Of a stretch of 64,000 nucleotides of DNA, positions 1 through 64,000 are shown piece after piece. How positions within the stretch are numbered: position 1 is the stretch's first letter; each line of letters opens with the position of its first letter. The position numbers and the translations under genes were made by a program. The notes below the pieces were generated by a model. It saw only the letters and a list, made by a program, of their open reading frames with translations. It had not been told where the DNA came from and made no database searches. The DNA is taken from contig JBLDXI010000001.1 in the NCBI GenBank assembly GCA_047495785.1, positions 3,596,001 to 3,660,000 on the forward strand, in the 5' to 3' direction. The DNA comes from Lepidodermella squamata. Lineage: Eukaryota > Animalia > Gastrotricha.

Positions 1-1495
1 TCATCGTTTTCACTCGAAGCCAGAGCGCCAGAATTTGGTGGGCAGTGGCGTGGGCAGTGGGCCGATTGCTTCGTTCCATTTTGTTGCGAATTCGAGCCGT
101 TTGAGCCGTTGTTATAAGACGACAACCGCTGAAAATTTCAAAACTTATGAAAAAAATGAAATATTTTAGCGAGAAAATACCTGGCGAGGCTGCTGGCGCC
201 TTGCGGGTTGTTGGGACGCGTGGTTGCTCCGGTGGCGGCGTTGGTTGTTACGGTCTGGCGAGGCAGACGGTGAGCGGGACCCGGCGGAGGCCGAGCGTGA
301 CGACACGCTGCCGGTCGATGGATCAGAAGAGCCAAAGGAGCCATCATTGCGACCGCGATTCGACTGCGAGTGGGACGTAGTCGACGAAACAAAGCTAGAG
401 AAAAATCATTTTTGTAACCTAATAATCAAATGAAAATGAAAATCCTATATCTTCACGTCCAAAAGGCTAAACGATCTAGATTTCAGCGCTTTAGTCAGGA
501 TTTCAAATTTCCTTTGAATTGGGCAGGTCAAATAATTTGCGATATTTCGACCCATTTCCCAGAGTCATTCTCAGGGTTTGGCCGAAATCAAGGTTACATT
601 TTCTAAATTTCGAAAAATGAAAACTTGAAGTGCCACAGCGAAGCTGTCTAAAAAATGACAACTGAGACTGTCAGAGTTTTAAAAGCTTGACCTAATTCAA
701 TGAACAAATTAAAAATCCCTAAGAAATAATTATTTTGTCTGGAAAATTTTAAAAATATTGACAAATTTTGAAAAATTGATTTATACCTGCTATTAGCAAC
801 CTCGGTACTGCGCCGGCGTTCCGAGTGCTTTGAAGCAGCGCCGTTGTGGCGCGGGCCTTGCCGCGGATCGCCACGAGTTTCGTTGTAGCTGTTGCGGCGC
901 CGTCGGCGGTCGGCCGGTTCGCTAACAATAATTTCCGCATGCGGTCGAACGCCGGAATTCGACCCGGTCGCCTGCTGGATGGTGGCGCTGCGGTTCAGGG
1001 TCCGAACCGCTCGTCGCGCTTCACTGCCGCTGTGCAGCGTTATTTCAGCCTCAAGCAGGCGCGAACGCAGGCTCATAACCACATCAGCATGTTGCTGAAA
1101 CGATCGACAAAATTGCCGAAAAAATTATAATAAAATCACAATAATATTACCAGGTAAATTTCAGCCTGTTGAGCCAGGGTGTCTACAATATTTCGGCGCC
1201 ATAGTGATTCACTCAGCCCTAAATCAAGGTTGGTAACTCGGACGACGTAACGAGGCGTTTGATCGCCGAAGCCGCTTGGAGTCTCGGTTGGCAGAGGCGT
1301 TTTCGCCGCACCAGGCTGGAAAGCCGTAGCTAAAATTGAAGTCGGCAGTAACGACGGCGGCAATGCTGTTGCCGGGCCGTGGTTTTCAAACCGGCGGCCG
1401 TTATCAAATCTTCGATTGTTGTGATTATTATTGTTATTATTGCCTTGGCTATGATGATGGCGCTGGTCGCGGTGTTGCATGTGCGAAGCCATCAA
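1..1495 (-). CDS. RRM-containing, low-complexity RNA-binding protein (RRM resembles MARF1/limkain-b1 RRM2); 3' part lies outside the window
   Basis: Exons 1495-1151, 1094-787, 394-181, 128-<1 join in frame via GT-AG introns. Spliced segment VRVTNLDLGLSESLWRRNIVDTL...LLEAEITLHSGSEARRAVRTLNR follows the V.NLD..LS...L.A.V...A..AV..L.R pattern I recall for MARF1 RRM2. Family call is tentative. Confidence 0.55.
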
Positions 1496-3454
1496 GAGAT
1501 CGAGTGGGAGAGAGAAATTAGGTATTTAAATAATTTTTAATTCGCCTCTAGTGCTAGAATTGGTTTTATGGGCGTGTTTTATTAAGGCGTGTCAAATAAA
1601 AATGTTGAATGAATGAAGGCGCGTTTTTTATTTGTTGCTCAGCCGCGCGTGGAAACAGGCCTTGCGCCCAGATTGTGCGCTGATTATCCGTCAGTCAATG
1701 TGGGTGCGCTCGTGTCGCCGTCCACCAGCACAATGGCTCGCGTGTGTTTGTGCTGATGGAAACATGTTGCGCAATAAGTTTTATTTTCAATTTTTCAAAC
1801 TAATTCAACCCATTTCAAGTCCTTGCTAACACGAATTTCAGGACAAAAAATTAAGCCGGGAACCCGAGAGCCAGCTTAATGGAACAATAAGTTTTTGCGG
1901 ACAAAATAGTCAGTCTGAGCGCGAATTACAGATACTTGTCGAAATGTTGATTTCGTAAATTTACTCAATATTATGGTAAAAAATGGAAATTTTATACTGC
2001 TTTACCATTTCTCAACAAGGAATCAATAATTATCACTGATATGGGTGGGCTCTGGTTGCTTTGAATGAGAGAATTCGGTAAGCAATATTCGATGAGTCTT
2101 GCCGGACATGAAATTAGTCGAATTTATATTCCGCAGTACATAGCCTTCAACCGGGAATAACATGGCTGTAAAAGGCAGGATATCGGAATGAACCTGATAC
2201 GGATAATTTGACGTATTTTCGTACCTAGTTAATGCAATGTTGTTTGCAAGCTTTTCAGTCGTTCCAGAATATTATTCAGCAACCGATAACTGTCATTCAC
2301 TACACATCTACGGGCGTGAAGTGAAGACTACGACTATCCTTTGTGTGATGTGCAATTGATTCTTTTCTAGCATTACCTCCAAGCAATTACAAAATTGAGA
2401 GCCGAATAAAAACTTGAAGGCTTTTCTTCAAATAAGGCATAACACAAATAAATTTTATTGCTGATATTCGCTTCAATCAAATTTACAAAATAGGTATAAC
2501 CGAGTCTTTGATGTAATATTATTTTATCAACAATCATTCCTTAATGCGACGCCGTGAGACGCTAAGCGCCCACAAACCACCGAAGGGCATCGACTATCCG
2601 AGTCCAATGAATCAATCATCAAATTATATCACGATCCATGCAGCAGTTTAGCATCGCATTTCATCTGTATTTCATATTATTCCTTTGCCAGAGCTATCAA
2701 CAAAGGTTCACATTTACAACTAGAAAGAGAGCATAAAACCTGCCAAAACCCTAACAAAATTTTGCTGCAGTCGAAATCCGATAACGGATGGTTAAAACTG
2801 AACGCAGGTTTTGGGGAAGTTATAGCGCTCGTGCGTGTCACGCCGAGGTTTTGATTTCCTTGGAGACGCGTCTTCAACATGTGGTTTACAAACTTGACAT
2901 CAAATTCCTTTTAAAATGAATTATATATATTTTCATTTTATTTCATTTTTGAAATAATTATCAAACAAGTAGAAATAATTTTTTCAAGGTTTAGAGGGCA
3001 TGAACGTTCCAGGGTGATGAGTTGACGGGAGCTTGAATGACGGGGTTTTATTGCATGAACGATGAAAGAGTCGGGTTTTGTCGAGCTCTGCGATGCGTCT
3101 TGCGACTGACCGTTTTCCGTTTTCCCTCCGCGTTGTGCACCGGGAGCAAGCTTGACCCGCTATATCTTTATCCCAGCAATATTACGCGAATGAACAGATG
3201 CATCTAACTTTCTCATGCCGAGTCAGGCTAGTAAACTATTCCCAGAACCCTGAAACAGTCTATCTAAAAGTTCTGGATAATCTCCTCTTCCTTCGGAAGT
3301 ACGGGTATACGTTACCTATTGTACACATTCCGAGCCCGAGATTTACTTATTATTTATCAATCAATTCTCAGTTCCTTTACACTTGACTTTTACTTGATAC
3401 TTTCTAAGCTCTCATTCGTCTTCAATGTTTTACCGAGTGATTTGCATAAGAATA

Positions 3455-3792
3455 TCGTCGGCAACGCGGAAAAACAACCCCAAGAAAGCACCGTAGGTAC
3501 TTGAATTAGGAACCAGTACTTTATATAGAAACCGGTATTTTTTGCTTACACCGTAATTCCGAACACCGCTGTATCGTTACTACAGGAAGTGGTAACTGGT
3601 GGTGTCATTAGCTACGGCGTTAAAGGCATGGCTAGGTACTCCGATTGGAAATGCTGGCTTCTTGTAGTATCGATACAGCGGTGCTCGGAATTACAGTGTA
3701 AGCAAAAAATACCGGTTTCTATATAAAGTACTGGTTCCTAATTCAAGTACCTACGGTGCTTTCTTGGGGTTGTTTTTCCGCGTTGCTGACGA
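3455..3792. mobile_element. Foldback/MITE with ~135-bp inverted arms and ~68-bp spacer, TA-flanked
   Basis: 3455-3589 is the reverse complement of 3658-3792 with few mismatches; TA at 3453-3454 and 3793-3794. Confidence 0.8.
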
Positions 3793-4229
3793 TATATTCA
3801 TCTACTGTCAGGTCCATTCGCACACAGCTCACAAATCAATGAGAACATTTCTGACTCTACGGAAGGTTGCATTTCCTACATGCTTAGCACGCGTTTTTTA
3901 GCTAACGTATGGCTTCGGAAACTGCGCGTTCGTTAGTATTCAACTCCAGTCTGAGAGTTGTGTCACTGGTACGTAGAGAAATATGGGGCTTTAGCGCTCA
4001 CAGGCTCCAGTTGACTAGAGTCATCGGTGGCATGGATCTGCTACTGTTGCTACTGATGGCACCTTTATCCTTTATCAGACGCTGAGCGCTTGTCAGCCGT
4101 GGGATCCATCCTGCAGAATTAAACTCAGCTTCAGCATCAATTTGATCATTTTGTAATTATACTGCCTCGTGTCTGTTATACTGCCTATGATATCATTTGT
4201 CATAATAGCATGTTTATTTTCTGCTATAG

Positions 4230-4634
4230 ATGTTAGATAAAAGCATCTCGTGTCTGATGGCCCGATCAGCGGCGATAGCAGTGCTGCTCGTCATCGGCGT
4301 GCAGATCACCGAAGCTATTCAGTGCTACACTTGCTTCGGAAAAGATTGGAACAGCGAAGAATGCACCAGGTCACTGGCGACCTGTAACCAACAGGTCGAC
4401 AACATGCAAGATACCTGTGCGACGATCGTTTCATGGAAACCGCCAGATCACGCCACCCCGATGAATGCTCGCCGCTACTACATCTACAAGGGCTGTCAGG
4501 TTTCGTCAGACTGCGAAGCCCTGAAAATGCAAATGGCCGATAAATGCAACCCGGCCTGGGGCAACGACTGGACTTGCGTCGAGTGCTGCACGGGCGATCG
4601 ATGCAATTTTAACATCAACTACTATAATCAATAG
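4230..4634 (+). CDS. Secreted Ly6/uPAR (three-finger) domain protein
   Basis: Signal peptide (AAIAVLLVIGVQITEA), CYTC at the mature N-terminus, 10 Cys, terminal CVECCTGDRCN motif; splice acceptor immediately before the ATG. Confidence 0.85.
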   Translation: MLDKSISCLMARSAAIAVLLVIGVQITEAIQCYTCFGKDWNSEECTRSLATCNQQVDNMQDTCATIVSWKPPDHATPMNARRYYIYKGCQVSSDCEALKMQMADKCNPAWGNDWTCVECCTGDRCNFNINYYNQ

Positions 4635-4944
4635 TTTTTTGTTGAGCTGTGCTTTATTGCCATCTTCATCGTAATTGGTTGTGACTTTTCATTGTTATTA
4701 TTTATCCGTTTTTACAAATTTAATACCAATTTAATTGACTTCCACGTCTCGCGGTTGTGAAAGGCGAAACACGGTTCTTGAAATTTTTAACTGCTTCAAA
4801 TAAAACGCATTTTGTAGTCATGAAAACCGGAATTTTTTTTTATTGAAAGTTAAAGATGGAGACGTTGAGCAAAACATCGAAATTGAGCACAGGTGTGATA
4901 ATATGCACAAAAAATGTAAGAATATGATTTTCACAGTTACGATT

Positions 4945-7900
4945 TCAGTCGACTTTGAGGCCGCCGAGAATGTCGTCCTCCATTGCAGCCGGGACATCCG
5001 CCATTTCTCCGTGAAGTAAATCCTCATCTTCATCGACCTCAATCGGCTGAGACTCTTCATACTCGTAGTCGAGCTGTTCGCCGAGGTTGAAGTTGATGTA
5101 GTCTCCGCCGAGGCCATCATCGGGCGTGGGCGGGGGACTTTGTTCCTCGATAATCGGTCTAGCGGGTGGCACGAATTTGAACTGGAGCGCCGCTTGCGCC
5201 TCGATTGAAGGCTCTTCCTCCAGTTCAAAAGCAATTTCATCCGGATTGCGCTGCGGGGCTGCTTGTTGGGGCTCGACGACCTCTTGTTTGTTATTTTCCG
5301 CCTTCGGAACAGGCTTGGCGACCGCCTTTTCTTCAGGTTTGGCAGCCCAAGGCGCGTGCACATAGAAATTGGGCACAGGCTTCGAAACAGGCGACTTTTC
5401 AGGATCGTTAACCACAACCGGTTTCGTTACAACCGGCGGCTTCACGACGATAGGTTTGGCAACGCGCGGTTTCTGTGTCGGTTTGCTAAGATGCCTAAAA
5501 CGGAAAACAAGTATATCGATGTCGACATAAGGAGAGAAAGAAATGACCACATATAATAAGAAATCATGAAATAACCGTTTTGTTTTTGCCCGTTTCACAC
5601 ATCAATTATATGAGGTATGGCCGAGCCTAGATGAGGTTTTTGATGCCAATCATGAAAAAATACCGCCTAGGTCTGACAATTTTGTCAAATCAAAGTAAAA
5701 TCACGTAGTAAAAGCAAAATAATTATATAGTAAAAATAAACGTACAAATATTCAAAATAATAAAAATATATTTTATGAAACAACGAATGTGTCGATCAAT
5801 CAGCGGAAGCTTTCCATGTGGTAATATTTAGCTTAACGGAGTCTCTGAAAGTGGCTATTTACTAGACAATTTTAAAGTTTCATCGACAAGTTTCACAGTA
5901 ATTAGCATTCGAATTGTCATATTGAGGCGGCTCTCAAATTTAAGCTTCATTCGAGTTTCCGCTATAAATTCCGTCAAAAGATCCTCTAAAGTTTGATAAT
6001 AAAGCGATAAATCACCAAAGCCATGTTGAAATCGTGCGAAAGAAATTCCTACTACTAGTTGTTAGCGCCAAAATATCACAGGCCACTGAAAATAAGCGGT
6101 GTATAAGCGGCCTCAATCGTTTTAATCTAATAGGATTTGATTCTACTTCTTTCTCCGAATCGGCAAATTAAGCCGGCAAATTTTTACACAAACATCGAAT
6201 TTTCAAATGACCAAGATTTATTGCTTGCTTTAAAGAAAAGCGATAAGCAACGGGTTATTTTCATAGCAGGAAGGGCTTCTTTGTAAAATTAAAAATCACC
6301 CAAGCATCCCCACAGCTTTTCATCTTCTACATTTGGTACTAAACTTGGTTTCCAATAGTATTTTGACATTTATGGCCAAGAAAGGATAGCAAGCTGAGTC
6401 GCCCGAAGCCAACTCGAGGTATAAAAAATAGCCAACGAGGTCAACTGTCATTTTGGTGTTCGACAGTTTCAGATAGGTATTATTTGATGATGATGATGAT
6501 GCCTAATGCATCGAGTCCACAAATGCTTGATATGACAAACGCAAATTAGATCGAAGCTTCATCGAAGCGATAAATAGATGCCGGAAGCAGGGCCTATGCC
6601 GATAAGCCACAGTCATGATTCAGTCTGGCAATCACATATACCAGATGAATTATCGTCCAAGTCTAAAAGTGAATCTATTAGCTCAAGGAAGCATTTCCCG
6701 CCGAATTCTCCGATTTCTTCCAAAACTAAATGCCCTATGGCTCAAAATGCGGTCAACGAATTCGTAATTAAAAGAAACCGAAATCATTATGGTAGCAAAA
6801 ATTTCGATGTTCGAACTGAAGTGAAACATTTAACGGCAAAATTCAACTTTTCATTGTAATCAGCCCAGATAATATGCTTTAATTCGTGGCTGCTAAAGAT
6901 TCTGCTAAAAAATGTCCTCACGTCTTTCATGTCCTCAAAATTATAGTCCTCGATCGTTGAATCAACATTCAAAAATCGAATTTTCGGCTATTTTGTCATC
7001 AAACTATCTATTCCGACAGGCAATAAGTAGCCAACTACATCGTCAAGTTGGAATTTCTTCAACTTCGGCAGCACTTACGACTCCGGTCGCTGGGCACCTG
7101 AGACGGGTTGGAGAGCTTCATGCCCCTCCCCTGTTAGCATTGGCCGTAGGCTTGATCTACCATCCACGAGTAATGCTCTGAACCATACTCGTCTGCATTT
7201 AGTGGTCTCGGTAGCTTCTTCGCCGCAGATTCGTTAACTCTGCAGAAAACTCTCGACTTCTTGGATTGATAGCGCTCAAATCGTCACCGAGAACGTTGGA
7301 TCCGCGGTTGTCACTAGCAACACGGGACCTGAAGCTGATCACGCCTGAGGTAATCACTTATTCCCCGGCAGTATCGGCAACAGAGGATGCAATAGAAGTC
7401 ACGGCCTTCGAAACGTCCGAGGGGCCCAGCAATGCGACCCCGCCCGCGAAAACGCTAAGTTCGTCTGATGAGACCCGGATATAAATATCCCAGAGCCAAT
7501 GTTCTACCATCGGTTGCAATGTAGTTCTCATTATGTGAGCTTCGTAAGAAGGTTATAAAGATATTTTCCAATATCTCCACTTAGAAAATAACAGTAAACA
7601 TATTACAAATAAAAATTCGAGCATTATAAATAACAAATCACTGCGCTTTGAAGCAAGGGGACTGATATTAGCCAAATTATCGGTCCAAAGTTCCAACCTT
7701 CATCAGCTACTTATATAGCTTTGCAGCCAGAGAGTTCACTTCCGAATTATATTACTCAATAAAAACAGAACTTCGGACCTCGAACCTACATTTTAGGTCC
7801 GCATATTCATCTCTCGATATCAGGACCGTAATTTCACAATAAAATGCATAACGTGCAATATCGTAAATAGCAGAATGATTTTTTGGATGGCAAATAATAT

Positions 7901-9207
7901 AAAAATCAGAAAAATATTATAATAAATTAAAAATTTGAGACAAAAATAGTTTGCCATTTTTCGACGATTTTAGGTCAGCAATTATCAGACCTTGCGATAT
8001 TTTTGGTGAAATTCTGACAAACTTTAAAAAAAATTCAAATAAAATTATTGCAATCATTCTCTTAGATGTGATCATTTCTCTCTCCTAGGGATAAGTGAAA
8101 AAACAATGCTGTTTTACCCGTAATCAATGACCAGTTTGTTCTTACAAAGCCTCTGCGAACCCACGCCATATACCTGCTGTTGCTGGTCGTTGTTGCGCGG
8201 ACCAAATCGCCGCGTCGGAGCTTTGGAATGTGTCGGCTCGGATCTGACGTCGCGAGGTGGCTGCCATGGGCGGCTGCCATTTTGCGCGTATTGCGGCGGA
8301 TCGGGTTTGACGTCCCGCGGGCCAACCCAAGGTTTCGCTGAACCGCTAGGGGCCGGTGGCTCAGGATCAACGTCACGAGCCCAAGATCGGGCAGGAGGAG
8401 GGCGTTGGTAGCCAGCTTCGCGATATGACGGACCGGGTGTACGAGTTTCTCCGGCCAGCGGTGCAGGCTTCCAATAAGACCGGTAAGAGGGCTCGGGCTC
8501 TTCTTCAACCGCCTCTTCGTAACCTTTAATTGATGAAAATTCATTACATTCATTAAATGAAGTCTACAAATCAACGATTCATACTTTGGTGGGCACTGTA
8601 TCCATTCTGCCCTTGATATTCTTGATAGGTTTCTTCGGCTTCTTCTTCGGCATACTCAGGCCCATATTCTACTGAAACAGAAAAATAGTTGCAATCAGTA
8701 TGACATCCGGTGATAGTGTAAATCACCTTGCGGGGGAGCCATGTATCTAATAGGAGCATGCGGACGCGGTGGGTGCGCGTGAAATTGAGGAGGCGGAGGA
8801 GGCAGTGGCATTAGCGGCACCTGAATATTAACATTGATATCAAAGAAACAATGACACAAAATCAGCCCGCTTACCATCGGCAGAACTTGTCCATCTGGAG
8901 TCATCACAGGCTAAAAATTATGAATTTAAGATTAATTTCAGCGAAATCGAGGCATTCGTTACCAAAACGTAAGGTAGCTGAGGAGGCATAGGCATTTGAG
9001 GCGGCCTAGATGAGATTTTCAATAAAAGATAAGAAAATTGATACGCGAAATAGCGTTGTCTAACCATTGTGGATGAGCATTTGGCATGTTATAGCATCCC
9101 GAGTCGAAATCGGGCATGGCAGTGCGTGGCCAACCGCCGCCGCGAACTCTTTGGACACCACGAACCATTCCTCGCATGAAACGTCCACGATCTCCAGTTG
9201 GGTTCAT
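4945..9207 (-). CDS. Multi-exon Pro/Arg/Glu-rich intrinsically disordered protein, unknown function
   Basis: Seven exons join in frame (MNPTGDRGRF...QW|PPQMPMPPQLPYVL|PVMTPDGQVLPM|VPLMPLPPPPP...|EYGPEY...|YEEAVEEEP...KLVIDYG|HLSKP...GGLKVD*); last intron 5495-8117. Confidence 0.7.
5531..8085. mobile_element. Candidate decayed DNA transposon filling the last intron of the Pro-rich gene
   Basis: GGAGAGAAAGAAATGACCACATATAA (5531-5556) is an imperfect inverted repeat of 8062-8085; interior has broken coding-like stretches; removing it leaves a 68-nt intron. No clear TSD. Confidence 0.4.
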
Positions 9208-9380
9208 TTTTCACTCAATTTGTACACAACTAAAATATATCGATTGAACATGATTAATATTGAATTGTAGGCAAAAATTTGAATCGGATTGAATTTCCCA
9301 GCATTTTCCGATGAGCATCCAGCATCAGCAATACGCAGAATTAAGACTACTAAATGACCAATTTTTGTCGATAGAAAAAA

Positions 9381-9620
9381 CGAGAGCGACTCGTTGTCGT
9401 TCGCATCGAATCAGCTAATCCATCGACCTTCGCAGTTTACGTGTAGGGCAATGTGTCCATGGTTGACCATCTCAAGGCATAAAGGTCGACTTCTTTGTCG
9501 TAGGGTTTGCGCTACAGAAGAGACGGCATCTACGCGGGGATGACCGAAATAATTGCCTTCGCATAAGCCTACTACATGCGAGTGGTAGTTCTCAGCACCA
9601 AATTTAACCAGCAGATCTTC
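9381..9620 (+). pseudogene. OTU deubiquitinase-domain fragment with in-frame stops
   Basis: Frame from 9381 reads RERLVVVRIESANPSTFAVYV*GNVSMVDHLKA*...RRDGIYAGMTEIIAFA*AYYMRVVVL, matching the OTU core (NP..F..FV...L..M...G.(W/Y)AG..EI.AFA..Y...V.V); catalytic Cys segment not seen. Confidence 0.5.
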
Positions 9621-11627
9621 GCAACGGCTGTGGTTAGCCGATGTTCTATTACCTTGCTCCCGGTACTTACTGCTTTCATAAATTTACCATTAGATCAATA
9701 GCAAAGCAAAGAGCTCAGTGCATATAGTCTTCCATGTCATCGCGGAACAGTGTGAGCCGCATGGGTGACGGCTCCGATGCAGCAAAGCTGACTTCTCTTC
9801 TCCCGATCCTCCCGTTTTCAGATCTCAAAATAAATAACCCTATCCAATGCATCTGCTCAGCGATGAAAATTTCCCCATGGTACAATGCAGTCGGCCGGCT
9901 GTAGGCAGTGATATCAAATCAGATGTTAGGGCTTGACAGATGCGACAGACGGTACCTGGTACATTTTGCCATCATTCCATCATTAGTTTTACAATTTGCT
10001 TCTCATTTACCCTTTTGTTTTAACCAATTTTCTAGCATAATTGTGCCTTATCCCCTCTTCTTGTCTTTCGATGACAAATAAAGTACACTCAGCTTCCTGA
10101 CTCAGTATAATCAAAATACTCTTATGTTTACAATTATGAAGTAAATCAGGACTACAACTGATTCCGTTCTTTCCGGATGATATCAATTTCATGGTGGCAC
10201 ACCATGCGCACTCCTTTTGAAAAGCACACGTACACGCTCTTTTCTCGCAGCGCGCGTGCAAGATATCTTTGAAGTAAAAGCTGCTGAATTAATGGCAAAT
10301 GAATACTAGTTACTTGCATACCAATAGGTAGCAGCAAGCTAAATGTGGCCCGATGCGCTTCGGCGAGGCGCATAAGTATTTCACAAAAAAACAAAAAACG
10401 TAACCGCTAACTTCAGGTACATACTGAGGATCAAGAGATACTGTTGGGTGTACGAAGTACTAAATCCGACACTCCTAATTACGTCTTCCTCGGTGATAAG
10501 CCACATTTTAGCCCTTGAGCGACTACTATGGATAAATCCTCGTCGATGGTCGATGGCTCACAAAAGCGAATGTCGCGCACCGCCCATTATCGCAGTGATG
10601 GGCAATGCACTTCGCCAATTATTGGAGCAATTAGAGGAAGAAAACAAAGAGGCCAATCGGATGAAATGGTGCTCGGCTGCAATGCGATTGAAAGTCGACA
10701 TCGACATTCCAAGGCATAAGCCCGATTTAAAATATCAGAAATCACTACGTTGCCGGAATCACTGAATGGGCTGTGGGCTAAAATATCAATGCGGAATACA
10801 GGCATTTCTGACAATTTAGCGATTTGCAGCACTACAACGTTGCTATGGGTGGAAAGCTGCCAGATAGTGCCAGCTGTCGTCCAGGACAGGGAGATTTTGG
10901 CAGGAACAAGAGACACACGTGTGCGGCAAGGAGTCTCAGTCAGCTGATCCTAAAAACATGCGGCAAAAATATTTAAATTATTACAAAGCTTCTGCAATTA
11001 ATTGAGATTCTATATTACAAAGATTTTTTAAAAAACATGTTAAAAACAGCATTTCGAAATTTTAAAAATAGGCGGGAGTATCTTCACGCATATCAATGCT
11101 GGATCTAATTCAGCTTTTACATTCGGAAAAGAATGCTTCAAAGCTAATCCTTTGCGTGCAGAACCGCCATTGTATCCTCAATACGTTGAATATGGATTAG
11201 AGGTTTCACCAACCAGGTAGTTTTCTCACTACAGCGATTGATTTCTGGTCAATTTTTTAAGCGACGCACATGCTTTAATGAAAGAGGTGTGAGCCGATCG
11301 CAGAAACTAGCTTTGTTCGCCTATGTTGTTTCCCCTCTGGTTTATGATCGATTCCCACTTTCTTTCGTTGCTTACATGTTATTCCTTCTGACATGAGATG
11401 AAACAAACAGAGAGTGATTAATCGATAACTATGCGTCGCTCATCGATGTGACGAAAAAGGTTGCTGACGACTTGGTGTCCAGTCTTGGTGTAGATAGATA
11501 GGAATCTAGGAACCTTTGCCCTGATGACTTTAAGCTCTGATAGTTTTTCTGTGATCAGGAAATTCAACGAAGATGTTGTTTCACGTGGGAATTTCATCAA
11601 CCATCAACTCTTACCATTTCATAGATC

Positions 11628-14600
11628 TTGAGAAAGAACTTGGGAATCGGTTCTGCTGGTTCAATGGCCAACGCGTTGAAAATGATTGGTGCTGCTAACA
11701 AATCTTTCCAGCAATCTCGGTTACAAACTGTCTCGGCATCTGCAACAAATATTGGCTCCTCTTCAAACAATGCGTGTCGCGGCATCCTGAAATCGGCACA
11801 AGCATTGCGGGAAACAGGTCAAATAGTAACAATGTTTGGCCAAGTCGGCTTGCTTCAGTGTTTGAGTAGAGGCAATTTGATGCTCCATTTCAACGCTAGG
11901 GATGTTTCTGGAACTGGCTGCTCAAACCTTAACGCTGGTGATATTCTTGAAATGTCGATTACGTATGATCCAATGACTGGCAATCCGTCACCTCGAGACT
12001 TGATCAAAATATCATCGAATTCCGAAGAACGCGACATAGTGTCCGAATCCCGTTTGCACGGTGTCGTCTTAAGCGTTCCAAAGCCTGGTAGGGCGGGATC
12101 TGGAGATTGCAGCAATTGCGGTCTCATATGGTTTCAATTCAACGGCGTTAGTTACGAGCTGCCGTTCTTTTACGAAGATTGCGAGCACCCAGGTTTCGTT
12201 AGAATTCAAGACTACGTCTCGTTTCACATCAAGCGTCTCTCCGATGGTTCAGTTCGAGCGGTCAAAGTGGCCATGGGTGTTCATCACCGAGCAGCACCGA
12301 TTTCTGCGTCTAACCATAGCGCAACAGGCTATGTGTACGGTAGAAACATGGCTTGTCCGGGGCAAGCAGCTATTCGTGGGACTGTTCTTCGCACGTACAA
12401 AGGTGACCACATGCGCATCGATGAGGATGCATTTCAATCGTCTGGGTGTATCATTTGCGAGCCGATGCCTGGGGTAAATTGTTTCTTTCTGTACATCTTG
12501 TTGACTAATAATACTTTTGTCCAGGTGGCTTTCCACTATCAATTCTTTCAATGCGACGTTGGAGGCGCTTCTTTGATGCCGGGCGATGTGGTAATCTTCA
12601 ACGAATTGCCAGTGTGTCCCGGGAACCTGAAACGCGCCGCTAACATCCAGCTGTTATGTGAATCTTTCACGAAGAACACTGAACAACGAATCGCTGGGCG
12701 AGTCGTCAGCTATTCCAGTTCTACTGGCTGCGGTTTCATTCGCTCTGAAAAATTTGAAAAAGTTGAATTTTGTATTACGGAAAGCATTGATCCAGCCTGG
12801 CAACCAGTTATTGGCAATGAAGTTGAATTTACCATGTCAAGCAACGGCCAAGCTATGCGAATTCTAGTTCTACCGCCTGGATCTGTTGATTTATCAACCA
12901 CCGCTGCTTCAGAATTGTCATCTGGCGTGGTTATTCGAGTTCCGTCAAGGCTCGGCACTCGAACCAAACCAACGTATGGATCAATTTCGGTTCTAAATAA
13001 AACAGCTCGTGGAAGCCTTTCCGTTGAATATGAAGCTGATGCAATTATTGGATCGACGATTCCGAAAGTTGGCGATTCTGTTGAATTCCAACTGATTTTT
13101 CAAAACGGTCGTGAATTGGCCTATGAGGTTTGCGTCACGATCTCAGCTTCGGAATCGAAGCCGAGCGAAGGTTTTATAGCCACCTTGAAGGATTCTTACG
13201 GCTTCATTGAGAACTCTGAACACACCCAGGAGGTATTTAATTAGCTGATTGCTGATTTCATAGGATAAATCATCATTTTCTGACAGATTTTCTTTCATTG
13301 CACGTCGTTTTTCGGCGATTTTTCGACCTTGACCGTTGGCGAAGAGGTCAAATATACCGCAGTTTTGAAGGAAAAACGTCTTGCCGCTTACGGTATTTCT
13401 CGAGTCGAACGCGGTACAGTAAATCCAGAGGTTTTGGTCAACGAAACCGTCTACGAAGGTGTTATTGAACGGCCGTTACGCCTCGTCGACCCAGCTCAGC
13501 ACGAATATTCCGGAATCGTTCGTCTCTACCGAGATGGCGTCGAGTCTGACGAATGGTATGAATACGGCGTGACTGGTCTAGCTGATCCGTGTGATTTTTT
13601 GCAATGCGGAGACGAAATCACCTTCAAATTGGCTCGGGTCGTCAAAAACGGCCAGTTGCGTGCTACTTGCGTTGCTGGGAAGCGCAAGTTTGAACAATCC
13701 ACAGTGATCGTTGTCAAGGTAAACATACTATCAATTTTCTAATTTTTCGATTGAAATTTGACCTTGATTTCAGGACAAATATGGATTTTTGGATGTTGAT
13801 GTTCCGTCGATGAACAGCTGTTTTAACTCGCCCGCAAGTCCGAACACCAGTGGCGGCAGTATGTCGGGTCGAAAGGTTCCAAAATTGATTGAAATTTGCG
13901 TATAAAGTCTCAATTTGTTTCCTCATTTATAGCTTTTCTTCCACATGACCGAAGTTCATAAAGTGGACGGCAGTTCTTCTTTGAAAGTTGGAGATCACGT
14001 CGAGTAAGTTTCTAAAATTCTTTGAATCCTTTTACGATTTTTCAAGTTTTTACCATTTAACCCATTAAAGCCCAGAATGTTTTCGGAAAATATTTATATT
14101 TTTCTTTCCCTATTGACACGTGCTTTTGCGATAGAGAAAAATTCGGGGATTAAGAATATGAAAACCGCATATTTTTATCATCTACCGTTATTGAGATGTT
14201 CCAGTGTCAAGTTGTCACGTGACCTTACCTTTTGTCACACCTTGACGATTATCTCAAGAACGGTGATAGCTAGGAGAAGAGAGCTAGGAAGCCGCTCTCA
14301 AAGAAAAAGTTCATCAGCGCGATGAGATCTATCTAGAAATGCATTCAGTTGGGTCATATGTGATACTTCGTGCAAAGTCGATTTTGAGGACACTTTAGTG
14401 CAGTTTGGTGACAGTCCCAAAAAACGGCTCCTAGCTCATCACCAAGCCTACGAGACACTGGTCATTTATCCGTTTTTCCCGAATTTATACGATTTCCCAG
14501 CACGGAGATATGCCTTTTAGACATCCTGGGGTTGTAGTCACCCTACAGGATTTTTTAAATATAGGGTGGCAGGAAAAGATGCCGTTGGGCTTTAATGGGT

Positions 14601-14783
14601 TAACTTTCGAATTTCAATAAATGGTTTGTTTTCAATTTTTTCAGGTACGTGATGATTAGAAATCAGAAAAACGGCCGCTACTCTGCTGTTTCTATTCGTA
14701 AGATTCCGAAACCTGAGCCTGAACAATCGAGCCCGGTTGGATTCTCAACGCCCCGCCGTGTTCAAACCTCTCGAAGCAAATGA
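11628..14783 (+). CDS. CSDE1: Cold shock domain-containing protein E1 (Unr) homologue
   Basis: Tandem CSDs: RETG.I...G.LQC..R, GFIATLKDSYGFIENSEHTQE|IFFH, YEGVIERPLRLVDPAQHEYSGIV, LFFHMTEV...LKVGDHVEY...N.KNGRYSA. In-frame intron 12474-12524; last intron 14004-14644. True start uncertain. Confidence 0.9.
14061..14599. mobile_element. Non-autonomous piggyBac-type element in the last CSDE1 intron
   Basis: TTAA|CCCATTAAAGCCCA...TGGGCTTTAATGGG|TTAA: perfect 14-bp TIRs with CCC/GGG ends and TTAA duplication. Confidence 0.88.
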
Positions 14784-16812
14784 ACAGAAAAACGGCGTGA
14801 TGAACAATGATTGTCAGAAAAACTTATTGCTCATATTTGCTCATTCTTGCTTAAAAGTGATGATATTTATTGAATTTATTTGCCTCCAAACCGAGTGATT
14901 TCAAGAGCTGGAAAAACGTGATTAATTTCAAAGCAAAAGGCGAGATCTAAACTTATTGTTAACTCATGACTGACTATCTGCCGTTATTGAAAACAGAAAA
15001 AAACGAGTCAAATCTTTTATTTCCGCTGGATGATTTCAAAATGGCGCGAACTTTTGCCGATCTCCGTTCGCAGCCTAGCGTTTATTCTCGTTGCGATTAA
15101 TAAAAACATGACAGAAAAACACAAACGAGGGCGAGTTTTTAATGAGTAATAATTGAGCAAATATTCAGCTGTAGCATTGTCCCATTTATCTTATTCGAAT
15201 CGGAATTAGCGTGGATATACGGCCAAATCGTTGAGAAATGGTAGATAGCCGGCGAGTAGGAGAAGTGTGAACAGCATAACGAAGCCGACGATGCAAAATG
15301 TGAAAAAACAGCAGAGCGCGTTCGGATTTTCGTTGACACCCATTTTCAGCGCGTTATTGTAGCTATAGGTTAAATTTCACCACTGTAAAAACTTGCTTGT
15401 GAGCGCGTTACCCAGCTATATCAAGGTAGAAAGCGGTTTTAACGGCGTCTGTTACGCGCTGCTGCTTTCAAGTATAGACATTGTTTTGCGTGTTCGCGGA
15501 GAGAGCTTCACAGCGCCTTTTACACCTTTTGTGCGGCTCTTTGCGAGCCTTTATTTCGAAAAAAATTGCCTGTTTCGCGAGACAAAACGTGCGAAACAGT
15601 GATGCGCAAAATGGCAACACAACAAAACGCAATTCGTGGCCTCGGGTTATGAACTCAATTAAAACCTCAAAATTTTAACATAATTAAAAAATAATAATAG
15701 AATAAAAATAGAATGTTATGCGGTAACCAGAAGGTAACAAGGGATGAAAATGAAAAAATAAATCGCGCAAAACAGGTTTGTACTAATTTATATATATTTT
15801 TTGGCGGAATTGGAAACCTTGGCAAACCTAGAAAATTGTACATGAAAATGGTTTAGTTCGATGGGTTGTTGTGGAGTTTCAATATCACTCTGCCAACTAC
15901 CTATTTTCGAATTTTGATTTTCTCAGCAATATCGTCTCATGTTGAGTTTTCACTGAAAACTTGAAAAAGCCCTGTCAGTGAAGTGATTCCGAGAGGTTTA
16001 ACTTCAGAAAATTGCGCTGAATTTTATCGAATTTCGTAGACATTATGATGCTTTCTTCGGAACTTGAAGAAGCCATTGGCAGCGCAGTTTTCAGCAGTCG
16101 GAGTCATCTGCATGACCTAAAACGAGTAAATCTTTCCATAAATCTGGTCAGGGGGCGATTCAACTCCGTTCAGGAATAATAATAATACAATGGTGTAAGA
16201 GTTTTACGTTTTATTAACAAATAAGTTGAAGTCAGCTTTCAGCCATTAGTTAGAGGTAAATCGTGGTTAAATAATTTGAGCAATTTTTTCGAAGGCCAGC
16301 TCCTGATAAAATTTCAGCTTTTTCATGAAATCATGGTATGCCGAGATAGCCGGATAGCCCAAGCAACAGCCCCATTAAAGTTGTGACTCCAACAAGAAAC
16401 GCCACCATATACCTGCAAAGAAACAGATCTAAAATCTTGGAAATGATAAGACTAGGGATACCAAATTACCAAACAGCGTTCATGTTCTCGTTCGACATTG
16501 TTCTGCGTTTCGCGAGAAAAAGCAGCGATTTATCAGCTTTTTTCGTGGCTCAAAAATGCTTAAAATGCGCAAAATTTCTTGTGTTGAAACATGCGATGCG
16601 CAAGCGACGCCTGCCGCTGCAACAACGCGCGTTTCATTGTCTTGAGCGGGCCATTGTTGTACCGAAAAAATATACCTATCCACTCGTGCGAGTTTACTCA
16701 ACCCGAATGATGCGAAAACTCATGACAACAATTGCACCTTTTAATTAAACTGTAAACAAATACTTGAATAACAAAAAGATTTATTTTTCAAGGCAGTAAC
16801 AAAACGCATGTT

Positions 16813-17262
16813 TCATGTTGGCCTTCGGTCAGATGCGGACTTTTTCCTTGATCTAAAATAGGCCCAGGGCGGTAATTGCCGCGGTGATGGGGTTGTTCGC
16901 CGAGTTGTTAACAGCCTCAACTTCTCGACCTTTTTCAATCTTAGCCCGAAAAGTCGTGATAATTGATTTTGGTCAGGCGGCCAGGGTTGGTCTCGAGGCG
17001 GGGTTCTACTCGACAGCCAGCTAGGTTCCCACGAACTGATTTCTGGGTACATTGCTGTGACGTAGGAATTAATGACGGTGACTCCAGGGCTAGATTGAGT
17101 TGTTGGCGGGTATGTTTGTCCGTAACCGGGGCCGATGCTGTCTAGCGAGGAAAGAAGGACGTTGGCTGAGGCTGAGCCGACTACAACGTATTGAACGATT
17201 GATACTATGCCGTAGACTATGATTGCGACGCCAATAGCTGCGAACACGCTGACCCAGACTCG
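16813..17262 (-). CDS. Exon of a small membrane protein with an N-terminal TM helix and S/T/P-rich region
   Basis: Acceptor TTTTTCTAG, then VWVSVFAAIGVAIIVYGIVSIVQYVVV and a P/S/T-rich tail; upstream exon not resolved. Confidence 0.5.
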   Translation of the reverse strand, partial: RVWVSVFAAIGVAIIVYGIVSIVQYVVVGSASANVLLSSLDSIGPGYGQTYPPTTQSSPGVTVINSYVTAMYPEISSWEPSWLSSRTPPRDQPWPPDQNQLSRLFGLRLKKVEKLRLLTTRRTTPSPRQLPPWAYFRSRKKSASDRRPT

Positions 17263-17486
17263 CTAGAAAAATTATAAAGACCAATTGAAATCTTAAACCG
17301 AATGGGAATAATATTATCCTTTTACAAGTCATAATTGTTGGTGGTTTGCTAAAATTTATCAATATCGCAAAAAAGATGGAAGAAATTTTCAGAAGAAATT
17401 TCTGGAAATGCCTGAAAATTCGGAATTTTTTTCCAATTTTTGAATAAACATGAAATTTCAGGCTCAATCTTAACAATGTTTTATTA

Positions 17487-17533
17487 CGCTTCTCAACTTG
17501 GAAAAAACCTCAATGAATCGCCAGAAACGTCAA
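17487..17533. repeat. 47-bp inverted copy of 18484-18530, flanked by an 11-bp direct repeat
   Basis: One mismatch to the reverse complement of 18484-18530; GTTTTATTACG at 17478-17488 and 17535-17545. Confidence 0.85.
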
Positions 17534-18343
17534 GGTTTTATTACGTAGCTCAGAGTCCAATTTTACTTCCTCCATGAAAATTTCATATTTGAGCGGAATA
17601 TAGAGATACGTATTTTGATTTGAATTTTAACGCCGATTTAAAACATCCCCGAAAAGTTAAAAATTGATGGTCGATATTTTAGACATTTTTTCCCGCTTGT
17701 GGTCAACGTCGGAAAATATTCAAGTTAATACCCTTCATTTTCGTATATTTTTGCTTGGGCGCCACAATTTAAATCCGAATTTTAAAGCAAATGCAGATTT
17801 TTCAAATTTTCAATATAATTTTAATAATATTTTTTATTTGATGTCTTAAATTGTCGTTAAATCAATTAGAAAGTCGCTATGCATTGTTTTCAACGTTAAG
17901 AAATAAAAAATCATAGGTAATGTAAAGATGTAAAGGTCAAGTTGGAGGAAGATCGATAATGATGGCATTCAATAATTCCAAGACCTTACCTGGATGTCGC
18001 TGAGGGTGGCCATTGACTCGAGAATTAACTCAGCAGAGCGCGCGAGCTAAACATACTGCATGCGCGGCGCTTTTTCTACAGCGCGCGTGTTTTTTGTACC
18101 CGTACGAGCCGCCGCTGAGTTAACTACTACGAATGCTGCTGTTGCGAGACAGAGAAAGCGAGCGTGAAATTCTCATTTCGGCGGCGCCACCGGCGTCAAA
18201 AGAAATTCGCCATACAGTCACATTAACTCACGTCGCCGGTCAAGAATCTGAAAACCCGACAAAAATACTGTTCTACGTCTTTTCACCCTCGTTTTTTTAT
18301 TCTGTAAATTGCAAAGTGGAATGCGCCAAATGGCCCAGTTAAG

Positions 18344-18540
18344 TTATATAAGCGTGCTATTCAGTGTCAATAAGGTAGCTATTTCAGTCAAGTTTGAGTC
18401 AACTACAGTCTTGGGGATTGTTGTGGTCAGAAGAGGCGCAGCTTGTGCCTCTTTAGGCAAAATGGTTGTTGTTGCTCCTTGGGTTGACGTTTCTGGCGAT
18501 TCATTGAGATTTTTTCCAAGTTGAGAAGCGACAATTGAAT
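18344..18540 (-). CDS. Possible Thr-rich terminal exon of an unknown protein
   Basis: Strong acceptor TTTTCTTTTCAG, then SIVASQLGKNLNESPETSTQGATTTILPK...LI*. Confidence 0.35.
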
Positions 18541-19239
18541 CTGAAAAGAAAAATCCGCCCCATAAACACGCAATATTATTATTACGCTGATTATAAAAAA
18601 ATTCATGAGGAACTGGGAAGGTGGAGATGCTAAGCAATGCCACCTAAATGGAATGCTGATTTGAGCAAAAAATTAAAAAACTAAAACAAATCGTTGAAAT
18701 CTATTTGCTAAAATTCCAGATGATAGCTGATAGCTGATTTTTTTAAATCAAAATCAATCTGATCAAATCAATTTTTAAATTTTTAAATCAATGGGTGTAT
18801 TTAATAAAGTTACATTGAACTATGGTCACAATGCCGTAAATGAGCGTAGCGCCGCCAAGCACGCCAAAAATTGTTACCCAGACGGCTTGAACCTCGTTAA
18901 GCTTCGCCATACATAAGCAAACTGCATGCTAAAACTTGCGAGTAAAAAAGCACCTTTGCCGCAAAAAATTCGAAGCGCGTGTTTGTCGTACAGCGCAGCC
19001 GGGTATGTAGAAAAAGAGCGCTAACTAACTACGGCTGGTTTGGCACGGGTAAATAGCCTCGCGCGCGCATGATAATAGAAGATAAAGGTCGCGTCTTGCA
19101 ACTTTTAAAACAATTAGCGGCATGGAAAGAGCAACAACAAGTTCCTCAACACACTAATCAAAAACTGCATCACGACAAGCCGAGAAAAAGCTGAGAGAGA
19201 TTCACTTCTTTGCAGGCTCTCGACTTAATCTTCGAACTC

Positions 19240-21081
19240 ATGCGGCCCTTATCTCCAGCCGATTTTGCAGTTTTATTGCTTGTGAATGTTCTTTTTGCCT
19301 CAGCGAATAGCTCTCTCCCATCCTCTGGTAACTGACATCTTTTTTCTTACCTTTTCAAATGGCCTAATTGTTTTGGACAGCTTGCGAGGCTGGAACTCGG
19401 CAACCAGTGGTGCGTGACGGTGGCAAATTGCGCTTCTATTCTCGCATCGGACCTATCGATAAAGCTCTGAGCAACGGGTTCCTTCAAATTTTCACCGATA
19501 AAGTCGTACCTTGTTCGGGAAACCTCGCAACTTGGCGTTAGTCCCCGCAAAAATCTGCCTCTTGATATTTAATATTTTGTTGAATAGACTTCCGGTTGAC
19601 GGCTCCGCATGTTGATGGTCTCCATTTGTTGGTTCTTCGTAGTTTCGGTCCTGAGCCTGGCAACTATCGAGTTGTGTTGGATACGCGAGTCAATGGCCTG
19701 CAATTAGATAAGGCTGACGCTTGGACTTCACTGAATGTCTCCGATGAAGATTCGAGCGTGGAGGCTGGGGATGTTCTGGCCATAGCTTACGATGCTGCAA
19801 CTGCCTCTTCAACTGGTCACGTTTTGGTCAGATCCCTTATCGACTCATCAGATGGGGATGGGTCCAATTTTGCTCCTAACACTTATGTCGTGAGAGTTGG
19901 GGGAGCCCGAGACTTTGCCGATCTACATGGTAAGATTCTTTAACTAAGCCCCTGAGATCAAAGAAAGTTCAGAAATGATCCTAGTTTTGAAACCAACATA
20001 AGATAAAAACCTGATCAAATATGGATCTAACCTATACGATCAGGCCGCAGCTCACATATATTGATCTCTTTTAAGCGAAAGGTTCTTAACTGTTGAATTT
20101 AGGACGAATTTCTGTGGCCGATATGCAATCGCACTTTGAGTGGCGCCAAGCGTTCCTCGATGCCGAGATAGAAGCTCCAACGATAAGCATGGCTACGACT
20201 GAAGTTACGCCTCCCGCTATAGAAATAACCACGACAACTACGACAACTTCAACTACGACAACGGTTGCCCCTACTACGCCTCCGCTAACTCGAGCTAAAT
20301 CATCGTCAACGCGTAGGACATCTCGATTTTACGGGACAAGCACGGAAATGTCTGTGCAAGCTCAGTCCGAACTCTTGGCTCAGCGTAAGAAATAGATAGC
20401 CTGAACTTAAAATCTGTATTTTCTCGTAAAAGGTTGCAGCTCTACGACAACTTCTGCTGACCTTCAGTGCTCACAGCAGCAGCGTCGCTATCGTTACGAC
20501 TTTGACACTGGCTCATGCCAAACGTTTGATGTAAGCTAATCTTGTCACTCCAGAATTCCCTAAAAACCTTCCTGTTTAGGGATGTGCTCCGACAGATTCG
20601 TCAGTTGGCGTAAGTTCTCCTCTAACAGAAGCTGATCGGTCGAAAGAGGGTAACAACTTTGGATCTTGGGTCGACTGTGTCCGAGCGTGTTCAATTTTCC
20701 GATGTGGCCAATATCCAATCTCTGCTACTAACGTTTATCCGTGCCGTGAGAGGCGCTGGTACTACAACGTTCAAATTGGTTCGGTTTTGTTATCTTATGA
20801 AGTCATGCCATTAAATTCATATGTAACTCAGGACGCTGTCAAGAATTCAGCGGTTGTGATGCCGGGCCGGAGCGAAATAACTTCGCAACCGAAAAAGACT
20901 GCTTGCAGTTCTGCACCGGTACAGACGATTTTTTTTTGTTTATTTGAGCACTCTTTTTGTTTAATTTTTTATTCACTTATCAGCATATCCGTTCGTGTCC
21001 AACTATCGTTCAATAATCGAAGCGAAATCGGCATCCGCGCGAAATGCTAGGCGAGGCACTAATCGCGTTCGGCATCAGTAG
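19240..21081 (+). CDS. Secreted protein: uncharacterised N-terminal domain, Thr-rich mucin stalk, two Kunitz/BPTI-like domains
   Basis: Signal peptide (FAVLLLVNVLFASA); poly-Thr; spliced C..C...RYRYDFDTGSCQTFD|GC...GNNFGSWVDCVRAC and C...C.ERRWYYNVQIG|RCQEFSGCD...NNFATEKDCLQFC. Confidence 0.8.
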
Positions 21082-22467
21082 ACATGCACATACTGCAATG
21101 TAAACCAAAAAAATTGCTCAAACTTGTTTATTCAGCTGATTTGATATCAGGACTATTCATTTATGATAGTGTGGAGAATAGAAGATAAATACGATTACGA
21201 AAGCTGAGGCTATATCTCCTAATGTTTACCCGATGCTAACTTACTAATAAAATTTGATTTCCTCAGCTACATACTTAATGGACCACCATTTATATCTAAG
21301 ACTAATTGCTAACTACTTTTGGTGTTTTATGCTTACAAACTTTGGTATCATTTATAATAGATGGCTGCAGTACAGCTGATTGTATGCATTACATAACTGC
21401 CGACTTCATTGTGACTTGATGTACATATCAAATTGTAATATGAATCTGCCTGTTTACAAGAGACTAGCGCCGCAAGATCAGTTTGTTCGAAAACTGAAAA
21501 AGCCCTGGTCGTGTTAGCTCAATTTATCAAACAGCCTCGAAATACCAGACTTCTGAATAGCATGTCTTAGAGGAAAGTTCTCTCCAATGGGCCTTACACT
21601 GCTTCTATATTGAGCTTTTTGGGCTAATGCAACTAGCTGTATCATTCAAGATCAAGCTCTGCCTGAAGAAATTAAGCTTCAGGTTAAAAAAACTTCTTAA
21701 CAATTGTCTGAACAATTGACGATTTCAATCCATCAGGCGAATAAGCGCAAACCAGCCGATCACAGCCTTATAATCAGGAAAAGCTTTAAACCTTTAAACA
21801 TGACGGGAGACAAGCCATCAAAAAGCTAAAACTTTCGAGCAAAAACATTATGCGCGTAGAACTAAGAGCTGACAAAGAAAGCCAACTCAAAAACTTTCCG
21901 CGGCAAATATTCCTTTTTCCGAGACAAACAAATTGTTTTTTGATATTAAGCAATTTATTTTGTTATCAAAAATAGTTATTTTCAAAAATTCACATTATTT
22001 TTTGTTTTCGCGCTCCATAAATCCCGTGACCGGCCCGTGATCCGTGATCGTGAAGACTTGCTGCTGGCCCGACGGGGACTCATCATTCATCAACTTGTCA
22101 ATGAGCCTTGAGCCTTGGATCGATTGCCATTGCCTGAACTCCTAGGTTGTTGTTGTTTGCTATACTTATTTCAATAGCGACCAGTGACCAGGGAAGGTTG
22201 ACGTCAAAACCTCAACGCGAGCAATTCCATGAGGAAGTCAAGATTCAACAGACACAAACATCAACTACTTATTGAGCATAATATGAGCGGCGCAAGCTGT
22301 AGCTGATGTCAGATTTTTATGAATCTAACAAGAGTAGTCTGAAAAACTCTTTTCTTTCTCCTTTCCCTTGCTCCAATACTCAATACTCTCGGGGATCAAT
22401 TATAGTTTACACATCTTTCTTGAAAGGTTAGTAGCATAAATATCGAGGTTATTGCGCAATAGTGGAT

Positions 22468-22772
22468 ACCCCCTTTCTTCAGAAGTGGTTGTTTCTTGTT
22501 CGGTTCTTTTTTCTTGCCATTATTGATTTCATGATCTGGATACTTGCATGTTACTTATACATTCTTGAGATATCAGGTAATAAGGTATTTTGCGACTTGC
22601 GACCTTATGCTAACTAGTTATTCCTGACTTCTGAATTTAATTCTCTCTGATTTATCCCCACTTCGTACCGCACTTCCTGCGGTAACTTGAAATTATCTTT
22701 TCACTGCTGGAGGACATTAAATGTTTCCTAAAAATGTTGCGCCGCATAAGCCAAATAAGGCTGGAGTCTTAA

Positions 22773-22777
<5 letters not shown>
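22468..22777 (+). repeat. 310-bp direct repeat, copy 1 (target-site duplication of the LINE)
   Basis: Identical by line-by-line reading to 26587-26896; abuts the LINE tail. Confidence 0.93.
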
Positions 22778-22807
<30 letters not shown>

Positions 22808-22955
22808 CGATTTATTGATTGGTCAATCAATTTTTAAAAACATAGAGGGAAACAAAGAAAACAGCAAAAAATTAATATCTTCAATAAATCGCCTTGGAAA
22901 CATTTCTTTTGAAGCAAACGTTATATCACTAAACTTTATAAAAACATATGGTAGA

Positions 22956-25900
22956 TTATCTGCAATACTTCTCGTAGGCAATATTGATTTTCTCCAAGGT
23001 AGCGGGCCCTGTGTACATGCTTGCTCGACCGAACAGTAGCCGGTCCAAATCTGCTTTCGCGCATTTCGTCTCATTTCTGGGGCACTCGCACATCAAGTGT
23101 TGAAGCAGCAGCCAATTCGAAGGCTCGATGCCTTGAGCACCACACCATTTGCAGATGACCTTCTCCTCCCTCCGCTGGTTCACATAAACACTTACGCCAA
23201 AAGTCGAGTCAGTTCTTATGCATAATAGCGTTCTGCCTAATTTCGGGCCCAAATCTTTCAAATACCGTTCGGCGTAAGAAGCCTCACGCGATACAGGGTT
23301 AATCGACCACAACCGTGAGCCTTTGTCCTCTTCGTTCTCCTTTCTTGCGATTGCCGTGTACATGTTTCTGACAACAGCCTTCGCGGCGGCCGCGTTAGTA
23401 CCAGGTTTCGTCAGGCCGTTCAGTCCGATGTTTCCTAACTCCAACTCCGCCCTATGTACCTTGTTGTACATTTTTCGTGACATTGACATCAGCTGTGTCA
23501 GGTATGCTGCTTGCAACAGACTATCGTCACTCGACGTCTTCATTCGAAAATAAAATCTAATCGCGCAGTTTTTTCTCTCCGTATTCGCGTCAGGCAACCA
23601 GAGCTCTCTCTCCAGCAACCTTTGGCTGGTACATGTAGGCAGTCGGTAAGCTCTCTTGATCACCCTACAATGCAAGGGCGGAATAGCTGATTGCCTATCC
23701 AGGCCCCATAACTCCGCGCCGTAAAGTCCAGCCGCCAGAACGACCCCCTTATACAGTAGTCTGAGACTTGCAATCGGCAACTCGTTAAATTTTTCAAATA
23801 AGCTTGGCAAGAGCCCGGTAAGCCTCAGCAGCTTCAGTCTACTTTGGCGGATAGCCTCTTTGAAGGAAAGATCCTCGGAGAACCAAACACCCAAGTATTT
23901 AAAAATACTGACCTTTTCCAGCTCGACGTCGCCAAAGAACAGCGGTTTCGGTTCAGCTTCTTGTTCGCCGAAAATGACGTACTTCGTTTTCCGTCTGTTG
24001 ACTGTCAACCAGTTGTCTTTTTCGTACTTAAGCAGTCGATACAAATAGCCCTCCATTTCGTGTCGATGGGCCGACAGTATGACCACATCGTCTGCGAACA
24101 GAATACACCTCACGCTCTTGATGCCGAGAGGCAAACCAGCTACGCCTGGCATTTCCAGCGCTTCTTCCAGGTCGTCAATATAGACGCAAAACAACAGCGG
24201 CGACAGAGGGTCGCCCTGCTTCACCCCATCGTGAACATCGAAGGTAGCCGAGATCTCATCGCCCACCGATACCGCCGCCTTTGTGTCATCATACATGTCA
24301 CGTAGCATGGCAACGAATTGAAGCGGCACGCCACGTCGTTCGAGCTTCTTGAACAAAAGGTTGCGGTTGATCTTGTCGAACGCCGAGGAAAAGTCGACAA
24401 AAGTTGCATATACACGTGGATGACGCTCGCGCCAGTAGGCCATAGCAGCGTGCAGGACCATTGCCGCGTCTAATGTTGAGCAGCCTTCCTGGAATCCAAA
24501 TTGGCACTTTTGCAATTTCGAAAACAGACTGAGCCATTCTCTCAACCGAACATCCAAAATTTTCGAGAAAACTTTTGCAATGCAGGGTTGCAGTGATATC
24601 GGTCGGTAGTTGTTCGGGTCATTCGAGTCTCCCTGTTTGAAGACCGGTACTATCAAGGCGGTTTTCCACGCTTTCGGGTACGGTTGCCCGTTCAAAATAC
24701 CAGTGTAGATCTTGCTCAGCATCGGAGCCATAACGTCAATGTTAGCTCGGATATGTTGATATCCAATACCATCAAGGCCAGACGCAGATACGCTAGCACA
24801 TCTCTCAATCGCAGCTTTCACTTCATCAACCGAAATCGGATCTAGAATCATTTCCCTTCGAATCACACGACCATCGGGTAATTTCACCGAACTCTCGCTG
24901 GGCTTCATCGCATTCATGAATGGGTTGGACCAAGCACTTAGAGCATCCAGTTTGATCAATTTGGTGGGGACACCGTCGTCGATAGCAATTCGCTTCACTG
25001 CAGTAACAGTCACTTTCTCACGGGTAGCAGTCGGTTTCTCTTCGGCATATGGTTTTCCACCTCCTAGTGCTTTCATCAGGTGACAACGAAAAACTTCTAC
25101 CGGCGGCATTTGCTGTCTTCCTTCCTTACGCTTCAGCTCCCAGACCTTGTTGGGCTTTTCGACTAAGCATTTCAACCTAGCTTCATCAGACAAACGCGCC
25201 AATTTACTCGAGCGAGGAGCGACATTAGCAGCCGTAGCTTTCGGTTTTCGCCATTTCCAGTTAAGTTTCCGCGACTTTTCTGCCACTGATACGAGCTTTT
25301 CTGACATCGTTGCAACAGACTCATTACCCGTTAACCTTTTTGCCAAATCCTGAACCTCCAGCTTGAATAGCTGATCATCAATGTGAATTCGATCAAGGAC
25401 CGGGCTCTCGAAAGTGATTGTCACCACCAGCGAGCTGTGATCAGAGATACTTGAACGCTCCACCGCCATTTCTTCAATCAGTTCGAAGCTGTCGAGATCT
25501 ACCAAGGCATAGTCAACAACCGAATTACTTGCCGGACGGGTGACAGAGCGGCTCTTTTCAGGTGTGACTCTTCCGTTCAAAACAATCAAATTATAGCAGT
25601 TAACAAACTCGACAAATTCAGCTACCGAGTGGCCATTTCTCACATTGTCATCACTTACTCTTTTGGGTAGCGTTTCACAAATTTCTTCGGGGGCGTCTTT
25701 CTCCTCACCGAGACGGCTGTTAAAGTCACCAAGGAGCAGCACGGAGTCGTGGTTGCCACTTAATTCTCGCATTTTATCGTTGAATTCCTCCCAGCAAGTG
25801 GAGTCTTCGTGGCGATACAGCCATCCACACAGAACTTTGCCTCTAACTGATGTGATCGATAATGCCAATGCATATGCTGTTTCCCATACGACCCGACATC

Positions 25901-26123
25901 TTTCTGCGAGATTCTTCTTTACGTATACCACATTGCCGCCAGATAGCCTACCCCGGCCCACGCGTTTTCCAGGAGATGCAAACTTTTCGTAACCTTCAAT
26001 ATCTGGTAACACATCTTCATACTTCCAGGTTTCCATGAAGCCACACATGCTGCTGTCCTTCACCATTTTAGTCATTACTCCCAACTTCTCAGTGCAGTAG
26101 CCTTGGATGTTGGCACACCGCAC
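22956..26123 (-). CDS. LINE ORF2: AP endonuclease, reverse transcriptase, C-terminal CCHC finger
   Basis: APE motifs (ANIQG, METW, LGDFNSR, VVDY, SDH); RT motifs (NYRPISL, QFGF, FVDFSSAFD, GVKQGDPLSP, LFADD, KYLG); CKWC...HLMCEC. Confidence 0.95.
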   Translation of the reverse strand: MRCANIQGYCTEKLGVMTKMVKDSSMCGFMETWKYEDVLPDIEGYEKFASPGKRVGRGRLSGGNVVYVKKNLAERCRVVWETAYALALSITSVRGKVLCGWLYRHEDSTCWEEFNDKMRELSGNHDSVLLLGDFNSRLGEEKDAPEEICETLPKRVSDDNVRNGHSVAEFVEFVNCYNLIVLNGRVTPEKSRSVTRPASNSVVDYALVDLDSFELIEEMAVERSSISDHSSLVVTITFESPVLDRIHIDDQLFKLEVQDLAKRLTGNESVATMSEKLVSVAEKSRKLNWKWRKPKATAANVAPRSSKLARLSDEARLKCLVEKPNKVWELKRKEGRQQMPPVEVFRCHLMKALGGGKPYAEEKPTATREKVTVTAVKRIAIDDGVPTKLIKLDALSAWSNPFMNAMKPSESSVKLPDGRVIRREMILDPISVDEVKAAIERCASVSASGLDGIGYQHIRANIDVMAPMLSKIYTGILNGQPYPKAWKTALIVPVFKQGDSNDPNNYRPISLQPCIAKVFSKILDVRLREWLSLFSKLQKCQFGFQEGCSTLDAAMVLHAAMAYWRERHPRVYATFVDFSSAFDKINRNLLFKKLERRGVPLQFVAMLRDMYDDTKAAVSVGDEISATFDVHDGVKQGDPLSPLLFCVYIDDLEEALEMPGVAGLPLGIKSVRCILFADDVVILSAHRHEMEGYLYRLLKYEKDNWLTVNRRKTKYVIFGEQEAEPKPLFFGDVELEKVSIFKYLGVWFSEDLSFKEAIRQSRLKLLRLTGLLPSLFEKFNELPIASLRLLYKGVVLAAGLYGAELWGLDRQSAIPPLHCRVIKRAYRLPTCTSQRLLERELWLPDANTERKNCAIRFYFRMKTSSDDSLLQAAYLTQLMSMSRKMYNKVHRAELELGNIGLNGLTKPGTNAAAAKAVVRNMYTAIARKENEEDKGSRLWSINPVSREASYAERYLKDLGPKLGRTLLCIRTDSTFGVSVYVNQRREEKVICKWCGAQGIEPSNWLLLQHLMCECPRNETKCAKADLDRLLFGRASMYTGPATLEKINIAYEKYCR

Positions 26124-26162
26124 TCGCCACCTTTCTTCTTCTTTGTTTTCCCTCTCCCCCCG

Positions 26163-26586
26163 TCATAGGCGACGTGGGCGGAAGTGACCATCAAAGACGG
26201 TCGCATCCTCGTCACTGTCGACAACCTTCTTCGTAGTCGGGTCATAACGCAGTCGCGCAATGCCTTGGTCGTTGACCACTCGCAACCTCATGCTGCGGAC
26301 CTGGAAATAGCTGGTGCCCTCCACTTTATTTGGGTTTCTTCGCTTGCCCTCTTGAACGAGAGCTTTCTCAGCCTCCATAAGGTTCGCCGGCACAAAGCGG
26401 CGCATCCTAACGCCGTTCGGCAGTTCTTTCGTCATGTCCTCCAAATTTTCATTGGTGATCGCGCTGTTGACAGGGACCACCAGTATCGGGCGGTTGCTGT
26501 TGTCTTTCTTGAGACCCAGCCGACGGGCACGAAAGAAGACACCCTGCAGTCGCGGCACCGCTGTTTTCACAGCGTTGATCAGAGTG
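26163..26586 (-). CDS. LINE ORF1, C-terminal portion (5'-truncated)
   Basis: Open up to the 5' junction at 26586; RARRLG...NRPILV resembles the ORF1 RRM/CTD region of CR1/L2/RTEX-group LINEs. Confidence 0.75.
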
Positions 26587-26896
26587 ACCCCCTTTCTTCA
26601 GAAGTGGTTGTTTCTTGTTCGGTTCTTTTTTCTTGCCATTATTGATTTCATGATCTGGATACTTGCATGTTACTTATACATTCTTGAGATATCAGGTAAT
26701 AAGGTATTTTGCGACTTGCGACCTTATGCTAACTAGTTATTCCTGACTTCTGAATTTAATTCTCTCTGATTTATCCCCACTTCGTACCGCACTTCCTGCG
26801 GTAACTTGAAATTATCTTTTCACTGCTGGAGGACATTAAATGTTTCCTAAAAATGTTGCGCCGCATAAGCCAAATAAGGCTGGAGTCTTAATTTTG
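26587..26896 (+). repeat. 310-bp direct repeat, copy 2 (target-site duplication of the LINE)
   Basis: Identical to 22468-22777; starts exactly where ORF1 is truncated. Confidence 0.93.
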
Positions 26897-26998
26897 CATT
26901 TATTTACCAACATAATGTCTGTTTAGGTTGTTATTGTTGTTGTTGATCCCTTGGACAGTTTATATTGTTACTTTGTCGTTGAGTTTTGTTTCACCTGG

Positions 26999-28807
26999 AT
27001 GACAACATTAAAGCCGGGCGATTACCGGATATTGACTTCCAAGCAAATTGAATCCGATATGGATACCTTATCAAAGCTGGACTCAAAAAAGGCAAGCAAG
27101 GATGCTAAGAAAGATAAATCCAAAACATCACACTCGCCGAAAGGTGTGATGGGCAAATGGGTCTCTAAAGAAAAAACTCGGCCGATCATCTCGCCACCGA
27201 GTAACTTCGAACACACAGTTCACGTCGATTTCGACCCTGTCGTTGGTGAATTTGTCGGCATGCCCGAAGAATGGTTTAGAATTCTGAAAGGCTCGAACAT
27301 TAGCGAGGCGGAGCGAAAGCAAAATCCTCAGGCTGTTGTTGACGCGTTGAAATATTACACAGATAAAGGTCGAGGCGCTTATGGATCAGCTGAGCAGAAG
27401 TATATGACGAATGTGCAACACTCGTTTGCTTCGCTAGACGGCGGTTCCAACAAACTGTCGAATCCTTCGTTAGACGAAGAATTATCAGCTGGAACAAACA
27501 ACGGCGACTCCGATGGAGAAACTCGCGATGCCCCGCCTCGAATCCCCGAAAGGCCGGCCAAGACCTTGTCAATCTACACCCGGCCTGTTGATAACGAATA
27601 CGTCGTTGGTCATTCAGCTCAAGATGTTAACCCCTTAGCCGCTGTTGGTCGGGCTAATGGCAGTAAAAAGCGCATGACCGACGAAGAAGTCATGGAAAGA
27701 CTTCGAGCTATCGTTTCATTCGGCGACCCGAATCGGAAGTACATAAAACTCGAAAAAATCGGCCAGGGCGCGTCGGGTTCCGTCTTCATCGGCCGCGAAA
27801 TCTCAACAGGGCGAGAAGTCGCGATTAAACAAATGAAAATAGGTCAGCAACCGAAGAAGGAGCTTATCCTCAATGAAATTTTGGTCATGCGTGAAAATAA
27901 GAACGCAAATATTGTCAACTATCTCGACTCGTATCTTGTGAATGACGAATTATGGGTCGTTATGGAGTACCTGGCCGGCGGTTCGTTGACCGATGTCGTC
28001 ACGGAAACAATAATGGACGAGTGTCAAATTGCAGCCGTGTGCCGTGAATGCCTGCAAGCCCTCGAGTTTTTACACGAAAATCAGGTGATTCATCGAGACA
28101 TCAAGTCAGATAATATTTTGCTTGGCCTTGATGGCTCCGTGAAGCTGACCGATTTCGGCTTCTGCGCTCAACTATCGGCCGAACAGGCGAAACGGTCGAC
28201 TCTAGTCGGAACTCCGTATTGGATGGCGCCAGAAGTTGTGAGGCGGCAAGCGTACGGACCGAAAGTTGATATCTGGTCATTAGGTAATTACTTGAAAATT
28301 ATTCCGGTCAACCTGAAACGAAAAGAAAATTGGAGTATCCTAGAGGTCTCAAAATTAGAAATTCAAAAATCCTCGAGAATTACCCCCATTTTTCTTTCAA
28401 TTTTCATTTGGGCAAAATTCTCGCTCTCGGCAAAATTCTTCAATCTGACCTATTTATTGGCTAATTTATTCATTTTTTTGCACTTAGGTGTGATGTGCAT
28501 TGAATGTGTTGACGGCGAACCGCCATATCTGAACGAAGACCCATTGCGAGCGCTGTACTTGATAATGACCAACGGCAAGCCTGAATTCCGCAGCCGGGCC
28601 CAGTTGTCGGCCGAATTTTCCGATTTCCTCGACCGTTGCCTCGAGGTGGACGTGTCGCGGCGCGCCTCGGCCACCGAGCTCATGCGCCACCCGTTCGTCA
28701 AAAAAGCGAAGCCGCTCGCCTCACTGCGCCCGCTCATCCTCGCGGCGAAGAAAGTGCGCCAGGGCTCGGCGGGCCCGCAGCAGAACACGGCCGGGCCTAT
28801 TCGTTGA
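26999..28807 (+). CDS. PAK: Group I p21-activated kinase (PAK1/2/3-like)
   Basis: [20 protein letters not shown], autoinhibitory EFVGMPEEW...QNPQAV, PIX-binding PPRIPERP, kinase [31 protein letters not shown]; intron 28284-28487. Confidence 0.96.
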
Positions 28808-28955
28808 TGCATGCTAAAGACGTGATCGGAATTTTGTAGCCATCGCCGCCTCGTCTTTCATATGAGAAATTTGATGAGGGTCTATGCACAAGAAATGATG
28901 TGGCTTTAATGTTGTCGATAGTCAATGTGCTTCATATTATATATTATATTGTTCG

Positions 28956-29179
28956 TAGAGGAGAATAATCTGTCGAAGTAAACATTTTTTACGCAAGCGG
29001 AAAATTGCGGATAAAAATTCAATAATTTTTTAAGCCGAGAATATTTATGAATAATTTTAATTAGGATTTTAGGGTAAAATTTAGAGAATAGGCTTTTGTA
29101 CTTTTGAAATCAATTATTTATTTTATTCCGATTTTCCGCTCATGAGAAATGTTTACTCTGATCTGCTTTTCCACCTCTA
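28956..29179. mobile_element. Degenerate MITE-like inverted repeat downstream of PAK
   Basis: TAGAGG...AGTAAACATTT...AGCGGAAAAT mirrored by ATTTTCCGCT...AAATGTTTACT...CCTCTA. Confidence 0.5.
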
Positions 29180-30426
29180 TAATACGCTCTACTGATAACT
29201 GATAATAATATTTATTCCCACTTTTATTTATTGTTGAAAAATTATTACATATTTGTGGCACGGCCGTTCTTACTCTCAGCAGCAAGATTGAATAGGAAAT
29301 AGAAAACCAAACAAAAAATCCGGCCGTATTTATTGCTCGCTGTTTACCTGATGAGAAAAAAATCCGAAAAATACCGTGCTATTTATTATTTACCTACTAC
29401 ATACCAACCATTGCTCTTTTCACGCATCGGTGCTGGTGGCCGATGATTTTTTTTAGCATCGGCTCAAGTCCCTATCTTCGTTTTTATAGTCATTTGTCTC
29501 GCGAAAAGAATTTGTATATAAATGAGATGGCCTAACCAATCAAAATGAACGAATGTTGTCACGCCGCCGGTTGAAACCGCGAAAATCTTCACCGCTTCCC
29601 GTTTTTCGCTTTTCGTTTTGTTTTTGTTTTTTCGTTTCTGCTTTTTTACTGCTCCGAACACATGAAGATGATGAAATGATAGTAATAAACAAGACGCTTT
29701 CGTAATAATATGTTCGTTTTTGCCAATCAAGACCAGTGGTCACGCTTCATTGCCTTGCATTGTATAGGGTATCGATAAACAATTTGGTTCACCAGCCCCT
29801 CGGCGATTAAGTATATAGGAACTATTGAGGAAGCGCAACGGGTGGCAGCGAACCGTATCGGAGACTGTACTATTGTAACGTTTAGGAATCGACGCAGCGC
29901 AAGAGCGTATATGTGGTCAATTAGATGCGATTGAATGCATCGGATTGCTTCTTTGTACTCCATGCCCCATCGCATTAAATAAGGAAGAGTTGAAACCATG
30001 GACGAAATGGAGTGGAAACTATCAAGCCAACATGTCTCATAGGTTATCAGAGACTTATTTATTAGGCACCAAGTTTTTGCGCTTACGAAGAGCGTTTCGT
30101 ATCCGCAATTTCACAAAAAAATGTAATTTACGTAAAAATCCGAAAAACTGGGGCGATAAGTTGTTTGTTAAATTCCTGTATCTTATAGGTATAATTCCTC
30201 GGTTTCGAGATGTTACATTTTTGTTATTATGATAGATGTATAATGAGCATTTTAAAATGGTAAAAAATGACATTTTAGACATCGCATTTGGTAATTCCTC
30301 TGAATTTACTTTGATTGTGCTTCCCATGAGACACTCTAAATTGGGCTTACTACTCAGTTGGGTTTGATCCGCGGTTAATGAGCTTGGAAATTTTTTATTT
30401 TGCATTACATTCCCAAAAATCGGCGA

Positions 30427-30498
30427 AGCAGAGTGGCGCAGTGGAAGCGCGCTGGGCCCATAACCCAGAGGTCTGTAGATCGAAACTACGCTCTGCTA
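30427..30498 (+). tRNA. tRNA-iMet: Initiator tRNA-Met (CAT)
   Basis: AGCAGAG acceptor (A1:U72), CAT anticodon in a GGG/CCC stem, initiator T-loop ATCGAAA, downstream T run. Confidence 0.97.
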
Positions 30499-30614
30499 AA
30501 GCGATATTTTTACTTTTCCCCACTCAAATTATCTCGTTTTATATGCAAATTATTTTGATGAGCCATCGAGTGCTGAGTCGAGAATGTCGAGTCGTGGCTA
30601 AATCTATTGCCACT

Positions 30615-30773
30615 AAACTTACCTGGCACTGGGATGAACCGAGCTCAAGAATTCGGTCGCCCCAGGGCGAGGCGGGCCATTGCACTACGGCGCGCTGACC
30701 CCTGCGCTTTGCCTCATCGGCGGAGTCGGGTGCAAAATATTTCACTTGGGTACCGGCGTTCGCGCCTCACCCG
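30615..30773 (+). ncRNA. U1: U1 snRNA (variant)
   Basis: 5' AAACTTACCTGG, SL II loop CCATTGCACTACGG, GCAC/GTGC closing helix, terminal GGCG-TTCG-CGCC stem-loop, ~159 nt. Confidence 0.88.
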
Positions 30774-30912
30774 CTAAATCCAGAAAAATACTCAGCCATG
30801 TTAATCACTGATGCTTTATTAGCATGTCAAACGTTGGTTAAAACTCAAATTATTCCAGCAAGCAAAAATTCAAAAAAGAGTCCGAAAACGGGTTGAGTCT
30901 GTCATATTATTT

Positions 30913-33900
30913 TTATCGAGAATAAACCATGATTTCTGCGAGGGGCAATATGCCGAACTTTCGCCGGTTCAGGATGACGTATCTGCCCAACAGCGGCTTG
31001 GCGCAGTAATAGAAGTATGGACGCTGCGAATGGCGGTTGTCGAGTGTTTTAAGGCCATTGATGTAGTCGCAGATCGGATTGCTTGTAATCGATGCGATGT
31101 TGTTGCCAACTCGGACTTCAGTGTTCGCGAGGGTTTTGGCGAAAACGTCCGGGGGAAGGACAGCTATAACTCGAGCAACAGGGCGCGGAACTCCAAGATC
31201 GACAGCAAGCCAAGTTACTCCATTTCCGTCTGGTAAATATAGCATTATTTTAGTCTGAATCACAAGTTCGGGTGAAATCTTACCTGTGACGAAACCTCTC
31301 ACCATCATAGCCTGCTGACTGGTACCTGAGTAGGTTACGTAACCAGGGGTAGTCATTTGGGTGTTGATATCAGTAGTTTTGACAGTCGCAGTCACCGCTG
31401 TTGGCACAGAGCTTGCCGGCGAGAACATCAAAGGATTCACTCCAGTTGCCGAAGAGTGCGTTTCAATCACGCCTTGATCGTTATTGTCCTGATAAATTCC
31501 GATATATCGATTCGGGTTGATAGTCAGAGTGTCTGCTGCTGTCATCTCACTAATAAATGATCAAAATTATCACTTCATCAAACACAAAATTTCGGGATCA
31601 TTTTACAGGTAGTATTTCTCCCTCAGACTCTGGGGAAGGGTTATTGCATCTGTTTCGTTCAGAGCGTATTGAGTTGCCGTGCTTCTGGTCCAGGTTGAGA
31701 TGTAAACATTTTGCAGCCATGGGTAGTTCTGAGTGTTAATATTCATCTCCCACTGGGCTACTTTGCCTGAACAAGTCGATGAAGTTTGAGGCATACCACC
31801 GATAACGGATTTCGTTTCGGTAGAATGAGTTTCGTCAATCAATGTTGGCCAGCCGACGATGCAGGGTTGCCCTTAATACATTTCCAAATATCATTCAGAA
31901 AAGAGGGATTGTTGAGAACTTACCTGCAGCCATATTGAGGAATTGATATGTCTTGCCATCTGTCCCGAACTTGGAATAGTCAGCCGCATTTGCTGCAAAT
32001 GCTGTCGGCTGCAGGATGATCGCTCTCTTGTAAGCAATATTCTGCCACGGGTCATTGAATGAAAAGGCCGAAACATCGCAAATCTCAAGTTTCTGGTTAG
32101 GAGTGCTGCTGAGGAATGTCAGATAACGGCCCTTCGCTCGTGTCGCGATATCACCAGCGAAAAGATGAACTTCGGATCTATCACCGATTGGAGAAGGTTG
32201 GAACATCTCCGCCACTTTAGGGTTGGTAAGCGCAGTGGCTACGTTGGTAACCGGGGTATCTCCCAGAGTCACTGTCATCGGTGCGAACTGAGTGTCTTCA
32301 TAATCCGCCATACATCCGTAAATTCCAACCCTTAGAGCGATATAGTTGTACCAGCCCTGTAAGTAGGTGGATATTGAAAGGAAGCTGTATAAGGACCAGC
32401 TGATTTTACCTCGATGTGGAATCGAATGGAACGCAATGTTACGGGAGGTTGAAGGGCGTTGTCAACTACATTGTATGCCTCTGTGTTGGCTGTGAAATGG
32501 CGTACCCAACCGTCGTAGCCTTTGTAAGTTTCCCAGTCGACATCGTTGTAACTGTAGGAGAGACGGAAAACTGTGACCCAGCAACACGGACGAACGCCAC
32601 CTCCACCTCGTGTTGCAACCTATTTACAACAACAAAACCCTGAGATATATACTCCTAATAGCAAGAGAGGGATCTCCTCACCTTTGTGACTTTCAACAGA
32701 TTTCCGAAAGACCATTTCATCCAATGCTCTGTCAAGAAATCGACAGGATTCATGTACCAATGATTAGACAACTCGAGAATAGCGGCATCTGGAGTATCGC
32801 TACCGCTGACTCGCGCACTCACACTGACTCCTTGTGCATTGTAATGCAGCTTTCTGGTGCAAGTAAGGCCTCCCCCTGTTAATTTAGTTGGAGTCCTATT
32901 AGAACCTGTATTTTGCTTTTTGCTCAAAACGAACCTGGGCATCCTTTAATAGCCAGCCTCATAGACGGCCAGCCATTCCATGATTGAGGATGAACGTGAA
33001 TCCATCTTGTTCTCACCGAAGGATAGATGCGATTTTCAACCAAACCAGTGCGATCAGTATTGGCGTAGAAAGTCTGAAAGAAATGTGAGTTGAAGGCGGA
33101 AATTGCAATAGTTGCAAAGCTTACTTTTGCTCCGATGCCATTGACTTCAGGAACCCAAGACCAGCCATCATAATCTTCGCGACCATGCATAGCCACATAA
33201 TAAGAGGTCACCCATTCATTATTCGACGCACTGTGATGCCCGCGTGTCAAAATCGCTCTCACTTCCACTTCATAAGTAAAATGTATCCCGTACCATTCCG
33301 AAGTCGTGGGTGGTCGCCAAGTGGAGACTATTCAAACATTCAATCATTAGAGAACAAGTGTTTTCAACAAGAAATGGGTTACCATCGCTATCGATATGAG
33401 CGGGATTGAAGTCTTGACCGCCAGTCATGGCATAATACAATCCGTTTCCTTGTTGGCCCAAATTAGCCTCGCAGTAAGTCGGTCTCACTAGTGTTTCATT
33501 TAGTTTAATGAGAAATTTTATTCAACGGAAACAGCTTACATTCCAGCAATCCGGGGCAACCATACGTCATAGCTTGGATCTCGAACTTCGAGAGGGCTGC
33601 CGTATAGACATTCACGCACGCGGAGCTTCCGCTGGTTCCGCCGCCGTACCACGGACTACCGAACACAGAGACACCATCCGAGGCTGGAAGCGTGCATGTC
33701 GAAAATCCACTGCTAGTTTGGATAGGTTGGCCGTTGACATAAAGTATCATTATTCCATTAGGCTGGTCGCGAACCCAGGCAACGTGCATGAATCTGCCCG
33801 TAGGCATAGTAAAACTCGGCGTTTCGAAGTAACCATAAGTTCCGCTGGGGCTTGTGCATCCAAACCATCCGAATCTATAAAACAGTAAGATAATATGGCG

Positions 33901-36900
33901 GTTAGATGAATTTGCTGAAACTAACAGTCTTCCGTTGCTTATCATGCCCACTCTTGCCGCTGAGTAGCCAGCGCCGATTGTGATAAAATGCGTCTCAGAG
34001 TAACCGTCCACCTTTGCGTACAATGCCAAGGTCCAAGAGTTGCGGACCTGTGGAGAGGGCCAGCCATTCCAACCATTCCAGTTTGAGTGTCTTTGTGTGC
34101 TCTGACAGCTGAATCCATGAGTTCTAATGGTATAAGGCCCCGGGTCATGCCAAAAAGTGCAAGCCTGTGACATGTAGTAATTGGTCGCAACGGTACCAGA
34201 GTGATCTCGGAGCTTTAAAACACATAGCGCAAAATATTGGCTTCTTCAGCAACATTATTTGCAACTAAAAATTACCCAACTCATTTCGTCTTGAACAATG
34301 GCAAAGACAGGGTTCGGAGCTAAAAATAAAGTATAATAAAGTTTGACGAGTTTGAAGATTATTTTGTTTACTAATGGTTTTCTTGGGGCAGGCCGAAACT
34401 TGCTGAATTTCTCGCGGTGTCAAGGCACCACTGAAGATTTGAAAGCAAGCAATGTCTGCGCCTGAGTATTCTGAAGCCGGCAATCCTCCGATTCGGAATG
34501 GTCCTGAAGTCGGCAACTGGCAGCCGAGTGGCAGTTTTCGAGAGAAAAGAATCTCCCCATCGTGGTAAAGGGTCATTTTGGACAGCCCCATGTCATGAAT
34601 AAGAGCGACCGGGCGTATCCGTGAACCTACAGCGGCAACAACACGTCGGTAAGGAGCATTGAAAGTGACAGAATAAGATGGCTGATTCTTGCAGGCAAAG
34701 CTGACGACCAATCCAGCGTTTGCTGTTTTCAGAGTGAAAACAGGGTTAGCAGTATTTGAAGGGTCCATCCAGGCCACCAAAGTTTCAGGTCCCGGTAATC
34801 CCCAACGAGCCAGCCAGAACGTCATTGTCATGCCATTCTTGAAGTCAAGCTGACCCCCGGAGTTCGCATGGGTCACCCATGTAGTAGAGCCGGAGGTGAA
34901 ACCGTAGGCTGACCTCGGCACGTTAAGAGGACCAGTAACTGTACTAATTCCAGACCCGACAACGCCGTTAATACCCTGTCCCAAGAAGTCATTAGCTCCC
35001 GTTACGTCATCAAACGTCCATAAAAACTGAGGAGTAGGACCTGGATGCAATTAAAATCAAATGCATGGGCAGTTGATAGTTGATGCTTACTTGTCCACGG
35101 GCATCTTTTAGCATCGTCCATTTCTTGACGACTTAGTGATCGCTGATACATCTGCACACAGGCCATTCGACCTACAAAATACGCCCCATCGTTGATTATA
35201 TAGCGACCCAAATAAAGCGGCGTCATTGTGTCCGAGTCGCCTTGAATGCCGAGGTACCATATTCCGACCAAATTGTTGTTAGCGTAAAAGTAGAAGTGGC
35301 CTGAAATTCAAAAACAGCCACTTATGGTTGTAATTATTGCAAAATAACTTCGCAAACCTGTTGACTGGTCCCATGTCATCCCAACAAAAGTCCACTTGTT
35401 AGAATCAATAGCGTGAATGATCGTGTAATGATAACTATCTCTGAAATTTGTATGCATAATGCCATCTCCGGATTTCCAGAGTATAAAGCCGCAGCAAGGA
35501 CCACCCCAATATCTCGGGAAATGAATCAAAGGCTCGTGAACATTATCCCGATAAGGATATACCCAAAGGAACACCGAGACTGTTCTAGGGCCGGCATACA
35601 ACCAGTTTGGATTCCATTTGCTGTTAGGAATGACAACGCCCCCATTGTTATTCATTTCGAGCGCGCCCATTGGTTGGCCGTAAATTCCAGTGGTGAATAC
35701 AGCTCCCTTCATTATCGTACCATCATTTCCATTGCCAGAGATATCGTTAGCATACGTGTTATGATCTAAAAGCCACAAGCCCACCGGATCCAATGCTGTA
35801 ATTGCAATGTCATTTCTAGGACACTTATTTCATTCAAAAATTACATGACAGCATCCGAGCTGGTCGCATGGAAACATCAGTCAGCGTTTTAGATTCACCA
35901 AGATCCACGCTGACGTAACTCTGCGCGTTTGCATTAGGGGGCACGGTGACGCAGGATGAAAGCAGACCTGCTCCGTCGATCTCACTTTCATCAGTCAGCT
36001 TACCCGTGGCGATTCCCATATCAGACCACAATGGATTAGCACTGGCGACAGCAGTTTTCCCACTTGCATGGTCTTTTGCGTAGTATTTGTAAGGAATCTC
36101 CTTGCAGCCAAGAATTTCGTAACGCGCGCAAACATAGCCACCTTGCGTTTGTCGGATCATCATTCTGACCTTGCGAGCTAGAATCGGCTTGTCAAAAAGA
36201 AGGGTCCGTAGCTGGTCGAGCGAACCGCCTGGCATCGCATCGAAAATACGCCTTCGATTGCGATCTTCGTAGATGTTGAAGCCTGATGGACATTCAGATG
36301 ATGCGCAGTAGAAGATGGACATTTTCGCAGGAATGTAGGTCCCCCAACCACGGCATGTTTGAAGAATCGCAGCGGTTGCCTTTCAATGAAGCATTCACAA
36401 GAATTTAAGAGTTGAGGCGACGTTGAACAAACTTACGACGTAATCTTTACCGAAATCGATCTCCATCCAAGCATCGCCCAAGTTATTTCTCGTCCCTTGA
36501 ACTGTATGCCACGAGGCGAATGGGTTGTTTAAGTTAATGTTCCATGGGGTGGTCCTTGCATCCCAATAACCATATGAGCTGTAACGTTCGTTCGGGAAAT
36601 CGTATTCTTGCATTCCCAGGGAGTCTATGAAAAGGAAAGAAATAAGCAATAACAAAGAAATCTTGCTTCCATACCTCTGCAAAGTGCTGAACAGCCATGG
36701 ACTTCAAACTGCGCACAGTAAGGATTGGTACCCCATGACTGAGGATATATTCTCACTCCCTTCGCCATAACAGGTCCATTGACCAGCGTCAGGTAGTAAG
36801 GCGTGGCAGAATCCGCTGTCGATTTGTGGCCTTGGAACAGGTACGTATTGCCATCTGCGCCTTTGTAGTAGTTATCATTCAGCCACGTGCTGCCATCACC

Positions 36901-37781
36901 GCTAGTCATTAGGTAGTACGTATAAGGAACCCTTGACAGATAACCTCGGACAGTGAAGCCATGGATCCAGTAGATCTTGTCGAAGACGACTTGCCACCAC
37001 GTGTTAGTATTAGGATTATTTACGCACCAGCCGTAAGGGTGATACAATCGGCCGGACCAGGGTCGGTTCGTTTCAGCATTCCAAGAACTAGCTGTTATTT
37101 GACTGTTCATCACACGATAAGGGCCGTTGAACTGAACTTCAGACCCAAGAGGTGGATCTCTAGGTGCTGCTGATACACCAAGAGGCTGAGGATTCTCGCA
37201 AGCTGAAACAATTAATCCCTTTTAAAAGTACTCCCAAATCAAAATCCCATTTCTTACGCCTCGAGATTGTCCCGTTGAGAGCGATCAGCCATCGAGGTAC
37301 AGACTCAGTCAACTGCTTGATAGGTGCTTGTTGCTGATAAATAAATTCGGGGATAAATTCGTTGGGTACCTAAGATGGATCTCTCATACCGTAAGCCAAG
37401 TGTAGTTGGCTATATCGAACGAAATGTCATTCGCAGTTCCAGCAATTGGCTTCAAGATCGAGCTGGTCCCAATCGCAGCTGAGTAGTGAGTACACTGCTT
37501 CGTCGCTCGGTTGTAGTAAGCCGAGTAACATCCAACTGTCTGGTTAGGGCAAGTCGAGGCACAAAAGTTTTCGTTAGCAGCTGTGAACCTGTAATCAAAG
37601 CAGAATTTAGGAATTTTCGGTTAGCCCTCGAAACAAACTTTGCCAATTCGTAGGATGTTATATTATCCCCACTAACAGCTACATCTGGCTTTTTCTGGTC
37701 GAATCTCAGGAAGTGAGCTCCTGCGCTCACCTGACTGGGCGCTAAGACCAATACAAAAAGGTAAACTTGCATAGTCGTCAT
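30913..37781 (-). CDS. Large secreted mosaic lectin: signal peptide, PAN/apple, 4x F5/8 type C, 3x LamG/pentraxin-like, 2x F-type lectin-like domains (~20 exons, roughly 1,900 aa)
   Basis: Signal MQVYLFVLVLAPSQVSA; PAN CASTC...GCYSAYYN...C; F5/8C ITASS...WWQV...RIYPQSW...EVHGC; LamG PVGLWLLD...F.GRMACVQMY.RSLS..E; F-type WLAVDLG...EVRVGN...NPIC...GRYV...LAEIMVY. Junctions checked were GT-AG. Confidence 0.88.
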
Positions 37782-38516
37782 CTCACATATTCGCAATCTG
37801 GTAGGATATGAGAGATTCGAAAACAGACTCTCGCCTCGCAGGTCATTAATTTTTAACGCGGCCAAGTGCGCAAAAAAGCGCGCGTGATGATGAAACAATC
37901 AAAAGAGCTCATCGAGGCGGCGGTTGATCGGATTTATCTGGTATGGTTTCGCATTGAAGGCTGCCGGTTGCTCATAGTTATACGCTTAAAATATTTATGC
38001 ACCGTTACATCTTTAAGAATAGATCCTAAGGAAACAATTGTTTGTTATGCAATTCATACACAGTGACGAAATCGATGGCGCACTGTTTCGTCTTGGATTA
38101 AAGTAATTTTGCTTTAAAAAAACAAAAGCATGCATCGCGATTTTTCGACGAAACCTAAAAGCCTTATGTTTTATCGATTGCCTCGAACGCAGGGTCGTAA
38201 CATTGAACACCTATAGCCAAGTTTTCGATATAGGAATTTGACCTGCAATTTCGTAGATCAATTGCAACCGTTCGAAGTTTTCTAGTTCCAGTTGTAAGAA
38301 GACATGAGTCGAATACCAGACTAAAATAGGTATGGCCAAATCTTCAGGTCTGCGCACAAACTCGTATGAAAAAATGTGTATGTGATTTGTAATAAGTTTT
38401 TTGCCGGGGTCGTATGTGTTGGCGAAAAGAAATCGCATACAGACCCGTTCACAAACTGATTTCTTTTCTCCCTGTATGTGATTTTTTTCTGGCCGAAGAG
38501 GCCGCTGAAAAAAATG

Positions 38517-38590
38517 ACCAACTTCGATGGGGCTCGAACCCCGTCCGCCCGTTGAACAGGCCAGTATGATAGCAACTGCACTATGTTGCC
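38517..38590 (-). pseudogene. tRNA-derived sequence (Asp-like)
   Basis: ATAGTGCAGTTG A-box-like, CCTGTTCA, GGGGTTCGAGCCCC T-arm, then T7; acceptor and anticodon stems decayed. Confidence 0.55.
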
Positions 38591-38768
38591 ATCATATTTA
38601 TCTGTCGCTATAAAAAGGCTAATTATTGGTTGCTAATATCTATAAAAGCTATCCGCGTTTTCTGGGTCAAGTGCGGGCATGAATCATTAACCTTCGACTT
38701 GTTTGTTTACGCTTTCATCAATGCATTTTTTGCCTTAAAGCCTAATTCATAGGTCACACATTAAGCTT

Positions 38769-38841
38769 GACGGCTTAGCCATGTCGATATAATTATCGAT
38801 GTGTGCGAAGTCGTTCAAGGGTTCGATTCAACGTGCCGCCA
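38769..38841 (+). pseudogene. Degenerate tRNA-like sequence
   Basis: 73 nt, GACGGC/GCCGCCA ends, TAGC at the A-box position, GGTTCGATTC B-box, T run downstream. Confidence 0.35.
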
Positions 38842-39042
38842 TCCCTTTTTTCAGTGGCCTCTTCGGCCAGAAAAAAATCACATACAAGGAGAAAAGAAAT
38901 CAGTTTGTGAACGGGGGCTGTATGCTTTTTGCTGTATGTGTATGTGTTTGCTCGCATACGCATGAGAAAAAAAAAGAAACGAGTTTGTGGGAAGGCCTTT
39001 CGGACCCCGAAACAGATTCGATATTTCCAAAAATCAATGGCA

Positions 39043-39114
39043 AGCAGAGTGGCGCAGTGGAAGCGCGCTGGGCCCATAACCCAGAGGTCTGTAGATCGAA
39101 ACTACGCTCTGCTA
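39043..39114 (+). tRNA. tRNA-iMet: Initiator tRNA-Met (CAT)
   Basis: Identical to 30427-30498; T-run terminator. Confidence 0.97.
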
Positions 39115-41674
39115 AAGCTAATGCTTTTTATTTCTTTTTTTTATTTCTTTTTTCGATTAATCTGAGATTCGAGGTCAAAGGAGATTCGATTGCCCGTTGA
39201 TCAGAAAAATAATTAATGCACCCTTCTTTATCGCTCAGGTAATCGATTGTATGCGCATGATTTTTACCAAGTTATGTTTCCATCATATTTAAAATTTTCT
39301 CACTTCTCCAATTTTTTCTGAACTGGTGCCGCGCTATTGAATGTCCTCATTTGGAGCTGAGCTGAAAATTGTGTCCGCGATTCATCGGCTGCAATGACGC
39401 CTCATTGTTATTATTGTATCTAATTTATTGTTGTTATTGTAACTCATTGTCACAAAGCAATAAAAGCGGCGTTTAGCCGGGCGTAAAACGCGCTCTTTTT
39501 CCCGTCTTCCGAGCGGGTGCTTGTATGAAAATAAAATTCAACGACATAATAGCAGTCGAAGTATCATCATCATCGCATAATAACTCGAGTAAAATAAATT
39601 TTCATTGGCCCGGCGACTCATCGCCGTGCCAATTGAGCTGAATAATGGCGGTGAACAATGATCGAGTCGCCGAATCGAATTAGCCGCCAGCGTGAGCTCA
39701 TTGCGCCGCGTAATTGCGCTGTTGACAAACACACTTTTCAACAATAACAGGAGGAGTAGCAATGCATACTCTCAATGTATAAAACAGAGATAATGCGATG
39801 TATATGCAGCTTAATCGCCGGCGCTTAACTCGATTTTTGTTCAGACCAATTGCCAATTGACAGCATCATCGACAGGAATAAAAGACTTTCGAGAGATACT
39901 TACATAAGTATATACTCAATTTTATTACCAGTTGAAAGTGTGCGCAACATTATTATAACTTCGCGCAAAAAATGCGCCGGTTTTAGGTCACTTTACGCGC
40001 ACCTTTGGTGAAATTATTACTGCAACTGGGACTATGCACAGAACATAAGAATATATGAACTACCTGTGCCCCAGATTTACGCCTCGTTCCTAAATACTTA
40101 CGTGAAATAAGAAGAGACACTTGCGCTACGACATTTGCGCAAAATATTTTGTTTTTCATTTTTTCTTATGCCTATTCTAAACAAATTTCTATTAATTTAT
40201 ACAAATTAATTTCACATTTTTATGCCATTGGTTCCAGCTTAAGCGAAAAGCCACAGTTATGGTCTCGGAATATTTCCCGAAAAAAATGGGTTTTTTTTAA
40301 TAAAAGCCCAGGACTTACGCTTTCCCACCCAAACTTTGCCAAAATTTTACCTATCAATACCTCTCAAAATCTGAAATTCTGAAATCGATTTTGCCTGGCT
40401 GTCTAAGCGATCCATTCGCAAGACCAAGGACCAACTGTCGGTTCACAAAAGTGTGTAATGTAACCTTGTGCGCGCTTATTTTAGGTCACCGCGCGCGCAC
40501 TTCCGCGGCACAGCAATTAAGGCGGGCGTGCGGGCGTGACTGGGCTCGCTTGACGCTGTTGGCACGTGCCCGCCACATCCGAGCACCGGTATCGTTTTTT
40601 TCGCCCGCTTCTGGTAACCGCACTGTATTGTTTCTCGTTATATTCACCTACTAAACATATTGTTATTAGTATAACAACAAGAAGGAGGCAAATAATGAGT
40701 GTGTTCAGGTATAGCCAAGTATACTATATTAGACATGCGACGATTGCCATGTTGACAAGATGATTGTCGTCGAGGGCCGGCCGCGGCAATGCGATATCAA
40801 TGACATGTTTTGCCTGATAGTGATGTCCTGCTGCTTTTTATTATTATATAACAATAAAAGGCGTATTTTTCGACAATAATCGAGCAATTGCGATTGAGCG
40901 GTGTTTGCCGAGCACCTGTCAAATGGCGTGCCGGCGCATCTGCCAGCGCAACAAAGCGCGACGCCGAGTGGTCGGGGTGCTTGAAATAGCTACCTGCCTC
41001 GCGCAAGAGGGTGACATGATCGAGAGCTATCGCGGCGTAATTGCGCGCTGCTCGTAATTGAGCGCAAAACTGCCACCGTTCTGCCTGCAGCCGCGCCGAT
41101 GTGCACCCCGTTACATGTACAGCGCGCATCTTAACGTCAAAAATCATCATCATCAGGCTCATCAGCAGTAGCCCTTGTTCTCTCTTTATCGCAGCTATTG
41201 GCTGCCTTGTTCCAAGGCCGCGTCGAATGGCGCAACTCCTTTATCAACTCGGTTACCTCAAAAATAACAACAAGAAAATATATTATTATTTTATTGTAAT
41301 CACCCTGTTCGCATATACCCTATGTTCATTAAGCCATTTTTCTTTCGTTTTTCCACAATTTTCGAAACCTTGGCTAGTTATTGCGCTTTTAGTGCGAGTT
41401 TAATAGAATTTTATTACCATGACCTATTTATTAATAAGCTCCGCCCCTTTCCTCCATTCAACTTGAAACCTATTGGGAAACGCTGCCAACTCAAACATAG
41501 ATAAGCAAAAAAATTTGAGAATTGAAGAAATGAAGAATTTTGAAGCTTCCAAGCCATTTTACTTAGATTCCTGCCTTTAAATTTTGTGGGGAAAATTAAT
41601 TTAAATATATTCCTCTTTTTTTAGCAATATTGATTTGATTTATTAAAACCGATTCTGAATTGTGAAACGGAGAA

Positions 41675-42908
41675 ATGACAAGTAGCAACTTGGCCTGTAG
41701 CGCCGATTTTGCGGCCGCTCTCGCCGCCGTCGGTTGCAGCCTGGCGCAACCGGTCCCAGCATCAGCACCCGGGCACCACCAGCGTTCGGGGCTTAGCCAT
41801 CTCGCGGCGTTGAATAACCACGTCAACACCTCCCACCCTACACCGGCTCAACTGTTCAGTCTCGGTCATCACCACCAGCATGACCTGGCCCACGAATTGG
41901 CGGCCGGGCAGCATTTGGCGTGGTACCACCCGGCCCAGGCACAGGCGCACTTCCTCGACGGGCATCATAACGCGCATAAAGCGGCTCTTGCGTTTCATCA
42001 ACAGCAGCAACAACAACAGCCTCAACAGCCTCATGTTAAACGGCCCATGAACGGTAAAAAAATTTCGAAAAATTCCAGTTTTTCATCATTTTCTCAAGGA
42101 ATTTCGGGTAAATTTCGAAATTATTTCGAGAGGTGGAAAATTTAAAAAATGCGACAAAATGCGAGCCGTAAAATTTTGGAAAACTAAATTTTTCAATTTT
42201 TCAAACTTAATATCTTTTGATTTAAAATTCAATTTCAAAAGAGCAAAATATTCTAAAATGTTTCATAATTCTTCGATTTTTTTTCCAGCTTTCATGGTGT
42301 GGTCACGTGGCCAGCGGCGCAAGTTGGCAACGGAGAATCCTAAAATGCACAACAGTGAAATATCGAAACGCCTCGGCCACGAGTGGAAGCTGCTGAACGA
42401 GGACGCGAAACGGCCTTACATCGACGAGGCGAAACGCCTGAGGTCTCTTCACCTGCGCCAACATCCCGATTACAAGTACCGACCGCGGCGCCGAAGCGCC
42501 AACGCTGGGACCTCGGTCGGGTTCTCCCGAAGTGGGTTCCAACTGCCACCTCTGGGCGCCCTCACCCATCACGCACCCACCGGGTCAGACCTCGCCCTGG
42601 CGACGATGCTGATGAATGGCGGGCAGAGTCTTCTAGCGGCAAAACATCAGTTACCTCTATTACTAGCCGCGGGTTCCAGCTACGGAACCCGGGTCGGCGA
42701 GTCTACGTCATCGTCGCCAGCTAAAACGTCCCAATCGCCGAATTCAAGCAACGGCGGTCAGATGATGGCTGATTTTATGTACCAGCAATTACTAGCCGGT
42801 ACCAAGAGCACGAACCCTAGTGGTACTAATTCGGGTACCAACGCTGGGGACGATGATGATGACGACTTGACAAGTGAGGGCACGATTGATGTCGATGTCG
42901 ACGAGTGA
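41675..42908 (+). CDS. SoxB2: SoxB HMG-box transcription factor (SoxB2; Sox14/Sox21-like)
   Basis: HVKRPMN|[12 protein letters not shown]...[19 protein letters not shown]...[13 protein letters not shown]...[10 protein letters not shown]; intron 42054-42288. Confidence 0.92.
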
Positions 42909-43617
42909 AAACCATATGCATTTCTGTTGTATTTTTTTTCGGCCCTAGAAAAATTGACTGGTATCGTGTTTTGCTCATGGCGGCGCTAATAATGTGGCGA
43001 TGAAAATAATTTATTTATAAATAATTGCAGTAATATATTCTGATATTTATTATAACAAATTTATTGTCATTATACGTTGTGCTGAAAATGCATCGCATGT
43101 CTTCCGTTTCTTTCGAGATTGAACGAAATAAAATCGAAACCAAGAATGAAAATTCCTTTTATATTTAAACAACAGGGTTCCAAGATTTTCGCAGGTTGCA
43201 GGGTGATCGGGATATGAGGCATCAATTTGCATAGCGAACTAATTCATTAACTTACTCAACAGAATAAAAACTGGAATTTTATCGGCAGAATTATTGAAAA
43301 TCAATCACATTCGATTATCGGAAATCGATTATCGGAAATCGATCATTTGATCGATCGATCATGTGTTGGTAAAGATTCAGAATTTCGTTGTATAGCAGCT
43401 GAAATTTAGCAATTCCGACAATACTGTAAAACAACTAAAATTGCCGCATTCACGTTATTGCAGGAAAGGCGGAAAAAGCCGCTATTTCTTTGATCATAAT
43501 TAATGTGCAAAGAGGTAGAAAGCTGGAATATTTACATAAATTATCTTGAATCCAACTTGAATTTATTTGAAAATGAATAATAAAAAATAAAAAATAAAAA
43601 TAAAAAAAGTGTAGCTT

Positions 43618-43689
43618 TAGCAGAGCGTAGTTTCGATCTACAGACCTCTGGGTTATGGGCCCAGCGCGCTTCCACTGCGCCACTCTGCT
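43618..43689 (-). tRNA. tRNA-iMet: Initiator tRNA-Met (CAT)
   Basis: Reverse complement identical to the other two copies; T-run terminator. Confidence 0.97.
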
Positions 43690-44797
43690 TTGCTGATAGC
43701 GATTGTTTTCTTAAAAAGCTATAAACTTTTCGCCATAGCCCAGCTGATCAGCTACGTTTTATTTGACATTAAACACCTGCTGACTGTTCAAATGTTGCGT
43801 CTTCCCACGTATAGTGCTTCTCCTTCACTGCACTTTCAGTTCGTCGGTTCATGTCATCGCGAAATGATGGTGAGCTACTGTGAAAGAAATCGATGCTCAT
43901 CTTCTATATCACATGGATTAATATCATAAATAAGCATCAAGCGATCAGTTGTCTCGTGTGTAATTATATATACGAGACACGTGTAGTAACACGTCGCCGC
44001 CCGAAGCAGTATAAAACAAGAACGCCACTTGCCCCGGCCAGCACTTGCTTTTATTGCATTACAAACAGCAGTGAGGCGGTTGCGGGTGTCAAATATCCGC
44101 CATGCACAAGCTCTAGTCATATCGCGTGGCTGGCGTGGCAGCTGAGAGCCGAGATTGTGGCACGGCCAAGCGAGTTTGGCTCCTAATAAAAGTGAGACAA
44201 GCACACAGCCACAACACTATACCACGACTGCTCCGCCGCCTATTCGAAATCTGAGTAAATAATAGAGAAATTTCCCTCTCTGTAACTGTATGCCTTTAAT
44301 AACGACGTATTCTTTTACTATTTTCGTACGGAACATTATCGCCTACAATAAGCTTTACTTTACAGCCGCATTAAAGAATTACGAGAAAATTTTCTTATTA
44401 AGGTGGATTTTTCGCATTTTTAGATTAATTATTGCGCATTTAACCTCCTCGCCAAGAATTTGGGTCATCGTAATTTACGTAATCTAGGTCAAATAATTTC
44501 CATATGAAAATTATCTTTTATTCCCTTTTAGTAAAAATAATTTCCTTCAGGTGAAAAACTTTCTATAAAATTACAAATTTTATTGATTTTAGACGCTAAA
44601 GCTTCAGTGCAAATATTTTCTGAGTGATTAATCACACAATCTCGCACTCTATAATTTCTTTATTTCATCACAATCGAGAAACCCCATGAGGTTATCACCC
44701 TCACGTAATTCGATTGTGTGCGAAATTCATATAGTACTAAAACTCACACCGACGCTTCATTTTAGATAGTTGTTTCTTATAATTCTGAGAATTCGCA

Positions 44798-64000: not shown

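What the first reader, a model, noticed from the sequence alone, without database searches (positions are those of the whole stretch)
22468..26896. LINE with an apparently perfect 310-bp target-site duplication
Seen: identical 310-bp repeats abut the (ATC)n tail and the 5' truncation point. Known: LINE TSDs are usually 7-20 bp; unusually long ones are reported for some RTE-clade elements. Inference: second-strand nick ~310 bp from the first, very recent insertion, and a family that duplicates host DNA as it moves.
Basis: partly seen in the sequence, partly recalled or inferred. Interest (0 to 1): 0.8.

Follow-up and report, generated by a model that had tools for sequence, protein, structure and literature searches.

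The report
Young LINE with 310-bp target duplication
A recently inserted jumping gene (LINE) really is flanked by two identical 310-bp copies of its target; long duplications like this are known but rare elsewhere, and they turn out to be common for several LINE families in this animal's genome.

Summary
Window 22468-22777 and 26587-26896 are identical over 310 bp. One copy abuts the (ATC)n tail and the other abuts the 5' truncation point of a minus-strand LINE at 22778-26586, which encodes an endonuclease and a reverse transcriptase.

The 310 bp is host DNA, not part of the element. It occurs only twice in the 121-Mb genome. A 99.9% identical full-length sister copy on contig C21 has entirely different flanks.

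The sister copy has its own long flanking duplication of 341 bp. Its 3'-side copy also holds 1,153 bp of unique host DNA, so the target interval there was 1,494 bp.

I mapped six further LINE insertions in this genome:
- Three have long duplications: about 243 bp, 336 bp, and at least 622 bp (probably about 2.2 kb).
- One has an ordinary 17-bp duplication.
- Two show none that I could detect.

The best reading is genuine target-primed reverse transcription completed at a second-strand break hundreds of bases from the first nick. This is a loose, variable coupling shared by several LINE families here.

Long target-site duplications (TSDs) are already documented for human L1, Dualen in Chlamydomonas and R9 in rotifers. 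This is therefore a new member of a known kind. The scan had already noted similar cases elsewhere in this genome. The assembly check rests on short-read contigs only, and no empty allele was seen.

The parts
22468..22777 (.). Target-site duplication, copy A. It lies on the 3' side in element sense and abuts the microsatellite tail.
   Evidence: Identical to 26587-26896 over 310 bp. Only two copies exist in the whole genome.
22778..22807 (-). (ATC)n microsatellite tail of the LINE.
   Evidence: Read directly from the sequence. The sister copy carries (GAATC)n after the same 3' end...AATAAATCGAATC.
22808..22955 (-). 3' UTR with an AATAAA signal.
   Evidence: Aligned to the sister copy with one 1-nt indel.
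22956..26123 (-). ORF2, 1,055 aa from the first listed start codon. It holds an apurinic-type endonuclease (aa 28-231) and a reverse transcriptase (aa 503-747).
   Evidence: ORF list. Pfam RVT_1 E=3e-31; Exo_endo_phos E=1e-4, which is below the family cut-off. The nearest database protein is 40% identical.
26163..26586 (-). 3' part of ORF1, cut at the 5' truncation point. It ends in a single UGA that is in frame with ORF2.
   Evidence: ORF list. The alignment to full-length ORF1 of the sister copy starts at element position 514 of 4,311.
26587..26896 (.). Target-site duplication, copy B. It lies on the 5' side in element sense and abuts the truncated 5' end.
   Evidence: Contigs of run X1 carry the k-mers joining the LINE to the first 30 bases of this copy (record 7: 26361-26616).
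26999..28807 (+). Host PAK-type kinase gene (context only). Its ATG is 102 bp from copy B, so the duplicated 310 bp is its proximal upstream region.
   Evidence: Pfam PBD E=5e-23 and Pkinase; ORF list.

Best explanation
[quoted passage not shown] The first nick was on the window's + strand between 26896 and 26897 (TTTTG|CATTT). Its 3' end primed cDNA synthesis on the RNA's ATC-ending tail, with stuttering that built the (ATC)n run. Reverse transcription stopped 513 nt short of the RNA's 5' end. The cDNA was then joined to the other strand at a break about 310 bp away (between 26586 and 26587) rather than the usual 7-20 bp. Fill-in of the two single-stranded 310-nt stretches produced the two identical copies. 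Shown here: the anatomy, the uniqueness of the 310 bp, the youth of the insertion, and the recurrence of long duplications in the sister copy and in other LINE families of this genome. Inferred: how the distant second break arises. Duplication lengths vary widely between insertions here (17, about 243, 310, 336, 341 from a 1,494-bp interval, and about 2,000 bp). I therefore think second-strand cleavage is not tightly coupled to the first nick in these elements. Integration would instead be completed at whatever distant nick, gap or replication intermediate is available.
For: The 310-bp repeat is perfect and its edges coincide exactly with the tail and the truncated 5' end. The 310 bp is found only at these two places in 121 Mb. 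Element structure: ORF1 fragment plus ORF2 with endonuclease and reverse transcriptase. A full-length sister copy lies at G000:C21:684191-688501. It is 99.9% identical, has other flanks and has a different tail repeat. That sister copy is flanked by a 341-bp duplication at 100% identity. Searching upstream flanks against the genome found further insertions from other LINE families with perfect flanking duplications. They are about 243 bp on C7, 336 bp on C20, and at least 622 bp on C24 with 6,641-bp spacing, which implies about 2-2.2 kb. A C19 element has a normal 17-bp duplication, which shows the canonical outcome also occurs. All five mapped duplications start with C, matching the C-ending tails. 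Contigs of run X1 differ from the assembly at 4 sites in the left flank, yet they enter the 310-bp repeat from both the left flank and the LINE 5' end. Published precedent for long duplications made by TPRT: PMC5223499, PMC9977147 and bioRxiv 10.1101/2024.12.14.628481.
Against: No long read or read pair spanning a whole duplicated copy was available. No empty allele was seen. The C21 duplication is not a simple staggered-cut product, because its 5'-side copy lacks 1,153 bp that the 3'-side copy has, with a blunt junction. The survey is small (8 insertions), and two cases without a long duplication are weak negatives: one looks like a fragment and the other lies in repetitive flank. Insertions next to or inside genes may survive only when a long duplication rebuilds the gene, so the high share of long duplications may partly reflect selection rather than mechanism.
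Confidence: 0.85

Rival explanations
1. The insertion is real, but the duplication was made by replication-type repair rather than by a simple staggered pair of nicks. Candidates are break-induced or template-switching synthesis from the reciprocal end, or joining across sister chromatids at a replication fork.
For: On C21 the 5'-side copy joins two host segments (197 + 144 bp) that lie 1,153 bp apart in the 3'-side copy. The junction is blunt, as expected from a template jump. Duplication lengths reach about 2 kb. A break-induced replication origin has been proposed for 1-10 kb L1-linked tandem duplications (bioRxiv 10.1101/2024.12.14.628481).
Against: The window copy and the C7 and C20 cases are clean, uninterrupted and perfect, as simple fill-in predicts. 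The 1,153-bp gap could equally be a later deletion. Sequence alone cannot separate the two models.
Confidence: 0.3
2. The long duplications look common only because of survivorship. Most insertions make short duplications, but in this gene-dense genome those landing in or beside genes persist mainly when a long duplication regenerates an intact promoter or gene.
For: The window duplication is the 310 bp just upstream of a PAK gene. The C24 element interrupts an Adaptin_N (gamma-COP-like) reading frame, and the front of that gene is repeated downstream. On C21 the second break lies in an open frame and the intact interval is kept downstream.
Against: This explains retention, not how duplications of 0.2-2 kb arise at all. 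All the copies are very young (100% identical duplicated copies), which leaves little time for selection. It does not bear on whether the 310-bp duplication at this locus is real.
Confidence: 0.25
3. Assembly artefact: the true locus has one 310-bp copy, and the assembler duplicated it around a heterozygous insertion.
For: There was no long-read check, and the tail junction is not covered by the read tool.
Against: The same architecture recurs at four other loci on other contigs, each with a different unique flank. X1 contigs give two different left-hand contexts for the start of the 310 bp, namely the left flank and the LINE 5' end. With a single copy, the LINE 5' end could not be joined to the far end of the interval while the tail is joined to its near end.
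Confidence: 0.03
4. The 310 bp is a terminal repeat of the element itself, as in LTR or Penelope-like elements. Alternatively, the duplication arose after insertion by unequal recombination.
For: Direct repeats flanking a reverse-transcriptase gene superficially resemble LTRs.
Against: The 310 bp is absent from every other copy and from the rest of the genome. The sister copy ends in the same tail motif but has unrelated flanks. The microsatellite tail lies inside the repeats and the 5' end is a truncation inside ORF1. The repeat edges coincide to the base with the element ends, which a later duplication would not reproduce.
Confidence: 0.02

Closest known systems
Human LINE-1 insertions with large target-site duplications
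   Same: These are TPRT insertions by a LINE with an apurinic-type endonuclease. They have an intact 3' tail, frequent 5' truncation and flanking duplications of more than 100 bp up to kilobases. Lengths vary from event to event. Sources: PMC5223499 and bioRxiv 10.1101/2024.12.14.628481.
   Different: In L1 such events were under 10% of those recovered in HeLa cells and became the majority only in cells lacking nucleotide excision repair. Most data are somatic or from cell culture. Here 5 of 8 mapped insertions in a genome assembly of an invertebrate exceed 200 bp. The elements end in microsatellites rather than poly(A), and full-length copies begin with a spliced leader.
Dualen-4b_cRei of Chlamydomonas reinhardtii
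   Same: This is a LINE for which more than half of new insertions carry flanking duplications over 50 bp (median 900 bp) of variable length (PMC9977147). It is the closest match in frequency and size range.
   Different: Dualen carries two endonucleases (restriction-like and apurinic-type), and the authors suggest that pairing as the cause. It is from a green alga. The element here shows only the apurinic-type domain in Pfam and comes from an animal. Several unrelated LINE families here share the behaviour.
R9 elements of bdelloid rotifers (126-bp duplication; Gladyshev and Arkhipova 2009, cited in PMC9977147 and PMC2861651)
   Same: An animal LINE with a target duplication far above 20 bp.
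   Different: From the title and citations only, since I could not read the paper: R9 is specific to rDNA and makes one fixed length of 126 bp. Here the targets are unrelated unique sites and the lengths range from 17 bp to about 2 kb.
RTE-clade LINEs
   Same: Microsatellite-like 3' tails, and a link between the first base of the duplication and the tail repeat (PMC6007223). Here all five mapped duplications start with C after C-ending tails.
   Different: RTE duplications are reported as mostly 7-15 bp (Ichiyanagi and Okada 2008, as cited in PMC6007223) and 10-12 bp for the schistosome element SR3 (PMC1291365). RTEs are about 3.2 kb, essentially with one ORF. This element is 4.3 kb with a 282-aa ORF1.

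Membership tests
Non-LTR retrotransposon (LINE) inserted by target-primed reverse transcription | Encodes a reverse transcriptase and an apurinic-type endonuclease in one ORF2. | tested here: met
   Pfam RVT_1 E=3e-31. Exo_endo_phos E=1e-4 and Exo_endo_phos_2 E=1e-3 are below their cut-offs but sit in the expected N-terminal position. All database relatives carry the same pair of domains.
Non-LTR retrotransposon (LINE) inserted by target-primed reverse transcription | An intact 3' end with a tail repeat, a variable 5' truncation, and no terminal repeats of its own. | tested here: met
   The window copy lacks the first 513 nt of the 4,311-nt sister copy. Both end in ...AATAAATCGAATC followed by a microsatellite.
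Non-LTR retrotransposon (LINE) inserted by target-primed reverse transcription | Flanked by a duplication of unique target DNA whose edges meet the element ends. | tested here: met
   The 310-bp repeat is perfect, occurs only twice in the genome, and has edges at the tail and the 5' end.
RTE clade | A short element of about 3.2 kb, essentially with a single ORF, making 7-15 bp duplications. | tested here: not met
   The element is 4,311 nt with a 282-aa ORF1 and a 1,068-aa ORF2. The duplications are 310 and 341 bp. No phylogeny against named reference elements could be run, so the clade remains unassigned.
LTR or Penelope-like element with its own terminal repeats | The flanking repeat is part of the element and travels with every copy. 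| tested here: not met
   The 310 bp is absent from the sister copy and from the rest of the genome.
Dualen clade | A restriction-like endonuclease in addition to the apurinic-type endonuclease. | tested here: inconclusive
   Pfam finds no second nuclease domain in ORF2. However, the roughly 300 residues after the reverse transcriptase have no hit at all, and no structure was predicted.
R9-type fixed long duplication | One constant duplication length at one specific target site. | tested here: not met
   The two copies of this family give 310 bp and 341 bp (from a 1,494-bp interval) at unrelated targets. The sampled LINE families together range from 17 bp to about 2 kb.

The most novel reading that the evidence does not exclude
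In this animal, LINEs of at least four families routinely complete integration at a second-strand break 0.2-2 kb from the first nick. About half or more of young insertions, in the sample tested here, would therefore create a tandem duplication of promoter or exon DNA. That would make it a natural germline system in which first- and second-strand cleavage are uncoupled, whether because of the elements or because of a peculiarity of host repair. It would also make these LINEs a steady source of small gene-fragment duplications.
Probability: 0.4. Interest if true: 0.7.

Novelty: new member of a known kind. Interest (0 to 1): 0.5.

Why it matters
How LINEs cut and prime the second DNA strand is still the least understood step of their insertion. 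Long target duplications are the visible trace of that step going differently. So far they are known mainly from cell-culture L1 events, repair-deficient cells, tumours and one algal LINE. This genome offers several young LINE families that leave clean duplications of 0.2-2 kb in inherited DNA, alongside ordinary 17-bp ones. It therefore gives natural material for asking whether the element or the host sets the distance. The duplications also copy promoters and gene fronts, here the upstream region of a PAK kinase gene. That may explain how insertions next to essential genes are tolerated, and it supplies raw material for new gene fragments.

Tried and rejected
- **Older family copies.** I looked for duplications around older fragments on C21 (2.58 Mb), C9, C11 and C1 (4.83 Mb). 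They are fragmentary or rearranged, and no flanking repeats could be assigned.
- **More genome sequence.** I replaced this with searches of upstream flanks against the genome, which give coordinates only. The 3' junctions on C7, C20 and C24 were therefore not read base by base.
- **Clade assignment.** The word search found relatives without names, the best at 40% identity. The Atlas look-up gave only generic endonuclease/reverse-transcriptase clusters. ORF1 has no Pfam family. No named reference LINEs were available for a tree.
- **Reads.** Only Logan contigs were offered. The tail junction is masked, run X3 holds nothing, and X2 shows many opposite-strand joints that look like library artefacts. 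An empty allele cannot be recognised in short contigs because both of its junctions also exist in the filled allele.
- **The 1,153-bp gap on C21.** I considered whether it is an intron removed from an RNA-derived copy. I rejected this because its edges (AT...AA) are not splice sites on either strand, and the junction has no microhomology.
- **RNA families.** Rfam finds no RNA family in 22000-27400.
Full report
**The observation**

Window 22468-22777 and 26587-26896 are identical over exactly 310 bp, and the match stops on both sides. Copy A is followed at once by (GAT)n at 22778-22807. Copy B is preceded at once by coding sequence on the minus strand.

Between the two copies lies a minus-strand element:
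- an (ATC)n tail;
- a 3' UTR with AATAAA;
- an ORF2 of 1,055 aa (22956-26123) with an N-terminal apurinic-type endonuclease and a reverse transcriptase (Pfam RVT_1 E=3e-31; endonuclease matches weak but in the right place);
- the 3' part of an ORF1 that runs open to 26586.

Apart from two tRNA-Met genes, this is the only long direct repeat in the 64-kb window.

**The 310 bp is host DNA, not part of the element**

A search of the whole 121-Mb assembly finds the 310 bp only at these two places.

The element has one near-identical relative, at G000:C21:684191-688501. It is 4,311 nt long and full length, with a 282-aa ORF1 and a 1,068-aa ORF2 in one frame separated by a single stop codon.

Over the shared 3.79 kb the two copies differ by three substitutions and one 1-nt indel. 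The window copy starts at position 514 of the full element, so its 5' end is a true truncation inside ORF1. Five of the seven bases beyond the junction match the source, which is weak microhomology.

The sister copy's flanks are unrelated to the 310 bp. Its tail is (GAATC)n rather than (ATC)n after the same terminal ...AATAAATCGAATC. This shows the tail is built by reiterated copying at the start of reverse transcription. Together these results exclude an LTR or Penelope-like reading.

**The sister copy also has a long flanking duplication**

The 341 bp directly upstream of its 5' end (L029:850-1190) recur at 100% identity downstream of its tail, in two pieces. The first 197 bp start right after the tail (L029:5502-5698). 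The remaining 144 bp lie at L029:6852-6995. Between them are 1,153 bp that are single-copy in the genome and contain open frames.

The simplest description is a 1,494-bp target interval whose 5'-side copy lacks an internal 1,153 bp. The junction is blunt, and the edges of the missing piece are not splice sites.

**How general this is in the genome**

Full-length copies begin with a motif of about 33 nt that occurs about 500 times in the genome. Most occurrences lie in 8.46-kb rDNA units, where the motif sits beside the 5S gene and is followed by GAG|GTTAGT. That is a spliced-leader RNA gene. LINEs of several families therefore begin with the spliced leader, and I used this as an unbiased handle on full-length insertions.

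For most of these insertions I therefore searched the roughly 600 bp upstream of the 5' end against the genome, looking for a second copy just beyond the element's 3' end. The C19 element was read directly from both of its junctions.

| Insertion | Flanking duplication | Basis |
|---|---|---|
| C7:4039k | second copy at 4033758-4034000, 243 bp, 100% identical | |
| C20:1457k | second copy at 1451507-1451841, 336 bp, 100% identical | |
| C24:4065.5k | all 622 bp tested recur 6,641 bp downstream, 100% identical; with an element of about 4.4-4.6 kb this implies about 2-2.2 kb | |
| C19:2444.6k | ordinary 17 bp (CGTTGCCAATAAATCAT), read from both junctions | |
| C1:2749.9k | none detected; the copy looks like a fragment | |
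| C23:1030.8k | none detected nearby; the flank is repetitive | |

On C24 the interrupted flank encodes an Adaptin_N, gamma-COP-like protein.

Counting the window and C21 copies, five of eight insertions have duplications over 200 bp. These five belong to four families that share only 40-54% ORF2 identity or less. All five mapped duplications start with C, matching the C-ending tails. Lengths are not fixed: the two copies of the window's family give 310 and 341 bp, and the sampled families together range from 17 bp to about 2 kb.

Unchecked notes from this scan list further cases in the same genome: 86, 246, 338, 440, 588, 990 and 2,209 bp. Some of these are probably the loci I mapped.

**Assembly check**

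Only contigs of public short-read runs were available. In run X1 one contig runs from the left flank 30 bases into the repeat. Another runs from the LINE 5' end 30 bases into the repeat. A third starts at the first base of the repeat and continues into the right flank.

This is what a de Bruijn graph gives when the same 310 bp has two different left-hand neighbours. The tail junction was masked as a repeat.

X1 differs from the assembly at four sites in 446 bp of left flank, so it is not simply the same haplotype. No empty allele could be recognised. Recurrence of the same architecture at four other loci argues strongly against an artefact.

**Mechanism**

Shown here: a young insertion with the hallmarks of target-primed reverse transcription and a unique-sequence duplication of 309-310 bp.

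Inferred:
- The first nick fell at TTTTG|CATTT on the window's + strand.
- cDNA synthesis was primed on the ATC-ending RNA.
- Synthesis ended early, at position 514 of the element.
- The cDNA was joined at a second-strand break about 310 bp away.
- Fill-in of both single-stranded stretches followed.

The length varies from 17 bp to about 2 kb across insertions, and it varies between the two copies of one family. I therefore favour loose coupling of the second break, meaning use of a distant nick, gap or replication intermediate, over a fixed enzyme geometry.

The split duplication on C21 suggests that template switching or break-induced synthesis can be involved. I rate this mechanistic variant at about 0.3.

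Part of the high frequency may be survivorship. In the window, on C21 and on C24 the duplication leaves an intact gene front or promoter next to the gene. For the window this is the 310 bp ending 102 bp before the ATG of the PAK gene.

**Comparison with what is known**

| System | Reported target duplication | Source |
|---|---|---|
| Human L1, usual | 5-30 bp | PMC5223499, |
| Human L1, HeLa cells | over 100 bp in under 10% of events | PMC5223499, |
| Human L1, cells lacking nucleotide excision repair | over 100 bp in 57-91% of events | PMC5223499, |
| L1-linked tandem duplications | 1-10 kb, regarded as large target duplications | bioRxiv 10.1101/2024.12.14.628481, |
| Dualen-4b, Chlamydomonas | over 50 bp in more than half of new insertions, median 900 bp; authors contrast this with the 126 bp of rotifer R9 | PMC9977147, |
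| RTE clade | mostly 7-15 bp | PMC6007223, PMC1291365, |

The locus is thus a clean new example of a documented outcome. What stands out is how often it occurs here, across several LINE families, in inherited DNA of an animal.

**Verdict**

Novelty is new member of a known kind, with interest 0.5. The more novel reading is that this genome's LINEs routinely uncouple the two strand breaks. It has a probability of about 0.4 and needs a genome-wide census and de novo insertions to test.

Noticed in passing
L029:1191-1240 (G000:C21:684191-); L057:300-340; also L048-L055: Full-length LINE copies of several families begin with the roughly 33-nt spliced-leader exon. Its gene (GAG|GTTAGT donor) sits beside the 5S gene in the 8.46-kb rDNA unit. 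Trans-spliced LINE mRNAs were therefore retrotransposed. The motif occurs about 500 times in the genome, mostly in rDNA arrays.
   Followed up: partly
window 26124-26165, minus strand: ORF1 and ORF2 of the LINE are in the same frame, separated by a single UGA. This is a candidate for stop-codon readthrough or reinitiation.
   Followed up: no
window 22778-22807; L029:5475-5505; C19 locus (L039): Two 99.9% identical sister copies carry different tail repeats, (ATC)n and (GAATC)n, after the same terminal GAATC. A related family carries (ATCGT)n. The tail seems to be generated anew at each insertion.
   Followed up: partly
L029:850-1190 compared with L029:5502-6995: The sister copy's 5'-side duplication lacks 1,153 bp of unique host DNA that the 3'-side copy has. 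The junction is blunt and is not an intron.
   Followed up: partly
L042:84-926 (G000:C24:4064649-4065491): A LINE of another family interrupts an Adaptin_N (gamma-COP-like) reading frame. At least 622 bp of the upstream gene recur 6,641 bp downstream, which implies a duplication of about 2 kb that probably rebuilds the gene.
   Followed up: partly
window 30427-30498 and 39043-39114: Two identical tRNA-Met (CAT) genes lie 8.6 kb apart, within 77-nt identical repeats.
   Followed up: partly
window 26999-28807: A PAK-type kinase gene (PBD plus protein kinase domains) that is almost intron-free. The LINE sits antisense in its proximal upstream region.
   Followed up: partly
G000:C17:3882499-3987146 and other rDNA arrays (coordinates): The spacing of spliced-leader motifs in the rDNA arrays is mostly 8,459 bp, but some units measure 10-18 kb. 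This suggests insertions inside rDNA units.
   Followed up: no

Follow-up and report, generated by a model that had tools for sequence, protein, structure and literature searches.

It has long been asked how the second open reading frame of a bicistronic LINE RNA comes to be translated, and to our knowledge only reinitiation-type mechanisms have experimental support. The question is raised by a non-LTR retrotransposon on the minus strand of the window (the whole 64,000-nucleotide stretch of Lepidodermella squamata DNA analysed here), in which ORF1 (open from 26586 to 26166) and ORF2 (26162 to 22959) lie in one common frame. A first-pass annotation of this DNA had proposed that the single UGA between them is read through, so that ORF2 is made as an ORF1-ORF2 fusion rather than by ordinary reinitiation. 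Direct reading of the minus strand from 26170 to 26099 returns the junction that the annotation quoted, letter for letter, and confirms both the position of the UGA-CGG and the shared frame. The candidate recoding site is the ORF1 stop codon UGA at 26165-26163, which is followed directly by a CGG codon (26162-26160) to give the UGA-CGG hexamer of type II readthrough signals (PMC13517186). An AUG overlaps the stop as AUGA (26166-26164); it is out of frame with ORF2 and its frame closes after 25 codons in the window copy, as the annotation had also recognised. From the stop to the catalytic Asn of the endonuclease the ORF2 head runs for 17 codons (26162-26112) without an in-frame AUG. The earlier claim that no such AUG precedes the A-N-I-Q-G motif is thus borne out, the earliest in-frame ATG of ORF2 being codon 30.

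The position of this ATG matters for the enzyme. The AAC codon at 26111-26109 (minus strand) encodes the catalytic Asn, N18, of an APE-type endonuclease (EN) and lies within the A-N-I-Q-G motif. In a profile of the EN domains of 11 families both N18 and E44 are invariant, and in human L1 endonuclease, the best solved match to the profile (E 1.5e-8), the residues aligned with them are N14 and E43. As N18 corresponds to the essential Asn of the human L1 EN, translation must begin upstream of N18, and a start at codon 30 would remove an essential part of the enzyme because the catalytic Asn (codon 18) precedes it.

The element spans 26586 to 22768 on the minus strand and is a 5'-truncated copy, lacking the 5'UTR and the first ~136 codons of ORF1, AUG included, and retaining the 3' part of ORF1 (140 codons; 26166-26586). 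ORF2 (22956-26162; 1068 codons plus a stop at 22958-22956) contains the APE endonuclease, a reverse transcriptase (RT) domain at about 23883-24617 and a C-terminal CxxC...H...C (Cys/His) motif at 23076-23153, and Pfam recognises Exo_endo_phos (endonuclease/exonuclease/phosphatase) and RVT_1 (E 3e-31) within it. A 188-nt 3'UTR follows (22768-22955), ending in a (CAT)n microsatellite tail and not in poly(A). The whole is flanked by a 300-nt direct repeat, a putative long target-site duplication, whose upstream (26587-26886) and downstream (22468-22767) copies are 100% identical in a repeat search. Copies of the same family on contigs C21, C9 and C1 reach ~500 nt further 5' than the window copy, and in the C21 copy ORF1 is complete: it begins with an AUG, encodes 276 aa and shares its frame with ORF2. 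Comparison of the window and C21 copies over 3783 nt shows two substitutions and one indel, the latter in the 3'UTR, a near-identity that points to very recent movement of the family. The UGA is kept in 5/5 copies of this family, and given such recent mobility it belongs to a working design and not to a decayed copy.

Classification of the element required profiles and a fold search, as searches with single ORF1 and EN sequences against PDB and Pfam yielded nothing useful and no Pfam family was found for ORF1. In an AlphaFold (AF2) model derived from eight aligned family ORF1s (mean pLDDT 72), the protein shows long helices, predicted to form a coiled coil, together with an RRM-like unit (beta-alpha-beta-beta-alpha-beta) and, at its C terminus, a beta domain (CTD). 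The top ten Foldseek matches of this model in the PDB are all human LINE-1 ORF1p (2ykp, E 4e-6). Given that the modelled ORF1 fold and the EN profile both best match human L1, the element appears to be L1-like. It shares with mammalian LINE-1 a type II ORF1p with predicted coiled coil, RRM and CTD, an N-terminal APE endonuclease with the same Asn and Glu, an RT, a C-terminal Cys/His motif and the occurrence of 5'-truncated copies. It differs from LINE-1 in having no inter-ORF spacer, no ORF2 AUG and just one in-frame stop, in its low sequence identity and in its tail, which in place of L1-type poly(A) is (CAT)n in the window element and (TATCG)n in the sister family C19. The RT scores similarly against the PDB structures of L1 and R2 RT, and the closest proteins in a large protein collection are at most 31% identical (about 30%). 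The RTEX label of the first-pass annotation finds no support in the ORF1 fold or the EN profile. RTE elements have a rudimentary ORF1 and some RTEX elements an esterase-type ORF1 (PMC3905857); ORF1 here is a full-size L1-type protein without an esterase.

The layout is shared well beyond the window element. The genome (121 Mb) was searched with the endonuclease region, and numerous LINE loci in which ORF2 is open over a long stretch were recovered. In all 13 lineages examined (A, the window element; L030, L034, L035, C33, L041, L042, L043, L045, L046, L052, L056 and L059) ORF1 and ORF2 lie in one frame with a single stop between them. At readable junctions ORF2 is bounded by one stop with 200-420 same-frame open codons directly upstream. 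These upstream stretches are real ORF1s, which start with AUG wherever the locus extends far enough; besides a coiled-coil half they have two motifs in common, one Y-F-Q-I-R-G-like and the other, F-D-x-x-F, terminal. The lineages are old, as judged by an ORF2 identity of 24-55% over about 750 aa. Agreement of 13/13 such diverged lineages exceeds chance, on the understanding that their ORF1s are homologous and the lineages not fully independent samples. The ORF1 tail beyond F-D-x-x-F varies from 3 to 19 aa and the ORF2 head up to the catalytic Asn from 10 to 82 codons, always in frame, which indicates repeated insertions and deletions in the linker with the frame held constant. The longest heads, those of L042 and L043 (82 and 79 codons), have no stops in frame 0 and 4-7 stops in each other frame, and the L042 head has no ATG in any frame. 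Most families have neither an AUG nor a conserved near-cognate codon in the ORF2 head. Several families are represented by two or three near-identical intact copies, every one of which keeps the stop, and a sense codon at the stop position occurs in no copy examined. One relative, the decayed C33 contig, does have an in-frame AUG, two codons beyond its UGA. Inspection of the ORF1 tails by eye revealed no 2A-like NPGP motif.

Relatives in other organisms provide a comparison for this uniformity. Seven contigs were read. In two of them (L063 and L065) ORF1 and ORF2 again share one frame with a single UAG between them and no AUG ahead of the EN motif; in three (L061, L067 and L068) ORF2 is AUG-started, with a spacer or an overlap; in L066 ORF2 is in a different frame, and L064 is uninformative. 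The layout is thus labile among LINEs of similar divergence when unconstrained, and the mixed layouts of these outgroups lend meaning to the uniform layout in this genome.

The bases that follow the stop are also patterned. The UGA is kept in the sister families L030, L034 and L035 and in C33, and the codon after it is CGG in A and L030, CGU in L034, CGA in L035 and CAA in C33. The UAG lineages continue with GGA (L041), GAA (L042), GAU (L043 and L059), GAC (L045) and GUU (L046 and L052), and the one UAA lineage, L056, with GUA. The base at +4 is therefore C in 6/6 UGA lineages, even though the codon varies (Arg in most, Gln in C33), and G in 8/8 UAG or UAA lineages (with G at 31% and the lineages taken as independent, P is about 9e-5), which looks like selection on the nucleotide and not on the amino acid alone. 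The conservation of frame and UGA-C that the first-pass annotation wished to see in other copies and families is accordingly present. In the Beier-Grimm scheme type II signals are UGACGG or UGACUA, as in alphaviruses and coltivirus, and type III signals are UAGGGV, UAGGUA or UAGGAU, as in MoMLV and WDSV, where a downstream structure is usually needed (PMC13517186). The annotation's description of UGA-CGG as a known readthrough context, alphaviruses included, agrees with the type II class. UGACGG in the window element and two relatives is an exact type II hexamer, and exact type III hexamers are found in L041 (UAGGGA) and in L043 and L059 (UAGGAU); under the codon usage of the ORFs, P for three such hexamers in seven UAG families is about 0.013. 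A C after UGA makes the leakiest context, not the best terminator, and UAG-G alone is a weak readthrough context (PMC13517186).

The anatomy, its conservation over families that have diverged, and the agreement between the stop contexts and known readthrough motifs are direct observations, and they suggest a model in which programmed readthrough at the UGA would yield an ORF1-ORF2 fusion, a proposal to which we give an even chance. ORF1p, with its predicted coiled coil, RRM and CTD, would be translated from its own AUG and the majority of ribosomes would terminate at the UGA. For a small fraction, a near-cognate tRNA would be accepted at UGA-CGG and translation would proceed in the same frame. 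The product would be a fusion of about 1345 aa and about 150 kDa carrying the endonuclease and the RT, in analogy to the production of Gag-Pol in gammaretroviruses, and the leakiness of the stop would set the ratio of ORF1p to fusion. Readthrough is favoured because the frame is kept through changes of the linker, because the layout drifts in outgroups and because the stop contexts, UGA-C in particular, are leaky. From the sequence comparison we infer that readthrough may occur, at a rate that the stop context would influence, and that the fusion may be the active form of ORF2. Access to ORF2 in frame by way of the ORF1 stop, as the annotation claimed, is thus supported by comparison; L1-type AUG-independent reinitiation is a serious rival, and the annotation's reading is supported in part.

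The same layout of one frame and one stop, joining a nucleic-acid-binding structural protein to a polymerase, is found in gammaretroviral Gag-Pol (MoMLV, UAG-GGA plus a pseudoknot) and in alphaviruses and coltivirus (UGA-CGG and UGA-CUA). The hexamers are identical to viral types II and III, UGACGG in the window element and UAGGGA and UAGGAU in sister families. In the viral systems the polymerase ORF likewise lacks a start codon, and as there a fusion of low abundance would be expected here. The element differs in that neither a pseudoknot nor an extended stem-loop is predicted at +9 to +16, in that the LINE has no protease to free the polymerase and in that it is a non-LTR retrotransposon using target-primed reverse transcription, for which readthrough is a candidate from sequence. 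For one group of Paramecium LINEs, consensus sequences have led to the suggestion that an in-frame ORF1 stop is read through (PMC5405496). Those group 3 elements belong to an unrelated LINE clade with a zinc-finger-type ORF1, in a ciliate host with a reassigned code. A warning comes from Tca2, an LTR element with an in-frame UGA after gag, for which reporters gave no readthrough (PMC7175516), so an in-frame gag stop in a plausible context can fail reporter tests. Our reading of the literature turned up neither an experiment testing readthrough in a LINE nor an account of an animal LINE radiation that has the one-frame, single-stop layout. What appears to be new here is retrovirus-type recoding in an L1-like element, as a candidate put forward by comparison only. 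If it were true, recoding would set the ratio of structural protein to polymerase in LINEs as it does in retroviruses and some LTR elements, and an ORF1-ORF2 fusion would provide a simple physical basis for cis-preference. The genome offers a natural comparative series for testing it directly, with more than 12 intact, diverged L1-like families that have the same layout and stop contexts resembling those of viruses. Such elements would be missed, or mis-annotated as inactive, by pipelines that insist on an ATG at the start of ORF2.

The rival that survives best is AUG-independent termination-reinitiation, in which the ribosome would terminate at the ORF1 stop, the 40S subunit would stay and restart at or next to the following codon, and ORF2p would be a separate protein. 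Human L1 ORF2 is reportedly translated by unconventional termination-reinitiation, which is the published model for both L1 and SART1 (review PMC5972666), and the element is L1-like in its predicted ORF1 fold and its EN. SART1, an R1-clade LINE of Bombyx, likewise has a bicistronic RNA in which no spacer parts ORF1 from ORF2, and in some copies here, too, the stop is overlapped by an AUG. However, the overlapping AUG of SART1 (UAAUG) opens ORF2, whereas the one here lies in another frame and lacks conservation, and a downstream structure is not predicted. The absence of a predicted stimulator fits reinitiation better than readthrough. Folding of the region after the stop, which the first-pass annotation had recommended, gave for the window element a minimum free energy (MFE) of -18.1 kcal/mol for the stop plus 100 nt (z -0.2), so no stable stimulatory structure is predicted within that 100 nt. 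None of 13 families had a significantly stable local structure over the same length (z -1.6 to +2.6), and the extended stem-loop or pseudoknot that as a rule goes with type II and III signals, expected at about +9 to +16 after the stop, is not evident in these pseudoknot-free MFE folds. G after UAG or UAA is generally a good termination context. Its presence in the UAG and UAA families fits efficient termination followed by restart, and the in-frame AUG two codons past the UGA of the decayed C33 could serve reinitiation too. Reinitiation is therefore favoured by the L1-like nature of the element, by the lack of a predicted stimulator, by UAG-G not being leaky alone and by the C33 AUG. Yet it needs no shared frame, and 13/13 lineages keep theirs over linker changes while outgroups vary; most families offer it neither an AUG nor a conserved near-cognate codon in the ORF2 head, and UGA-C is the leakiest context and not the best terminator. 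Weighing both sides, we regard reinitiation as possible though rather doubtful.

Internal non-AUG initiation on ORF2, independent of ORF1 translation and driven by an IRES-like element or a shorter transcript, is improbable. An IRES has been proposed for mouse L1, and a near-cognate codon does stand four codons before the Asn, being GUG in A, CUG in L030 and GUG in L034. In L035, however, the codon at this position is GUA, and the UAG families have others again, while the residue it encodes is a conserved hydrophobic one in the first beta-strand of the EN. With a conserved residue and a varying codon, the position is thus structural and not a start site. Internal initiation would also leave the shared frame, the single stop and the long AUG-free heads of L042 and L043 unexplained, and no structured region is predicted that might support it.

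Readthrough, if it occurs, might be helped by RNA at a distance. The longest inverted repeat within the window element joins the purine-rich tract just after the stop (+5 to +27; 26158-26139, minus strand) to a complementary pyrimidine-rich tract in the 3'UTR (22867-22844, minus strand), a candidate long-range partner. As a partner of the 3'UTR the post-stop tract ranks 2 of 360 windows of the element. The pairing is not significant against shuffles, its energy being reached in 23/500 and 97/500, and other purine tracts of ORF2 also pair with the 3'UTR. Because shuffles keep much of the energy and other purine tracts pair, the complementarity in the window element is compositional, a matter of purine against pyrimidine. 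The sister family C19, about 52% identical in protein to the window element and with a different sequence at the site, gives another result. Its segment +13 to +26 pairs with a 3'UTR segment at 13 of 14 positions, ranks 1 of 356 windows and exceeds the shuffles (energy reached in 3/500 and 0/500). A second helix would join a purine tract at +52 to +80 to a pyrimidine tract homologous to that of the window element. We take the post-stop/3'UTR pairing of C19 as a lead. The outgroup L063 has no post-stop/3'UTR signal (rank 11 of 398), and the junction of the C11 family (L030) and the 3' fragment L015, for which the 3' end is ill-defined and which possibly do not represent one subfamily, are omitted from the pairing comparison. 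The tombusvirus CIRV provides a precedent, its UAG-G readthrough depending on an RNA-RNA interaction over a long distance. As in CIRV, a post-stop segment is complementary to a 3'UTR more than 3 kb away, significantly so in C19; unlike in CIRV, the complementarity in the window element is compositional, and no local stem-loop presenting the sequence was found. A broader and more speculative version of the readthrough model would have the whole L1-like radiation express its RT as a readthrough fusion with viral stop contexts (UGA-CGG, UAG-GGA and UAG-GAU), stimulated or switched in some families by 3'UTR pairing over more than 3 kb in tombusvirus fashion. We consider this extension unlikely as it stands and put it forward tentatively.

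The same pairing bears on a further alternative, in which the stop would be removed or redefined otherwise, for example by A-to-I editing of UGA or UAG to UGG or by a host suppressor tRNA. Each of the three stop types is found at the site, A-to-G changes can turn any of them into UGG, and a long-range duplex could recruit an editing enzyme. The predicted duplexes begin at +5 to +13, however, and exclude the stop, and the only contig across the site from a possibly-RNA sequencing run, a short assembled one, carries an unchanged TGA; this alternative as a whole seems very improbable. A last possibility, that the overlapping AUGA couples the two ORFs or that ribosomes shift from its AUG into the ORF2 frame, has next to no likelihood and was ruled out: AUGA is present in A, L033, L030 and L034 and resembles the UAAUG stop-start of SART1, but its AUG does not share the frame of the EN domain, and the frame it opens ends after 25 codons (36 in L030). 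L035 (GUUUGA), C33 and every UAG or UAA family lack this AUG. Selenocysteine at the stop was dismissed as well, since UAG and UAA fill the same site in sister families.

The LINE of the window is abutted precisely at both ends of its insertion by a perfect 300-nt direct repeat (22468-22767 and 26587-26886). If this repeat is a target-site duplication, 300 nt would be exceptionally long by LINE standards. The element with its duplicated flank is separated by only ~65 nt from a 618-codon open frame on the plus strand (26951-28807), which encodes a PAK-like kinase with a P21-Rho-binding domain (Pfam, E 1.5e-22) and a protein kinase domain (E 5e-67). Given that the LINE and duplicated flank stop so close upstream of this frame, the insertion lies in the upstream region of the kinase gene. 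A second open frame on the plus strand, of 538 codons (11628-13244), probably represents a host-gene exon; its matches to cold-shock domains (CSDE1-like) are weak and fall under Pfam thresholds.

Elsewhere in the same genome (G000), three copies with 95-97% identity to the window LINE, L003 (G000:C21:2583929-2584580) and L004/L006 (G000:C9:1816980-1818515), are limited to the initial ~674 nt of that part of the element which the window defines, namely the end of ORF1, the stop and ~80 codons from the start of ORF2. The three copies share an internal endpoint equivalent to window position 25920, and C9 carries a full and a partial copy of this short form in inverted orientation. These short copies may represent a deletion derivative that has multiplied.

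In the sister family on C19 (L035+L020, G000:C19:2444034-2449462) the tail repeat is a (TATCG)n pentanucleotide, whereas the window's family carries (CAT)n. The 3'UTRs of both contain a pyrimidine tract followed by C-U-A-U-G-U-U-U-U-U-A-A and G-A-C-C-A-A-U-C motifs, elements that possibly constitute an RT recognition region. In L041 (G000:C9:4072377-4075994), of the diverged UAG-GGA family, ORF1 lacks the long coiled coil found in other families and its C-terminal module, Y-F/Q-I/V-R-G ... F-D/N-x-x-F, is tandemly doubled.
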